Below are positions 1 through 64,000 of a stretch of 64,000 bases of DNA, piece after piece. The DNA lies in the NCBI GenBank assembly GCA_965222115.1, contig CBDCTJ010000007.1:2528001-2592000 (forward strand), written 5' to 3'. The translations under genes were made by a program, and so were the position numbers. The notes below the pieces were generated by a model. It saw only the letters and a program-made list of their open reading frames with translations, ran no database searches and had not been told where the DNA came from. How positions within the stretch are numbered: the stretch's first letter is position 1; every line of letters begins with the position of its first letter. Source of the DNA: Planctomycetota bacterium (GTDB lineage Bacteria; Planctomycetota; PLA2; JAEUHO01).

Positions 1-8
1 GACAGAGC

Positions 9-1796
9 CTAGAAATCGAACGATAGCCCTACAAAGAACGTGTGCGTCAAGATGCTCTCATCCTTCAAAGTGGCGGGCACAGCACCGCTCGCGGTATTGC
101 TCCAGTCGAGCGCGCTGTTGACATCCACAATGCCGTCTAGATAGAGCAAGCTGTAACCTACGCTCACGCCCACGCTGTCTGAGATGGGCGCACGTATGCC
201 CATTTCGATCTCACCTCCCCACGCAAAGATTGAGTCGTCGTCATCAGACTTTGTGGTTCCGCTTGCCACGATCGCGCGCTGCTCACTTTCAAGGTCGCGC
301 CACGCGATGCCGCCAAACGCCTTTGCAGAGATTTCCAGATTTACGTCATCGGTAAGTTTGAATTCGGCGCCGATTCCACCCTGGGCGCCGATAAATGTCG
401 TGGACGCCTCGACATCTAATCTCGGTGCCCCTACAAAGGCAGGGTTGATGGGGGCCGCAAAGTCGATGACCGACCCATCTTCATTGACCACGATGCCCCG
501 AACCCCGATGATGCCGTCAACATCCGCTGTTCGAGACGACGAAAGCTGAGGGCGATAGCTTATCTCGCCATGAAACACGTCGAGGTCGCGAGCCACGCGC
601 GCGGCGTTGAGCGGTGTTGTGGTGACCACACCGCCGGGTGTGTCCGAGTAGGTAAATGTGGCTCGCTGCCGGGTGATATCGTCAAACCCGCCAAGGTAGG
701 TGAACTGTGCGTGCAGACGCGAATCGGCACCGGTGCGCAGCATGAGTCCAGCGCGCCCCCCAAAGCGACCGTCGTAGTTCAGTTCATCCCAGTGAAAGCC
801 CGCCAGCGGCCCCGGAAGGGCGATGATGTCCTCGGGATCGTCCGCTGGAAGCGTATAGGCGCCTTGAATCGTCAGTCGTGACGTGTTGCGTCGAACCACG
901 GAAATAGAGCGCCCAACGGGCCCCAGCGGTGGCGGCAAGCTCTCGGGCAAAGGTGGCACGGGCGTGTTGATCGGACGTCCAAACTCATCCACAAGTTGTT
1001 CTTGTGATTGGGGTGGTGGGGTGCGCGGTGGCATTCGTGGGGCGTAGGTAATCGGTGGTGAAACTACCGTGTTGGGTCGCGTCTCACGGAAACCTTGTGA
1101 ACTCGTTCCTCGCGGTACCGGCACGATGGGCGGCGACACAACAACGGGGGGTTGGTTGTAGGGCGGTGCCGTCGTTGTTTCGGGCGGAAAGGTTCCCGGT
1201 GGATAGCGCCGTGTTGTCGATGGATGCCCGCGATAGGGATTCACATTTGGGTCTACCGGTGCGAAACGCGGCGGCGCCGTATAGATGTCGGCATCTGTGT
1301 TTGGAACCTGCGGAGGCAACGCGCGAGGCGGCGCTAATGGATCGGGCATGGTTCCCGGAAGTGCAGGGAGTCCTTCGTCAAGTCCTCGCTCGGGAGGTAT
1401 CTGCGGGAGGGGGCGTGTGTGTCGAGGCGTTCCGGCCGGTGCTGTGGGAAACGTTGAAAAGCCCGTAAATGGTTTACCTGGCGTGGCGGGGCGGGGACGC
1501 GTAGGTGGCGTATAGGGCGTGGGCGCTGCGCCGGGTCGAGCACGCGTATCGTACTCATCGTCCGTGCCCGGGCTGAAGTCATCAGCGAGCGCGTTCGGCG
1601 TAACGCACGGCAGAGCGACACACGCGATGGAAAGCGCGGCGGGCATGAGTGCTCGCCAAAGCGAGCGACCGACCGTTTGCCGAACGGCGAACGGCTCAGA
1701 ACATGGGTCGGTGCTTAACACGCTCCCTCCCAAGTGGCGTGAGTCCATTCCAAACAGATCGGTTGCTTCGCCCACAAACTCTGGACGGACAACCAC
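9..1796 (-). CDS. Outer-membrane beta-barrel protein (BBP7-like) with long Pro-rich N-terminal region
   Basis: Signal-peptide-like segment (LMPAALSIACVALPCVTPNALA), then ~230 aa Pro/Thr-rich region, alternating amphipathic strands and a C-terminal FFVGLSFDF (terminal Phe). True start is probably near 1646. Confidence 0.7.
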   Translation of the reverse strand: MVVRPEFVGEATDLFGMDSRHLGGSVLSTDPCSEPFAVRQTVGRSLWRALMPAALSIACVALPCVTPNALADDFSPGTDDEYDTRARPGAAPTPYTPPTRPRPATPGKPFTGFSTFPTAPAGTPRHTRPLPQIPPERGLDEGLPALPGTMPDPLAPPRALPPQVPNTDADIYTAPPRFAPVDPNVNPYRGHPSTTRRYPPGTFPPETTTAPPYNQPPVVVSPPIVPVPRGTSSQGFRETRPNTVVSPPITYAPRMPPRTPPPQSQEQLVDEFGRPINTPVPPLPESLPPPLGPVGRSISVVRRNTSRLTIQGAYTLPADDPEDIIALPGPLAGFHWDELNYDGRFGGRAGLMLRTGADSRLHAQFTYLGGFDDITRQRATFTYSDTPGGVVTTTPLNAARVARDLDVFHGEISYRPQLSSSRTADVDGIIGVRGIVVNEDGSVIDFAAPINPAFVGAPRLDVEASTTFIGAQGGIGAEFKLTDDVNLEISAKAFGGIAWRDLESEQRAIVASGTTKSDDDDSIFAWGGEIEMGIRAPISDSVGVSVGYSLLYLDGIVDVNSALDWSNTASGAVPATLKDESILTHTFFVGLSFDF

Positions 1797-1999
1797 AATT
1801 GGGCACGCATCTTAGCCGTTCTGCGCAGCGTGCAGCCTTGAGATGTCGCCGCGCGTTGCCGCAAAACAATCAAGACCCTAACGCGGTCGTCATCGCTTCG
1901 TATCACGTTTGATTGGCGGGTCCACGGCTCATGTCCGATGAATGAAGTGTACGGCACGGAGGCTCGCGCATTTCCGTCACGCTCTCGCTTGCTGTTCTC

Positions 2000-2425
2000 G
2001 TGGTATCGCTTTGCTTCGTAGTGGGCGCATTGCTTGTTGTGCGCCGTACGCGCGTTCAGCGAACGCGAAGCACGAAACGCACTCGTCGTTTGGGGCGACG
2101 AGGCGAAGAACGCGCATGGCGCATACTTCAGAATGCGGGGTACCGCATTGTGGAACGCGAATGCGTCGCTGAAGGCGTGCTCGCCGTGGACGGGGTCGAG
2201 GTGCGCTACGCCGTCCGCGCCGACGCCATCGTTGCGCGCAAAGGGAAGATGTACGTTGCCGAGGCAAAGGGCGGCGATGTGTCGGCGAAGATTTCAACAC
2301 GCGCGACACGACGGCAACTCATGGAGTACGCCTGGATCTTCCCGGTCGATGGGGTGCTGCTGGTGGACAGTCACAATCGACGTATTCACACCATTCACTT
2401 TGTCCGCCGTGCGCGAGCCAATTGA
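2000..2425 (+). CDS. Membrane-anchored YraN-like PD-(D/E)XK nuclease-fold protein
   Basis: N-terminal hydrophobic helix, then LGRRGEERAWRILQNAGYRIVER (YraN-like start), ADAIV and VAEAK (D...ExK). Confidence 0.6.
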   Translation: MVSLCFVVGALLVVRRTRVQRTRSTKRTRRLGRRGEERAWRILQNAGYRIVERECVAEGVLAVDGVEVRYAVRADAIVARKGKMYVAEAKGGDVSAKISTRATRRQLMEYAWIFPVDGVLLVDSHNRRIHTIHFVRRARAN

Positions 2426-2485
2426 TAATGAATCGGTTGCGCAGTCGCCTGTCTTTAGTCGCTAATAATTCACGTTTGGAGATGA

Positions 2486-3364
2486 GTGGTGCCCTGGACA
2501 AGCGCACGAACGGGATACAATCGAGGTCCACGTCCGCCGTGGTATTGCGTGAAGGAGCAAGTCGTGGTTCGCCCTGTCGCATTGCGTGCCGTGTTCGCCT
2601 TCGTCATCTTGATGGCGTTTGGCACATTCGTTTCGACGTCTGCGTACGCCAGCGATGCATGGGCCGTGGGCGACGACGAGCGTGACGAGTGGCGACCGCG
2701 CTCACCCCATCGCGTTGAAATTGATTGCAGTGTTGTTGCGGAGCAATTAGTTCGTCAGATTCGCGTTCGCGATCGGGACACATTCGGGCATATCGCCAAG
2801 CGGGAACTCGGTTCGGTTCGTCAAGTGCACCGCATCCGTGAACTCAATCCGGGCATTATGCCCACGCGTATTCGTCCCGGACAGGCCCTTTGGCTACCGC
2901 CTCGAAACGGCGGCTATGCCCTCTTCCTTTGGCATACGGATGGCGACAACATAGAGCTCAGCTCCTATGCGCCCGGTCAAGAGGTCCCCGACAGCGCCGA
3001 CGAGTTTTCGATTGTGGCTGTACCCACCGGCAAGCTCGAATCGTTTCGCAAGTGGCAGCGTTCTGCCAGCACACCCGTCGACCCTGCGCACATTGCTCAC
3101 GCCATGCATTCGCCGGTCATGCGCCGCCCCACATCGTCAAGCGTCGCCTCCGGTACAGATACCACGTTGACCACGTGCCGGCTCACGGCCATTGGCGACG
3201 ACGGTGTGTCCGTGGAGCGTTCCACGCGATCGTACGACCGTCAAGGGCGCCCGCTTGTTGCGCGCTCGCGCGGACAGGGGCTGGGCCTCCTGATTTCGGC
3301 CTTTGTGGTCGTGCTTTTGGCAGGTGTGGTGATTGTCCTGGCCTATCGACTTGAGCGGACGTGA
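2486..3364 (+). CDS. LysM-domain exported protein with C-terminal TM anchor
   Basis: Signal peptide ending AYA; LysM motif VRDRDTFGHIAKRELG...IRELNPGIMPTRIRPGQALWLP; C-terminal hydrophobic helix. Confidence 0.7.
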   Translation: MVPWTSARTGYNRGPRPPWYCVKEQVVVRPVALRAVFAFVILMAFGTFVSTSAYASDAWAVGDDERDEWRPRSPHRVEIDCSVVAEQLVRQIRVRDRDTFGHIAKRELGSVRQVHRIRELNPGIMPTRIRPGQALWLPPRNGGYALFLWHTDGDNIELSSYAPGQEVPDSADEFSIVAVPTGKLESFRKWQRSASTPVDPAHIAHAMHSPVMRRPTSSSVASGTDTTLTTCRLTAIGDDGVSVERSTRSYDRQGRPLVARSRGQGLGLLISAFVVVLLAGVVIVLAYRLERT

Positions 3365-3524
3365 CGCACTCAAAACCGACGCAGTTCATACCCACCCTCG
3401 CAAACCCGTCCTCGTAAACCCTGGGAACGCACGCTCAGGATTGGGGGACGTATGTCGTACGATGTACGTTGCCTTCCGCCGTTCGGGGCACCCAAACGTC
3501 TCTTATTATGGAGTGAATTGACTC

Positions 3525-4373
3525 GTGCGATCGTATCTGGATCTACTTCGAGAGGTACTGGAGGAAGGCAGCGGTCGCGACGATCGCACCGGTACGGGAA
3601 CGCGCAGTCTCTTTGGACGGCAGCTTCGTTTCAACCTACGCGATCACTTCCCATTGCTCACGACCAAGAAAGTGCATGTGCACTCGGTGATCGTGGAATT
3701 GCTCTGGTTCTTGCGTGGCGACACGCACGTCAAGTGGCTTCAAGATCGCAAGGTACGGATCTGGAATGAATGGGCCACAGAAGAACAGTGCGCGCGGTTT
3801 GGACGCCAAGCGGGTGACTTGGGCCCCGTGTATGGGCATCAGTGGCGCAATTTTGGTGCCACGCGCGGCGCCGACGGCTCGTACAACCGCGATGGCGTCG
3901 ATCAGATCAAGCGGGTTGTTGCTTCCATTCGCGACAACCCCACGAGTCGGCGACATTTGGTAAGCGGTTGGAACCCTGCGGAGGCCGACCAGGTTGCCCT
4001 GCCACCGTGTCATACGCTGTTTCAATTCTACGTAGACAACGAAAAGCGCGAACTTTCGTGTCAGCTCTACCAACGCAGTGCCGACATTTTTTTGGGTGTG
4101 CCCTTCAATATCGCAAGCTACAGCTTGCTCACCGCGATGATTGCGCACGTGTGTGAACTTTTGCCGGGGGACTTCGTCCACACATTTGGTGATGTGCATC
4201 TCTACAACAATCACGTCGAACAAGCAAAGACCCAGTTGGCTCGCACGCCGACGAAGCCACCCACACTCAAGCTGAACGAGTCCGTGAAGGATCTGTTTTC
4301 GTTTACGCCCGACGACATTCAGATCGTTGACTACAACCCCGCGCCCGCCATTCGCGCGCCCGTGTCGGTGTAG
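3525..4373 (+). CDS. thyA: Thymidylate synthase
   Basis: [37 protein letters not shown] and GDVHLYNNH motifs. Confidence 0.98.
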
Positions 4374-4375
4374 GC

Positions 4376-4858
4376 ATGAGTCCCCTTTCGTTGGTGGTGG
4401 CCTGGGCCGAAAACCAAGTCATTGGCAAAGACGGCAAGATGCCGTGGCATTTCACCGAGGACATGAAACATTTCAAGCGTGTGACGACGGGTCACGCGGT
4501 CATCATGGGGCGTAAGACGCACGAATCGATCGGTATGGTGTTGCCCGGGCGACGAAACATTGTGTTGTCACGCAACAAGGCCTACGAATCCGAAGGTTGC
4601 GACGTCGCACACAGTTGGGCGTTGGCGCTCAACCTCGCGCGCGAAAAAGACTCGGATCCACGCGTGATTGGCGGGGCCGAAATCTATCGCATGGCGCTGC
4701 CCCACGTGACCACCTTTCATGTGACGCGAGTTGGCCTTGCCGTGGAAGGTGATACACACTTTCCCTACCTCGACTTCACGCGATTGGCACTCCGCGAACA
4801 TCGTAAGGGCGAGACGCCCGAGCTAACGTTTCAGCGCTACGAGCGACGCCACACGTGA
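4376..4858 (+). CDS. folA: Dihydrofolate reductase
   Basis: VIGKDGKMPWH, VIMGRKTHESI, LPGRRNIVLS, IGGAEIY and GDTHFP motifs; directly downstream of thyA. Confidence 0.97.
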   Translation: MSPLSLVVAWAENQVIGKDGKMPWHFTEDMKHFKRVTTGHAVIMGRKTHESIGMVLPGRRNIVLSRNKAYESEGCDVAHSWALALNLAREKDSDPRVIGGAEIYRMALPHVTTFHVTRVGLAVEGDTHFPYLDFTRLALREHRKGETPELTFQRYERRHT

Positions 4859-4871
4859 GCATTCACTCACG

Positions 4872-5987
4872 CTATGACCAAAGCCATGCGCTCAGCGTCT
4901 TGTAGGCGTCATGGACCGCTTCACGAGGACACCACTCGCCAACTTGGTGGGCTTGTGCGCCGGCGCCCGGTCCGTAGTTGATGGCGTCCAGTCCGTGAAC
5001 CGAAAGGCGACCCACGTCTGTCCAGGCTTGTTTCGCCGACGTCGTCATGGGTGGGGACGTTGAGTTTTGCAACGCCAGCATGAGTTCGTTGTCTCCGCAG
5101 ACGCGTCCCGAGGGGCAAACGTCCCGGAGTTCGATCTCGAGCGCGCGTTCGTCTTCCACGGCCGCATGTTTGCGAATCCACGCTTGAATCCAGGCCACGG
5201 CGTCTTCGGGGGTGCGATCTGGCCCGTAACGGAAGTTGATGTTCACTGAACAGGCACCGGGAACAACATTTCGGGCGCCTACATAGTCGATCATGGTGGC
5301 GGAGCACACTTCAACGAAGCGGTGGCCGTGTTGCATGACTTCGCGTGGGGGCAGCGATCGCAGTGCATTCAAAAGGGGCGCGGCGAGGTGAATGGCGTTT
5401 TGACCCTGCCAAGGACGCGCCGAATGTGCACGTTTGCCTTTGAAGTGGGCGCAGGCGTGCAATGTGCCGAGACAGCCAAGTTCGATGCCGTTGTCGGTGG
5501 GTTCCATCGCAATTGCGAGGTCAATCTGTTCGAATGCTTCCGGCGCCGCGTCCATCACTTCGGGAAGCCCAGATGCGTGAAACGGGCCTTCTTCCCGAGC
5601 ATAGAGCACGCCAATCACATCGACGTCGGCTGACTGGGTAGCGGCGCGAGCCAAGAGCGCGAGGAGCACCGCGTCGGCGCATTTCATGTCCGAGGCACCC
5701 AACCCGTAGATTCGATTCCCCTCGATACGTGGGGGATTCTCATCGGAGCGCGGAACCGTATCCAAATGGCCCAACAACAAGACGCGCTGCTTATCCTTGC
5801 GCGGTGCGTGTGGGACGAGCAGCACATTGTCACCAATGCGCTCGACCCGATGAAACCCGCACGATTTCCCATAGTCCACCACAAACGACGCAAGTTCTGC
5901 CTCGTTGCCAATCTGGCTATCGATCGTTAGCAGGTTGAGGCAGAGACGCTCAAGATCGTCTCGCGACATGATGGCTGGCGACGTCAC
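4872..5987 (-). CDS. dapE: Succinyl-diaminopimelate desuccinylase (M20 family)
   Basis: GHLDTVP, GLGASDMK, REEG, MEPT, HSARPW, WTDV and AHQ motifs; follows dapD. A GTG at 5987 overlaps the dapD stop; alternative ATG at 5969. Confidence 0.88.
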   Translation of the reverse strand: MTSPAIMSRDDLERLCLNLLTIDSQIGNEAELASFVVDYGKSCGFHRVERIGDNVLLVPHAPRKDKQRVLLLGHLDTVPRSDENPPRIEGNRIYGLGASDMKCADAVLLALLARAATQSADVDVIGVLYAREEGPFHASGLPEVMDAAPEAFEQIDLAIAMEPTDNGIELGCLGTLHACAHFKGKRAHSARPWQGQNAIHLAAPLLNALRSLPPREVMQHGHRFVEVCSATMIDYVGARNVVPGACSVNINFRYGPDRTPEDAVAWIQAWIRKHAAVEDERALEIELRDVCPSGRVCGDNELMLALQNSTSPPMTTSAKQAWTDVGRLSVHGLDAINYGPGAGAQAHQVGEWCPREAVHDAYKTLSAWLWS

Positions 5988-6799
5988 AGGGCAAAGGTCC
6001 GCAGCGTGTCGTTGAGTGAGGTCTTCTTGTCGGTACTCGCACTTCGCTCGCCAATGATCAATGCGCACGGGAGTTCGTACGTGCCACCGGGAAATTGGCG
6101 CGGGCGCGTACCCGGGATGACGACGGCGCCCGGGGGAACGGTTTGTTTCAACGTGACGGGGGTTTCAGTACGTACGTCGATAATGTGTGTGGATGCGGTG
6201 AGCACCACGTTGGCGCCAAGCACAGCGCCCTTACCGATGTGAACGCCCTCCACCACAATGCAGCGCGACCCAATGAAGCAATCGTCTTCGATAATGACGG
6301 GCCTTGCACCGGGCGGTTCCAGCACCCCACCAATACCAACACCACCACTCAGATGAACGCCGCGCCCAATCTGTGCACAGGAACCCACGGTGGCCCACGT
6401 ATCCACCATGGTGCCGGAGCCGACCCACGCTCCGATGTTCACGAAACCAGGCATCACGACGACGCCGCGTTCCAGAAACGATCCGTAGCGCACGACGCCA
6501 CCCGGAACCACGCGAATGCCCGCCTCCGCCAAGCCCGATTTAAGTGGCACCTTGTCGTGATACGCCGCAGGCCCCGCGTTCCACGCCTCCATCGGCGCAA
6601 CGGCGAAGTAGAGTGAGACGGCTTGCTGAATCCACGCGTGCACGGTCCACGAACCGTCGTCCTCCTGAGTGGCCACGCGCAATCGGCCTGCATCCAAGTC
6701 TGCAACTACCGAAAGCACCGCATCCTTGGCGTCTTGTTCGCGGAGCCGGTCGCGGTTTTCAAAGATCTCGGGAATCAATTCCGCGCGAACGTCTCTCAT
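5984..6799 (-). CDS. dapD: 2,3,4,5-tetrahydropyridine-2,6-dicarboxylate N-succinyltransferase
   Basis: LDAGRLRVA, YHDKVPLK, FVNIGAWVGSGTMVDTWATVGSCAQIG and SGGVGIGGVLEP motifs; GGAG RBS before the ATG at 6799. Confidence 0.96.
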   Translation of the reverse strand: MRDVRAELIPEIFENRDRLREQDAKDAVLSVVADLDAGRLRVATQEDDGSWTVHAWIQQAVSLYFAVAPMEAWNAGPAAYHDKVPLKSGLAEAGIRVVPGGVVRYGSFLERGVVVMPGFVNIGAWVGSGTMVDTWATVGSCAQIGRGVHLSGGVGIGGVLEPPGARPVIIEDDCFIGSRCIVVEGVHIGKGAVLGANVVLTASTHIIDVRTETPVTLKQTVPPGAVVIPGTRPRQFPGGTYELPCALIIGERSASTDKKTSLNDTLRTFAL

Positions 6800-6883
6800 G
6801 GCACGACTCCTTGGGATGGGAGGGAGCTTGCCCGAAGTGGGGCGCGCGTCCAAGCAAGGCACCAACGAATTACCGTTGTGCCG

Positions 6884-8002
6884 TTATAGGGTGAGGGGCG
6901 CGACATCGTTGGGCAGGACGCGTTCAAGCCACGCGATGCTCTCGCCGCTCTCGGTGTCGCGTACGAGGCAGGTCGTCGTCGCATCATTGGATGTGCGCGC
7001 GCCGAAGCCAAGGCGCACGATGTGTGGACCGGGTCCCCACAGCGCCTCGGCCACGCGTTCGCGCCACGCATGGGCCACGATGCCCATCGTCATGCGCGCG
7101 TTGACTTCACTTATGGGCACGAGCTGTGGGTCCCCCTGATCGCGCCCGTGGACGTAGCCATCCACGCCGTAGGGTCCGAGTAGATCTAATTGGGAGACGA
7201 CCTGCTCCGCACACACTCGCATGGCCGATTGAATTTCGGTTCCCACGAGCATCGAAGGATCGTCGCTAGTGATGATGCTCTCTATCCCTCCCGCGCTGCT
7301 TGATGCGTGGCGATGAATCCAGGTGGGATGCATGCCGTTGCGATGTGTCGTCATACCCACGAGCGCCACGTCTTGAATCTGGTTTCGCCATGGCTCCACA
7401 ACCGCACCGCCGTGGCGTTGCACGAGCTTCTCGATTCGCTGGTGGAGCCGCGACGCGTCGCGACGATCCGCGCCGCGCAGCCGATCGCGCCCGGCCACAG
7501 AGAGGTCGCCTTTGACGACCCACGGTGCGTGCCACACGTCGTGATCGAGATCGACGTCTCCGATGGTTCGTAACGCCATAGATTCATTGAGGCCCAGTTC
7601 GCTAAGTGTCGTCCGTCGATTCGCATGGATGCGTTCATCGGTCGTCATTGCTGTCGGCTGCCAAATCGCTTCCGCGATGGCATCTGGCTTGCTATGAATC
7701 GTGGGGGCGACACCGATCGCGCCACACGACCAATCGAGCGTTGCGTCGTCGTGCCGTGGCGGCTCGCCCGCTTTCGTATGAATCCGTGCAATGCCCGGGA
7801 GATCCGGCATCGAGTTCACGTCAACCGGTTCTAGCGACCACAGGGTGTCTCCGTCTTGCGCAAACACGCGCAGGAGAGTTCCGAGCAAACTCAGTCGGCG
7901 TCGTAAGGGGTGAGGCAAGGCATTGCTAGGTTGATTTGACCGTGTGGGTCCGCGTAACCATCGCGACTCAACGTCAAGCGACGCCACAATGTGACGCGTC
8001 AT
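6884..8002 (-). CDS. ATP-grasp-fold protein
   Basis: PWVVKGDLSVAGRDR, VVEPW, GPYGVDGY and ISEVNARMTMG motifs typical of ATP-grasp; ATGA overlap with the upstream DUF455 gene. Confidence 0.65.
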   Translation of the reverse strand: MTRHIVASLDVESRWLRGPTRSNQPSNALPHPLRRRLSLLGTLLRVFAQDGDTLWSLEPVDVNSMPDLPGIARIHTKAGEPPRHDDATLDWSCGAIGVAPTIHSKPDAIAEAIWQPTAMTTDERIHANRRTTLSELGLNESMALRTIGDVDLDHDVWHAPWVVKGDLSVAGRDRLRGADRRDASRLHQRIEKLVQRHGGAVVEPWRNQIQDVALVGMTTHRNGMHPTWIHRHASSSAGGIESIITSDDPSMLVGTEIQSAMRVCAEQVVSQLDLLGPYGVDGYVHGRDQGDPQLVPISEVNARMTMGIVAHAWRERVAEALWGPGPHIVRLGFGARTSNDATTTCLVRDTESGESIAWLERVLPNDVAPLTL

Positions 8003-8820
8003 CGTGGCGCTCCACCCGGTCGCGTGGGCGCGGTTGCTTCAAGGCGAGCCACGAACTCCGGTGAAAATCCCGCAGCGCCTCGGCTGGGGCCATCAAAGTC
8101 TTTACCGCGAGCGCGTTCCGGACCGTTAGGTGGGACCACGTGTTCGATGTAGGCGTCCCACATGGTCTGTTCAGTCCGTTTCCACTTTTTGAGCCACGCC
8201 CAGGCGAAGGCAACGTGACGAATCTCATCTTCATGTACGGTTCGAAGAATCTTCGCTGTCTTCTTGTCATTCGCATCGTCCGCCGCACGGGCCAGTTCGA
8301 GTGCAAAGTCAAGATTCGCGCTCTCATAGGTCATTCCCATTGCGCAAATGAAGCGAAGCGGCGTCGTATAGGTGTCTACGCGCCGCCAAAAGTGTGCGGT
8401 AACGGGCAGCGCGCCAAATGTGCTCCCAAGTTCACTCAGCCGTTCCATGTAGAGCCGCAAATGACGTTGCTCATCGGCAATAATCTGAACGCACCCAGCG
8501 CGAAAGGCATCGGGCGTATCGGGGAAGGCCAACAGCGCATAGGCAAACAACTCGATGGCTTGCAACTCGTGATTCGCGTGGGCGTGAAGAATGCGAATCC
8601 GTTGCGCGGGATCCTTCAATCCGGACGGCGGCGGCACACGAACGCGGCGGGTGTAGTCGATGGCAAGCGCGCCGGGGCGACCCGGCAAGTGTTCTGTGTT
8701 TGTGGGCAGCGGAAGTCGCGCCTCGACGGCATCGCGCAATTCACGGGGCGGCGGGCGGAGCTTTTCATCCAACTCGTCTGTCGCCACCAAATGCAGCGCA
8801 TAGGCCGACACCGAATCCAT
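7999..8820 (-). CDS. Ferritin-like diiron protein, DUF455 family
   Basis: LHAHANHELQAIEL, DEQRH, TYESANLD and HEDEIRHVAF (ExxH pairs). Confidence 0.85.
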   Translation of the reverse strand: MDSVSAYALHLVATDELDEKLRPPPRELRDAVEARLPLPTNTEHLPGRPGALAIDYTRRVRVPPPSGLKDPAQRIRILHAHANHELQAIELFAYALLAFPDTPDAFRAGCVQIIADEQRHLRLYMERLSELGSTFGALPVTAHFWRRVDTYTTPLRFICAMGMTYESANLDFALELARAADDANDKKTAKILRTVHEDEIRHVAFAWAWLKKWKRTEQTMWDAYIEHVVPPNGPERARGKDFDGPSRGAAGFSPEFVARLEATAPTRPGGAPR

Positions 8821-8822
8821 TT

Positions 8823-9341
8823 TCAGTTCGTGTCCTCGTGAGGGGAACTTACTTTCGGTACGCCGTGCAGCGCAAGATGCAAGTTGGTAAAGCGGATATC
8901 CGTACTCACGTCGGTCCACAGCCAGCCGATGGGTGGATGGGGTGCGGGCTCACCCTCATCCACTTCCCGCTCCACAAGGATGAGTCCGGTCAACGCGCTC
9001 CCAAAGACGTCGACCTCGAGGCCCTCGTACAGATAGCGCGTCTTCTTGATGCAGGCGAGTGACTGGTTCATCAGCGTGGAAGCGTCTGGCAGTGGGATTT
9101 CATACTCCAGTTCACCGGACACGCGAGGCCCCGCGTCATTTGACGTGGATCGCGTTTCGTCGTTCGCGGGCCATTTGATGGTTAGCGACCCCTTGCCTGC
9201 GCGTACACGCACCCGGACTACGGGCGCTGCCGAAGAGAGGTAGCCCTGCGAGATTTCAGTGGACGGGGCGGCGATCAGTCGAGCTCTCGCGGCATCCGAA
9301 ATCGACGTCACATGAAATTTCCATTCGCGTTCAATAGCCAT
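8823..9341 (-). CDS. CYTH-domain protein (triphosphate tunnel metalloenzyme)
   Basis: IEREWKF (ExExK), ISQGYL, VRVR, LTIK, ELEYEIP, IKKTRY and EVDVF motifs. Confidence 0.9.
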   Translation of the reverse strand: MAIEREWKFHVTSISDAARARLIAAPSTEISQGYLSSAAPVVRVRVRAGKGSLTIKWPANDETRSTSNDAGPRVSGELEYEIPLPDASTLMNQSLACIKKTRYLYEGLEVDVFGSALTGLILVEREVDEGEPAPHPPIGWLWTDVSTDIRFTNLHLALHGVPKVSSPHEDTN

Positions 9342-9348
9342 TGCCGCC

Positions 9349-11613
9349 TCACGAACGCGGTAGCGGCGGTGGGCGCGCCGCGAGGTATTGCCTAGGCCAC
9401 GGTTGCCGCTGATCGCGATATGCCGCACCGGCGGCAAGCGTCAGGTGTGGATTTAGGAGGTGAGGACGAGCTAGCGCACATAGATCCGCACGGCCCGCTC
9501 CTATCACCGTGTTGGCGTGGTCCCAGCCTTGAATACCACCCACCGCCATCACGGAAATGCCCACTTCGTGTCGAATGCGATCTGCAAAGGGAACTTGATA
9601 CATACGACCGTAGACCGGTTTCGAGCGTGGTGAGTTGCCCGCGCTGGAGACATCGATCAAGTCACAGCCTCGCGACTTGAGCGCGTGGGCAAGCGCAACG
9701 GATTCATCGACGGTCCACCCCTTGTTGCCAAGCCAATCAGTTGCCGAGATGCGGACCGCCAGCGGTCTGTCATCGGGCCAGACGTCGCGCACGGCATCAA
9801 AGACCTCTAGGGGATAGCGCATGCGGTTTTCGGTGGTGCCGCCGTATTCATCGTCGCGCCTGTTGGAAAGCGGCGAGAGAAAACTCGACAGGAGGTAGCC
9901 GTGGGCCATGTGTAGTTCAACGAGATCGAAACCCAGTCTCAGTGCACGTTGCGTGGATGCGACGAATTCATCCTTGACCGCGTCCCTATGCGCTCGTGTC
10001 ATGGCCGTGGGGACGTGCCAGCCTTCGTCAAAGGGAGTGGCCGATGGACCAATCGTCTCCCAGGCGTCGTCACCGCGAAGGGGCGCGTCACCGTCCCAAG
10101 GTAGCGCGCACGAACCTTTGCGACCCGCATGCGCGAGCTGGATGCCCATGGCTGTTGTGCTGTTTTCACGAATGAACCCGAGTACGCGTGCCCACGCGGC
10201 TTCTTGCTCGTCGGTATAGAGTCCCGCACACCCTTTCGTGATGCGTCCCTGTTCCGATACGTCGGTCATCTCGGTAATGACAAGGCCGGCGCCGCCGAGC
10301 GCTAGGCTTCCGAGGTGCACCAAGTGCCAGTCCGTTGGGCATCCGTTCACGGCCGAGTATTGGCACATGGGGGAAACAACGATGCGATTGGGCAGCGTTA
10401 GCTCTCGCAGTGCGTAGGGCGTAAGCGCCGGAACAGGCGCGTCTTCCTGATCCTTGTCAAACGAGACGCCCGCCTGATCGGCAAACCACGCCGTAGCCTG
10501 CTCAACCAGTTCTGGATCGCGCAAGGCAAGGTTGTCATACGTAATGCGCTTGGAGCGCGTCATGAGATTGAACATGAACTGCAGTGGATTTTGCTGCATG
10601 TATCGTTCACTGTTTTCAAACCACTCCAGGCTGGTTTGTGCAGCATGTTGAATGCGCTCGACTTGGTCCTTGCGTATGGATTCGTAGCGCGCCAAAGCAC
10701 CCGGTATGTCGTCGAGGCCACCGTCTTTGAGGGCATCCACGAGCACAATCGCGTCTTCCATCGCCAATTTTGTACCCGAGCCGATCGAGAAGTGTGCCGT
10801 GTGGGCCGCGTCACCCAAAATGACGACATGGTCGCGGTGCCACGTCTTACAGCGAATCGTAGGAAACGTCCGCCACATGCTCTTGTTGCACAGCACGGGG
10901 TGGCCGTCCAAGTCATCTCGAAACAACGCTTCGACGTAGGCAACCGTGTCCTCGTCCGTGGCGGTGTCGAGCCCGGCACGTTTCCAGGTCGTCTCCGTAC
11001 ACTCCACGATGAACGTGCTGAGATTTGGCTCAAACGGGTAGGCGTGAACCTGAAACAGCCCATGTTCGTTTGCTCGGAACAGGAACGTAAACGCGCTGAG
11101 GGGTTTGGTTGTGCCCAACCAACTAAACTTGCATTTGCGCCAATCGAGATCGGGTTGAAAGTGCTCGGGATAGGCGTCCCGCACAACGCTGTGAATGCCA
11201 TCGCCGGCTACGACAAGGTCGGCGGTGGGAAGTGCTTCGAGTGATTCGACGCGTGTCTCGTAGTCAATCGTGGCGCCCAATGCCTCGGCACGCGTGCGCA
11301 GAATGTCCAGGAGCGTGCGACGCGCCAAGCCGCAGAAGCCATGTCCCGTGGAGCGAATACAGCGCTCCCCGATATAGGTCTCGATGTCGGTCCAATACGC
11401 AAAGGCGTTTTCAATGCTGGCGAACGACTCGGGATCCGCTTCGCGCAGGCCATCCAAGGTCTCGTCCGAGAACACGACGCCCCAACCAAAGGTGTCGCCG
11501 CGCGGGTTCTGCTCGCGAAGATGAACGCGAACATCGGGAAACGCCTTGCGCATGAGAATCGCGAAATAGAGCGAGGCGGGTCCGGCGCCGATGCACTCAA
11601 CAGATTTCGCCAT
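9349..11613 (-). CDS. Bifunctional salicylyl-CoA 5-hydroxylase / anthraniloyl-CoA monooxygenase-reductase (FAD monooxygenase + OYE-like domain)
   Basis: IGAGPASLY, DTFGWGVVFSD and GDAAHTAHFSIGSGTKLAMED in the first domain; NRIVVSPMCQYSA and HMAHGYLLSSFLSPLSNRRDDEYGG in the second. Confidence 0.93.
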   Translation of the reverse strand: MAKSVECIGAGPASLYFAILMRKAFPDVRVHLREQNPRGDTFGWGVVFSDETLDGLREADPESFASIENAFAYWTDIETYIGERCIRSTGHGFCGLARRTLLDILRTRAEALGATIDYETRVESLEALPTADLVVAGDGIHSVVRDAYPEHFQPDLDWRKCKFSWLGTTKPLSAFTFLFRANEHGLFQVHAYPFEPNLSTFIVECTETTWKRAGLDTATDEDTVAYVEALFRDDLDGHPVLCNKSMWRTFPTIRCKTWHRDHVVILGDAAHTAHFSIGSGTKLAMEDAIVLVDALKDGGLDDIPGALARYESIRKDQVERIQHAAQTSLEWFENSERYMQQNPLQFMFNLMTRSKRITYDNLALRDPELVEQATAWFADQAGVSFDKDQEDAPVPALTPYALRELTLPNRIVVSPMCQYSAVNGCPTDWHLVHLGSLALGGAGLVITEMTDVSEQGRITKGCAGLYTDEQEAAWARVLGFIRENSTTAMGIQLAHAGRKGSCALPWDGDAPLRGDDAWETIGPSATPFDEGWHVPTAMTRAHRDAVKDEFVASTQRALRLGFDLVELHMAHGYLLSSFLSPLSNRRDDEYGGTTENRMRYPLEVFDAVRDVWPDDRPLAVRISATDWLGNKGWTVDESVALAHALKSRGCDLIDVSSAGNSPRSKPVYGRMYQVPFADRIRHEVGISVMAVGGIQGWDHANTVIGAGRADLCALARPHLLNPHLTLAAGAAYRDQRQPWPRQYLAARPPPLPRS

Positions 11614-11807
11614 CGGGGTTCCTTTCGGGGTGGGGTGCAGGCGGCCAATCAAAACGTGCCGGAAGTCCTGCAGCGCGGCAAGCCCTGCCGGAGGTCAATT
11701 TGTTGTTTCCAGCCCGAACTTTGCGCCAACCCTCGCTACGGGTTCCCGGCCACCCAGGCGCCCGCGTAGCATGGCGCGACCATTAGATTCGTGTCGGAGG
11801 ACTGCCC

Positions 11808-13415
11808 GTGTTCGGACTTCACAAGCGTTCAAATTTTGGCGTTCGGTATGCGCTCGGTGCCGTCTTGGTGCTCGCCATTGCCACGACGTCGTGGGCAAAG
11901 AGTGCCCAGTCCACCGATGATACGCCCGCCAAATCGGTTGCAGCAACTACGCAATCCATCGCCGACACCACCACGGCAACGGGTTGGCTTGTTCCAAAGG
12001 ATCCCGAAAAGGTCAAGGTCGAACTCAAGCAGTATTCCGGCAAGCTTGAAGTCATCGAAGCGCACCCCGAGGGTCCCGTCAAAGCGGGCGATGTATTGGT
12101 TCGCTTCGACACCGAGGACATTGACAAGGCGATTGAGAAGGCCGAACGAGCCACCGCCCTCTCCAAGATCAAGATGCAAGAGGCCGAGATCAACTTGGCC
12201 CACGCGCGTGCCACGGCCGAACGAGCGTTCAAGTGGGCGGAGCGCAACCACCGCATTTATAAGGACAACTACGATCGCTACCTCGAAGTCGAACGCGCGA
12301 TTCGCGAGGAGTCCGAAGATTTGAGCTTCCAGTGGGACATCGATTCGCTTAATGATCAGCGCGAAGAATTCGAGCAGCTTGAAAAGATGTACAAGGATGA
12401 CGACCTCACGGAAGAGACGGAGGAGATCGTGCTGCGCCGTACGGCACGGCGTTTGGCGCGGAGTGAGCGTTATTTCGAGTTCTCGAAGATCCGACATGAG
12501 CACTGGAAAAAGACGTATATGGACCGCGAGCTGGAGCGCCGGCGTTACAACTTGGAAAATGCCGAAGCAACGATGGAGAAGAAGCGCAAAACGTGGCGCT
12601 TTGCAGTTGAGCGCCAGGAGATTGGCATTGTCGATGTGCGCGAAGGGCACGAAGAAACGCTGAAGAAGTTGACGGAACTTCGTAAGGATCTCGACCTGCT
12701 GGTGGTCAAGGCGCCGGTATCAGGATTCGCCGTACCTGCCGCATTTTCGGGAACCAAATGGAGCGGCCGCGCCGATCGAGCGGATCGCTACCGTCCCGAG
12801 GACAAGCTCAAGGCGGGCAGCGTGATCTATACGATTTTGCCCACATGGACCGTACGTGTGCGCTGCACGGTAAAAGACGAAGATATCGATGGCATCGAGG
12901 TTGGGTCGCCGGCCTATGTTGAACGCACGAGCACGTGCAAGGGCGAGGGCATGATTGAGGGCAAGATTACCTATGTCTCGCCCCTGCCGTCCGATGGCAA
13001 GTACGTGGTGTGGGTCAAGTTGCCGCAGGAGATTGATGGACTGCGTCCCGGTCAGAAGACCAAGGTCGAACTACCCACATCGGAGATGCGGGAGGCTATC
13101 TGCGTCCCCAAGGACTGCCTCCGTGAGAAAAAGAAGAAGCACTTCGTGTATCCCATCGGCAATGACAAGGGCGTGGAAGTCGAGGTAGGAGCCCGCATGA
13201 ACGGGCTGGTGGAGATCGAGAGCGGGCTTGAGGAAGGGCAAGAACTGCAGGCGAAGCCGCCCAAGGAGGCCAAGAAAGAAAAGAAGAAGAAGGACGACAC
13301 CAAAGAAGAGAAAGACGAGAAGAAAGAAGAAAAGCAGGACAGCGAAAAGAAGGACGACAAGAAAAAGGACGACGCGGGCGATGAGTCCGCTGACGACAAG
13401 AAAAAGAGCAAGTAG
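11808..13415 (+). CDS. HlyD-like periplasmic adaptor (membrane fusion protein) with long coiled coil and Lys/Asp/Glu-rich tail
   Basis: Signal peptide; lipoyl half-motifs VKAGDVLVRFD and VVKAPVSG; LRPGQ; VEIESGLEEGQ. Confidence 0.75.
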   Translation: MFGLHKRSNFGVRYALGAVLVLAIATTSWAKSAQSTDDTPAKSVAATTQSIADTTTATGWLVPKDPEKVKVELKQYSGKLEVIEAHPEGPVKAGDVLVRFDTEDIDKAIEKAERATALSKIKMQEAEINLAHARATAERAFKWAERNHRIYKDNYDRYLEVERAIREESEDLSFQWDIDSLNDQREEFEQLEKMYKDDDLTEETEEIVLRRTARRLARSERYFEFSKIRHEHWKKTYMDRELERRRYNLENAEATMEKKRKTWRFAVERQEIGIVDVREGHEETLKKLTELRKDLDLLVVKAPVSGFAVPAAFSGTKWSGRADRADRYRPEDKLKAGSVIYTILPTWTVRVRCTVKDEDIDGIEVGSPAYVERTSTCKGEGMIEGKITYVSPLPSDGKYVVWVKLPQEIDGLRPGQKTKVELPTSEMREAICVPKDCLREKKKKHFVYPIGNDKGVEVEVGARMNGLVEIESGLEEGQELQAKPPKEAKKEKKKKDDTKEEKDEKKEEKQDSEKKDDKKKDDAGDESADDKKKSK

Positions 13416-13419
13416 CGTC

Positions 13420-14712
13420 GTGTCCTTGCGACAGCTCACCCTGGCTGCAGCGCTGGTTATCGTCTTCGCCGCACCGGCGGGCGCTCAGGAACCCTCCGAG
13501 GGCGCGAATGCGAAGCGTGCGACACCTGAAAAGGGTGTCGATACGAAATCGAAGGAAGCGCCCAAGCCCTTGAAGGCGCCACCTCCGCTCGAGGCAGATG
13601 CGATTCGCGCAAGCATTAAGCGCGGCGTTGCGTTTCTCGTGAAGAATCAAAAGAAGCACGGTGGATGGGGATCACCGGCCACGAACCTTTGGGACATTTA
13701 CTCGCCAGCACCCGGCTCACAACGCTCCTATATGGTGGCGTCGTCTGCGTTGGCACTCTCGGCGCTCCTCAAGTACGGCGGAGATTCAAAGGACGTGCGC
13801 GCCGCCATCGATCGAGGAACCGCATATCTGCTCAAGCGCTATGCCGTGCGCCGCATCCGTGCCGACACGCTCTACAACACGTGGGCACTTGCCTATGCCT
13901 TGGAGGCGTTCGCGAGATTGCTCGACGAGGATCTTGAGCCCGAGCGAAGGATAGCCGTTCGCAAGGCTGCGAAGGGTTGCGTGGCCATGCTTCGTCGCTT
14001 CAAGTTTGTGGAGGGCGGCTGGGGCTATTACAACTTCGAAGAGATGACCAAGGACCCCGGGCCGGGATCCGTGTGTTTCACAACGGCCACGGTGTTGATT
14101 GCCATGCATATGGCGTCCAAGCACAAGATTCGGATCGATCCCAAGCTTGTCAAAGGGGCCATGAAGGTCATTACGCTTAGCAAGCGACCTGACAACGCCT
14201 TCGTCTACGGTCTCTATCTACTCTACGCCCAAACGATGGGCATCAACAAGGTGAAGGGGAGCCTTGCGCGCACGCCACCTTGTTTGCTGGCTATGGAGCT
14301 GTGGGGCGAAGACGTACCGCAGAAGAATATGCAAAAGGCGCTCGACGATCTAGAGCGCCACGGCCACTTCCTTCGCATTGCACGCAAGTATCCGTATCCC
14401 CACGAGAGTTGGTACGCGAACTCAGGCTATTTCTGTCTCTACGGCTATTACTACGCCGCCATGTGTTTGCCTTACTTGCCTGTCAAAGAACGCAGAGCTC
14501 ACGCAGCGCGGATCGCTAAGCACATGCGCAAAATGCAAGAGCGCGACGGGTCCACATGGGACTATCAGTTGCAAAACTGTCACAAGTATTACGGCACCGG
14601 CTACGCGATCCTCACGCTTGGCATGTGCTTGGACCATGGCCTCGGCAAGGCAAGCGGCAGCCGAGGTGACGAGGCCTCAGATAAGGCAAAGGCCGTCGCT
14701 CCCGGAAAGTGA
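13420..14712 (+). CDS. Exported prenyltransferase/squalene-cyclase-repeat (alpha/alpha toroid) protein
   Basis: Signal peptide; RGVAFLVKNQKKHGGWG, EGGWGYY and QERDGSTWD QW-type repeats. Confidence 0.7.
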   Translation: MSLRQLTLAAALVIVFAAPAGAQEPSEGANAKRATPEKGVDTKSKEAPKPLKAPPPLEADAIRASIKRGVAFLVKNQKKHGGWGSPATNLWDIYSPAPGSQRSYMVASSALALSALLKYGGDSKDVRAAIDRGTAYLLKRYAVRRIRADTLYNTWALAYALEAFARLLDEDLEPERRIAVRKAAKGCVAMLRRFKFVEGGWGYYNFEEMTKDPGPGSVCFTTATVLIAMHMASKHKIRIDPKLVKGAMKVITLSKRPDNAFVYGLYLLYAQTMGINKVKGSLARTPPCLLAMELWGEDVPQKNMQKALDDLERHGHFLRIARKYPYPHESWYANSGYFCLYGYYYAAMCLPYLPVKERRAHAARIAKHMRKMQERDGSTWDYQLQNCHKYYGTGYAILTLGMCLDHGLGKASGSRGDEASDKAKAVAPGK

Positions 14713-15536
14713 ATTTGATTCGCGAGGAACGCATCGACGAGGCCACGGATGAGCGCGTAGCAATCTACCGCATTGTTCGAGACCCCGAACTTGTGCGAAC
14801 AAGCGATGCGTTTCTTGCCGAGGGACGTCTCGTTGTACGCGCACTAATTGCGAATCGCCCGGAACTGATGCAAAGCCTCTTGGTGACACCCGCCGGTAAG
14901 AAGGCGCTGGGCGGTCTCGAATCGACGCTGCCTCCGCACGTGCCGGTCTACCTCGTCGAGCCTGAGGTGATGACGGCGATCGGCGGTATTCGTTTTCATC
15001 AGGGCTGCATTGCTGCCGCGCGTCGTCCCGCGCTGCCCACGCCCATGTCGTTCTTCGCATCTCAGCCAGTCACGAGGCGCTTGGTCTACTTGGATGGAGT
15101 CGGCAATCCGGACAATGTAGGGACCGTGATCCGTAGTGCCCTCGCTCTCGGCGCCACCGGTTTGATCATGGGACCCAAGTGCGCGAGCCCGCTCTATCGC
15201 AAAGCGCTGCGCGCATCGATGGGTGCGGCGTTGCGCTTACCGTGGACCGTCGCGGCGTCCCATGAACACGCGATCGCAGCGCTTCATAGCGCCAACATTC
15301 GCCTATTGGCCCTAACGACGTCAGACGATGCGGTACCGCTCGACTCGTTCGCGGCAACGCTAGCCACGGAAGAAAAATGGTGTTTGGCGGTGGGCTCCGA
15401 GCACGACGGCCTGTCGCCCGCCATTGAATCGGCTGCAGATGCCAAGATTGTGATCCCCATGCACGCCGAAACGGACTCCATCAACTTGGCGGCTGCTGCT
15501 GCGATCGCGTTGTATCGGCTAACTCAAAAACGATGA
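14709..15536 (+). CDS. TrmH/SpoU family RNA methyltransferase
   Basis: FLAEG, HQGC, GNPDNVGTVIRSA, RASMGA, VGSEHDGL and IPM...DSINLAAA SPOUT motifs. Confidence 0.92.
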   Translation: MNLIREERIDEATDERVAIYRIVRDPELVRTSDAFLAEGRLVVRALIANRPELMQSLLVTPAGKKALGGLESTLPPHVPVYLVEPEVMTAIGGIRFHQGCIAAARRPALPTPMSFFASQPVTRRLVYLDGVGNPDNVGTVIRSALALGATGLIMGPKCASPLYRKALRASMGAALRLPWTVAASHEHAIAALHSANIRLLALTTSDDAVPLDSFAATLATEEKWCLAVGSEHDGLSPAIESAADAKIVIPMHAETDSINLAAAAAIALYRLTQKR

Positions 15537-16148
15537 TGGATATGAACCAGCACTGTGTACTCGATGCACTTTCTTGTTCGTCGGACGTGGGTCCATCTCA
15601 CGCAGAGACGCTGAGTTGCAGAGACGCAGAGAGAATACGTGCCGTTCACTGGTTCGATTGAACTTGAATGTGTGCTGCTCGTCGCCGCGACTGACAGTAA
15701 ACCGCGCACGTTTGTCGTCCACATCCACTCGTACCAACTTCACGTCTCGATCAGGGTTGTCGGTGCCAATGCAATAGGCGATGTCGTGGGCTGGATCTTT
15801 ACAGCGAAGAGTCAGCGTAGTTCCGGATGCGCCATGTATCCACATGGAGATGCTAAAGACGCGTAGTGGGGGGATAGTTGGCGTGATTAGTTGCTGGTTT
15901 CTCGACGTAGCCGCTCGCGCTGAATACGGGTGCTTCCGTTCAACGAGATGGAGCAACGTATTGTCGGTTGATTTTGTTGCCAATGCTGGCGCCTCCACGT
16001 GAGGTCGAATCCATGTAAATGGCTCTTGCAACGCGCGCTGCTTGTTGCTTACGAACTCAATAGACATGATGATCGCTGCAACTGCTGCGGGAATACAAGC
16101 CGTCCAAATTAGTCGACGCAGGCGGTGCGGTAGTGGGCGGCCGGGCAT
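15519..16148 (-). CDS. Hypothetical protein with N-terminal TM segment
   Basis: 209-aa ORF with hydrophobic N-terminus in a lower-GC region at the edge of the Rhs island; no family recognised. Confidence 0.35.
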   Translation of the reverse strand: MPGRPLPHRLRRLIWTACIPAAVAAIIMSIEFVSNKQRALQEPFTWIRPHVEAPALATKSTDNTLLHLVERKHPYSARAATSRNQQLITPTIPPLRVFSISMWIHGASGTTLTLRCKDPAHDIAYCIGTDNPDRDVKLVRVDVDDKRARFTVSRGDEQHTFKFNRTSERHVFSLRLCNSASLREMDPRPTNKKVHRVHSAGSYPSSFLS

Positions 16149-16347
16149 TTCTTTACTTGTAAGTGTTTCGCCAAACCCGCCTTGTGCTTGCGCTAGTTCT
16201 TGCTTTACTTTACATTGACGAGGCGATACGCGCAGGCGTCATTGAGTTGCTGAGAATGTGGATCTGGTCCCGACGCCGTATCCCCGAGCGCTATAAAAGA
16301 GTGTGAATTCGTTCCTGGCACCGTATTCCCCGTATCTCCACCGTATC

Positions 16348-17652
16348 TCACCACCGCCATCCGGCAGGGACGGGCTCCACCCACTTTGCTATGTGTCTTC
16401 GCCTCTCTTTATCGTCCATGCTCCAGGTACCAGACGGCGCTGAAACTAAAATCCCCCGTTCCGCCAATGCAGTCACGGTCGCGTTCCCCTCTGATATCTG
16501 TGCACGACTCAGATCCAGAACTCGGAGGCTAGGGCTCTGGGCAAGTGCACCCAACCCATCAATTGGCACACTTGAGCGGACTAACACCGCTCGTAGTCGC
16601 GGCATTTCTGCGACGCACCTCCAAAACGACGACGGGGCCAACTGGCACCGATTGAGGGCCAGGTAGCGTAGATCGACAAAGCGCCGCAGAGCATCGCCGA
16701 CACTTTGGTCCGCCTGAACCAGTCCGTCCAAACAAATCGCTTGAAGGGGCGATCCATCAGCGGAGGATGAGATGGCGCGCGTGTCGCTCGGACCCATGCG
16801 GGGGGACCGCAATGCAAGTGCGCGGATCGCTCCATTGGAGATTGCCGCCTTCAGCGTCTCGCGGCCCATGCGCCCCTGGATCCAAAGGTCCAGCCACACT
16901 GCCTGTCCGGAGTCGATCAGGCCGGGATCTGCCTCGTAGCCTCGTAGCTCCAACCCACGAAGAGTCATAGCACGATCATGACGCCCTTCAATGCGCGGCC
17001 ACCTCTTACCACTCAATCCTGACAGGCCATCGACACGAAGTGACTCAAGACGGTCAGAGTATAGAAGTTCATCGATCCAGACGCTGCGAGTGCGCGCTCC
17101 CCCAATCACCCGGAGGTGCCGCAGCCGCGGCAACCGTACGACGCTTCTGAGGAAGGTCGGGTTGGGTTGCACTGCCTCGATGGTCATCCAGACAAGCGAG
17201 GGCAATGGCGGCAGGGTGGCAGCGCTTTCCTCTCGAAAGTTCTCGCAGTTTTCGGATGAGAATATCTCCAATTGGTCAAGTCCATCTAGCCAACCCAGAT
17301 TTCGGACTACGTCACCTCCCGCGCCTCGAAGATGCAGGATACGAAGGTCCTCGAACTGCGAGACGATTCGGAGATCATCGGCACTTCGAATCGAGAATGC
17401 ACTCACTGACAAGCTGCGTACGCCAGGGAACGAAGAACTTGGCAGGCTACTTAGGCGCACTACTGCTGCCGAGTCCATAGTCAGGTGTACGGGCCCGCTC
17501 ATCTCTCTCAGGGCCGCCGAGAGGTGTTGGTCTGCGGGAATCACGGTCTCCATGCCGTCCTGATCACCCATCTCGAGATCGCTTGGATCTCTAGTGGCTA
17601 CTACAGCTACGGAGTGTTCCGGTATGTCGGTGTAGCGGAACTCAGGAAGCAT
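16348..17652 (-). CDS. Leucine-rich-repeat protein, putative immunity/partner of the orphan Rhs C-terminus
   Basis: Repeated LxxLxL motifs (LRILHL, LRHLRV, LESLRV, LRYLAL, LRVLDL); starts 14 bp after the orphan Rhs stop. Confidence 0.6.
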   Translation of the reverse strand: MLPEFRYTDIPEHSVAVVATRDPSDLEMGDQDGMETVIPADQHLSAALREMSGPVHLTMDSAAVVRLSSLPSSSFPGVRSLSVSAFSIRSADDLRIVSQFEDLRILHLRGAGGDVVRNLGWLDGLDQLEIFSSENCENFREESAATLPPLPSLVWMTIEAVQPNPTFLRSVVRLPRLRHLRVIGGARTRSVWIDELLYSDRLESLRVDGLSGLSGKRWPRIEGRHDRAMTLRGLELRGYEADPGLIDSGQAVWLDLWIQGRMGRETLKAAISNGAIRALALRSPRMGPSDTRAISSSADGSPLQAICLDGLVQADQSVGDALRRFVDLRYLALNRCQLAPSSFWRCVAEMPRLRAVLVRSSVPIDGLGALAQSPSLRVLDLSRAQISEGNATVTALAERGILVSAPSGTWSMDDKERRRHIAKWVEPVPAGWRW

Positions 17653-17666
17653 TCTATTGCCCCACC

Positions 17667-19454
17667 CTATGGGAAGCGCACTGGATCGCTTGAGGTCGCG
17701 CCCTTATGTGCCTTCTTGCGCTTGGCAAGCGATGCGCCTTCTTTGTCCTTGTTCCTTGGCGCTCCCTCGTATTCCGGGCGTTTCGGCTTCCCATTCTTGT
17801 GCCGCTCCTCTTTACCTTCATTGTCTCTCTTCCGGTCCTTCTTGGGATTGTACGGGTCTCTGTCCTGATCGCTGGATTCGTGAGCGCCCCCGTATCGTTC
17901 CTCGATCTCCTCCTCGACCTTGGGCTTGGGCTTGGGCTTGTCTTGCTCTCCTCCCTCGCTCTCCGGCGCCGGAGTGGTGTAGACCACTTTAACCTTGCCC
18001 ATGTTTACGCTATACTTCGTCGTAGACCCGTCCGAGTGAATCACTCGGACATAGATTCGCCGACTCCAGCCGCATTTCTTCGCATCTTTGTCCTTAACTC
18101 GATCCTCTCCGACCTGCACCCAGTCCTCGTTCGGCCCCAATAACCCCATCGCTTTTAGAGCCTCCGTGATTGAATCGTGGCCGTTCTCCACACCGTTATC
18201 GATCTCATCCTGATGAGGCTGGCTGTCGTCAGCCTCATCATCCTCGCCCTCTTCCCCGCTAGGATCGCGGTATCGTCCAGGAGAACTCGATACGTATTCG
18301 TACGCCGAGAGCCCATCCACATACCCCAACGGATCCCTTTGCAAGAATCGTCCCGCCTCGGGGTCATACGCCCTGGCGCGATAGTGGTACATGCCCGATG
18401 CTGCGTCGAACTCCCGCCCTGTAAACAGGAACGGATTTCCCACGTAACTCGACCCCTGCGTCGTTCCCGCCGAGTTCCGAACGGTCGCCTTCCCATAGAC
18501 GTCATACGTCACCCACTCAACCACGCCGCCACCGGGCGCTGAGATTTCGCTCACATTCCCAAGCGCGTTCTGGTGATAGGTGAACCTCAGAATCTCCGAC
18601 GTATTGCTGTCCCCATCCACATCCGAGATGTCCGCCCGGTCCATCGCCCGCGGGTGGTCAATACGGTCTTCATGGAAGTAACGCGCAAGCCAGGTGTTGT
18701 TCCCGTCAAACTCCTCAACAATGTCCTGGCCATCGAGAATGTAGCGCGTCGTGACCGCACCGGACACTACGTGCTTCTCAACTCGCCGGCCCAAGGCGTC
18801 GTATTTGTACTTCGCTACAACCGTGCTCGATCCACTGACGCGCACCTCGACCAAGCGATTCTTGTAATCGTAATGATACGTCTGCGTGCCGTCGTCGGTG
18901 AGATTGCCGTTGCTATCGTGCGTGCGGGAGGTGCCGCCGATCGCCGTATACTCATTCATTGCGTTGAACGAGTAGCTAACCGTTGTGGCCGAGCCGCCCC
19001 ATGGAGTCTGCTGCGTTTGGCTGCGGTTACCCAGGCCATCAAGCGTGTAAATCTGCTTGGTGACGTAGGTCTGCGAACCGGGCGTGGCCACCTCCGTCGT
19101 GGGATTGGTTACGTCGTAGCGCGTGTCCACCATGCGGTAAGCCATGTCGTACGCATAGACATCGCCCTTGCCGTTTCGAGCGTTTAAGAATGGCTGGATC
19201 CCGGTCGGCAACGAATTGATCCACGTGGAGTTGAACGAATTCTTCTCCATCCGACGGTTGTGGACTTTGTCATACAGATAGTCAAACGTGTGAAAGCTCT
19301 GCGACGAGCTGTTCTTGTGATCGAGCTGCGAGAGACGCGCAAAGCCGTCGTACCCGTGGTCCGTTGTGGTCGCGTTCTGGTTGGTCGTCTTGGCGAGGCG
19401 GCCGGCGCCCTGGAAGGTGAAACTCGCGATGTTGGTGGACGCAGCCGCATTCAC
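17667..19454 (-). CDS. Orphan Rhs module (partial core + alternative C-terminal domain)
   Basis: ~395 aa nearly identical to the 3' core of 21427..27681; YHYRARAYDPEAGRFLQRDPLG...DPSG followed by an unrelated ~195-aa CT; N-terminus is truncated. Confidence 0.9.
   Translation of the reverse strand: MNAAASTNIASFTFQGAGRLAKTTNQNATTTDHGYDGFARLSQLDHKNSSSQSFHTFDYLYDKVHNRRMEKNSFNSTWINSLPTGIQPFLNARNGKGDVYAYDMAYRMVDTRYDVTNPTTEVATPGSQTYVTKQIYTLDGLGNRSQTQQTPWGGSATTVSYSFNAMNEYTAIGGTSRTHDSNGNLTDDGTQTYHYDYKNRLVEVRVSGSSTVVAKYKYDALGRRVEKHVVSGAVTTRYILDGQDIVEEFDGNNTWLARYFHEDRIDHPRAMDRADISDVDGDSNTSEILRFTYHQNALGNVSEISAPGGGVVEWVTYDVYGKATVRNSAGTTQGSSYVGNPFLFTGREFDAASGMYHYRARAYDPEAGRFLQRDPLGYVDGLSAYEYVSSSPGRYRDPSGEEGEDDEADDSQPHQDEIDNGVENGHDSITEALKAMGLLGPNEDWVQVGEDRVKDKDAKKCGWSRRIYVRVIHSDGSTTKYSVNMGKVKVVYTTPAPESEGGEQDKPKPKPKVEEEIEERYGGAHESSDQDRDPYNPKKDRKRDNEGKEERHKNGKPKRPEYEGAPRNKDKEGASLAKRKKAHKGATSSDPVRFP
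18314..19448 (-). repeat. Direct repeat of the Rhs core 3' region (second copy at ~22146..23279)
   Basis: Read-by-eye alignment shows long identical tracts (e.g. 19153..19358 = 22985..23190) interspersed with mostly synonymous differences. Confidence 0.9.
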
Positions 19455-19542
19455 CCGGTTGGAAGATGCAAGAACGCATGTTTGCAGGCGAGACTTAAGT
19501 CACGAACTTGGTGGGAAAAAACGCGGCACGGTATTCGCAAGT

Positions 19543-19655
19543 TTGTGACAGCCCAATCTCACCAACATCATTTCTTTTCCTGCCGTCCGCGCCCTCTTAG
19601 GGGCGGCAGGACAAGAAATCACCAAATCACGACCCACACAAAGAGCAGTAGAGCC
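19543..19655 (-). mobile_element. Remnant of an ISL3 left end (IRL + subterminal hairpin), inverted relative to the intact copy
   Basis: 19631..19655 is the exact reverse complement of IRL 29138..29162; the hairpin segment matches 29173..29229; no transposase follows. Confidence 0.85.
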
Positions 19656-19706
19656 AAAATTTCTGACACTTCCGTACACCGTATCTCGGTATCCTGCGCA
19701 TCGAAT

Positions 19707-21383
19707 CTACCTAAGCCTTTCATTCCATTCACGACGTAGCCTTGCGGCGGCCTTTGAATGACGAGACTCCAGGGGGCGAATGTGCGTTTCAAAATCCTTC
19801 AAGTCGCCTCGCTCAATCGCAAGACGACAGAGAACGATTCTCGCTATGCCAGATTCGTCTCCTAATCTTAGTGCTTCTAGCGCATCGCTTGACGCACGCT
19901 CAGATTTCATGAGGGTTAAGTTGGCCAATGCCCTGATTGCAAGAAGTTCGACCAAATCCGTCAATGAAGCGGAATCGGATTCATCCCTATCTTGAAGCAG
20001 TCCTCTAACATATCGAGCGACTCGAACCGATGATTCTAGTTGCCCCGTTTTCTGATAGGACTGAGCGAGTAAGAGTCTTGAGCTAGGGCTTGTGTCAGCC
20101 GCAGCTGTCAACACTACACGTTCCAGCTCATTTATAGCATCTTCGTATCTCCCCGTGAGATATAGCGCGCTAGCGTAAGCCTCGATGAATTTCTTGGGCA
20201 CACCTCGAGTTTCCGAAATCGGACGAAGCAATTTTGCCGCATCCTCATACCTCCCGTACCGGAGAAGTTCAAGCCCCAACTCCGCCCCGGCTATGGGAGA
20301 GGAGATTTTGCGTGGTAGAGGGTAAACACCGACAGGAATGTTAAGTATTCCTCCGACAGTGTCATTGGCTCTAAGTAGTCCTGCCCTCGCTCTCCACTCA
20401 AGGCCAGTGGCCCCCAGCAGCGACTTCATAATCTCGGCGGATTCGCGCTTTCTGCCTATTCTCTCGTATGCCAATGCTTCGACAAAGTTGATAAGATTCC
20501 TCGCCGCGCCCTCATTGCGTATCTGTGGGATCAGCCCAAGCGCGTATTCAGCTCCCTTAAGATCACCAGCTATCTCGACAATACGAAGTAGAATTTCAAA
20601 TGACCAACCATGGCCGTCGACGGTAATTGGCAGCGCCTTCAAGTAGTGGGCGAGTACTTGTCTCGGTTCACGAGCACAGAATCCTCGCGCTGCGGAGACA
20701 TCAAACAACTTCTTGCTATCCTCCGACGTGAGAAGTTCCTGCGCGCCCACCAGCAAGTCTCTTACGCCATGCCTGATCACAGAACAAACTTCGCCGCCTA
20801 GGCTCACACAGAGCCCAACCCCAGCGATTTCACCATTCTCCGTGAGCAAAATGGCAGGGACTGACTCCACACCCCCGGTTACGAGAAGACTTTCGTAGAA
20901 CCGTCCTCCGACCCACCCGCCACCAACGGAAATCGCTCGTTGGACGCGCAACTGTCCATCTGCATTCACAGGCTGAACTACCCAGGACACGTCCTTGGAC
21001 TCATCACGAGCTAGCTCAGAAAGGGCATTTGAGGAACTAGACGGCGTTTTGGTGGCGAACCGGAAACCCAGGAGCTTCCTTGCTCGCCGAGCATCAGACC
21101 CCGCTTGCTCATGTTTACTTGACGAGATCTCGTCAACGCTCCAGCCACGGACAATGAGACTTGAACTCAATGATAACCACGCATCGATCATACGTCCGTT
21201 TTCATCAGTAATAGGCGAGAAGAGGCCCATGATGGGACGAACGGCGTGCTGGATCGCTTTCGGCAACGGAACAACTTCCGACGGCATCCCCGTGTCCGAC
21301 ATGCCGCAAGAGAGTATCGCCGCCATTGTCAGTATCCGCCAATGACGCTTCCTTTCGTGGGTACACCTGCAACGGGCGATCAT
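19707..21383 (-). CDS. TPR-containing protein with possible degenerate trypsin-like domain; putative partner/immunity of the main Rhs
   Basis: TPR-like helices (ALYLTGRYEDAINELE, LAQSYQKTGQLESS); PAILLTENGEIAGV resembles a trypsin-2 C-terminal strand; directly downstream of the Rhs; lower GC. Confidence 0.55.
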   Translation of the reverse strand: MIARCRCTHERKRHWRILTMAAILSCGMSDTGMPSEVVPLPKAIQHAVRPIMGLFSPITDENGRMIDAWLSLSSSLIVRGWSVDEISSSKHEQAGSDARRARKLLGFRFATKTPSSSSNALSELARDESKDVSWVVQPVNADGQLRVQRAISVGGGWVGGRFYESLLVTGGVESVPAILLTENGEIAGVGLCVSLGGEVCSVIRHGVRDLLVGAQELLTSEDSKKLFDVSAARGFCAREPRQVLAHYLKALPITVDGHGWSFEILLRIVEIAGDLKGAEYALGLIPQIRNEGAARNLINFVEALAYERIGRKRESAEIMKSLLGATGLEWRARAGLLRANDTVGGILNIPVGVYPLPRKISSPIAGAELGLELLRYGRYEDAAKLLRPISETRGVPKKFIEAYASALYLTGRYEDAINELERVVLTAAADTSPSSRLLLAQSYQKTGQLESSVRVARYVRGLLQDRDESDSASLTDLVELLAIRALANLTLMKSERASSDALEALRLGDESGIARIVLCRLAIERGDLKDFETHIRPLESRHSKAAARLRREWNERLR

Positions 21384-21426
21384 CGTATGTCTCCAAGCTG
21401 CTCGCGAGTGGATACGAACATTGAGC

Positions 21427-24400
21427 CTATCGCTCGAACACTAGCTTAATCCATAATTTCCACTCCTCCTCATCATCATCGTTGCCACAGAAGGGGATTC
21501 CCCACTTAATGCCTCCGCTTACCTTCCCTGGGACTCCGCCGACGGATACCGGATGCTCGATCTCGCCCGCAACGTCTAGCACTCCTCCATCTAGTCCGCC
21601 TTCATCAAACTCAACCTCCACCCTCGCACTTACCCCCACTCGGCCTCTACCGAGGGGCCACTCCTTTTTCACCTCTGGAAATCGGACTCCTCCTCCGCCA
21701 TTCTCAATCCAGATCGCAATCGCCGCTCCGAACAACATTCCCCCGCCAGCATATGGTTCCCAAGGCAAGTCAAGTAGCCAAGGACCGACGAGCTCTTCCC
21801 CTATCTTCGATCCGAGCTTTCCAAGACCCTTCTCAGCGTCCTTAGCATCCTTCTTCTCTTTGGCCTCCTTCTCCTCATCTGATCGAAAGTCTGGACCGAA
21901 ATCGGTGGGAGAAGATCCCAGGGGCTTACGCCGTACTAGTGGATCACTCGCTTCCGGCGGACCATAATTGACCCCGGGCACATCGGCCGTCTGGTAAGGA
22001 GTTCCTTTCTTTCTTTCCTTCTCCTCCACTCTATCAAGCAACTTTTTAAGGGCTGCGCGCGCCTCTTCTGGAGATGGCGGAGAGAGACCTAATGGGTCGG
22101 CCAGTGTAGCGGGTGAACTGAGAACAAATTCATAGAGTCCTAATCCGTCCACATACCCCAACGGATCCCTTTGCAAGAATCGTCCCGCCTCGGGGTCATA
22201 CGCCCTGGCGCGATAGTGGTACATGCCCGATGCTGCGTCGAACTCCCGCCCTGTAAACAGGAACGGATTTCCCACGTAACTCGACCCCTGCGTCGTTCCC
22301 GCCGAGTTCCGAACGGTCGCCTTTCCATAGACGTCGTACGTCACCCACTCAACCACGCCGCCACTGGGCGCGGAAATCTCGCTCACGTTTCCAAGCGCAT
22401 TCTGGTGATACGTGAACCGAAGAATCTCCGACGTATTGCTGTCGCCATCCACATCCGAGATGTCTGCGCGATCCATCGCCCGCGGATGGTCAATGCGGTC
22501 CTCGTGAAAGTAACGCGCAAGCCAGGTATTGTTGCCGTCAAACTCCTCGACGATGTCCTGGCCATCGAGAATGTAGCGCGTCGTGACCGCGCCGGAGACG
22601 ACGTGCTTTTCAACCCGCCGGCCAAGTGCGTCGTATTTGTACTTGGCAATAACTGTGCTCGATCCACTGACCCTCACCTCGACCAAACGATTCTTATAAT
22701 CGTAGTGGTACGTCTGCGTGCCGTCGTCGGTTAGATTGCCGTTGCTATCGTGCGTGCGCGAGGTGCCGCCGATCGCCGTATACTCATTCATGGCGTTGAA
22801 CGAGTAACTAACCGTCGTGGCCGAGCCGCCCCATGGAGTCTGCTGCGTCTGGCTCCGATTGCCCAAGCCATCGAGCGTGTAGACCTGCTTGGTAACGTAG
22901 GTCTGCGAACCCGGCGTCGCCACTTCCGTTGCGGGATTGGTCACATCGTAACGCGTGTCCACCATGCGGTAGGCCATATCGTAGGCATAGACATCGCCCT
23001 TGCCGTTTCGAGCGTTTAAGAATGGCTGGATCCCGGTCGGCAACGAATTGATCCACGTGGAGTTGAACGAATTCTTCTCCATCCGACGGTTGTGGACTTT
23101 GTCATACAGATAGTCAAACGTGTGAAAGCTCTGCGACGAGCTGTTCTTGTGATCGAGCTGCGAGAGACGCGCAAAGCCGTCGTACCCGTGATCCGTCGTA
23201 GTCGCGTTTTGGTTGGTCGTCTTGGCCAGGCGGCCAGCGCCCTGAAATGTGAAGCTTGCGATGTTCGTGGAGGCTGCGGAATCCACCATCGCCGTCATGC
23301 GGTAGATCGCGTCACGCTGGTGAAGCACACTGAAGGCACTGGGATACTGAATCGCGCTGCGAGAGCCCGCGTCGGTATACGTCGAAGTGACGGTGCGCCA
23401 CTTCTCCTGGCCTGTCACCGTGTAGCCCTGCGTTTCCTTCAACTCGTTACCCACGCTGTCATACGTGAACTGCACCTCATAGTCATTGTCTTTTGCGGTG
23501 AGCATGCGGTTTAGCGCATCGTAAGAATAGGTCTCTGACGTCGTTCCCAAGACACCGGTGGCGCGATTGACTGCGCGCGAGGTCAAGCGACTGAGCACAT
23601 CATAAGTATTGGTAACCACCGTGCCGTTCTGATCCGTCAAGGTCTTGACGCGATCGTTCTTATCGAAAGTTCGGGTCACGAACTTCGCGTCGGCAAAGGT
23701 CGTCTTGAATACGCGCGAAAGGGCGTCATAAGAATAGGACGTCGTGTTTAGATTGTCGTCCGTGACTGACGTCATGCGGCCTGACGCATCGAAGCTCGCC
23801 GTCTCGAGAATGCTATTGGTGAAATCGTCAATCGACGTACCAATGGCAAGCGCACGCTCATAACTTGTTTGGCGGTTCGCAAGGTCGTAACCCCAGCGAA
23901 CAGGACTCCCCTCGGCATCAACGCGGAAGGTCAAATTTCCGCGACTGTCATACGAAAAACTCGTTGTCAAAATGTTCGAAGCGTTGAGCCGGTCGATCTC
24001 GCGCCTGGACGTGAGACGGCCCAGAGCATCATAGACAAACTCGGTTTCAAAAGTCTCGGATCCACCTGCCGTAGGAATGTCCTTGCGCTTGATCTTGGTG
24101 GCGAGCCCGCGCGCATCGAGGATCCACTCGGTTTCATTTCCAACGGCGTCTTGGACCTTAATCTGGCGCCCCGCATTGTCATAGAGATAGGTCGTCTTAT
24201 TGTTGAGCGGATCTTTGATCTCCGTGACGCGGCCCGTTTTGTCGTGCTGGATAGTGACCGTCGGGTAGCTCGGCGTGAGCCCAGATCCGAAACGATCCTT
24301 GACGCGCTTCCAGAGCCGATTCACCTCATCAAAGTGGTTCGTCGTCTTGGCCTGAAGCACGTTCGAGGCATTGTAGGCCGCAGCCGTTAGGACGTTTCCG

Positions 24401-27400
24401 TTCTTATCATAGGTCCAAGAAACATAATGACTCAGCGCGTTTGTCCGTTTCGTCGCACGGTCAAAGAGATCGTACGTGAAATTCGTCGCGTCGCCTTCTC
24501 CATTAATCGTCTTGCTGCGATTGCCGTTGGCATCGTAATCCACTTGAATCGTCGATGCCTCGGTCGCGCCATAACCGCGCGTGAGCTTGAAGAGCAACGC
24601 CCGCTCGTCGTACTCGATCTTCGTCTCGTCGCCCGTCGGGCTTTGAATTTTGGTGACCTTGCCCTCGCCGTCGTATTCATACGTCGTTACCGCTTGGCTT
24701 GAGGACGTCAGATCTTGGGTGGCAGTCAAGCGCCAGCCCATTTCGTTGTACGTATAACTTGTCTCAATCCAGGGCGTAGTGGCATCAAGCGTGCCGTTCT
24801 TGTCGCGGTTCTCCGTTTCAAGCAGCGTGAGATTTCGATTGGCATCGTAGGTGAACTTGCGTTTGTAGTTAAGCGGCGTAGGCGCTTGTATCTGGGTAAC
24901 AAAATTTTCGGCGTCCACCGTAATCGTTGTGGTGGCGCCATTCGGGCCTGTTACAGAGGTTACGTTTCCATACTGATCATATTGAAATGTCGTGGTGATC
25001 GCCAGCCCGCCAGGATCACGAATGACTTTGTGCAAGTATCCGTTCTGGGAACCCGTCGTGTAGTAAACGAAATTTGTCACGCGGCTCTCGGCGTCTGTCG
25101 CCGACGTGATGCGCCCGTATGAATCGTAAGCATAGGTCTCTGCGATGGACTGGTTCGTCGGCTGGGTGACCGTGGGTCGCGATACGGCCGTCGTGTTGCC
25201 AGAAGAGTCCACCGTCATGGTGGTGACGTTTCCCTTGGGGTCGGTCACTTGGCTCACTTGGTTGTATTGGCCCGTGTACTGGTAAGAGGTTACGAGGTCC
25301 GTGCCACTGTTGGTGCTGGTGTCCGTCGTCCGGTGCCGGACCTCCGTTAGATTGAGCGAACTGTCATACGTATAGTCGGTCCGGTTTCCGCGCGGATATA
25401 CCACAGCCGTGGTCATGCCGGTGGTTGCGTTCACCGTATACGTCGTGGTGAAGTCAGTCGGCTCGCCGGTACGCAGACCCTTGGTATAGACCTTCTTTTC
25501 CGTGGGCACCGCGAAGGAACCAAAAGTCCAGCGCGTTGTATTTCCCGCGCGGTCAACTACGGTCGTCCGCTTGTTGGGAACGTCATACGAAATTGTGTAT
25601 TCGCCCGGACCAAGCGCCTCCTTTACCACCATGTCGTTCTCGTCGTACTCAAGCGTCTGAACGACTTCGCCCTTGGCGTTTTCCACGTGAATCAGGTTCG
25701 ACTTGAAGCGCGTCTGTGCGTGGTTGGCGCTGTAGGAATAGCGCACCGTGCGCCCCGAGGAAAACTGTGCGGAAACCGGACTCGTGATCGTCCGGAGGTC
25801 CCCCATGTAGTTATAGGAAAATGTCCACGTGCGGCCGCCGAAGTCAACCACACTTGAAAGCCGCCCCATCGCGTCGTAGTTGAGTGAAATGTTGCGATTC
25901 AGCGAATCCGTGATCTGAGTCAGCTTGTCGCCCGTGTAGGTATAAGTGTGTGTATTGCCATAGCGATCGGCCAGACTTATCCGCTGCCCGTTTGCATTAA
26001 ACGTGCTCACGCGGCCCAATCGATCGGTAACGGTGTGGTTAGATCCCGACGGCGCAAGCGTGGTGTCGTAGTGCGTGGGCGGAATGAACGTGCTCCCGGA
26101 TTTGACATACGTATCCACACGCCCATAGGGGCTTTGATACGTCATATCCCCGTTCGTCTCGGTCTTCATCCGCACGTCTTGATTGAGGAACCAACTGTTG
26201 CCGTAGCGCCCCGCAAAATCTCGCCGCGATCGGTACGTAAGCGTGAGGTCTAGATCCATGCCGCGACCGGGAATCGAAACCAGTCGGTGAATCAGCACTT
26301 CTTCGCCCGTGCTGAGCTGAACACTATGAGGCGTGGATGCGGTGTGGGCTGGTGGCGTGGGGCCGGCAACAGGGCCTTGTGAATCGGGTCCAAATGGAGG
26401 ACACGGCCAGACGCAAGTGAGCGCTTCCATGCCGTAGGCACCCGATGCCGCCGCCGTGATCGTGGGAAACACGCCGCCCGGAGGGACGCTGCTCGCAGAC
26501 CCAAATGTCCACTCGCCTTCAACATCACGACCCGTCGTAACGCTCATGTCCTGAGTGAGATTGGCCCACATGAACTCCAGATCTTCAAGGGTCCCGCCCT
26601 CGCCGAGCTGTGTGGTCAACCCGCCGTAGGCCTGGTAGCCCAACGACAAGTCCACGCTGCCCACGTAAAGCGGCGAACTTGGAACACCCACATCAAACAC
26701 ACGCGCGGTCGTCTCGTTGTTCGCGCTATCCGACATGAGCACGGTGACCCACGGACCGGCAACAGAAATGTCCACCGCACTCACGTTTGAGTACGTCCCC
26801 ATAACGGGCGTCACAAATCCGAACGTCGATGCCCGCAAGTCAACCTGCAGTACCTTTGCCGTCGAGCCGTCATTGATCGAGACGTAACAATAGTCGGCAT
26901 CGGCCACAGCAAGCCCGGTCGGCTCGACATTGGCACCGGCAAATGTGTCGTCGTAGTCAACTAAGAGCGTCACATCGAGGCGATATATCTCGGCCGAACC
27001 GTCGCCTAGTGCCACGACGTTATTGTTGCCAGGCTTGGGACCGGCAAGTTCAGTCGGTCCCTGACCAAACGAGGGATTGCCGAGTACCGACGGACCACTG
27101 GATTTGAACTCATAAAGCGAGTTGGTATTCGCGTCGATCGCCCAGGCATCCACACTTGAGGAGTTGTTGTCGGCCGCGGCTACGGTGAAATCTGCACCCG
27201 AAACCGTTCCGACAGTGGTTGACGTGTTGGTCGTCATGTCAACGCGAACAATCTCACCGTTGCTCGCACCGTAGATGACATCCCCGGAAGTCTTATCCAA
27301 GTCAATCTGCTGAACCGCGTTGTTGGAGTGGGCGGGCTTTAGTGACGTGAACGAAACCGCATGGCGATTCTCGTTATCGACCTGGTAGATGCCGCCAGCC

Positions 27401-27681
27401 TGCCCGGCCAAGTTGTACGACTCCTTCGGATTTCCTGTGGTGCTCGTGTCCTTCATACCGAAGTCGGTGATGACGATCGGACTTGGAGGCGCCGCCTCAG
27501 CAAGAATGCGACGACCACCGGTTAGCACGAGGAATGCCAGCGCATAGGTTGCAAGCCCTACGGCAACCAGCCCCAGAGGCGTATGCACCCAAGGGCGAGG
27601 CGTTTCCGTGCGGCTGTCCTTCTTTGAACGCTTTCGACTGTTTCTGTTCTTGCTAGCCATGTCTACCCCAATCTCGCTCAA
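21427..27681 (-). CDS. Full-length Rhs/YD-repeat protein with N-terminal TM anchor, probable beta-propeller and variable CT
   Basis: TM at ~aa 35-55; shell start SVQLSTGE...SIPGRGMDLDLTLTYRS; many YD repeats; core end RFLQRDPLGYVDGLGLYEFVLSSPATLADPLGL; ~210-aa CT. Confidence 0.95.
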   Translation of the reverse strand: MSEIGVDMASKNRNSRKRSKKDSRTETPRPWVHTPLGLVAVGLATYALAFLVLTGGRRILAEAAPPSPIVITDFGMKDTSTTGNPKESYNLAGQAGGIYQVDNENRHAVSFTSLKPAHSNNAVQQIDLDKTSGDVIYGASNGEIVRVDMTTNTSTTVGTVSGADFTVAAADNNSSSVDAWAIDANTNSLYEFKSSGPSVLGNPSFGQGPTELAGPKPGNNNVVALGDGSAEIYRLDVTLLVDYDDTFAGANVEPTGLAVADADYCYVSINDGSTAKVLQVDLRASTFGFVTPVMGTYSNVSAVDISVAGPWVTVLMSDSANNETTARVFDVGVPSSPLYVGSVDLSLGYQAYGGLTTQLGEGGTLEDLEFMWANLTQDMSVTTGRDVEGEWTFGSASSVPPGGVFPTITAAASGAYGMEALTCVWPCPPFGPDSQGPVAGPTPPAHTASTPHSVQLSTGEEVLIHRLVSIPGRGMDLDLTLTYRSRRDFAGRYGNSWFLNQDVRMKTETNGDMTYQSPYGRVDTYVKSGSTFIPPTHYDTTLAPSGSNHTVTDRLGRVSTFNANGQRISLADRYGNTHTYTYTGDKLTQITDSLNRNISLNYDAMGRLSSVVDFGGRTWTFSYNYMGDLRTITSPVSAQFSSGRTVRYSYSANHAQTRFKSNLIHVENAKGEVVQTLEYDENDMVVKEALGPGEYTISYDVPNKRTTVVDRAGNTTRWTFGSFAVPTEKKVYTKGLRTGEPTDFTTTYTVNATTGMTTAVVYPRGNRTDYTYDSSLNLTEVRHRTTDTSTNSGTDLVTSYQYTGQYNQVSQVTDPKGNVTTMTVDSSGNTTAVSRPTVTQPTNQSIAETYAYDSYGRITSATDAESRVTNFVYYTTGSQNGYLHKVIRDPGGLAITTTFQYDQYGNVTSVTGPNGATTTITVDAENFVTQIQAPTPLNYKRKFTYDANRNLTLLETENRDKNGTLDATTPWIETSYTYNEMGWRLTATQDLTSSSQAVTTYEYDGEGKVTKIQSPTGDETKIEYDERALLFKLTRGYGATEASTIQVDYDANGNRSKTINGEGDATNFTYDLFDRATKRTNALSHYVSWTYDKNGNVLTAAAYNASNVLQAKTTNHFDEVNRLWKRVKDRFGSGLTPSYPTVTIQHDKTGRVTEIKDPLNNKTTYLYDNAGRQIKVQDAVGNETEWILDARGLATKIKRKDIPTAGGSETFETEFVYDALGRLTSRREIDRLNASNILTTSFSYDSRGNLTFRVDAEGSPVRWGYDLANRQTSYERALAIGTSIDDFTNSILETASFDASGRMTSVTDDNLNTTSYSYDALSRVFKTTFADAKFVTRTFDKNDRVKTLTDQNGTVVTNTYDVLSRLTSRAVNRATGVLGTTSETYSYDALNRMLTAKDNDYEVQFTYDSVGNELKETQGYTVTGQEKWRTVTSTYTDAGSRSAIQYPSAFSVLHQRDAIYRMTAMVDSAASTNIASFTFQGAGRLAKTTNQNATTTDHGYDGFARLSQLDHKNSSSQSFHTFDYLYDKVHNRRMEKNSFNSTWINSLPTGIQPFLNARNGKGDVYAYDMAYRMVDTRYDVTNPATEVATPGSQTYVTKQVYTLDGLGNRSQTQQTPWGGSATTVSYSFNAMNEYTAIGGTSRTHDSNGNLTDDGTQTYHYDYKNRLVEVRVSGSSTVIAKYKYDALGRRVEKHVVSGAVTTRYILDGQDIVEEFDGNNTWLARYFHEDRIDHPRAMDRADISDVDGDSNTSEILRFTYHQNALGNVSEISAPSGGVVEWVTYDVYGKATVRNSAGTTQGSSYVGNPFLFTGREFDAASGMYHYRARAYDPEAGRFLQRDPLGYVDGLGLYEFVLSSPATLADPLGLSPPSPEEARAALKKLLDRVEEKERKKGTPYQTADVPGVNYGPPEASDPLVRRKPLGSSPTDFGPDFRSDEEKEAKEKKDAKDAEKGLGKLGSKIGEELVGPWLLDLPWEPYAGGGMLFGAAIAIWIENGGGGVRFPEVKKEWPLGRGRVGVSARVEVEFDEGGLDGGVLDVAGEIEHPVSVGGVPGKVSGGIKWGIPFCGNDDDEEEWKLWIKLVFER

Positions 27682-27728
27682 GCCTTGCTTGATGGTTTTA
27701 GGTGATGCGTTGCGCCTATTTGTCGCGC

Positions 27729-28964
27729 CTATTCGTCGATTTTGTCAATGAGGTCGTACGCGGCCTTGGCTTGGGCCGCGACGGATTTGGTGGATGAATC
27801 TTTGTCGGTCTTCATGGTTTGAAGCCCGCCCTTGTCGCCATACGCGGCAAGCGCTAAGGCAGCACCGAGACGGATCTTGAAGTTCTTGGAACCAAGCTCG
27901 GAAACGAATGTGCTCTTGACGTCGGACAGATCCCACGGCTTCTCAGCGGCCGCGAGACGAAGCGCAAGCTCTTGCACGCGAACATCCGAATCGGATAGCA
28001 ACGTCTTGACCGTAGACTTCTCGCTTGAGACGGCCTTCGCCTTCTCAATCGCACGCAGTGCTTCAAGGCGAACGCGCGCGTCTTTGTCTTTCGCAAGCGT
28101 GACGAAAGTCGAGGTGTTTCCAGACTCACTTCGAGCGCTAAGAGCCGCTGTAGCATGCTCGCGCACGAACCCCGACGTGCTCTTGACAAGCGTCTTGAGT
28201 TCTGAAGAGGCCGAACTTGCATTGCTGTCCGTGACTTCGCCAAGACAGCGCATCGCGAGAACTCGATCTCGATCTTCGCGCTTAGTGTCCACGGCGATCG
28301 CTGCGAGCTTGCCGGGACCCGACGTAGGAATGAAACCGAGCGTGCGAATGGCGGCAAGTTTCGTGAGCCCGGAACTTGCCGCTGCGGCCTCCAGGGCCTT
28401 TGCGCCCGCGCCCGTGGTTCCCTTGAGCGCACGCGCTGCACGCGCCTTGACGCCATCGGCTACGCGATCATCGGCAAGAACGCTCGCAAGCTCAGGAACA
28501 AGCTTGTCACGCGCCTTAGGCGCCTTCTGAAGAATCAGCGCTGCGCTGGCTGCAATGTTGACATTGTCACTCGCCAAGAGATCGCGAAGTGCGCTCACGT
28601 GATCACCACCCACAGGTAGCTTTGAAAGGGAGCGCACAAGACCGGCGCGTGTGACGGCGGAGTGTTTGCCTGCAAGTTCGTCCAAGAGCTTTGTGGCCTG
28701 CTTGCTACCTCCCTTTCCCAGACGATCGCTCGCGTCTTGGCGCTTCTGAGCATCGACGTTCGACAAAAGCGCCAAGTCAGCTTCGTACGGCGTTGGCGCT
28801 GCGGTGATCACCGCTGCTACAAGTGCCACAAGCATCACACCTGCGACAGGTGCAGCGCGCCTCACCTTCTGCGCGCGATCAACGCGACCCGAGGAACCAA
28901 CTTCACGCTCGTGGTCTCGCTTTGGCTCGCGATTCCCCTTCTTATCCAATGTGTCGTTGGTCAT
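27729..28964 (-). CDS. Exported HEAT-repeat protein
   Basis: Hydrophobic signal/anchor; HEAT motifs (DKDARVRLEALRAI, DSDVRVQELAL, FKIRLGAALAL); co-oriented upstream of the Rhs. Confidence 0.8.
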   Translation of the reverse strand: MTNDTLDKKGNREPKRDHEREVGSSGRVDRAQKVRRAAPVAGVMLVALVAAVITAAPTPYEADLALLSNVDAQKRQDASDRLGKGGSKQATKLLDELAGKHSAVTRAGLVRSLSKLPVGGDHVSALRDLLASDNVNIAASAALILQKAPKARDKLVPELASVLADDRVADGVKARAARALKGTTGAGAKALEAAAASSGLTKLAAIRTLGFIPTSGPGKLAAIAVDTKREDRDRVLAMRCLGEVTDSNASSASSELKTLVKSTSGFVREHATAALSARSESGNTSTFVTLAKDKDARVRLEALRAIEKAKAVSSEKSTVKTLLSDSDVRVQELALRLAAAEKPWDLSDVKSTFVSELGSKNFKIRLGAALALAAYGDKGGLQTMKTDKDSSTKSVAAQAKAAYDLIDKIDE

Positions 28965-29137
28965 CTGTGCCCCCTAAATGGGGAAGCTATCCACTCCGCG
29001 AGTGGCGCGGATACGTACCCCAATATGTGTGACTGTCGCTCGTTGCGGAGAAAACGAGGAACACGGCGACTCGCGCGTGCTTCTCGACAGCGCGAAATCG
29101 ACACTAGAGACATGCGCGGCCGGTGGCGCGGAAATTC

Positions 29138-30560
29138 GGCTCTACTGCTCTTTGTGTGGGTCGTACATTTGCGATTTCTTGTCCTGCCGCCCCTAAGAGG
29201 GCGCGGACGGCAGGAAAAGAAATGATGTTTGTTTGAACAGGCTGTCACAACCTAGAGGTGCCCACGGGACTCATGTTTCTTTGTTGGTTACGAAATCGAC
29301 AAATCAACAGAGGAGCCCCATGCGCGCCACCACGTTATTGCATCGGATGATCGATGTCCCGGGGATGTACGTCCGATCGGTAGATTTTTCGCTGCGTGGC
29401 GTGATCGCCACGGTGTCTCCGCGCCATCGCCTGCCTCGTTGCAGTGGGTGTGGGGAAAGGGCCCCGGGCTACGATCGGCTGAGATCTAGGTTTTGGCGCC
29501 ACCTGGGGATCGGTTCTACGCGAGTGTGGTTCAGATACTCACCGCGTCGCGTGAACTGCTCCCGTTGCGGCGTGCGAGCCGAGCAAGTGCCGTGGGCTGA
29601 GGCTCAGAGCCGATTCACAAAGGATTTCGAGGAAATGGTGGCGTACTTAGTTCGAACGACGGACAAGACGCAGGTCTCAGTCCAAATGGGCGTGACGTGG
29701 CGAACGGTTGGTTCCATCGTCACGCGTGTCGTCGCGAAACGCCAGGATCCCGACCGACTCTCGAATCTGCGCTGGATTGGCATGGATGAGTTCAGCCATC
29801 TTCGCGGACACAACTTCATTACGTTGGTTGTCGATCACGATCGTCGCCGCGTGGTGTGGGCAGCCGAAGGGAAGGATTCAGCGACGCTACGCAAGTTTTT
29901 CGAAGAGATATCGCCGGAGGACGCTGCCAAGATCGAAGGTGTAACGACGGATCTGGCGGGATGGAACCGCAAAGCCATTGCGACACACATCCCTCAAGCC
30001 CAAGTTGTATTCGATCGCTTTCACATCCAGAAGCTAGCAGGCGTGGCACTCGATGAAGTACGCCGCGAACAGCTACGAGAACTTCGAGGCACTGATCAAG
30101 GTCGGTTCATTTTCTACTCGCGTTACGCAATCCTAAAGAACTACTGTGACCTCGATTCGAAGCAGCGGACCAAGCTCAGCGAGATCGAGCGGACGAACAA
30201 GAAGCTGTATCGCGCTTATCTCCTAAAGGAGTCGCTTGGTGCGGCACTGGATTACCTTCAACCGAAGCGAGCTCGGCGCGCCCTTCGTGAGTGGCTGGCT
30301 TGGGCGTCGCGATCCAAACTCAAACAGTTCGTGCGATTGGCCAAAACGCTTCGGGAGCACTTCGATGGCATCATCGCCTACATCAGTTGCCGCATGACCA
30401 ACGGCATCGTGGAAGGCATCAACAATCGGCTCCGCATGGTGGCTCGACGAGCATACGGATTTCACAGCGCCAAGGCGCTGATCTCTATGTTGTTCCTGTG
30501 CAACGGCGGCATCGAACTCCATCCGAAGTTGCCATGACCCACATGAAGAGCAGGAGACTC
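29138..30560 (+). mobile_element. Intact ISL3-family insertion sequence (1423 bp)
   Basis: 25-bp imperfect terminal IRs: GGCTCTACTGCTCTTTGTGTGGGTC (29138..29162) and 30536..30560; 8-bp target duplication GGAAATTC at 29130..29137 and 30561..30568. Confidence 0.95.
29320..30537 (+). CDS. ISL3 family transposase
   Basis: CxxC zinc fingers (CSGC, CSRC), IGMDE, TTDL, DRFH and TNGIVEGINN...RRAYGF; GAGGAG RBS before the ATG at 29320. Confidence 0.95.
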   Translation: MRATTLLHRMIDVPGMYVRSVDFSLRGVIATVSPRHRLPRCSGCGERAPGYDRLRSRFWRHLGIGSTRVWFRYSPRRVNCSRCGVRAEQVPWAEAQSRFTKDFEEMVAYLVRTTDKTQVSVQMGVTWRTVGSIVTRVVAKRQDPDRLSNLRWIGMDEFSHLRGHNFITLVVDHDRRRVVWAAEGKDSATLRKFFEEISPEDAAKIEGVTTDLAGWNRKAIATHIPQAQVVFDRFHIQKLAGVALDEVRREQLRELRGTDQGRFIFYSRYAILKNYCDLDSKQRTKLSEIERTNKKLYRAYLLKESLGAALDYLQPKRARRALREWLAWASRSKLKQFVRLAKTLREHFDGIIAYISCRMTNGIVEGINNRLRMVARRAYGFHSAKALISMLFLCNGGIELHPKLP

Positions 30561-30818
30561 GGAAATTCTCAACGTTTTTTACATAGAAAACAACCGTGTT
30601 CTTACCAGTACACCGCGTTTGAACGACGCGTCAATCACGATCAAAGATAGCTTGCTTGCGGCTTTGCGAGTTTGGAACACCGTTTGTTGTGAACGCTTGT
30701 TGCATAAATTCGTGTGTGACACAACCGACACGCGTGCGTTACACAAGCAGTCTCGTATGCGCGTGCGGTAGCGCGGACGCATGACGACATGTGAATGCAA
30801 CCGAGGGCACTAAAATTC

Positions 30819-30926
30819 CGCCGCCCATTCAGGGCGGGATGATTGGGTGTGGGTGCAAACCCAGGGTTTCGCGCCGCTTCGCTTGCGCTACACCCTGGGC
30901 TATTGACCCGTGGCCCCTGCGGGGCC
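30819..30926. repeat. REP-like multi-palindrome element
   Basis: Palindromes CCGCCCattcaGGGCGG, ACCCAGGGT...ACCCTGGGC and GGCCCCtgcGGGGCC within ~110 bp of intergenic DNA. Confidence 0.6.
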
Positions 30927-31206
30927 GTTGACTGTTTCGTGTAACGCAACCGGCGAGGACATTGATTCTCTTTGTTAGATCCGTCCAGAGTCAAACCGAT
31001 TGCGAACCGTTCTACGTATCAATGATTCGCGTTCACCGTCGCTTGCGCCCTCTGCGGTCCCCGCTTCTCTGCGCGCGGGTACAAACGACTTCACCGGAGA
31101 CGCGCCGTGTCTCGGTGGCGCTTTCGTTCCTTTGCTTCTAAGTGTGACATCTAAGAAAGCTATCTGCTTGCAACCCATTCCACAGTTCCGCGATTCGCGC
31201 CAATCA

Positions 31207-31628
31207 ACGCTTGCGCTCTCTGCGTCTCTGCAATTTGGCGTCTCCGCGTGAGATGAATCACGTGCGACCGCACAGGACCCGCTCACACTCCACATAAAGT
31301 GTGAATTCGGCCCTGACACAGTATCGCGGAGTCTTTCCAGCCAGGTACGTGTATGAAAATCAGACACCATGTCGTTGTTGCCCAGTTCACGCGCCTCTTG
31401 ATTCGGCCCCTCGATGCGCACCGCGCGAATCAGAGATTCACTTGTGCTTACTCGGGATCTCCGATTCGCCGGGTCTTCGACCGGACAAATCTCCGACACG
31501 ATTCTTGACGTGTTTACACATCCTGTCGCGGAGTCTACAGGAGCTCGACTCCGCCCATGCCAAGACGCGCTCCCCACGCTTGCGCCCTCCGCGCCTCGGC
31601 AACTTGGCGTCCCTGCGTGAGATAAATC
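31207..31628. repeat. Two 53-bp imperfect direct repeats with internal ~9-nt (CTCTGCG-like) periodicity
   Basis: 31207..31259 vs 31576..31628, about 8 mismatches by eye; a partial third copy lies near 31041. Confidence 0.7.
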
Positions 31629-31650
31629 GCCTACGACGACAAGCGTGCCG

Positions 31651-32664
31651 CTACTTCTGCAGGTTCGACGGCACCCCGTTGGGGAAGATCTCCTTGATGC
31701 GCTGCTCGATTACGGCGATTCGCTTCTCGGATGGGGGGTGCGTGCTGAGCATGGCGGGGGGCTTGCGACCGCCACTTGCTTCCGCAAGGATCTTCATTAC
31801 GCCGATCAGCGCGCGCGGGTCATAGCCGGCTTTCACCAACAGGTCCACGCCTATGCGATCGCTCTCGAGTTCGTCTTCACGACCATACTTCATATTGATC
31901 ATGTTACCGATCATCTGAATTACGCCCTTGCTGCGTCGGCTCGCCGGGTTGCGTGGATCGTAGGTGGCGATGACGGCCGCGCCGCTCAACCCTTGGGTCA
32001 GTTGGGCCTTGGCCATCTTTTGGGCACCATGACGCGCGAGAACATGACCGATCTCGTGACCCAATACGCCTGCAAGTTGGCCTTCGGTTCGAAGGCGTGT
32101 CAAAAGTGCATCGGTGATGAACACTTGCCCACCCGGTAGCGCAAAGGCATTGACGGTGTTCGGGTCGGCCAAACAGTGGAAGTTGTACTGATAGTTTTCC
32201 ATGGTCTTGGGCTCGGCGCGCAGAAGGCGCTGACCCACCGACGTCACGGCGTCTTGTTTACGATAGTCCTGGTGAAGTCCGCCGTGCTGCGCGGCCATCT
32301 GAGGGGCGGCTTGGAGTCCAAGCGCGCGCTCTTGTTCCACGGTCATTTTTCCAACGAACTGTTGTTCACCCGTAAAGGGATTGGTTTCACACGACTTGAG
32401 GTACATGAACAAGGGAATCGCAGCCACAACAAGGGCAAGCAGGAAGCGACCCTTTAAGAGTTTCCCAATGCCTCCCAATCCGCCGCTTGGACGTTGGGGC
32501 ACGCGCTGCCCTCCGGTGGGCATCGGCATGGGCGAACGTCGGTAACGAGGATCGGTGTAACGGGGGTCTTGGTAGCGCGGGTCCACGCGTCGCTGGGGAA
32601 AGGGTTGTCCCGAGTAGCCACCGCCGTATTGCGGTTGCCTTGATCCTCGTTGTCCAAATGGCAT
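31651..32664 (-). CDS. M48 family zinc metalloprotease
   Basis: VNAFALPGG, LAGVLGHEIGH (HExxH), YGREDELESD and LSTHP motifs; AGGAG RBS. Confidence 0.93.
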   Translation of the reverse strand: MPFGQRGSRQPQYGGGYSGQPFPQRRVDPRYQDPRYTDPRYRRSPMPMPTGGQRVPQRPSGGLGGIGKLLKGRFLLALVVAAIPLFMYLKSCETNPFTGEQQFVGKMTVEQERALGLQAAPQMAAQHGGLHQDYRKQDAVTSVGQRLLRAEPKTMENYQYNFHCLADPNTVNAFALPGGQVFITDALLTRLRTEGQLAGVLGHEIGHVLARHGAQKMAKAQLTQGLSGAAVIATYDPRNPASRRSKGVIQMIGNMINMKYGREDELESDRIGVDLLVKAGYDPRALIGVMKILAEASGGRKPPAMLSTHPPSEKRIAVIEQRIKEIFPNGVPSNLQK

Positions 32665-32702
32665 TTGAAATCTCCTGACAGTCGGTCCGAGCGGAACGGC
32701 GT

Positions 32703-34658
32703 CTAGGCCCCATCGGGGGCCAACGCGTTCTCCAGCTCGACCCACTCTTCATAACATAGTTCGAGGTCCGCGCGGGCTTGCTCCAGAGCCCGGAGGATCT
32801 CGTCGGGCGATTCGTCCGCTCTATCGGGGTTGCTGCTATAGGCCCGCTCCAACGAGGCTGCGAGTGTCGTCACCTTGGGTTCAAGCTCGGCGATCTTGGC
32901 CTCGAGGGTTCGATGGCGACTCTGAAGTCGATTTCGTTCGCGTTTCTTGGTGCGCTCGGCCTCGAATGCGGCCCGGGCACTAGCCTTCTCCGCCTCTCGG
33001 TCCTCGTTGCGATTGGCGAGCGCCTGCGCGCGCGGCGGTTCGCGCCGCGTCTGCCACCACTCCGCAAAGGAACAGCGATGATCGGCCAGCGCGAGGTCTT
33101 TCACCTCAACGACACGCTCAACCAACTTGTCGAGGAAATAGCGATCGTGACTGATGACGAGCAAGGTGCCTTCAAACTCTTGAAGCATGTCTTCCAACTG
33201 CTCACACGCCTCGATGTCCAGATGGTTCGTGGGCTCATCCAACATGAGGAAGTTCACGTCGTTGCTCACAAGCCGTGCGAGCTGTAGCCGACTCTTCTCG
33301 CCTCCCGAAAGCGTGGTCACAGCACGCCCGAGGTCTTCGCGGGTGAACATAAAGCGGTGCAATGTGTCGCGGGCGTCGGCCGGTTGAAGTCCGCTGGCCT
33401 CCACAAGCCAGTCTTCGAGTGTGCCACCCTCGACCACGTCGTCGTGCAATTGTCGATATTCATCGACGATCACCGACTTACCGAGGCGCAAGGTGGGGTG
33501 TTCCCAATGCCCCTGTTCCAAGATGGCCCGAAACAACGTGGACTTCCCCGCGCCGTTGGGGCCCACCAGACAAACCCGTTCTCCGTATTCGATTTCAAGC
33601 GATGCTCGGTCAAAGAGCACGCGATCGCCGTAGGCGAAGGAGAAGTCGTTGATCTGGAGTGCAATGCGTCCGTGGCGTCCGCTCGTACTTACGCTGGCTG
33701 AGAATCGTCGCTTGATGTCGGTGGGTGCTTCGATCTTCTCCATGCGCTCGATGCGTTTGAGCATGGATTTGGCACGTTTGGCTTGAGCTGGATCATCGTA
33801 CGCGTTGGCCATGTCCCGAAGCCGTCGTGCTTGAAACTCGATTCGTTGAATGAGCCGTTGTTGCACCTTGTATTGCCGCGCCTGCAAGGCAAGCGCCTCT
33901 TCCCGCTGGCGGACAAATTCGGAGTAGTTGCCCTTCCACGCGTGAATCTTTGCGCGTCGCAATTCCCAAATGGACTGTGCGACGGCGTCCAGGACATGCC
34001 GGTTGTGACTGACCATGACCACGGCCGAATCCATTTTTCGAATGAACCGAATGAACCATTCGACGCCGTCCATGTCGAGATGGTTCGAGGGCTCGTCAAG
34101 CAACAACACATCGGGGCGCGAAAGCAGCGCGCGGGCAAGTCCTATGACGTTTCGCTCCCCGCCCGAGAAACGCGCGAGGTCCTTGTGCCAGGATGACTCC
34201 GGAACACCCAACTGCGTAAGCATGGTCTTAATGCGTCGTTCTACATCATAGATCCCCGATTGCTCCTGTTCTCGTTGCAACGCCTCGTACGTTCGAAGCA
34301 ATGGATCCGACGGCTCCCGGTCGTGCCCGTCTGCAAGCCGCGCCTCAATCTCCCGAAGTCGAGACTCGCGCATTGCCTCATCTTCAAACGCGGACTGCAT
34401 GAACTCGAAGACCGTTGCCCCGACGCTCGTGTCGAGCTCTTGCGCTTGATACGCAATTCGAACCGCGCCGTTGGCTGTGACCGATCCGGATGTGGGCGCA
34501 AGCTGCCCCGCGATCAAACGAAGCAATGTGGACTTTCCGCTCCCATTTGGACCAATGAGTCCGACGCGGCACCCGCGCTCGATCTTGACGTTAACGCCAT
34601 CAAGCAAGACGGGGCCGCCGAAGTGCATCGACAAGCCATTGGCCGCTACCAGGGTCAT
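32703..34658 (-). CDS. ABC-F family ATPase (Uup/YheS-like)
   Basis: Two ABC domains (GPNGSGKST/FSGGE/LLDEP; GPNGAGKST/LSGGEK/LDEPTNHLD), no TM segments, C-terminal coiled coil. Confidence 0.95.
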   Translation of the reverse strand: MTLVAANGLSMHFGGPVLLDGVNVKIERGCRVGLIGPNGSGKSTLLRLIAGQLAPTSGSVTANGAVRIAYQAQELDTSVGATVFEFMQSAFEDEAMRESRLREIEARLADGHDREPSDPLLRTYEALQREQEQSGIYDVERRIKTMLTQLGVPESSWHKDLARFSGGERNVIGLARALLSRPDVLLLDEPSNHLDMDGVEWFIRFIRKMDSAVVMVSHNRHVLDAVAQSIWELRRAKIHAWKGNYSEFVRQREEALALQARQYKVQQRLIQRIEFQARRLRDMANAYDDPAQAKRAKSMLKRIERMEKIEAPTDIKRRFSASVSTSGRHGRIALQINDFSFAYGDRVLFDRASLEIEYGERVCLVGPNGAGKSTLFRAILEQGHWEHPTLRLGKSVIVDEYRQLHDDVVEGGTLEDWLVEASGLQPADARDTLHRFMFTREDLGRAVTTLSGGEKSRLQLARLVSNDVNFLMLDEPTNHLDIEACEQLEDMLQEFEGTLLVISHDRYFLDKLVERVVEVKDLALADHRCSFAEWWQTRREPPRAQALANRNEDREAEKASARAAFEAERTKKRERNRLQSRHRTLEAKIAELEPKVTTLAASLERAYSSNPDRADESPDEILRALEQARADLELCYEEWVELENALAPDGA

Positions 34659-34771
34659 TGGCAGAGGATACCCACGCACGCGAAATCAGGCTAGCCGTGG
34701 ATTGCATCGACTGGACGTGTTTCAATTTTCTGTTTCGCAGGTACGATTCCCGTCGCGGGAGACTGAATTCA

Positions 34772-37700
34772 TTGAATGCGTCCGCTGATTTTCGTGACTT
34801 GCTCTTTGCGGATGTGGCGCTGGTCGAGGGACACGCTTCCGCGCGACACGTAGCCGCCGCACTGCTCAAGTATTGGGATCGACGTGATCGCGTCGAACGC
34901 TCGTTGGCCGACGAACTTGCCACAACGGCAGGGATTGGCGAGGCCGATATGGCGGCCATCAGCAAGCGTGTCGAGGAATTGGTGTCGGCCGCAAACGGAG
35001 ATCCTCGCCTGGCCGTCACGGAGCGCGGCGGACTCACCCATGAATTGCACGTGGCGGTGTCGCGCCAAGATCATCAGGCTTCACGGCAACTCACCGAACT
35101 CGGCGCCGGCATTCGCTTCGAGTTGCGCGAGCTACCCAAGGATCGCTATCTCGACTTTATGCCCGTGGGCGAGGGCGGGATGGGAATCGTGTATTGGGCG
35201 ATGGACACGGAGCTCGGACGTCAAGTCGCGTTCAAAGTCGTTCGGCCACCTACGGAGGGCATGGGCTCCGGCGTCACACCCCCTGCGCCGCTCCACATGC
35301 AGGCACCGAGCAAAGGCGACCGCTCCACGTCGGCGTTTGAAGAGCTAAAAGCTCGCTTTCTTCAAGAGGCTTGGGTTACGGGCGGTATGGAGCATCCCGG
35401 TATTGTGCCGGTGTATGAGATCGGTCGAACGCGTGGTGGCGTGCCCTACTACACGATGCGTTTCGTCCGCGGGCACCGAACACTTGAAACCGCTCTCGAC
35501 GAACGACGTGCTCGCGGCTTTGACACTCGCATTGAGCTCTTAGAGCCCTTCTTGCGTGTGTGCGATGCCATCGCCTACGCGCACAACCGCGGTGTGATTC
35601 ACCGCGATCTTAAACCCGCCAACGTTGCGCTTGGTGAGTACGGCGAAGCCGTGGTGTTGGACTGGGGTCTTGCCAAGCTCGGCGCACAACCCGACGTCTT
35701 TGCCAGTCGTTGGCAAGAAAAAGTATCGGACTTTCGGGACGCGGCATCCATGAAGACGATGACGTCTGCGTTGGGCACGCCGGGGTATATGTCGCCTGAA
35801 GCAGCCGCCGGGCGCATCGATGAAGTCGGCGCGTCATCCGACGTCTACAGCCTCGGTGTCATGCTGTTTGAGATTGCCACGGGTGTACGACCCTTCGAGT
35901 TCAAAAGTTTCGAAGAATATGCGTCCAAGGTGAACGCAACCGATGCACCGGACGCGTCCACGGTGGAGCCAGCCGTTCCTGCCGATCTTGCGGCGATCTG
36001 CGCTTCGGCGTTGGCGCGTCACCCATCTCGACGACCGAACGACGTGGCCACGCTCGCTACACAGATTCGCAATTGGCAACGGGACCGCGCGACCAAAGCC
36101 GAAGTGCGGGGCATACTCGCGGAAGCCGAACTCGCCCTTGAAGACAATCCGTCACTTTCCCCGCTTGAAATGACGCGACACGCCGAACGTGCCACCGTGG
36201 CATGCCAACGCGTCCTAGCGAGACGACCCGACGACTCACGCGCCAAGGTGTTGCTTGCAAAGGCCCACACCTTGCGCGACGAGAGCATCCGCGCCCGGGC
36301 ACGCCGCTCCCAAAAGATGTTTCTTCGGAAGCTCGCACTGGGTGCGCTTGCGGGCCTTGCCGTTGTGGGAGCCGCAGTGGCGTACCTCATGAATGTGGAG
36401 CGCCAGAAAGCCGAAGACGCGCGACATGTGGCCAAGGCAGAGCGCGACAACGCCCAGCGACACCGGCAGCGAGCCGAGGAGGCGATTGGGTTCATTACCG
36501 AAGAGCTGCGGGATCAACTGGAGCCAGAGGGCAGACTTGACATCCTGGCGACGATCGCCGAACGCGCGCGCGCCCATTTTGAGTCCATTCCCGTGGAGAC
36601 GGATCACGAGGAGAGTTTCGCGCTGCGTATGCGTGCGCTGCGTCAGTTGGGCGAAGTCAACTTGGCCCGCGGTGACTTGGAGGGAGCGCGCCGCGCGTTT
36701 CAGGAAGCCGTTAGCGAATGCGACAAGCGCTTGGTCGTCCATGGGCGTGATGCGCGCACTGTGTTTGAACGGAATCGCGCGGTTTCGAACGTCGCGCGCG
36801 TTGACTTAGCTCAGGGCTTCCCGCGGCGTGGCGCCGACAAGCTCCAAGCGGTGGTTGAGGCGCTCAATGACGAGCCATTTGATGGCATTGGGCAGAATGA
36901 CTTGACGAAAACTCGGGTGCGTGCGCAAATCGCACTGGCCCACTCGCTGCGAGGGGTGTCTGACCGAGACACGGCCAATGAGGTGGCCAGCGTCGCGCTG
37001 AAGGAAGCGGAGTCTTGGTTGTCCCGACACCCCACGGATCTCGATGCGCTGCGCCTTGCAGCGGAGGCCGGGATGTCGACTGCGCTTATGGCGTATCTCA
37101 CCAATAACGCGCAGCGGAGCGACTTGATCATCAATCTAGCGGTTACGCGCGCGAAGATGATGCGATCCAATCGCGTCGACAATAAGTCCATCGCAGCGTT
37201 TGCTGCACACGTGCTGGGTCGCAAGGCATGGCTTTGCCGATACACCCGCCGGCACGAAGAAGCCGAGCAGATCCTGGTTCCCGCCATCGAGATCATGAAG
37301 CGGCTCACACGGGAACGCCCGAGCAACATGGCGTGGCGCGCGCAGTTGGCGTATTTGCTCCTGACGTTAGGTGACGCCAGGGCGCGATCCAATCGGGAAT
37401 ACACACAGGGGTTTGACGCATTTACTCAGTCCTACGACACGTTCAAGGAACTTCATGCGCGAGACCCCTCCAACGCGAGTTGGATTCATGCACTCATCAC
37501 ACTATGCGATCGGCACGCCGCCATTGCCGCCAAGGCCGATCCGCGTGACGCTGTGGCCGAACTTCGCTTTCGGCGTCAGGCCATTCAGTTCGCAGAAGCG
37601 CTTTCTGCGCTTGAGCCTGAGAATCCTCGGTGGCGATTTTTGGTCGTGTGGACAACGTCGGCCGCCCTTGTGCTAGAACGAGATCCCCAGCGAATCAAGC

Positions 37701-38167
37701 AGGGCCGGAAGGAAGCTCGCCAGCAATGTCGCTACGTCATGCGTCGCATCGTAGATGCAACGGACGTTCTTGAAACATGGCAACTGCTCTCAATCAGTGC
37801 ATGCAGTGATGAGCAGGATCCACTCGCGCGCATTGCGATTGCCGCGGATGGGTTGCGCGAGTTCAGGCGTGCTACACAGTCAAAGGGTGCGACGGTGCTT
37901 ACCCACAAATTCCTCGGTGCGTACGTACACAACATCGCGGGTATTCTTGCGGCATCAGGCGAAGATGGCATTGATGAGGTCCGCCGACAACAGGCACTCG
38001 TTCGCTCGTGGTACCAGGCGGAAATTGACGGTCGCGGGCGCACCGACGATGCATGGAAACGCGCCATCACGGGCTATCTGGCGCGCCTCAATGAGCTCGA
38101 CGTCGATTCGCTCGCCGCCAAGGACAAGGAAGGCGAGAACGAGGACGACGAGAACAAAGAAGACTAG
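34772..38167 (+). CDS. Ser/Thr protein kinase with TM and TPR-like C-terminal region
   Basis: GEGGMGIVY, VAFK, HPGIVPVY, IHRDLKPAN, LDWGLAK and GTPGYMSPE motifs. A TTG start at 34772 (after GGGAGA) is inferred. Confidence 0.93.
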   Translation: MNASADFRDLLFADVALVEGHASARHVAAALLKYWDRRDRVERSLADELATTAGIGEADMAAISKRVEELVSAANGDPRLAVTERGGLTHELHVAVSRQDHQASRQLTELGAGIRFELRELPKDRYLDFMPVGEGGMGIVYWAMDTELGRQVAFKVVRPPTEGMGSGVTPPAPLHMQAPSKGDRSTSAFEELKARFLQEAWVTGGMEHPGIVPVYEIGRTRGGVPYYTMRFVRGHRTLETALDERRARGFDTRIELLEPFLRVCDAIAYAHNRGVIHRDLKPANVALGEYGEAVVLDWGLAKLGAQPDVFASRWQEKVSDFRDAASMKTMTSALGTPGYMSPEAAAGRIDEVGASSDVYSLGVMLFEIATGVRPFEFKSFEEYASKVNATDAPDASTVEPAVPADLAAICASALARHPSRRPNDVATLATQIRNWQRDRATKAEVRGILAEAELALEDNPSLSPLEMTRHAERATVACQRVLARRPDDSRAKVLLAKAHTLRDESIRARARRSQKMFLRKLALGALAGLAVVGAAVAYLMNVERQKAEDARHVAKAERDNAQRHRQRAEEAIGFITEELRDQLEPEGRLDILATIAERARAHFESIPVETDHEESFALRMRALRQLGEVNLARGDLEGARRAFQEAVSECDKRLVVHGRDARTVFERNRAVSNVARVDLAQGFPRRGADKLQAVVEALNDEPFDGIGQNDLTKTRVRAQIALAHSLRGVSDRDTANEVASVALKEAESWLSRHPTDLDALRLAAEAGMSTALMAYLTNNAQRSDLIINLAVTRAKMMRSNRVDNKSIAAFAAHVLGRKAWLCRYTRRHEEAEQILVPAIEIMKRLTRERPSNMAWRAQLAYLLLTLGDARARSNREYTQGFDAFTQSYDTFKELHARDPSNASWIHALITLCDRHAAIAAKADPRDAVAELRFRRQAIQFAEALSALEPENPRWRFLVVWTTSAALVLERDPQRIKQGRKEARQQCRYVMRRIVDATDVLETWQLLSISACSDEQDPLARIAIAADGLREFRRATQSKGATVLTHKFLGAYVHNIAGILAASGEDGIDEVRRQQALVRSWYQAEIDGRGRTDDAWKRAITGYLARLNELDVDSLAAKDKEGENEDDENKED

Positions 38168-38182
38168 GGCAGGAGATACCCC

Positions 38183-38896
38183 ATGCCAATTATTGAAACG
38201 TCCCGGCGACTGCGCTCGATTATCACACGCAAGTCGCTCCTACCCAAGTTAGCCGATCGAGAAAGCGCCTCATGGTCGGAGAGTTGGCAGTTGCTCTTTT
38301 CGCTCTATACACCCGCCATGGTGCGGTACGTGTCGAGTGTGTTGTCACGCGCGCTCAAGCGCCCCGCGGATCCTGATGAAGCACAGGATATTGTGCAAGA
38401 CTACTTTTCAATGTGCATTGAGAAGGGCTGGCTCACACGAGATGTCGAGTCCATCCGATGCTTTCGTGCCTATCTCCAGACACACCTCAAGCGCTTCGTC
38501 TACAAACACCTCGACAAGAAGTTCGCCCAAAAACGACACTCCGGCGCGCTTGCGTCTGCCGAAGCCCTTGAAGGCGTCATGGGCGACAGCCTCGACCCCT
38601 CCGCCGTAGAGTTGGATGAAGGGTGGGTCGCCGTTGCCATTGAGCAGGCACTGGCAGAACTTCGTGGTGGCAACGAACTCTATGCCGAAGTCATTGCCGA
38701 CCTCTTGCGCACGGACGGCGAAGGAAGTCATGATCTCGGTGAGCGTTTAGGGCAGAGCAGCAAGCAACTTACGCACCTCCGCCATCGTGCCCGCAAGCGC
38801 TTTGGCGCCTTGTTTCACGAACATTTGCGGCAAACGGTACTTGATGACGATGCGTTCGAGGAGTTGTGTGTTCGTTTGGAGTCCTATCTCCCCTAA
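38183..38896 (+). CDS. ECF-type RNA polymerase sigma factor (kinase-associated type)
   Basis: TRKSLL, W...Y.P...Y, DEAQDIVQDYF, FRAYL and a C-terminal HTH (LGERLGQSSKQLTHLRHRARKRF). Confidence 0.8.
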   Translation: MPIIETSRRLRSIITRKSLLPKLADRESASWSESWQLLFSLYTPAMVRYVSSVLSRALKRPADPDEAQDIVQDYFSMCIEKGWLTRDVESIRCFRAYLQTHLKRFVYKHLDKKFAQKRHSGALASAEALEGVMGDSLDPSAVELDEGWVAVAIEQALAELRGGNELYAEVIADLLRTDGEGSHDLGERLGQSSKQLTHLRHRARKRFGALFHEHLRQTVLDDDAFEELCVRLESYLP

Positions 38897-39093
38897 TCTG
38901 AAGCTGAATCTGTTTCCTTGTCCTTATCCCCTTCTGCTCCACCCGCAGCCCAGCCTTGGCTTGATGGCCACACAGAGAAGTTCCCAAAGTCTTTGCGCGC
39001 GAGCTAGCTAAGAAGGGTGCGGGGAGAAGGAATAGAGTTGGGCGAGTGATTCAGATTTAGGTTCAGAGAGGGAGAAGGAGAAGGAGGAAGGGG
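38895..39093. terminator. Long imperfect inverted repeat between convergent genes; possible bidirectional terminator
   Basis: Pyrimidine-rich left arm and purine-rich right arm are partly complementary (ctgaatc/gattcag; ccttct..ccgca..cttggc/gctaag..tgcgg..agaagg). Confidence 0.4.
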
Positions 39094-40506
39094 CTAGCAC
39101 TCGGGCAAGCTCACAGCCAATCCGCCTTCGCTGGTTTCTTTGTATTCGCGGCGCATATCCAGACCTGTGCGTTTCATGACGCGAATGACGCGATCGAGCG
39201 AAATGACATGTTCGCCGTCACTGTGCAGCGCCAACTGGGCCGCGCTCCACGCTTTGGCTACGCCCATGGCATTACGCTCGATACATGGTGCTTGTACGAG
39301 CCCCTTTAGTGGATCACACGTGAGGCCCAAATTGTGCTCCATGGCGATTTCGGCCGCGAACTCGACTTGTTCGCGAGAACCTCCTTGGATTTCGCACAAG
39401 GCTGCAGCGGCCATGGCGGTGGCCGTGCCAACTTCGCCCTGGCATCCGACTTCGGCGCCCGAAAGACTTGCGTGGGTCTTTACCAGCATCGCGATGGCGC
39501 CCGCGGTGGCCAACGCGCGCACGATCACTTCGTCTCTAAGCTTCATGCGATTGCGTATCTCGAATAGTACGGCAGGGAGAATGCCCGCCGCGCCGTTGGT
39601 GGGGGCCGTAACGATGCGCCCGCCCGCCGCGTTTTCTTCATTGACTGCGAACGCATATGCCTGAGCTCTTGCAATATGTTCATAGCCAGGGTCTACCGCG
39701 CGTGCGTCGCAACGCTCGAGGAGTGCTTTCGCGCGTCGGCGCATGCCAAGGCCGCCGGGGAGTTGACCCTCAACGTCAAGGCCACGCTGAATGCAGGCCA
39801 CCATTTCTTTCCAGGCACGCAGCAATGTGTTGTGAATGGGCTCGAGTCCGAGCGCTTCGTCCCATGCCATTTCGTTTCGCAGCACGACTTCGCCGAGCGT
39901 AAGATCGCGCGACGCGCCTTGAGCCATCAACGTCTGTGCATCCGAGAATGGAATTGCAGGCGGTGGACGCCTACGCGGCGCCGGTTCTCCAGCACGACGA
40001 ATCGAGCCACCACCGGGAGACAACCATGTTTCCTCAAGAATCGTATGCGTCTCGGGCTGCGGCGTATCGTCCTTCGTCCCAGTAAGTTCAAGCAGTCGAA
40101 ACCGAATGGTATTGGGATGTTCCAGCGCCACGTCCGCGCTCTCACGCCACGGGACATACTGAATCGAATCGTTCGACCAGGCGACCGTTGCCTGACTCCA
40201 ATTTGTTGAGCGTTCTGAGGCGTACCCTGCTTCGATTGTTCGGAAGGCATCGGGGTCACAGGTTTCGGGATCCCAGTCCAGCAAGCCCGCGAGAATGGCG
40301 AGATGCGTGCCGTGTCCACGCCCCGTAGCACTGAGGGATCCAAAGAGCTCAACGGTGACCTTGGCTTCGCGTACGCCAACGAGCCGTGAAATGGCTGATG
40401 CACGAAACGCACGTGCCGCGCGCATCGGTCCCAACGTGTGGCTCGAACTGGGTCCCGGTCCTACACGGTAGAGTTCGCGTAGGCTGGTGAGGATGGGGGT
40501 GGTCAT
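39094..40506 (-). CDS. sdaA: L-serine ammonia-lyase (Fe-S, single chain)
   Basis: [56 protein letters not shown] and [11 protein letters not shown] motifs. Confidence 0.96.
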
Positions 40507-40517
40507 GGTGGCGCAGC

Positions 40518-41783
40518 CTACTCAGTAGGCCGCAATTCAGAAGCACAGGACGACCCCGCAACGAAACCGCTGGCCCACGCCCACTGAAAATTGAATCCAC
40601 CGATGCGCCCGTCCACATCAAGAATCTCGCCAGACAGGTAGAGCCCGGCACACACTCGAGAGGCCATGGTTGCCGTGTTGGCTTCGCTGAGCGGAATGCC
40701 ACCCGCCGTGACTTCGGCAAATCGCCAGCCGCGACTGCCCAAAATCGACAACGGATGAGCGACCAGTGTATTCACCAAGCGGCGTCGCTCGACACGGGTG
40801 AGTTGATTGCCTGCTTGCGTAGCATCGACGTGCGCGAGTTGCATCAGTACGCCAGCCAATCGCTTGGGGACATGGCCCTCGATCCATTCAAGAACTGTTC
40901 CCCGTGCAATCGAACGAAGCGCATCGTCAACGTCGTCGGGCGTGAGGTCAGGAAGCCACGACACCAGCAAGCGGCAGTGAGGGTCGTCGGCACGTGTAGC
41001 ATCCACATGACGACTCATGTCCAGAACCACGGGTCCACTGATGCCGAAGTGTGTACAGAGCATTGCGCCCGTTGCACGGTGCACGTGGCGTCCCGTCGCA
41101 GTCGTCAGTGAAAGTGTCACTGGTAGGGATACACCCTGTAGCAATCGCAATGGATCCGTTTCGGGAAGCAGCAACGGGACCAGTGCGGGATATAGACGTT
41201 GCGTCGTGGTGTGGCCCAATGCGCGAGCGATTTCGTAGCCGTGGCCGTCCGAACCCGTCTTTGGAAGGCTCTGTCCCCCTGTTGCCAGCACAACGCGGCG
41301 AGCCTCAAATCGCTGTTGATCGCAATCGATCGCAAATCCCGATGTCGAACACACAATACGGTCCACGCGATTCCCAAACACGGACTGTACGCCCAATGAC
41401 GTTGCGTGCCGAATCAAGCCTGACGAGATATCTTTGGCGCGGTCCGATACGGGGAACAGCTTGCCCGTGTCCTCGCGCTTTAGCGCAATGCCCATGCGCG
41501 TAAAGAACGCGACGGTGTCGTCCACGGTGAAGCGACGGAGAACCTTGGCAATCGCGGGCCGCGTCGATCCGCAAAAGTCGTCTGCCCCAACGACTGCGTG
41601 GGTCACATTGCAACGCCCGCCGCCTGAGATGTTGATTTTGGCGCCGGGTTTTCGTGCTGAATCAAACAGCCCAATGGTGGCTTGTGGATTTTCGGTAGCA
41701 GCGGTGATCGCACACATGAGTCCCGCGGCGCCCGCGCCAATGATCGCGACGTCTAACGGATGGGGGCGGTCAGCGCTGGGCAT
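40518..41783 (-). CDS. HI0933/BaiN-family FAD-dependent oxidoreductase
   Basis: IIGAGAAG, KINISGGGRCNVT, ATGGQSLPKTGSDGHGY, THFGISGP and GEILDVDGRIGGFNFQWAWASG motifs. Confidence 0.93.
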   Translation of the reverse strand: MPSADRPHPLDVAIIGAGAAGLMCAITAATENPQATIGLFDSARKPGAKINISGGGRCNVTHAVVGADDFCGSTRPAIAKVLRRFTVDDTVAFFTRMGIALKREDTGKLFPVSDRAKDISSGLIRHATSLGVQSVFGNRVDRIVCSTSGFAIDCDQQRFEARRVVLATGGQSLPKTGSDGHGYEIARALGHTTTQRLYPALVPLLLPETDPLRLLQGVSLPVTLSLTTATGRHVHRATGAMLCTHFGISGPVVLDMSRHVDATRADDPHCRLLVSWLPDLTPDDVDDALRSIARGTVLEWIEGHVPKRLAGVLMQLAHVDATQAGNQLTRVERRRLVNTLVAHPLSILGSRGWRFAEVTAGGIPLSEANTATMASRVCAGLYLSGEILDVDGRIGGFNFQWAWASGFVAGSSCASELRPTE

Positions 41784-41828
41784 CGGCGTATTGTGATGCG
41801 ATGCGAGGGAGCGTGCACGTTGCGGTCG

Positions 41829-43283
41829 CTACATTTCCGCGTCGAGCAGTAGGGCTTCCACGGCGACGCCGCCATCACCGCGTTGATGACTGAGATCCAG
41901 ACGCGACTGATCACCCGAACGGAACAGATTGCCATCGGGACCCTCTTCCAGATCAACTACGGGCTGATGGAGCGACTTGGTCTGGCGAACCACACGCCCC
42001 GACTCGCCGGTATTGAGTCGTACGCGACTGCCAACCGGGAAAATGCCCTGAGTGAGCATGAATCGCTTGAGCAGCGTGGGCTCAAAGTGTTCCTTCATGG
42101 TCATCATGATGCGGTACGCGCGCACGGGACTCATGCGCGGTTTGTAGGGGCGTACGGCCGTGAGTGCTTCGTACACATCACAGATCTTGACAATCTTGGT
42201 GACGACCGATTGACGTGTGCGGTGTACGGCACGAGGATAGCCCTGCTGACGGATGGTGCGATGGTGACCGAACGCCGCCGCCACGGCAATCGGATCGCAA
42301 TTGACCATGTCGAGCAGAATCTCTCCGCCGTACGTCGTGTGGCGCTCCATTTCGAAACGTTCTTGATCATCGAGGCGGCCCCGCTTGTGAAGCACCTCAT
42401 ACGGAACCCACGCTTTACCCACGTCGTGGAGTAGTGCGGCGAGCCCAATTTTGTGGAGCGTCTCTTCGTCGCGCGTCAGTACACGGGCAAAGTCCAGCGC
42501 CAGAAGGCACACGCGAATGCTGTGGCCAAAGGTAAATGCATCAAATTGCTCGTAGCGACTGATGCTCATCAATCCCTTGGCATCTTCACTTAGGCACTTC
42601 AAGACATCGGCTACGAAGTTCCTCGACTCGCTGACATCAATCGCATCGCCACTGCACGCGCGGACCATGACGTCCTGCATGTGGGCAACGATACCGCTAT
42701 ACAAGTGTCGTGGAATATGAACACGTTCCATGGCAGTGGGATCGATTCCCCCTTCCACACTGCCCGACACACGGAAGCCACCCGAGTCTACGCCAATGCC
42801 ATCGCCTTCGCCTTCGGAGATGGAGTAACTTCCGAGCAACTCGATGGACGTGCAGTTCTCACTCACCAAGCGCGCATTGGATTCGATGTGATTATTCGGT
42901 GCATCGGCCGGACGCGCACCCAACAGTTCAACCAGCGAACGTAGGTCGTCCACCGATACGTCTTTGCGAAAGAGCAGGCCGCCGCTTTCCAGCCGCTTGA
43001 TGGGTTCAATCACACGTGGCGCGCTCAAACTGGCACCCAGCAACGGGCGCTGGTTGTAGAACAAGAAGCCGTCCGCGATACCAAATACCAATTCATCCAA
43101 GTTTTCTTTGGCGAGTAGGGCGCGGTGCATGTCGGCCAGGGCGCGTAGTGATGTGAGCACACGCGGGTGATCGCGCCAATAGATGCGCGCGTTGGTCACA
43201 CACACCACAAGTTGATCGATAAATTCACTGGCGCCGACCGGTTGGTCCTCGGTTGCGATGCCGTGATGATGGAGTTCACACAT
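41829..43283 (-). CDS. HD-GYP domain cyclic-dinucleotide phosphodiesterase
   Basis: TFGHSIRV, LLHDVGK, HH....QGYP and ICDVYEALTAVRPYK motifs. Confidence 0.9.
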   Translation of the reverse strand: MCELHHHGIATEDQPVGASEFIDQLVVCVTNARIYWRDHPRVLTSLRALADMHRALLAKENLDELVFGIADGFLFYNQRPLLGASLSAPRVIEPIKRLESGGLLFRKDVSVDDLRSLVELLGARPADAPNNHIESNARLVSENCTSIELLGSYSISEGEGDGIGVDSGGFRVSGSVEGGIDPTAMERVHIPRHLYSGIVAHMQDVMVRACSGDAIDVSESRNFVADVLKCLSEDAKGLMSISRYEQFDAFTFGHSIRVCLLALDFARVLTRDEETLHKIGLAALLHDVGKAWVPYEVLHKRGRLDDQERFEMERHTTYGGEILLDMVNCDPIAVAAAFGHHRTIRQQGYPRAVHRTRQSVVTKIVKICDVYEALTAVRPYKPRMSPVRAYRIMMTMKEHFEPTLLKRFMLTQGIFPVGSRVRLNTGESGRVVRQTKSLHQPVVDLEEGPDGNLFRSGDQSRLDLSHQRGDGGVAVEALLLDAEM

Positions 43284-43287
43284 GGGC

Positions 43288-45456
43288 TTAGATTTCCGCC
43301 GAGGGTTGAGCCGCGCTCTCGCGCATCGCTTGCAACACATAGCGTGCGGCGTCTCGAATGTCCTTGTGCTCTCGCTTCCAGAACGTGGGAAAGGCGCCCC
43401 ACGAAAGCAGTTCGCGTAGCACGGGTTCGGCCAAACTGGCGTCGTGGGCGGCAAGCAAATGAATGGCCTGCAGACGCCGATGATGCATGTGGTCGAGGCC
43501 TTTGGCGCTGCGCACCACGTTGCACAGGGCCAGCGTGGACACACGCGACATCAAGGCGATCTGAGACTCGCTGGGCGTCGTGTCCAGGGCCGCGCGCAAC
43601 CACTCTACCGACCATGCCGATGGCTGATCCACGACTTTGAGCACGGAACGCAAGACGGATCGCGAGTCATGATGCTGCAAAAAATTGACAATGGCATCGC
43701 GGTAGCGCGAGCCGTCTACTCGGGCAAGCATGCTCACAAACGGTGTGCTGTCTATGTGACTCAGCGAGAAGATCAGCTCGGGTCGCGGATCGGATGCGAG
43801 ACCATCACCCAGGGTGAGTTGCTTTTCGGCCGTGAGCAATCGCTGCGGACCCAGCTGCTTGACAACATCGAGCAGCTCGCGCGATTCATCGGCGTTGGTT
43901 AGATCGAGGGAATCAAAGTAGGTGACAAAGTGCTTAGGGAACTGCGAAACGGCGTTGGCCGACGTCAAGACACCGAATTCACGCAGTAGGCGCGTGCGAT
44001 CGCCACGCCTGAAGAGTCGAAACAGGCGGTCCTGCGCCAGAATGCGTTCCTCAGGAAGGGGTTGATTACCGGCGTCTTCGTTTTCCGTGGCGTCTGACCA
44101 GAAGTAGTCCACGTACTGCCGCAGGACACCGCGCTCTTCGGGACCAAGATTGTCCAGCAGCGGATCCAGCGCATCGATCAGTGCGGTGGACTTGGCGCTC
44201 TCCTCCGCCGACACCAGGTAGTGCAACAAGACGCCGATCTGCTCGGCGCGAATATCCACCTCAACTGAGGAAATTGGCTTCACGCGTTCTTGGGGCAACT
44301 TCTCAAGTTCTTTGAGAAACGAAGCCACATCGTCGGTGATTTGGTCGTCGCCGGCGTGGCCGGCCCTCTTGGGGTCGTGTTCGACTTTTTCTTGTTTGGA
44401 CCAACGCTCGAAATGATTGCCGCCCAATACGGGGGCCGCACCGTCTACCCGCATGAAGAGTTGGCGCGATACCGAGGCGATCAAGGTACCCAGCGTGTTT
44501 TCGCTTAGCGCGTCCTCCAACTCGTTTGCTTCATCTTGCCAAACGATGCGGTCCTCAAGATTCTCAAGAACGCTTTCGGCAACCCGTCGCGCCGTATCTT
44601 CCGCTGCCAACAGGCGACTTCCCATGTGCTGCACAATGCGGCGGACAAGGCGCTTGCCGTCAATACTCAGTTCCGGGGCAATGTCGTCGTCGATCTCTTC
44701 CAACAACTCTTCGCGCATGCGATCAATCGACGCCTGCGATCGATCGGCAAACGGATCGGACGTGTCGGATGCGGCGGCTGCCTGAAGCGTGTCTTGGTTG
44801 TTCTTGTGAAAGCGCTCGATGAGCCACACACGCACAGCGACGTCGCGGCTCTCCCACAACGACCGCGCAAGACGGGACTCAGGCGTGTCTTCTTCGAGGA
44901 AAGCATCGCCGTCGCCCCACGAGCGTATCGGTTTGGCCTCTTCGAGTTCAACTTCGCGCTTGGACTTGGTGTCGCGGCGGAATCCTCCGGCAAAGCGACG
45001 TTGAATCAGTTCGATGCCGAGATAGCGTTCAGGCCATAGCGATCCAAATTCGCTGTCGCCACCAATGCGCATGTGATTGCCGAGCAGGCGTTTGGTGAAC
45101 GCCACCAAACGCTCTCGATCGACATCGGGCAAAAAGCCAACGCCAGCCAAGGCGCCGCGTTCCACGCGCGATCGTAGCCACGTCAGATTGGTGTTGGGGC
45201 GCGGCGTGTGCAGGTGTTGACCCAGAAGGACTTGACTCCCCGTAAAGATCACGCGCACATGACCACCGGCATCGGTGTGTCCGGCGGCACTCGATTCCGT
45301 CAAGGCTTGTTGCAGGGCGTCCAGGGCGCGCCCCACTCGCACATTGGCCTCGGGGTAGATGGCCATTGCTTTGGTAAAATCCGCCCAGCGCTCCGCTACG
45401 GCGAGCAGCGGTTTGGGCGGAGCGTCGGCAGGAGAAATGGTCTTGGGCAGATTCAT
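43288..45456 (-). CDS. Large helical protein, partner of the HD-GYP gene
   Basis: N-terminal AMAIYPEANVRV domain resembles the HD-GYP N-terminus (NARIYWRDHPRV); helical/HEAT-like C-terminus; 4-bp gap to the HD-GYP gene. Confidence 0.6.
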   Translation of the reverse strand: MNLPKTISPADAPPKPLLAVAERWADFTKAMAIYPEANVRVGRALDALQQALTESSAAGHTDAGGHVRVIFTGSQVLLGQHLHTPRPNTNLTWLRSRVERGALAGVGFLPDVDRERLVAFTKRLLGNHMRIGGDSEFGSLWPERYLGIELIQRRFAGGFRRDTKSKREVELEEAKPIRSWGDGDAFLEEDTPESRLARSLWESRDVAVRVWLIERFHKNNQDTLQAAAASDTSDPFADRSQASIDRMREELLEEIDDDIAPELSIDGKRLVRRIVQHMGSRLLAAEDTARRVAESVLENLEDRIVWQDEANELEDALSENTLGTLIASVSRQLFMRVDGAAPVLGGNHFERWSKQEKVEHDPKRAGHAGDDQITDDVASFLKELEKLPQERVKPISSVEVDIRAEQIGVLLHYLVSAEESAKSTALIDALDPLLDNLGPEERGVLRQYVDYFWSDATENEDAGNQPLPEERILAQDRLFRLFRRGDRTRLLREFGVLTSANAVSQFPKHFVTYFDSLDLTNADESRELLDVVKQLGPQRLLTAEKQLTLGDGLASDPRPELIFSLSHIDSTPFVSMLARVDGSRYRDAIVNFLQHHDSRSVLRSVLKVVDQPSAWSVEWLRAALDTTPSESQIALMSRVSTLALCNVVRSAKGLDHMHHRRLQAIHLLAAHDASLAEPVLRELLSWGAFPTFWKREHKDIRDAARYVLQAMRESAAQPSAEI

Positions 45457-45614
45457 CCGTGTCTCACGGCGACTGCGTATGCCGCCACTATTTCTTCGGC
45501 GGTTCCTCATTCTCGGTCGTAGCGGAAAGCCCACCGGTCGGCGTTTTTTAGTATTTTGTACGCCGATCTGGGCGCGAAGGCACAGAGCCCGTCCCCCGGA
45601 TCCTGAGGTTGCTC

Positions 45615-48212
45615 CTATGCGGCGCGAACGAATGCGTCGCGGATGCCTAAAACGTTCTCCCACCGACGGATGACGAGGTCCGCGAGGAAGAGGAGCAATG
45701 CGAGGCCCAGGCACAGGGGCACAAGGTCGCGCGTGCGTACGCGGCCCGCCGGTAGGGGGGCCATCGTGAGGTTGTCGTTTCCACGCAGCATGCCGCCACA
45801 GGTTGACACAATGCGATTTGCCAGGACTTCGTTGACCCGATTGGAGACGACTTCGGTCGATGTTTCATGGACGAGGCCTGCGGACACGATCTCGGCGCCG
45901 GCCCGCGCGCGAACGAGATAGATCCCAGGGCGGCTTGGGACAAACGAACCTCGATAGCGCCCGGGGCCCGCTTGAGCGAGCGTATCCTCCGACACCTTCT
46001 CCATGCTCGAGCCGAGGGCGCCACGCGGGACGTAGTAGATCGTTGCGCGCACGTCGGCCGCGTTCTTAAACGAAGCGGCGTCTTCTAAGAGGTCCACAAT
46101 GATCTGGGCCTTACCCGATTCGCGTGCAATGCGCACATCCATGGTGCGTCCCTGGGGATTGCGCGCCATTTCGCGCAAGACTTGGCCCCAGAATTGGCCG
46201 TAGCCTTCCCAGCCCGAAACCCATAGCGCAGCCCAACGTGATTTGCAATCCGACGTAAACGCCGTGACCTTCCCAAGTCCGTATCGCCAGTGAGCAAGCA
46301 GCGGGTCGCCAATATCGGTTACCAGTGGCACCTGGCTGGTGGCTTTGGGAAGCGTGCGAACGTAACCAAGGAGCGAAGGCGCTTGATCGGCGTCCCAACC
46401 CGCCAGCATGGCATGGCGTTCCACCTGCTGGGGCTTGAAGGCCTGCTCCCGTACCATCTTGCCCAAGTGGGTGGCCGCGTCTTGGCTGAAGATCTTCGGA
46501 ATGCTAGAGGGATCCACCGTGGCGTAGTGCTTTCCACCGCCCGCTTGCGCGATGCGTTGCAACAACTGATTGTCGGCGCCATGACCCACGCCCACGGCGG
46601 ACACGGTCATACCTTCTGAGTTCATCGTTTGTGCCAGTTGCTCGTAGCCGGCGCCTTGCGAGTGGCCGTCGGTCAACACGATCATGTGCTTGACGCGTGC
46701 GCGCGTGTTCTTGAGTCCCTCGTAGCCCATCGACATGCCGGGGTAAATGTTGGTGCCGCCGCCGGCCGACAACGAGGCGATGCGGCGCTCAATCTCGCCC
46801 TTACGACCCGCGCGCATTACGGGAACCACCCACGAGGCACTGCCTGAGAATGCCACCACGCCAATGTAGTCCTTGCGACTCAACATTTCGGACGTGCCAA
46901 TGGCTGCGGCTTTACAGATGTCGATTTTGCCGCCGCCCATGGACCCCGATCGATCGATGACGAGCACAAGCGCGGTTGAATAGCGCTCCTCTTTGTCAGG
47001 CGGTTGCATGCGAACGGGCAAGATGTCTTCAATGGCCGTTCTGTAGTACCCGCCAACGCCAAAGGAGTTGACGCCACCAATCATGAGAAAGCCACCGCCC
47101 AGCTGCTCGACGTAATCCTGAACGAGTGTCATGGTGCGTTCCGGGAGGCGAAATGCCGCTACATCGGAAAACACAATGCCATCAAATACCGCCAACTCTT
47201 CAAGCGATTGAGGAATCGACTCCGGAGGGCGCACAACGAGTCGAATGCCCTCTTCTTGCATAGCATCAGGCAAGAAGTGGCCCTGTTCCGCATCACCTTC
47301 CACCAACAAAAGAAGCGGGCGTCCGCGAACTTCAACCAACGCCATGGCTTCGTTGTTCTGCGGAATTTCGTCGGTGCGATCGTCTTCAAAGCGGGCCAAG
47401 TAACGATAGAGATTGCGCTCCTCGGGCGTACGCGAAAAGGTCACGTTGCCGTCTTCGCCCGCTTTGAGCGTGACGGGTTTGCTGGCGACTTGCACGCCGT
47501 TCTCAAAAAAGAGGACGCTGCCCTTCGTGTCGTAATTGCTTTGGAGCTCTACCGTAAATTTCAGCGTGGCGCCTTCATGCGATCGTGCTTTGCTCGAACG
47601 CAAACGCACAATGCGCGCATCGGGGCGAGCCTCACCCTTTACGGCCACTACGTCAACGACCACGCCGCCAATACCCAGATCGCGGGCCGCCTCTTCGGCG
47701 TCGCCCTGCGTCTCAACAGCATCACTTACGACAACGATGCGACGTGCCACACCGGGTGGAAATAGGCCGGCCGCGAGAGACAGTCCCGCCGACAGGTCCG
47801 TGGCATGGCCCTGATCGCGCTGAAAGGCATCGTCTGGTACAAAGGAGACAGCGTCCTTCGTGGGGGGAATTAACACTTTCGGTGAAGCGGCAAAGGCCAA
47901 TGCCCCAACAAAAGCACCATCGGGGATGTGATCGAGCAGCGTAGTGACGCGTTCGGTCGCTCGCCGTAGGCCGGCTTCCCCAAGGCTCTTGCTGTGATCG
48001 ACCAAGAAGATCACCGCTTGCTCTTCGCTCGTCTCGTCGACACTGGGCATGGCAAGTGCAAGGATCAACAACGAAAGAAGCGCGGAACGCACAATGAGCA
48101 GGAGTTTCTTACGCTCGGGGCTCATGGGGTGAACCGATCGCTTGGCGGCCCACATGACCAGCAAGACCGCGGGGACGATGAGCAATAGAAGCGCGGGATG
48201 TTCGAAGCTCAA
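45615..48212 (-). CDS. Membrane protein with two vWA domains and a glutamine-amidotransferase-like domain
   Basis: BatA-like N-terminal TMs; DHSKS and DRSGSM MIDAS motifs; GGGFLMIGGVNSFGVGGY; HWRYGLGKV; C-terminal TM. Confidence 0.88.
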   Translation of the reverse strand: MSFEHPALLLLIVPAVLLVMWAAKRSVHPMSPERKKLLLIVRSALLSLLILALAMPSVDETSEEQAVIFLVDHSKSLGEAGLRRATERVTTLLDHIPDGAFVGALAFAASPKVLIPPTKDAVSFVPDDAFQRDQGHATDLSAGLSLAAGLFPPGVARRIVVVSDAVETQGDAEEAARDLGIGGVVVDVVAVKGEARPDARIVRLRSSKARSHEGATLKFTVELQSNYDTKGSVLFFENGVQVASKPVTLKAGEDGNVTFSRTPEERNLYRYLARFEDDRTDEIPQNNEAMALVEVRGRPLLLLVEGDAEQGHFLPDAMQEEGIRLVVRPPESIPQSLEELAVFDGIVFSDVAAFRLPERTMTLVQDYVEQLGGGFLMIGGVNSFGVGGYYRTAIEDILPVRMQPPDKEERYSTALVLVIDRSGSMGGGKIDICKAAAIGTSEMLSRKDYIGVVAFSGSASWVVPVMRAGRKGEIERRIASLSAGGGTNIYPGMSMGYEGLKNTRARVKHMIVLTDGHSQGAGYEQLAQTMNSEGMTVSAVGVGHGADNQLLQRIAQAGGGKHYATVDPSSIPKIFSQDAATHLGKMVREQAFKPQQVERHAMLAGWDADQAPSLLGYVRTLPKATSQVPLVTDIGDPLLAHWRYGLGKVTAFTSDCKSRWAALWVSGWEGYGQFWGQVLREMARNPQGRTMDVRIARESGKAQIIVDLLEDAASFKNAADVRATIYYVPRGALGSSMEKVSEDTLAQAGPGRYRGSFVPSRPGIYLVRARAGAEIVSAGLVHETSTEVVSNRVNEVLANRIVSTCGGMLRGNDNLTMAPLPAGRVRTRDLVPLCLGLALLLFLADLVIRRWENVLGIRDAFVRAA

Positions 48213-48261
48213 CTACATCCCTCCCAAAATCGGAGGTGCGCCATGGGTTGTTGTGTGGCCA

Positions 48262-50229
48262 TCAGAACATGCTCCAGCGATGAAAGAGCCACGCCTCGCC
48301 AATCAACAGCAAGAGCAAAATCCAAATCAGGTGCGGGCGCAAGTCGCCCTGAAACCATGAGGATCCTCCAACCGTTGCCTCGTGTTGCTCGACGTCGGTT
48401 TCGGCCGTTGGCGGCATCGTTTCTGAATGTGAGAGTAGCGCGGCACTGCCGCGACGATCCCCAACTTGCCAGGCGCCAACGGATGTAAGCTCCAGCAACG
48501 CGCCCGAAGCCGTGGCCTGCGTCTCCTTGAGTGCGCCATGTGCATCGGGAATCAACCAGCGGACGTCTCGTGCCCCGTCATTGGCATCTGCCACGTCGAG
48601 CACGTCTCCGGTACGTCGATAGGTTGAGCGGGTTGGATCGTCGTCTTTCTGGCAACACCAAAGAATTGCGTTGCCGAGTAGCAGCGGGTAAGCGGGCGTA
48701 AACGGTAAGGACTCAGAACGCTCCGCGGAGAATCCCATGACCACAACGCGTTGCCCACGAACATCACCGGCGACAAGGAGCGGGCCGTTCGGGCCAAGCC
48801 ATAGCGGCGTCATGGGTCCGTCGCCCTCGAGCACTGTGGTTTGCGTGAGCGCCACGCGTTCGCTGGCAACGCCATAGAGCAATGGATGATCCTGGTTGAT
48901 TGCCCGCAGGTGATCTACCGGAAGACCGTCGCCCGACAGTGCTGCCGCTTCAATGGGTCCTATGGACCCCGTGGGACGCAGCACAATCGCCGGGACGTTC
49001 GTTGGCCACGTAGGCGGCAGCCATCCGTCAAAGAGCACCACGTCAACGTCGTCGCCCACTGGCTTTTCCGCGTAGGGCCACCCCGCGGGCTCCATTTCGA
49101 ACCCCTCGACTTCGCCGCCATCCATGAACGATTGCAACGCAATCTGTGTGAACGGATCGGGGTTGTCTCGCACCCACAGCACATTGAGGGGCTTACGTGG
49201 AGGCAGAGGCGCGACGACGCGGTTGTCGGACGCCAGTGCGTCGCCGGGTGTCTTTAGGTGGAACTGAACCGTATCGCCCGCTTGCCCTTCAATGGGAATC
49301 ATCAACCGAACGGGTTCGCCGGGTGGAATCGATACCTCGCGAAGTGCAACCAGTTCTTTGTCGAGGCGCACGTCCAACGAACAGGCGAGCGGCTTGTCAT
49401 CGGTACCCTGTCCGCGCAATTCAACGAAGGCTTCAAAGCGCCCGTGTTCAAGCGGAAGCGGTCGCATAGAAAACGCCGTAATGCCGGCATTGACGACTGC
49501 CGTGTCACCAATCACAAGTTGCGCGAATTCTACATCGTCCGAAAGGCCGAAATAGTGTTCTAGCGACAGTGCCTTCGGCTCCTGATCGGGTGCGTCAGTG
49601 CCTTCGATTGCAGTGCCTGAGGATTCACGTTTCGGCATGGCGAACGAGCGATCCGAAATGTGTAGAATCCGTGCGGGTTTCACCATACCCGCCAGTCGCC
49701 CAGCAAGTCGGAGGGCGCGTTCGGGATCACCGGCAACCGGTCGCGTTTCAAGCCCTCGGAGCGCCCGGCGAAATTCGCGCCGATCCAAACTGTGGGGCAC
49801 CAAAATTTCGGGCCGCTTGTCGTAACGCATAAGCAAGAGACTCGTGCCCGCGCCCAACGCAGCGATCCGGCGTTCGATTTCCTGCTTGGCCGCGTCCATG
49901 CGCGTGCGTCCTTCTGCGTCTTTCATGGCCATGGAGGCGGAGCCATCCAACACAACCACCATGCCGTTCCAACTTCCCGCCGCGGGTGACGCGATGAGTC
50001 GGCTCAATCCAAAGACGATGCACGCCAACGTAAGCACGGCAAAGAGCACGGCGAGCAGCTTCTTTAGCCGACGCAGCCAGGGCGACTCTTGGTACACCAC
50101 CGCCAACGACTTGAAGAAGGGTAGTGTGCTCACGCGCACGCGTTGGGGGCGACGCTTGAACACAAATAGCAAGATCGCCGGAACGATCAACCAAAGCAGA
50201 GCAAGTAGGGCGGGTGAAGCGAATCGCAT
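48262..50229 (-). CDS. BatA-domain / vWA-domain membrane protein
   Basis: MRFASPALLALL...P..LL BatA N-terminus; VLDGSASM MIDAS; C-terminal TM (LLLLIGEAWL). Confidence 0.88.
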   Translation of the reverse strand: MRFASPALLALLWLIVPAILLFVFKRRPQRVRVSTLPFFKSLAVVYQESPWLRRLKKLLAVLFAVLTLACIVFGLSRLIASPAAGSWNGMVVVLDGSASMAMKDAEGRTRMDAAKQEIERRIAALGAGTSLLLMRYDKRPEILVPHSLDRREFRRALRGLETRPVAGDPERALRLAGRLAGMVKPARILHISDRSFAMPKRESSGTAIEGTDAPDQEPKALSLEHYFGLSDDVEFAQLVIGDTAVVNAGITAFSMRPLPLEHGRFEAFVELRGQGTDDKPLACSLDVRLDKELVALREVSIPPGEPVRLMIPIEGQAGDTVQFHLKTPGDALASDNRVVAPLPPRKPLNVLWVRDNPDPFTQIALQSFMDGGEVEGFEMEPAGWPYAEKPVGDDVDVVLFDGWLPPTWPTNVPAIVLRPTGSIGPIEAAALSGDGLPVDHLRAINQDHPLLYGVASERVALTQTTVLEGDGPMTPLWLGPNGPLLVAGDVRGQRVVVMGFSAERSESLPFTPAYPLLLGNAILWCCQKDDDPTRSTYRRTGDVLDVADANDGARDVRWLIPDAHGALKETQATASGALLELTSVGAWQVGDRRGSAALLSHSETMPPTAETDVEQHEATVGGSSWFQGDLRPHLIWILLLLLIGEAWLFHRWSMF

Positions 50230-50238
50230 GCCTAGGAA

Positions 50239-51156
50239 CTAGGCGCCTGCTAATGCGCTGCCCTTGGACAGTAGATCCAAGAACGCGCCTTCAAAGGGCG
50301 CTTCGGTGTTCCACAAGCTGTAGGCCACCTGCTTTTGCATACAGAACTGGCGTAGGTCCTCCACAAAGGCATCAAACGCGTTGGTGTATCGTTCCATGTC
50401 ACGTTTGTTGAGATGGATTCGACGCATTTCACCGGTCTCAACGTCCACCAATTGCAACTCGCCTTCCAGGCGCGGGCGGAGTTCGAGCGGATGCAGAAAC
50501 TGCACGACGTGAGTTTCCGCAGGCCAATGAAGCGCGCTCCGTAAGGATTCACGTGCCTGCGAGGGGTCGAGACTCAGAAGATCACTGAGCACAAAGACGA
50601 TGCCCTTGCGGCCCTGCCCCGGGCGAAACGCACGCAGGCACGAGAGATTGGTTTCACCTTGAAACGATAGGCCCGATAAGTGGTCGAGCACCTTGTGAAT
50701 GTGACCTTGGCCTTTGAGCGGGGGCGTGGCAATGTCAAGCGTGTCACCGAAGGTGCGCAGCGATACGCGGTGTTGGTTCATCAACGCGAGATAGGCGAGC
50801 GCAACGGCGAGCCGCAGCGACATGACGCGCTTCTCGGGGTGGGGCTCAATCATGGACGCCGAGCGGTCCAGCAGAATGTGAACGTGAAACTCTTGAATCT
50901 CTTCGAAGAGCTTTACATACAGCTTGTCCATGCGGGCATACAGCCGCCAATCGATACTTCGAAAGTCGTCGCTGGAGGTGTAGGAGCGGTAGTCCTTGAA
51001 CTCACGTGTAAATCCAAGTGCCGTGGTTTGTTCAGCGCCCTTTTTCTGAAGTTGGCGGCGCTTGCGTAGCTTGAAGAAGAGCGTACGGAGACGTCGCAAA
51101 AAGTCGGCATCAAAGAGCTGCTCGTCACTCGCATTGTCACTTACATAGTCACTCAT
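50239..51156 (-). CDS. DUF58 domain protein
   Basis: EFKDYRSY...DDFRSIDWRLYAR..KLYVKLFEE and ILLDRSASM motifs. Confidence 0.92.
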   Translation of the reverse strand: MSDYVSDNASDEQLFDADFLRRLRTLFFKLRKRRQLQKKGAEQTTALGFTREFKDYRSYTSSDDFRSIDWRLYARMDKLYVKLFEEIQEFHVHILLDRSASMIEPHPEKRVMSLRLAVALAYLALMNQHRVSLRTFGDTLDIATPPLKGQGHIHKVLDHLSGLSFQGETNLSCLRAFRPGQGRKGIVFVLSDLLSLDPSQARESLRSALHWPAETHVVQFLHPLELRPRLEGELQLVDVETGEMRRIHLNKRDMERYTNAFDAFVEDLRQFCMQKQVAYSLWNTEAPFEGAFLDLLSKGSALAGA

Positions 51157-54100
51157 CGCGGGTCCCCGTACCGCGCGATCCCGACTTTGGATCTGCCTTT
51201 TGTGTGGGCATTTCCAAGGCAACAACTTCGCTGTACGAACGCGTGGTGTAGAGCGCGCTCGGGTCTACAACCATTACGCGCGTGGCGCGAAGGTCGGTGG
51301 CTGTACTGCCGGTCTGCTGAATTACGGGGGGCTGGTAGTAGGGCATGCGGTAGCCGCGCCGCATCATCATCATGCGCGAACGATGCTGGGCCATAGCGAG
51401 CCTACTTTTGGCCGACGATTGGGCGTTTACCACGCCGCGGAACAGATAACGCAATCGCGGCGCCGCTTTGCGCTTCTTTCGTGTGCGGCCCCAGGCATCT
51501 ACGGTTTCTTCGTAGGCGTCATCCTCGTCTATGGCGAGTTCATGGGGCCATGGGACGTCCGCTACCGTGGTGCCGCTCTCCACGTGAATCGTTAGGATGC
51601 GCTCATCGCCTGCGGCATACACGTATCCATCCACATACGTGGCTCGGATCGGGTGATCGTTCGCGAAGTCTTTATCAAAGGCGATGAGGCGACGATTGCC
51701 GGTGATTGGATGTAGGCGCGTGATGCCCTTCTCACTGAGGAAGAGCAAGTGCTGCTGGTGCCGGCCCATGTACACGCCTGGCATTTCGTCGTGGACGTGC
51801 GTTCGGAATGGCTCACGAATGCTGGCGACCGTCAATGTGCCCTTGGCGGGCGCCGTTGTTTCAAGCGAATCGCGAAACAGGAGCAGGGATTCGTCTTCGA
51901 TGAGCCCCTTACGTTTTTGGTTGCCGATAAGCGGCGATCCCCAGTGGGCAACGGTCGCCACAGGATGCAACGTCGATGCGGATGACGCCGCGCTCCACGC
52001 GGGTGGCGGCGCGCCGAAGTGAGAACCCATGTAGATCGGGGTGCCGGAACTCGAATAAATCATGGGCGGGCTGCTCGCAAACGGCGAAGAACCGCCGCAG
52101 CTACCGCCGCACGACAAGCCTGAGGAGAATGATGAATAGATGGGGCCGCCCATGGGCATCCCACCGCCAAAGAGCGGCGAGGAGAACAAGGAGGACCAGC
52201 CGCCGCGACCACCACCGTCTTCGCGCTCGGGCTCTTTGAGTTCCACGGGTACGGAGCGAACCTTACTTGGGTCAAAGCGCCACAAGTGGTGTCCATCCGA
52301 TGCGTCGAGCACAAAGGTGTGTTTTCCGAACGCCAAGATGTGGTCGCCCTGTACCGAGAGACCTGAATTGGTGGCATGGGCGCCATCGGCCGCGTCCCCA
52401 AGTTCGTGCCACCACTTGACCTTGCCGTGAGCCGGCTCAATACAACGAATCTCTTCGGAATAGGCGTCGAACACAATGAGCCCATGCGGTGACGTCGCAA
52501 TGTGCACCGGACCGTGGTCGGCCACAATTCGCCACGCCAAGTTTCCGGCTTCATCGTAACACTCGACATTTGGACCGCGCACGAGTGCCACGCGATTGCT
52601 GGCGGGCAGCGCGACTTGACTTTCGCTCGTCACGGAACTCGGTAGTGTCCAGGTGAGCTTGCCCGACGCGCGATTCAAGCAATGCATCGCACCGTCGCTT
52701 GTAGTCAACAGCAGTCGCGCGTTGCCAAACCCAAGCAGCGCCGTGGGCCGACTGTCGTAGAGTTTGAATACCCAGCGCACCCGATCGGCGCCTGCCGGAC
52801 CTGCCCCGACACCCTTGCCCGTATTGGCGGCATTCGGCTTCGTGCTAGCGGGCGTGCCGTTGGTCCCCAAGTCGGCCATTCTCTCCAGCCCTTGCCACGA
52901 GGCGGCCAATCCATCGGGAAACGCAATCCACTCAGACTCATCGCCCATGGCCAACGTGTTCGCTCGCTTGCGTGACGGTTTGTTGTCGCGCGTCTTGGTC
53001 GTCCGACCGGCTTCTTCGCTTTGAAGGGTGCGAAGTTCCTTGAGTGTTTCTAAGGCATCGGCCTTTGCCTTTGTTCGTCCCAGGCGACCCAGTGCGTAAA
53101 CGCGAGACCAGCTCTGCCAAAGCGGGCGGCGGGTTGGGGGATACAAGCGTTCTGCTCGGTCAAGCGTGCTCAATGCCTGAATGAACTCGCCTTCATGTCC
53201 CCGACGAAATGCAGCGGATACACCGCGCCAGTAACTGTCGGATAGGTGTTCTCGCAGTAGGCGACGGGTTTCATTGGCAACCGGCATGCGTGGTATTCCA
53301 CGCAGAAGTCGCCGTAGCGTGCGGCGGAGTTTGTCCTCGTCGCCAACGGCTACAAGCGTGGTGATCCAGCGCTCCCAGTTGGAGCGACGCTCGGGTTCGG
53401 CCTGGGTGAGCCGCTCATAGATGCTTAACAGGCGCTCGTAGTCATTGAGTTGGCGGTAGGGGCGAGCGAGACGTGCCAAGAGCTCGGCGTCGCCGATCTT
53501 GGAAACATCCAGCGACTCGAGGTGCTTCTCAGCGCGTGGGTAGTCACGTTCATCAAAGTAGACCAACGCCAAACGCGCTTTGTATTCTTCGGCGTGATCG
53601 GTGTCGTCCTCGATAAGCGACTCAAGTTCCGCGCCGGCAAGTACGGAGTGGCGGGAATTGCGTTCTAGATGCAGCGCGAGATGTCGCCGCAAAGCAAGGG
53701 CTGCTTTCTCGGGTGGATTGCCTGCTAGCAACTCTTCTACCAGGGCACGTGCTTCGGCAATCCGGTAGCGGCGCGAACTCACGTCAAGAAACGCAGCGAT
53801 GCGGTCGACGCGCGTGCCATCCCAAGCACCGGTCTCTTGGGCGAGGCGGACCTGTTCTTGTTCCAAGAACTTGCCCGATTCGGCATACGATGCGGCAAAG
53901 TCGGTGGCAAGTGTAAGCCACCGTCGATAGCGCGCCGGGGAGTCGGCCAGACGACGAAGATCAAGGACAAGTCGTGCGCCACTACGAGGTCGAATCAAGT
54001 AGCCGCGAACTTTGAGTAGGGCCAAACCAAGTGCGAAGTGCTCGGGTTGTTTGGCGTGACGCTCCATGAGTGCGCGTTCGGCTTGCCGAAAGTGGCCCGC

Positions 54101-55678
54101 CTCCATCATGAAGTTCATGAGGTCTAAGAACTCATCGTTGCCAACGGCATCGGGGATGGGACGAACCATGAGGCGGTGTAGCGCCGCGCGGTCTCGTTGT
54201 GTGCGAAGCATTTCACCGAGTTCACGCAAGACGGCCGCGCGCTCGGGTGCCAAGTCGAGCGCGCGCATAAAGAGCGTAACGCTCGGCTTGGGGCGATTGT
54301 TTCCGCGTAAGAAACGTGCCATATCGAGCAGCCGCGAGACCTGCTTGTCGCTCGGAAGATTGGCAATGGCCTTTTCGAACTCCGCGGTGGCGTCTTTCGT
54401 GCGACGCAACAAGAACAGCGCGCGAATATGGCGATCGACGAGATCGTCGCGGCTAGGAAATTTCTCAATTCGTGCTTCGAGGTATTTGACGCGACGGCGT
54501 ACATCGCCCAAGTGATCGAAGACGTCCAGCGTTTCCTTTTCGAGCTGGGCCGAGTTGGGCATGCGCTTGGATGCATCAAGCAGTACGGTCAAGGCCTCGC
54601 GATGGCGATCGAATCCACGTAACATGCGCGCCAAGTCAAGGGCCACGGTATCTCGATTTGGGTGGTCGGCAACCGCTCTGCGCGCCGCGTCGAGCATGGT
54701 GTCGCGTTCGCCTTCGGATGCAATCAACCGTTGGCGCATGGTGAGCACTTCGGAGCGACGCCAATGATCGGCCGTCAATCGAGTCAGCAGCTTGTCGAGT
54801 CGATCGCGCGCGGCTTTGCTTCGGCGAAGCGATATCTCGCTAACCGCGGACAGCAACTCGATATCAATAATGGTCTCCGGCGAGGGTCCCGCCCCCGCGG
54901 CCTGCGTCAATACCTCTAACGCCTTCTCGTGCAGTCCAAATGAAGCAAGGCGCTTGGCCGCGCGCACCTTGCCCTCTGCCCGCGGACCTTGGATGTCGAT
55001 CATGGTCTTAACGTGGCGCTTGGCCACGTCGCGGCGATCGTCTTCCAAGGCGAGTTTGAGCAGCTTTTCAATCCACTTGGCGCGAGCCCGAGGATCGGTA
55101 CCAAACTCGACGGCCTTGTCGAGTGCGTCAATCGCCTTTGGATCGCCCGCCTCGTGCAAGTGTTCGAAGAGCAAGTAGTGCAGGTAGCCGCTCTTTGGGA
55201 ACACGCGCAGCGCTTCGCGCACCTGGTTGGCTGCCTCCGGATCGTTGATCGACGAAAGCAGCCGCACATAGACAATGCGCCCCGCTTCATCGTTGGGATA
55301 TACCGTGGTGTGTTGCCGGTACATGCCGACCAACCGATCGACCTCGCCGGCCTTTTGATACATCTCAAGCAATCGGGCGAAGAGTGCGTCCTGCGTTGGG
55401 TATTGTTGGAGGCGCGCGCGAAACTCCAGACTCCGCTCGTCCAAGCTCTGAGTTGCTGCACCCGTGTCGCGCTTGTCGATTTCTGCCGTCTTGTCCTCTT
55501 TGTTGTCTTCTTCGGCGAAGACCGTTGGGGTGAAGCGCAAGGCCTCGCCACCGCCAAGGGCGAATAGAACCAGCACAAGCCAAAGTAGAGAACGCGCCCC
55601 GCGCCAGCGCATCGAATGCGATGGGGACGACATGGCGGCACGCGACCGGTCGGTGCGTCGAGCACGGTACATAGACAC
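51149..55678 (-). CDS. Large exported TPR + PQQ-type beta-propeller protein
   Basis: Signal peptide, ~800 aa of TPR-like helices, then PQQ-like repeats (CLNRASGKLTW, CIEPAHGKVKW, LDASDGHHLW). Confidence 0.8.
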   Translation of the reverse strand: MSMYRARRTDRSRAAMSSPSHSMRWRGARSLLWLVLVLFALGGGEALRFTPTVFAEEDNKEDKTAEIDKRDTGAATQSLDERSLEFRARLQQYPTQDALFARLLEMYQKAGEVDRLVGMYRQHTTVYPNDEAGRIVYVRLLSSINDPEAANQVREALRVFPKSGYLHYLLFEHLHEAGDPKAIDALDKAVEFGTDPRARAKWIEKLLKLALEDDRRDVAKRHVKTMIDIQGPRAEGKVRAAKRLASFGLHEKALEVLTQAAGAGPSPETIIDIELLSAVSEISLRRSKAARDRLDKLLTRLTADHWRRSEVLTMRQRLIASEGERDTMLDAARRAVADHPNRDTVALDLARMLRGFDRHREALTVLLDASKRMPNSAQLEKETLDVFDHLGDVRRRVKYLEARIEKFPSRDDLVDRHIRALFLLRRTKDATAEFEKAIANLPSDKQVSRLLDMARFLRGNNRPKPSVTLFMRALDLAPERAAVLRELGEMLRTQRDRAALHRLMVRPIPDAVGNDEFLDLMNFMMEAGHFRQAERALMERHAKQPEHFALGLALLKVRGYLIRPRSGARLVLDLRRLADSPARYRRWLTLATDFAASYAESGKFLEQEQVRLAQETGAWDGTRVDRIAAFLDVSSRRYRIAEARALVEELLAGNPPEKAALALRRHLALHLERNSRHSVLAGAELESLIEDDTDHAEEYKARLALVYFDERDYPRAEKHLESLDVSKIGDAELLARLARPYRQLNDYERLLSIYERLTQAEPERRSNWERWITTLVAVGDEDKLRRTLRRLLRGIPRMPVANETRRLLREHLSDSYWRGVSAAFRRGHEGEFIQALSTLDRAERLYPPTRRPLWQSWSRVYALGRLGRTKAKADALETLKELRTLQSEEAGRTTKTRDNKPSRKRANTLAMGDESEWIAFPDGLAASWQGLERMADLGTNGTPASTKPNAANTGKGVGAGPAGADRVRWVFKLYDSRPTALLGFGNARLLLTTSDGAMHCLNRASGKLTWTLPSSVTSESQVALPASNRVALVRGPNVECYDEAGNLAWRIVADHGPVHIATSPHGLIVFDAYSEEIRCIEPAHGKVKWWHELGDAADGAHATNSGLSVQGDHILAFGKHTFVLDASDGHHLWRFDPSKVRSVPVELKEPEREDGGGRGGWSSLFSSPLFGGGMPMGGPIYSSFSSGLSCGGSCGGSSPFASSPPMIYSSSGTPIYMGSHFGAPPPAWSAASSASTLHPVATVAHWGSPLIGNQKRKGLIEDESLLLFRDSLETTAPAKGTLTVASIREPFRTHVHDEMPGVYMGRHQQHLLFLSEKGITRLHPITGNRRLIAFDKDFANDHPIRATYVDGYVYAAGDERILTIHVESGTTVADVPWPHELAIDEDDAYEETVDAWGRTRKKRKAAPRLRYLFRGVVNAQSSAKSRLAMAQHRSRMMMMRRGYRMPYYQPPVIQQTGSTATDLRATRVMVVDPSALYTTRSYSEVVALEMPTQKADPKSGSRGTGTRDE

Positions 55679-56790
55679 TACTCCGCGGCGTGGCTGGGAG
55701 CCGGGGTCTCACGAATCAAGGTGTCGATCAAATCATCCACATTGAGCGACTCGGCTTCACCTTCGAAGTTGAGAATGATGCGGTGGCGCAACGCGGGTTT
55801 GGCCGCGCGACGTACGTCGTCAATGGAGACCGCCGTGCGACCGTCGAGTAGGCAGTACACGCGGGCCGCTCGTATAAGCGTCTGCATGCCTCGTGGGCTG
55901 GCGCCATAGGCCACCATGCGCTTGACCTGCTCGTTGCCGTCGCCATCGGGATGGGTACTCAAAACCAGGGACGCGGCATACGTGGCAATGGGATCGGCCA
56001 CCGGCACATGCGTAATGAGCTGTTGGAAGCGCGTGAGATCGTCACCCGTCATCACCGTATCCACATCCGGCTCCACAAAGCCTGTGGTGCGGCGTGAGAT
56101 TTCGACCAACTGCTCTTTGCTGGGGTATCGCACACGCAACTTGAAAAAGAATCGGTCAAGCTGTGCTTCGGGAAGCGGATAGGTGCCTTCCATCTCCAGT
56201 GGATTTTGCGTTGCGAGCAAGAAGAAGGGCGCTGGTAAGTCGAACTGATCACCGCCCACCGTGACGCGTCGCTCCTGCATGACTTCCAATAGGGCGGCTT
56301 GCGTCTTGGGCGTGGCTCGGTTGATTTCATCGACGAGCAGCAAGTGTGTAAAAACGGGTCCCTTTTCAAATCGGAAGGAGCGATGCCCTCGATCGTCTTC
56401 ACTCACAATGTGGTTACCCAGAATGTCGGCAGGCATGAGATCGGGCGTGCACTGAATGCGACCAAAGCCGAGTTCAAGCACACGGCCCAACATGCGCACC
56501 AAAAACGTCTTACCGAGTCCGGGCACACCTTCTAAGAGCACATGACCGCCACTAAACACACCAATGAGCACGTCGCGAATGAGTTCGTCGTGGCCGACGA
56601 CCGCGCGTTGCATCTGCTTGAGCGTGTTTGGGAAGGTGGTGCGGAAGTGTTCAAACTCGGATGCGAGCGCTTTGGCGTCCTGGCCTTCAAACGCATCGCG
56701 CATCCCAGTGGCGGACGCAGTCGCGCTCGCCGAGGCCGTTCCACCTACGGGCACATCCCCGCGCCCCTCACTCGTCTGCGGGTCACTCAT
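55678..56790 (-). CDS. moxR: MoxR family AAA+ ATPase
   Basis: HVLLEGVPGLGKT, RIQCTPDLMPADILG, DEINRATPKTQAALLEVMQE, ATQNPLEMEGTYPLPEAQLDRF and GASPR motifs. Confidence 0.96.
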   Translation of the reverse strand: MSDPQTSEGRGDVPVGGTASASATASATGMRDAFEGQDAKALASEFEHFRTTFPNTLKQMQRAVVGHDELIRDVLIGVFSGGHVLLEGVPGLGKTFLVRMLGRVLELGFGRIQCTPDLMPADILGNHIVSEDDRGHRSFRFEKGPVFTHLLLVDEINRATPKTQAALLEVMQERRVTVGGDQFDLPAPFFLLATQNPLEMEGTYPLPEAQLDRFFFKLRVRYPSKEQLVEISRRTTGFVEPDVDTVMTGDDLTRFQQLITHVPVADPIATYAASLVLSTHPDGDGNEQVKRMVAYGASPRGMQTLIRAARVYCLLDGRTAVSIDDVRRAAKPALRHRIILNFEGEAESLNVDDLIDTLIRETPAPSHAAE

Positions 56791-56793
56791 GGC

Positions 56794-58812
56794 TTAGCGT
56801 CCTTCTTCTTTGGCGCGCGCAGGTTGCCCGGCTTCCGACCCAGGGTCTTCCAACCGACGGCGTAGTTCTGTGAAGTATCGAAGCACTTGTTCACGGCGCG
56901 ACAGGGGTATGGGGTCATCGGCCAGTGCTTCTTCTTGTGCCTTTAAGAACTCCACCGTGATGTCTTGCACCGAACGCGACGAGCCCTCCGAACGCGGTTG
57001 GCCATCGATGTCGCGGGTTGTGCTTGGGCCGGCGCCGCGAGGAGCCACGCTAATGCGTTCTTCGCGATTGGCGCGCGAACCGGGGCGCGTGCCCCCGCCC
57101 ATAGGTGCCGATCCTGAACCGGCACTGTTGCTGCTTGAGTTGCTCTGTGAGCCACTCTGTCCACCTTGACCGGGGATTACGCCTGCGCCAGAACTTGAGG
57201 AGCTACCTGCTCCTGAGCCGGAACCACTTCAGGTTCCGCCTGGGCCGCTCTTTCAGGTGCCGCCGGGTGATGTGCCCGGAATGGGGGCGCCGCCGCGTCG
57301 TCCTTTGTTGCCGGTCCCCGGTGTAGGGGTTCGCCCGCTCCGCGAGCGTCCACAGTTCGGTCAGCACGGTCCTTGATTGCCGGGTGGTGGTTGGGTGCCC
57401 GGCGTGGGGGTTGAGGACGATTGATGACTGTTGTAGCGACGATTGTTCTTGGGCTGATTGCGCTGATAGGACGAGTAGCGCCGCGTCAATGGAATCGGCT
57501 GATTTGAGTTGTTGTTGCGCAACGACTTGAGGTTGCGATTCGCGGTCATGGTTGTGAGCTGTTTCATGGTGCGGCCCGACTTGCCAAGCGCGCGCTGCCC
57601 CGATGCCCGCAGATTGCGTGCGAGACGACGAAGTTGATTGCGCATACGAAGTCGATTGGCCGCCTTTTTGTACTTGCGCGCCAGTTCACGGAGTTCGCGT
57701 GAGGCCCCCTTGGCGTCTTTGGCATCCAGTCGCTTCTGCGCCGCCGCCAAATGGCGACCCAAGGCAGTCTTTAGATCCTTGGCCGAAGCCTTCTTGAGTC
57801 CCGCGGCGAACGCAGTCGAAATCCTCGCGCGTTCTTCATGGGTGAGTTTGTCGGATGCCAATCGTTCGGCGAGCTTGAGCGCTTCGGCCGAGGCGCGCTT
57901 CATGTCTTCGGCGCGAAGTGCACCGGCGAGCGCTGCGGTGTCGGCATGTCGCTCCAACTCGGCCAACAGCGCGGAACTTACCTTTTCGCCCATGGCCTTA
58001 AGCCCGGCCGCCAGCTTTTCTGCTTCGCGTGCTTGCTTCTCAAGGGCTTCGAGCACCTTTCGAGACGACTGCTTCTCCTTTTCCTTCATCTTCTCGGCAC
58101 TGGCCTTCATTTCTTTCTTGAGATCGTCGAGTGCTTTGGCTTCTTCGGGCGTGAGAGCCTTCTTCTCGTCTTCGAGACGCTTCGCTTCGTCTTCCATGGC
58201 GGTGGCGACGTCGGTGGCATCAACCGTGCGGTCTTCAGGTGCAGAAATCTTGTCGATCACAACAATCGAGAGTGCAACGGCACAGAAGAGGGCCGGAGCA
58301 AGCAAGCTCGAGAGCGGTGCGCGCAGCGGTACATACGTGGACACCTTGGTACGCGCTTGATCCAGGGCTCGCGTAGCGCGTTCCATGTGGAGCATCTCGC
58401 CGGCATCGGTCGGCATACCTCCAGCGCGACGCTCAAAGGCATGGGCTGAAAGTAGGGTTTCGCCGGTTCCTGCGCTGCGGTCAACCAGTGCCAATGCAGA
58501 TGCGGGCGACGGTCTACGCAGAAGGCTGTAAAACAAACACGCCAAGGCCCAGACACCTACGGCCAACACACAGATTGCGACGCGCGCAAAGGCGGATTCC
58601 GGCGCCCAGGGGTGACCGAAGATACGGCTAAGCACTACCAGGACGGCCAGCGCGCCAAAAACGGGCCATGCACTGGCGCGAAGGGATCGGAACCAGTCTC
58701 GAAGCAAAAGCCTCGAAGCAAGGCGTTCACCAAACGCCGTAAACGGTCCTCCTACGGTTGCGTTCGATATGACGCGGTGCGCATCGGCTTGTGGTGTGGT
58801 TGGATTGTTCAT
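56794..58812 (-). CDS. Putative single ~672-aa membrane/coiled-coil MoxR-operon protein with three in-frame TGA codons (candidate Sec at codons 484, 520, 528)
   Basis: ORFs 57361..58812 and 56794..57102 share a frame. The gap reads GPC*PNCGRSRSGRTPTPGTGNKGRRGGAPIPGTSPGGT*KSGPGGT*SGSGSGAG...SAPM with TGA as the only stops. The C-terminus IPLSRREQVLRYF resembles the tail common to such MoxR-associated proteins. Confidence 0.75.
57198..57214 (-). promoter_or_regulatory. Candidate bacterial SECIS 3 (after TGA 57229..57231)
   Basis: Perfect 6-bp stem AGGAGC/GCTCCT starting at +15; loop AGGUA at +21. The GC-AGGU context matches the E. coli fdhF SECIS apex. Confidence 0.55.
57219..57238 (-). promoter_or_regulatory. 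Candidate bacterial SECIS 2 (after TGA 57253..57255)
   Basis: Perfect 7-bp stem CGGAACC/GGTTCCG starting at +15; loop UGAAGU at +22 contains the third UGA. Confidence 0.5.
57318..57360 (-). promoter_or_regulatory. Candidate bacterial SECIS 1 (after TGA 57361..57363)
   Basis: Upper stem CGCTC/GAGCG with loop GCG starting at +18 from the UGA; possible lower stem TGTGG/CTACA. Confidence 0.45.
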
Positions 58813-58854
58813 TGAAACCTCAGGTTTCGTTGTTTGGCGTGAAGAGACGACGCA

Positions 58855-64000: not shown

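Follow-up and report, generated by a model that had tools for sequence, protein, structure and literature searches.

A planctomycete membrane protein gene with three in-frame UGA codons predicted to encode selenocysteine in a Bat-like MoxR operon

A gene on the minus strand of the genome of a Planctomycetota bacterium very probably encodes a single inner-membrane protein of 672 residues, in which three UGA codons are decoded as selenocysteine (Sec) by SelB and Sec-tRNA(Sec). The gene was analysed within a window of 64,000 nucleotides, which is the whole stretch of DNA considered here, and its features are collected in Table 1. One protein of about this length with three Sec residues had been proposed in an initial annotation made from the sequence alone. 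That proposal is supported because relatives carry the corresponding sequence as one gene, the UGA codons are conserved, Sec and Cys exchange between homologs, hairpins are appropriately placed after the UGAs, the Sec machinery is present in the genome, and UGA is also used there as a stop.

Table 1. Features of the predicted selenoprotein gene and of its operon (window positions).
Feature	Position	Strand	Basis
Protein with vWA domain and GATase1-like domain	45615..48212	-	VWA 5.1e-32
Protein with BatA N-terminal domain and vWA; ORF ends in TGA	48262..50229	-	BatA 1.1e-07, VWA_2
DUF58 protein	50239..51225	-	PF01882, E = 2.4e-32
1509-aa protein, TPR repeats and PQQ-like beta-propeller	51149..55678	-	domain search
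MoxR-type AAA+ ATPase gene; ATG 4 nt after the Sec-gene TAA	55678..56790	-	PF07726 AAA_3, E = 5e-59
Coding sequence, 672 codons plus TAA; UGA very probably read as selenocysteine at U484, U520 and U528	56794..58812	-	frame and conservation
Conserved C-terminal helical hairpin (EEEAL..EPLPLSRREQVLRYF..LR), residues 610-655	56848..56985	-	alignment, AlphaFold2
Gly/Ser/Pro-rich linker with all three predicted Sec, residues 426-609	56986..57537	-	AlphaFold2, composition
SECIS-like hairpin 3: stem AGGAGC, loop AGGUA, stem GCUCCU; loop starts 20 nt after UGA 3	57198..57214	-	
SECIS-like hairpin 2: stem CGGAACC, loop UGAAGU, stem GGUUCCG; loop starts 21 nt after UGA 2	57219..57238	-	
UGA 3, codon 528, context PGGT-U-SGSG	57229..57231	-	TGA kept in L008 (G022) and L137 (codon alignment)
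UGA 2, codon 520, context PGGT-U-KSG	57253..57255	-	TGA kept at the aligned position in L008 (G022) and L137
SECIS-like hairpin 1: stem CGCUCGC, loop GGA, stem GCGGGCG; loop starts 19 nt after UGA 1	57332..57348	-	
UGA 1, codon 484, context GPC-U-PNCG	57361..57363	-	aligned TGC or TGA in relatives
Helical, charged, coiled-coil-like domain with invariant E..HADT motif, residues 188-425	57538..58251	-	AlphaFold2 and alignment
Three hydrophobic helices (49-66, 75-98, 167-187), residues 49-187	58252..58668	-	hydropathy and charge, 15 homologs; AlphaFold2
Upstream gene, ORF up to 799 aa, no known family	58855..61254	-	domain search
772-aa protein, first same-strand gene of the cluster, paralog of the 799-aa protein	61109..63427	-	BLASTP

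When the minus-strand frame was translated from the ATG at 58812 to the TAA at 56794-56796, three internal stops were found, every one of them TGA, and neither a frameshift nor a TAA or TAG interrupts the 672 codons. As the initial annotation had noted, the 483-aa and 102-aa ORFs, which an ORF finder returns as separate entries, share this frame. The first UGA stands where a CPxC knuckle has its second Cys. The earlier argument that three TGAs are unlikely to arise by chance is borne out by their recurrence in independent assemblies, namely five genomes of another genus and four metagenome contigs. A genome-wide change of code, also discounted in that annotation, is contradicted by the use of TGA as a normal stop: it terminates 414 of the 1514 open frames of at least 400 codons in the genome of the window (G000), two ORFs of the operon, and the homologs of the gene itself in three other genomes (G042, G043, G044). 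As TGA still terminates genes, the genetic code is unchanged. Three sequencing runs (two samples of one study) contain 0.91, 0.78 and 0.63 of the 31-mers sampled from window positions 56700-58900, shares that report the presence of the stretch in the runs and not a base-level reading of its TGAs; no RNA run is on record among the listed runs that contain the stretch.

By its gene content, the operon is Bat-like (Bat, Bacteroides aerotolerance), of the MoxR/DUF58/vWA type. Like described Bat operons, it encodes together a MoxR AAA_3 ATPase, a DUF58 protein, a protein with BatA N-terminal and vWA domains, a second vWA protein and a TPR protein; unlike them, it includes the Sec protein and two paralogous upstream genes that match no described Bat component. 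These paralogs, of 772 and 799 aa, align in BLASTP over 491 columns with 23% identity (E = 4e-16), and the genes beyond the 772-aa one run on the opposite strand. A MoxR gene is likewise located 3' of the homolog in loci L008 and L011, and in L008 and L009 the homolog is preceded by a conserved C-terminal tail of the 799-aa protein. In excerpts of PMC11834572, Bat-type operons are tied to oxidative-stress tolerance in Bacteroidota and other bacteria.

In the predicted protein, hydrophobic helices two and three are separated by a loop of 68 residues, and the helical domain that follows them was modelled by AlphaFold2 with pLDDT values mostly of 80-97. Gly, Ser or Pro occupies 90 of the 184 linker residues, and the disorder that had been presumed for this linker agrees with pLDDT values below 50 for residues 425-610. 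The positive-inside rule weakly suggests that the large C-terminal part is periplasmic. Comparison of the AlphaFold2 model with the PDB by Foldseek gave 0 matches at E <= 0.001, so the fold offers no lead to function. Pfam gave 0 families for the 483-aa or the 102-aa ORF, and NCBIfam returned three aspartate-kinase models only, far below cut-off (E 0.0049-0.2; 10-16 bits versus 208-726). In the ESM Atlas, a Cys-form homolog (P0012) was matched by 'hypothetical protein' clusters alone, with no shared Pfam family.

The family comprises 440 cluster representatives at E <= 1e-10, and the homologs with titles that name an organism come from Planctomycetota or Verrucomicrobiota only; the search for relatives used a strict first pass, by which weak matches were possibly missed. 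In the sister genus g5 (G017, G022, G042, G043 and G044), where identity is about 42%, both GGT-TGA codons are kept. The linker of G017 and G022 reads ...CPGCPNCG...PGGT-TGA-x6-GGT-TGA-SGSG, that of G043 contains CCPT-TGA and two GGT-TGA, and those of G042 and G044 contain CPT-TGA and three GGT-TGA, that is, four TGAs. The four metagenome contigs (L137, L166, L167 and L168) have 2-3 in-frame TGAs apiece, and the linker peptide is identical between L137 and L168.

Alignment of Cys or of a conserved TGA with the three codons, which the initial annotation had named as a check, was found as follows. Codon 484 is paired with TGC (Cys) in G022, represented by L008 in the codon alignment, and in G017, which has CPGCPNCG there, and with TGA in G042, G043, G044 and L137; at this site TGA and TGC are therefore exchanged within a single genus. 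Codons 520 and 528 align with kept TGAs (Table 1); the PGGT-U motif of the former is also present in G017, G042, G043, G044 and L167, and the GGT-U-SGSG motif of the latter recurs in the remaining Sec-form loci. More distant homologs carry Cys in GGxC or QGxC motifs, the alignment of which to sites 2 and 3 is approximate. Neither GGT-U position is occupied by Cys in any member of the Sec clade, and the Sec/Cys pairing at these sites relies on the distant Cys forms, in which the linker is poorly alignable. Cys was detected in the linker of 6 of the 80 genome-collection loci and 11 of the 80 metagenome loci, for example as CPxCGGxCxGxC; one such Cys-form linker reads GQCPNCGGACQGQCQG. In the tree, the six Sec-form rows form one clade with a support of 99, nested in a clade of 38 rows that includes all 17 Cys-form rows.

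If the UGAs were ordinary stops, the 483-residue membrane protein would be made alone, with the C-terminal domain either started from the ATG at 57102 or absent. This reading is improbable. The AGGA that the initial annotation had pointed out 9 nt 5' of this ATG is present, and gene callers split or truncate all the database records of Sec forms seen. Since Sec insertion is always in competition with termination at UGA, some truncated product is probably also made. However, the ATG is not conserved, being replaced by codons for F, L or Y in other alignment rows, and the independent start that had been left open is therefore disfavoured. The C-terminal domain is in frame with the preceding TGAs in the window and in L008, L009, L014, L015, L018, L137, L166, L167 and L168, and the N-terminal part, where present (window, L008, L009, L014, L018 and L137), shares that frame. 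Changes between relatives concentrate at third codon positions both between and after the TGAs, as in L014 and L015, which show 4/1/17 differences at codon positions 1/2/3 (14 synonymous and 4 non-synonymous). The alternation of Cys and Sec at site 1 and the presence of hairpins at SECIS distance also argue against ordinary stops.

The counts over the whole family likewise indicate single genes rather than two, the latter having been named as an outcome that would refute the first proposal. Both end motifs were in range in 134 of 160 loci and shared a single frame in 133 of these 134. For the genome collection the figures were 69 of 80 loci, with one frame in 69/69 (60 without Cys, 6 with Cys and 3 with TGA), and for the metagenomes 65 of 80 loci, with one frame in 64 and different frames in one (L144); the frame counts exclude the 11 genome-collection and 15 metagenome loci without both motifs in range. 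Among the 15 metagenome loci, 13 have the C-terminal motif alone, including the TGA-containing L166, L167 and L168, and 2 have neither. Locus L170, on a short contig, has extra stops upstream of the gene. At the protein level, 167 homologs are full-length single ORFs in which the C-terminal hairpin is fused to the N-terminal part. Another 13 stop at presumptive Sec sites (8 at ...GGT, 2 at ...GPC, 2 at ...CPG and 1 at ...PPGKT), and a database entry that shares 82% identity with the first ORF stops at the matching residue, ...GNQGPC.

Bacterial SECIS elements are described, in excerpts of PMC4605307, as stems of 6-8 bp whose loop has a conserved G some 20 nt downstream of the UGA. Each UGA of the gene would be served by its own short hairpin within the coding sequence, with a loop that starts 19-21 nt downstream. 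The hairpin for UGA 520 holds UGA 528 in its loop, and the signals are therefore nested. A stem of at least 5 bp with a loop start 19-22 nt downstream was found at 22 of the 24 UGA sites of eight loci, compared to 124 of 1194 neighbouring codons (10.4%), a criterion set after the folds had been inspected and applied to loci that are related to each other. Among four lineage representatives the same hairpin was present at 11/12 UGA sites versus 58/610 neighbouring codons, and in the window alone at 3/3 versus 9/161. At control offsets of 9-12 and 29-32 nt, the UGA sites were close to background (4/24 and 1/24, respectively). Loops began with G in 18 of the 22 cases. One of the 24 sites, codon 137 of L015, has no such hairpin even when the range is widened to 19-24 nt.

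For the hairpin of the last UGA, compared across eight sequences, 85.7% of the cells were paired and 5 of the 7 pairs had changed on both sides. Its covariation score was 0.495, compared to 0.176 for shuffled alignments, none of which (0/500) reached it, and slid partners gave at most 0.255. Folding energy was discarded as a SECIS test and replaced by the position-specific hairpin count: between 5% and 82% of neighbouring positions were at least as stable, because Gly, Ser, Ala and Pro codons pair readily and the whole linker folds strongly. A search of Rfam with positions 56900-57500 at E <= 10 gave 0 matches, with no SECIS model, a blank that carries little weight.

The machinery for Sec insertion, the absence of which would have spoken against the initial annotation, is present in the genome as selA (416 bits in a profile search), selB (SelB wing domain, 53.9 bits, within a 651-aa frame), a tRNA-Sec of 99 nt with anticodon UCA, and a Sec-type selD (150.6 bits, above cut-off). 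The selD gene, which lies at the end of contig C1 (final 1.2 kb), is read with several changes of frame, and additional stops, 5 TGA and 1 TAA, fall within the match. Contigs from two runs differed from this stretch by 4-10 small indels per piece and 0 substitutions; the breaks in selD, matched by differences in indels alone, point to assembly errors. In the same selD the UGA has the context GG-U-AAK, and a hairpin loop begins ~21-22 nt after it. Three AhpC/TSA-family genes (FTFV-U, GTG-U-KPC and GTT-U-GPC) and a SelW-like gene (CSM-U) of the genome have one in-frame TGA each, and a hairpin with its loop at 19-22 nt was found in three of these four. Formate dehydrogenase (TIGR01553) was useless as a SECIS control in this genome, since among its 11 matches 0 were above cut-off and 0 had an internal stop. 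The selA gene is present in all five g5 genomes and hence in all six TGA-form genomes. It was also found in 4 of 5 genomes with Cys-form genes, so the presence of the machinery does not separate Cys from Sec forms and was rejected as a discriminator.

Still less probable is read-through of the UGAs without Sec, by near-cognate Trp, Cys or Arg, by a suppressor tRNA or by some other local recoding signal. In other systems, a hairpin that follows a stop codon can favour read-through, and Rfam gave no SECIS model match. Nevertheless, selA accompanies the TGA form in 6/6 genomes, homologs align Cys as classical Sec/Cys pairs do, and the hairpins have the geometry seen in this genome for selD and for the Prx-like and SelW-like genes. 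The only tRNA with a UCA anticodon, among 50 tRNAs, is tRNA-Sec, and the frequent use of TGA as a terminator in long frames (414/1514) also argues against this reading. A decaying pseudogene, or TGAs created by assembly errors, is the least probable reading of all: contig ends of the assembly are rich in indels, but the observed errors are indels and not substitutions, the TGAs are kept across two genera and several independent assemblies, the 82%-identical protein stops at the matching residue, and the 672 codons are free of frameshift, TAA or TAG.

In the favoured reading, as a protein with three Sec residues, one Sec would belong to a C-U-x-x-C site, replaced in relatives by C-x-x-U or C-x-x-C, and two to repeated G-G-T-U units. 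All of them would be carried by a disordered Gly/Ser/Pro linker of ~185 residues between the long helical domain and the C-terminal hairpin. Within a Bat-like membrane complex of the MoxR/DUF58/vWA kind, the linker may be a flexible tether on which the Sec/Cys cluster serves as a site of redox activity or metal binding. With three UGAs to be decoded one after another, less full-length protein should be produced. Where Sec insertion fails, release at the UGAs would leave forms of 483, 519 or 527 residues that lack the C-terminal domain, and production of the complete protein would thus be gated by the supply of selenium.

A further possibility, which we put forward tentatively, is that the G-G-T-U repeats act as a recoding module able to propagate itself. 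A unit of ~21-24 nt (ACC UGA AGY GGY UCA GGU G..) would carry a Sec codon and also fold into the SECIS hairpin that serves the UGA of the preceding unit, so that tandem duplication would add a Sec together with the decoding signal of its neighbour. Such duplication could have given bacterial proteins with 2-4 Sec along a disordered tether, which would act as a selenium-dependent redox or metal-binding arm of the Bat-like MoxR/vWA membrane complex, with a selenium-gated C-terminal domain. A 21-nt repeat was found in L014; no tandem repeat with a score of at least 30 was detected at window positions 57050-57450.

Eukaryotic selenoprotein P is a secreted protein that depends on 3'-UTR SECIS elements and eukaryotic factors. 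The protein predicted here resembles it in the clustering of multiple Sec in a C-terminal stretch of one polypeptide (several Sec residues in one polypeptide are described in excerpts of PMC6301783), and differs in being unrelated in sequence, membrane-anchored and served by an in-frame hairpin per UGA. With SelB/SECIS selenoprotein genes (selD, Prx and SelW-like; TxxU, UxxC and CxxU) it shares the in-frame UGA with a loop ~20 nt downstream, the Sec/Cys exchange in homologs and the CxxU / CUxxC type of motif at site 1. Unlike them, it has three Sec (as many as four in its relatives); Table 1 of a 2026 review (PMC13188914), in the part available, lists at most three per protein and one in most families. 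The Sec residues are also located not in a folded redox domain but in a membrane protein's low-complexity linker, which is predicted to be disordered, and the hairpins are nested, in that the loop or stem of one contains the UGA that follows. Small Gly-rich or metal-binding selenoproteins (selenobacteriocin SGUG, UXX-star family 2 GxGU, the metal-binding protein UxxU and MbdU) have a similar Gly-rich Sec context, and some carry two Sec; excerpts of PMC13188914 mention Sec as a possible metal ligand in some of them. They are small soluble proteins or peptides, in contrast to a 672-residue membrane protein encoded in a MoxR operon.

Judged from its sequence, the gene product is almost certainly a membrane protein with multiple Sec in a linker, a kind of selenoprotein that was not found described in the literature searched. 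The 119 prokaryotic families in the available part of Table 1 of PMC13188914 include no entry for a MoxR- or Bat-linked membrane protein; families were compared by their descriptions in that table and by NCBIfam and Pfam models, and BSepDB Table S2 or the S9 Table of PMC4807772 may list this family, the latter being given in excerpts as selenoprotein candidates of two planctomycetes. The view that no selenoprotein has been characterised in MoxR/vWA systems is in line with the selenoprotein overviews, in the available text of which 'MoxR' has 0 occurrences, and Planctomycetota has 0 occurrences in the corresponding text of recent overviews and of the deep-Sep paper.

Almost every bacterial selenoprotein described in the excerpts of the literature searched is an enzyme or a small redox protein, and its single Sec belongs to a folded active site. 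The Sec-form family would place three Sec, or four in some relatives, in the low-complexity linker of a membrane protein, within a MoxR/vWA operon of Planctomycetota. As gene callers truncate all the Sec-form records seen, their annotation in public databases is wrong. The gene would offer a naturally occurring case in which to test bacterial SECIS elements that are nested at close spacing, and the efficiency of serial Sec insertion, and the Sec/Cys cluster would provide a first chemical point of entry to an operon family that is conserved in both Planctomycetota and Verrucomicrobiota.

On the minus strand, the reading frame that opens at ATG 58812 and closes at the TAA of 56794-56796 was interrupted by exactly three internal stops, every one of them a TGA. 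An ORF finder returned its 483-aa and 102-aa parts as separate entries in the same frame, and the initial annotation, which had joined the two as one protein with three selenocysteine (Sec) residues, was right throughout in its description of the frame, the TGA positions and their contexts. Sequence comparison showed this to be one gene (here the Sec gene), with three UGAs that each show every comparative hallmark of a Sec codon, and it is very probable that these UGAs are decoded as Sec.

Features of the Sec gene, its operon and other putative selenoprotein genes of the same genome (G000; C, contig of G000)
Feature	Position	Strand	Detail
Operon gene 1, two paralogous proteins	61109-63427 and 58855-61254	minus	no family
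Operon gene 2, Sec gene	56794-58812	minus	672 codons
Operon gene 3, MoxR (AAA_3)	55678-56790	minus	
Operon gene 4, TPR + PQQ-like beta-propeller protein	51149-55678	minus	1509 aa
Operon gene 5, DUF58		minus	
Operon gene 6, BatA N-terminal domain + vWA protein		minus	
Operon gene 7, vWA + GATase1-like protein		minus	
Operon gene 8, ORF		minus	808 aa
UGA 1, codon 484	57361-57363	minus	GPC-U-PNCG
UGA 2, codon 520	57253-57255	minus	PGGT-U-KSG
UGA 3, codon 528	57229-57231	minus	PGGT-U-SGSG
Hairpin of UGA 1	57332-57348	minus	CGCUCGC / GGA / GCGGGCG; loop starts 19 nt after UGA
Hairpin of UGA 2	57219-57238	minus	CGGAACC / UGAAGU / GGUUCCG; loop starts 21 nt after UGA
Hairpin of UGA 3	57198-57214	minus	AGGAGC / AGGUA / GCUCCU; loop starts 20 nt after UGA
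AhpC/TSA-family (three genes: FTFV-U, GTG-U-KPC, GTT-U-GPC) and SelW-like (CSM-U)	C7:2272665-2273063, C3:119856-120200, C7:2028037-2028303, C7:2324572-2324787		one in-frame TGA each

To check if homologs consist of two separate genes, relatives were collected in two ways. Word matching against 5.8 billion proteins gave 160, and a profile run against 1.84 billion cluster representatives gave 1262 at E <= 0.001, of which 440 reached E <= 1e-10 and 194 reached E <= 1e-30; those with an organism named by the source belonged to Planctomycetota or Verrucomicrobiota. In 167 homologous proteins, the N-terminal E..HADT and C-terminal RREQVLRYF motifs lay within a single ORF of ~600-650 residues. At the DNA level, 80 loci from the genome collection and 80 from metagenomes were fetched; both motifs were in range in 69 and 65 of them, respectively, and shared one frame in 69/69 and 64/65. 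The sole exception, the metagenome contig L144, has the two motifs in different frames, which could be due to a frameshift, an assembly error or mis-pairing by the script. As both end motifs share one frame across homologs, the 102-aa ORF is the C-terminal domain of the Sec protein. The AGGA reported 9 nt upstream of ATG 57102, from which a separate gene might start, is indeed present, and this ATG is not conserved among the aligned homologs. Every database gene call of a form with in-frame TGA (Sec form) was truncated. The last residues are ...GGT in eight proteins, ...CPG in two and ...PPGKT in one; ...GPC closes both the window's own ORF and a relative 82% identical to it.

A genome-wide change of code had been discounted in the initial annotation, and this was borne out, as TGA ends 414 of the 1514 open frames in G000 that span 400 codons or more; it also ends two ORFs of the operon. 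In three genomes of another genus, ~42% identical (g5; G042, G043 and G044), the homolog of the Sec gene itself terminates in TGA. Relatives differed mainly at third codon positions, both in the stretch bounded by the first and last TGA and in the one leading on from there to the C-terminal domain: differences at positions 1/2/3 were 4/1/17 between loci L014 (G044) and L015, with 14 synonymous and 4 non-synonymous, and 9/6/25 between L008 (G022) and L014. In the locus frames examined, the frame ran through every TGA into the C-terminal domain, so the length differences among relatives preserve the frame.

To determine whether Cys or TGA aligned at codons 484, 520 and 528, the linkers (Gly/Ser/Pro-rich, residues 426-609 in the Sec protein) were compared. 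The homolog carried in-frame TGAs in five genomes of g5, a genus of the same family as G000: G017 and G022 read ...CPGCPNCG...PGGT-TGA-x6-GGT-TGA-SGSG, G042 and G044 have four TGAs (CPT-TGA plus three GGT-TGA), and G043 has CCPT-TGA plus two GGT-TGA. Among metagenome contigs, CPG-TGA-ANC is joined by two GGT-TGA in L137 and L168 and CPGCPNC by three in L167, and L166 is similar to G017. In the codon alignment, UGA 1 was matched by TGC in G022 and TGA in L137, whereas UGA 2 and UGA 3 were matched by TGA in both; therefore, the first Sec occupies the place of the second Cys in the C-P-x-C knuckle of relatives. Cys forms, with one to four linker Cys and no stop, were found in 6/80 genome-collection and 11/80 metagenome loci, typically with the motifs GQCPNCGGACQGQCQG and GACPQCGGACQGACQG, which offer Cys counterparts of the GG-T-U units, the linker alignment being only rough there. 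Sixty genome-collection loci, mostly from Verrucomicrobiota, had a linker with neither Cys nor stop. In a 131-row tree, the Sec forms (six rows) made up one clade (support 99), nested in a 38-row clade that holds all 17 Cys-form rows.

Bacterial SECIS elements have a stem of 6-8 bp and a conserved loop G ~20 nt after the UGA (PMC4605307), and a SECIS-like hairpin followed each UGA of the Sec gene, with UGA 3 sitting within the loop of the UGA 2 hairpin. By a criterion chosen after viewing the folds (five or more paired bases in the stem, the loop beginning 19-22 nt past the UGA), such a hairpin was found at 22 of the 24 UGA sites of eight related loci, compared to 124/1194 (10.4%) of the neighbouring in-frame codons of the same linkers, and with one locus per lineage, at 11/12 sites compared to 58/610. 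For loop starts at 9-12 nt and 29-32 nt, the numbers were 4/24 against 12.6% and 1/24 against 10.6%. One of the two remaining sites has its loop at 24 nt. In 18 of the 22, the loop started with G, GGUC and GYGG being the commonest. The hairpin after the last UGA kept its position in the eight-sequence alignment while its stem sequence varied, with 85.7% of cells paired and changes on both sides in 5/7 pairs; its covariation score was 0.495, compared to 0.176 for shuffles (0/500 reached it) and no more than 0.255 when the partners were slid. Folding energy alone did not distinguish UGA sites within Gly/Ser-rich linker sequence, and an Rfam scan of the linker region gave no match.

Nesting was also seen in g5, where the hairpin GCACCUGAA-GYGG-UUCAGGUGC, serving one UGA, has the next UGA in its stem. 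Homologs carry two to three GGT-U units, and in G044 a 21-nt tandem repeat, ACCTGAAGCGGCTCAGGTGGT (L014 1717-1756; 1.9 copies, 84% matches), corresponds to the T-U-S-G-S-G-G unit. Duplication of this unit seems to be what alters the Sec codon count; given the repeat, the nested hairpin and the varying unit number, each duplication would likely add both a Sec codon and the hairpin of the preceding UGA.

A search for the Sec machinery in G000 matched selA (416 bits), a SelB wing domain inside a 651-aa frame, one tRNA-Sec (99 nt, anticodon UCA, long extra arm) and a selD with the selenocysteine motif GG-U-AAK, the last with frame changes. This selD falls within the final 1.2 kb of contig C1; its repeated frame changes always return to the same frame. 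Contigs from two public runs with this organism showed 0 substitutions and 4-10 small indels per piece against this stretch, and the frame changes look like assembly errors at the contig end. The end of C1 (C1:652000-655637) holds the selA C-terminus and the Sec-type selD and differs from the public-run contigs by many indels of 1-2 nt, and the rest of selA opens contig C7 (C7:4-1092), so the two contig ends abut and the break lies within the selA-selD locus. Contig C6 (48116 nt), outside the window, has a GC content of 39.7% compared to 55-59% in the other six contigs, and may be a contaminant, plasmid or phage. In g5, selA was found in 5/5 genomes and a selD with a single TGA in 3/4 of those searched, with no match in G022; G001, of another genus, also had one. 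Three AhpC/TSA-family genes and one SelW-like gene are likely further selenoprotein genes of G000. The loop started ~21-22 nt after the UGA in the selD fold and at 19-22 nt in three of these four, so hairpins of known selenoprotein genes of this genome behave like those of the Sec gene.

AlphaFold2, run on a 15-row alignment, modelled residues 23-425 as confident helices (pLDDT mostly 80-97) and 610-655 as a helical hairpin (72-84), and gave no structure for 425-610 (below 50), where all three Sec lie. There are three conserved hydrophobic segments (49-66, 75-98 and 167-187), with a net positive N-terminus and net acidic sequence after the third helix, which by the positive-inside rule hints at an extracytoplasmic location of the large C-terminal part. 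No family was assigned to the protein by Foldseek, Pfam, NCBIfam or the ESM Atlas. The operon is Bat-like, and Bat operons have been linked to oxidative stress tolerance (PMC11834572). MoxR directly follows the homolog in loci L008 and L011 as well; that of the operon also matched PF20030 (bpMoxR; 41.8 bits, cut-off 27), a family from MoxR-vWA-beta-propeller ternary systems (PMC7159879). The two large upstream genes had no Pfam or NCBIfam match, and their products are paralogs (23% identity, 491 columns, E = 4e-16); their ORFs overlap by 146 nt, which points to a true start of the second downstream of GTG 61254. The C-terminal tail of the 799-aa upstream protein reads ...TKDPEVERRLRRLL, and this tail recurs ahead of the homolog in loci L008 and L009.

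In the mechanism proposed, SelB on each hairpin would bring Sec-tRNA(Sec) to each UGA in turn. Failed insertion would lead to release of 483-, 519- or 527-residue forms without the C-terminal domain, so how much of the protein is full-length would depend on the selenium supply. Together, the C-U-x-x-C site and both G-G-T-U units could act as a redox centre of the selenylsulfide/diselenide type or bind a soft metal. The tether carrying them would be flexible and link the helical domain near the membrane with the C-terminal hairpin, as part of a MoxR/vWA complex that deals with redox stress. Such a redox or metal-tether function is put forward tentatively, as a rather doubtful proposal.

The 119 prokaryotic selenoprotein families tabulated in a 2026 review have at most three Sec per protein, and mostly one (PMC13188914, Table 1); no MoxR- or Bat-linked membrane protein was among the families in the part of it available. 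Neither 'MoxR' nor 'Planctomycet' occurs in the main text of that review, the deep-Sep paper or the BSepDB paper, and a full-text search joining 'selenocysteine' and 'MoxR' returned unrelated titles only. The decoding mechanism itself is already known; relative to the literature covered, the novelty lies in the family, in how many putative Sec residues it carries and where they sit, and in the nested hairpins.
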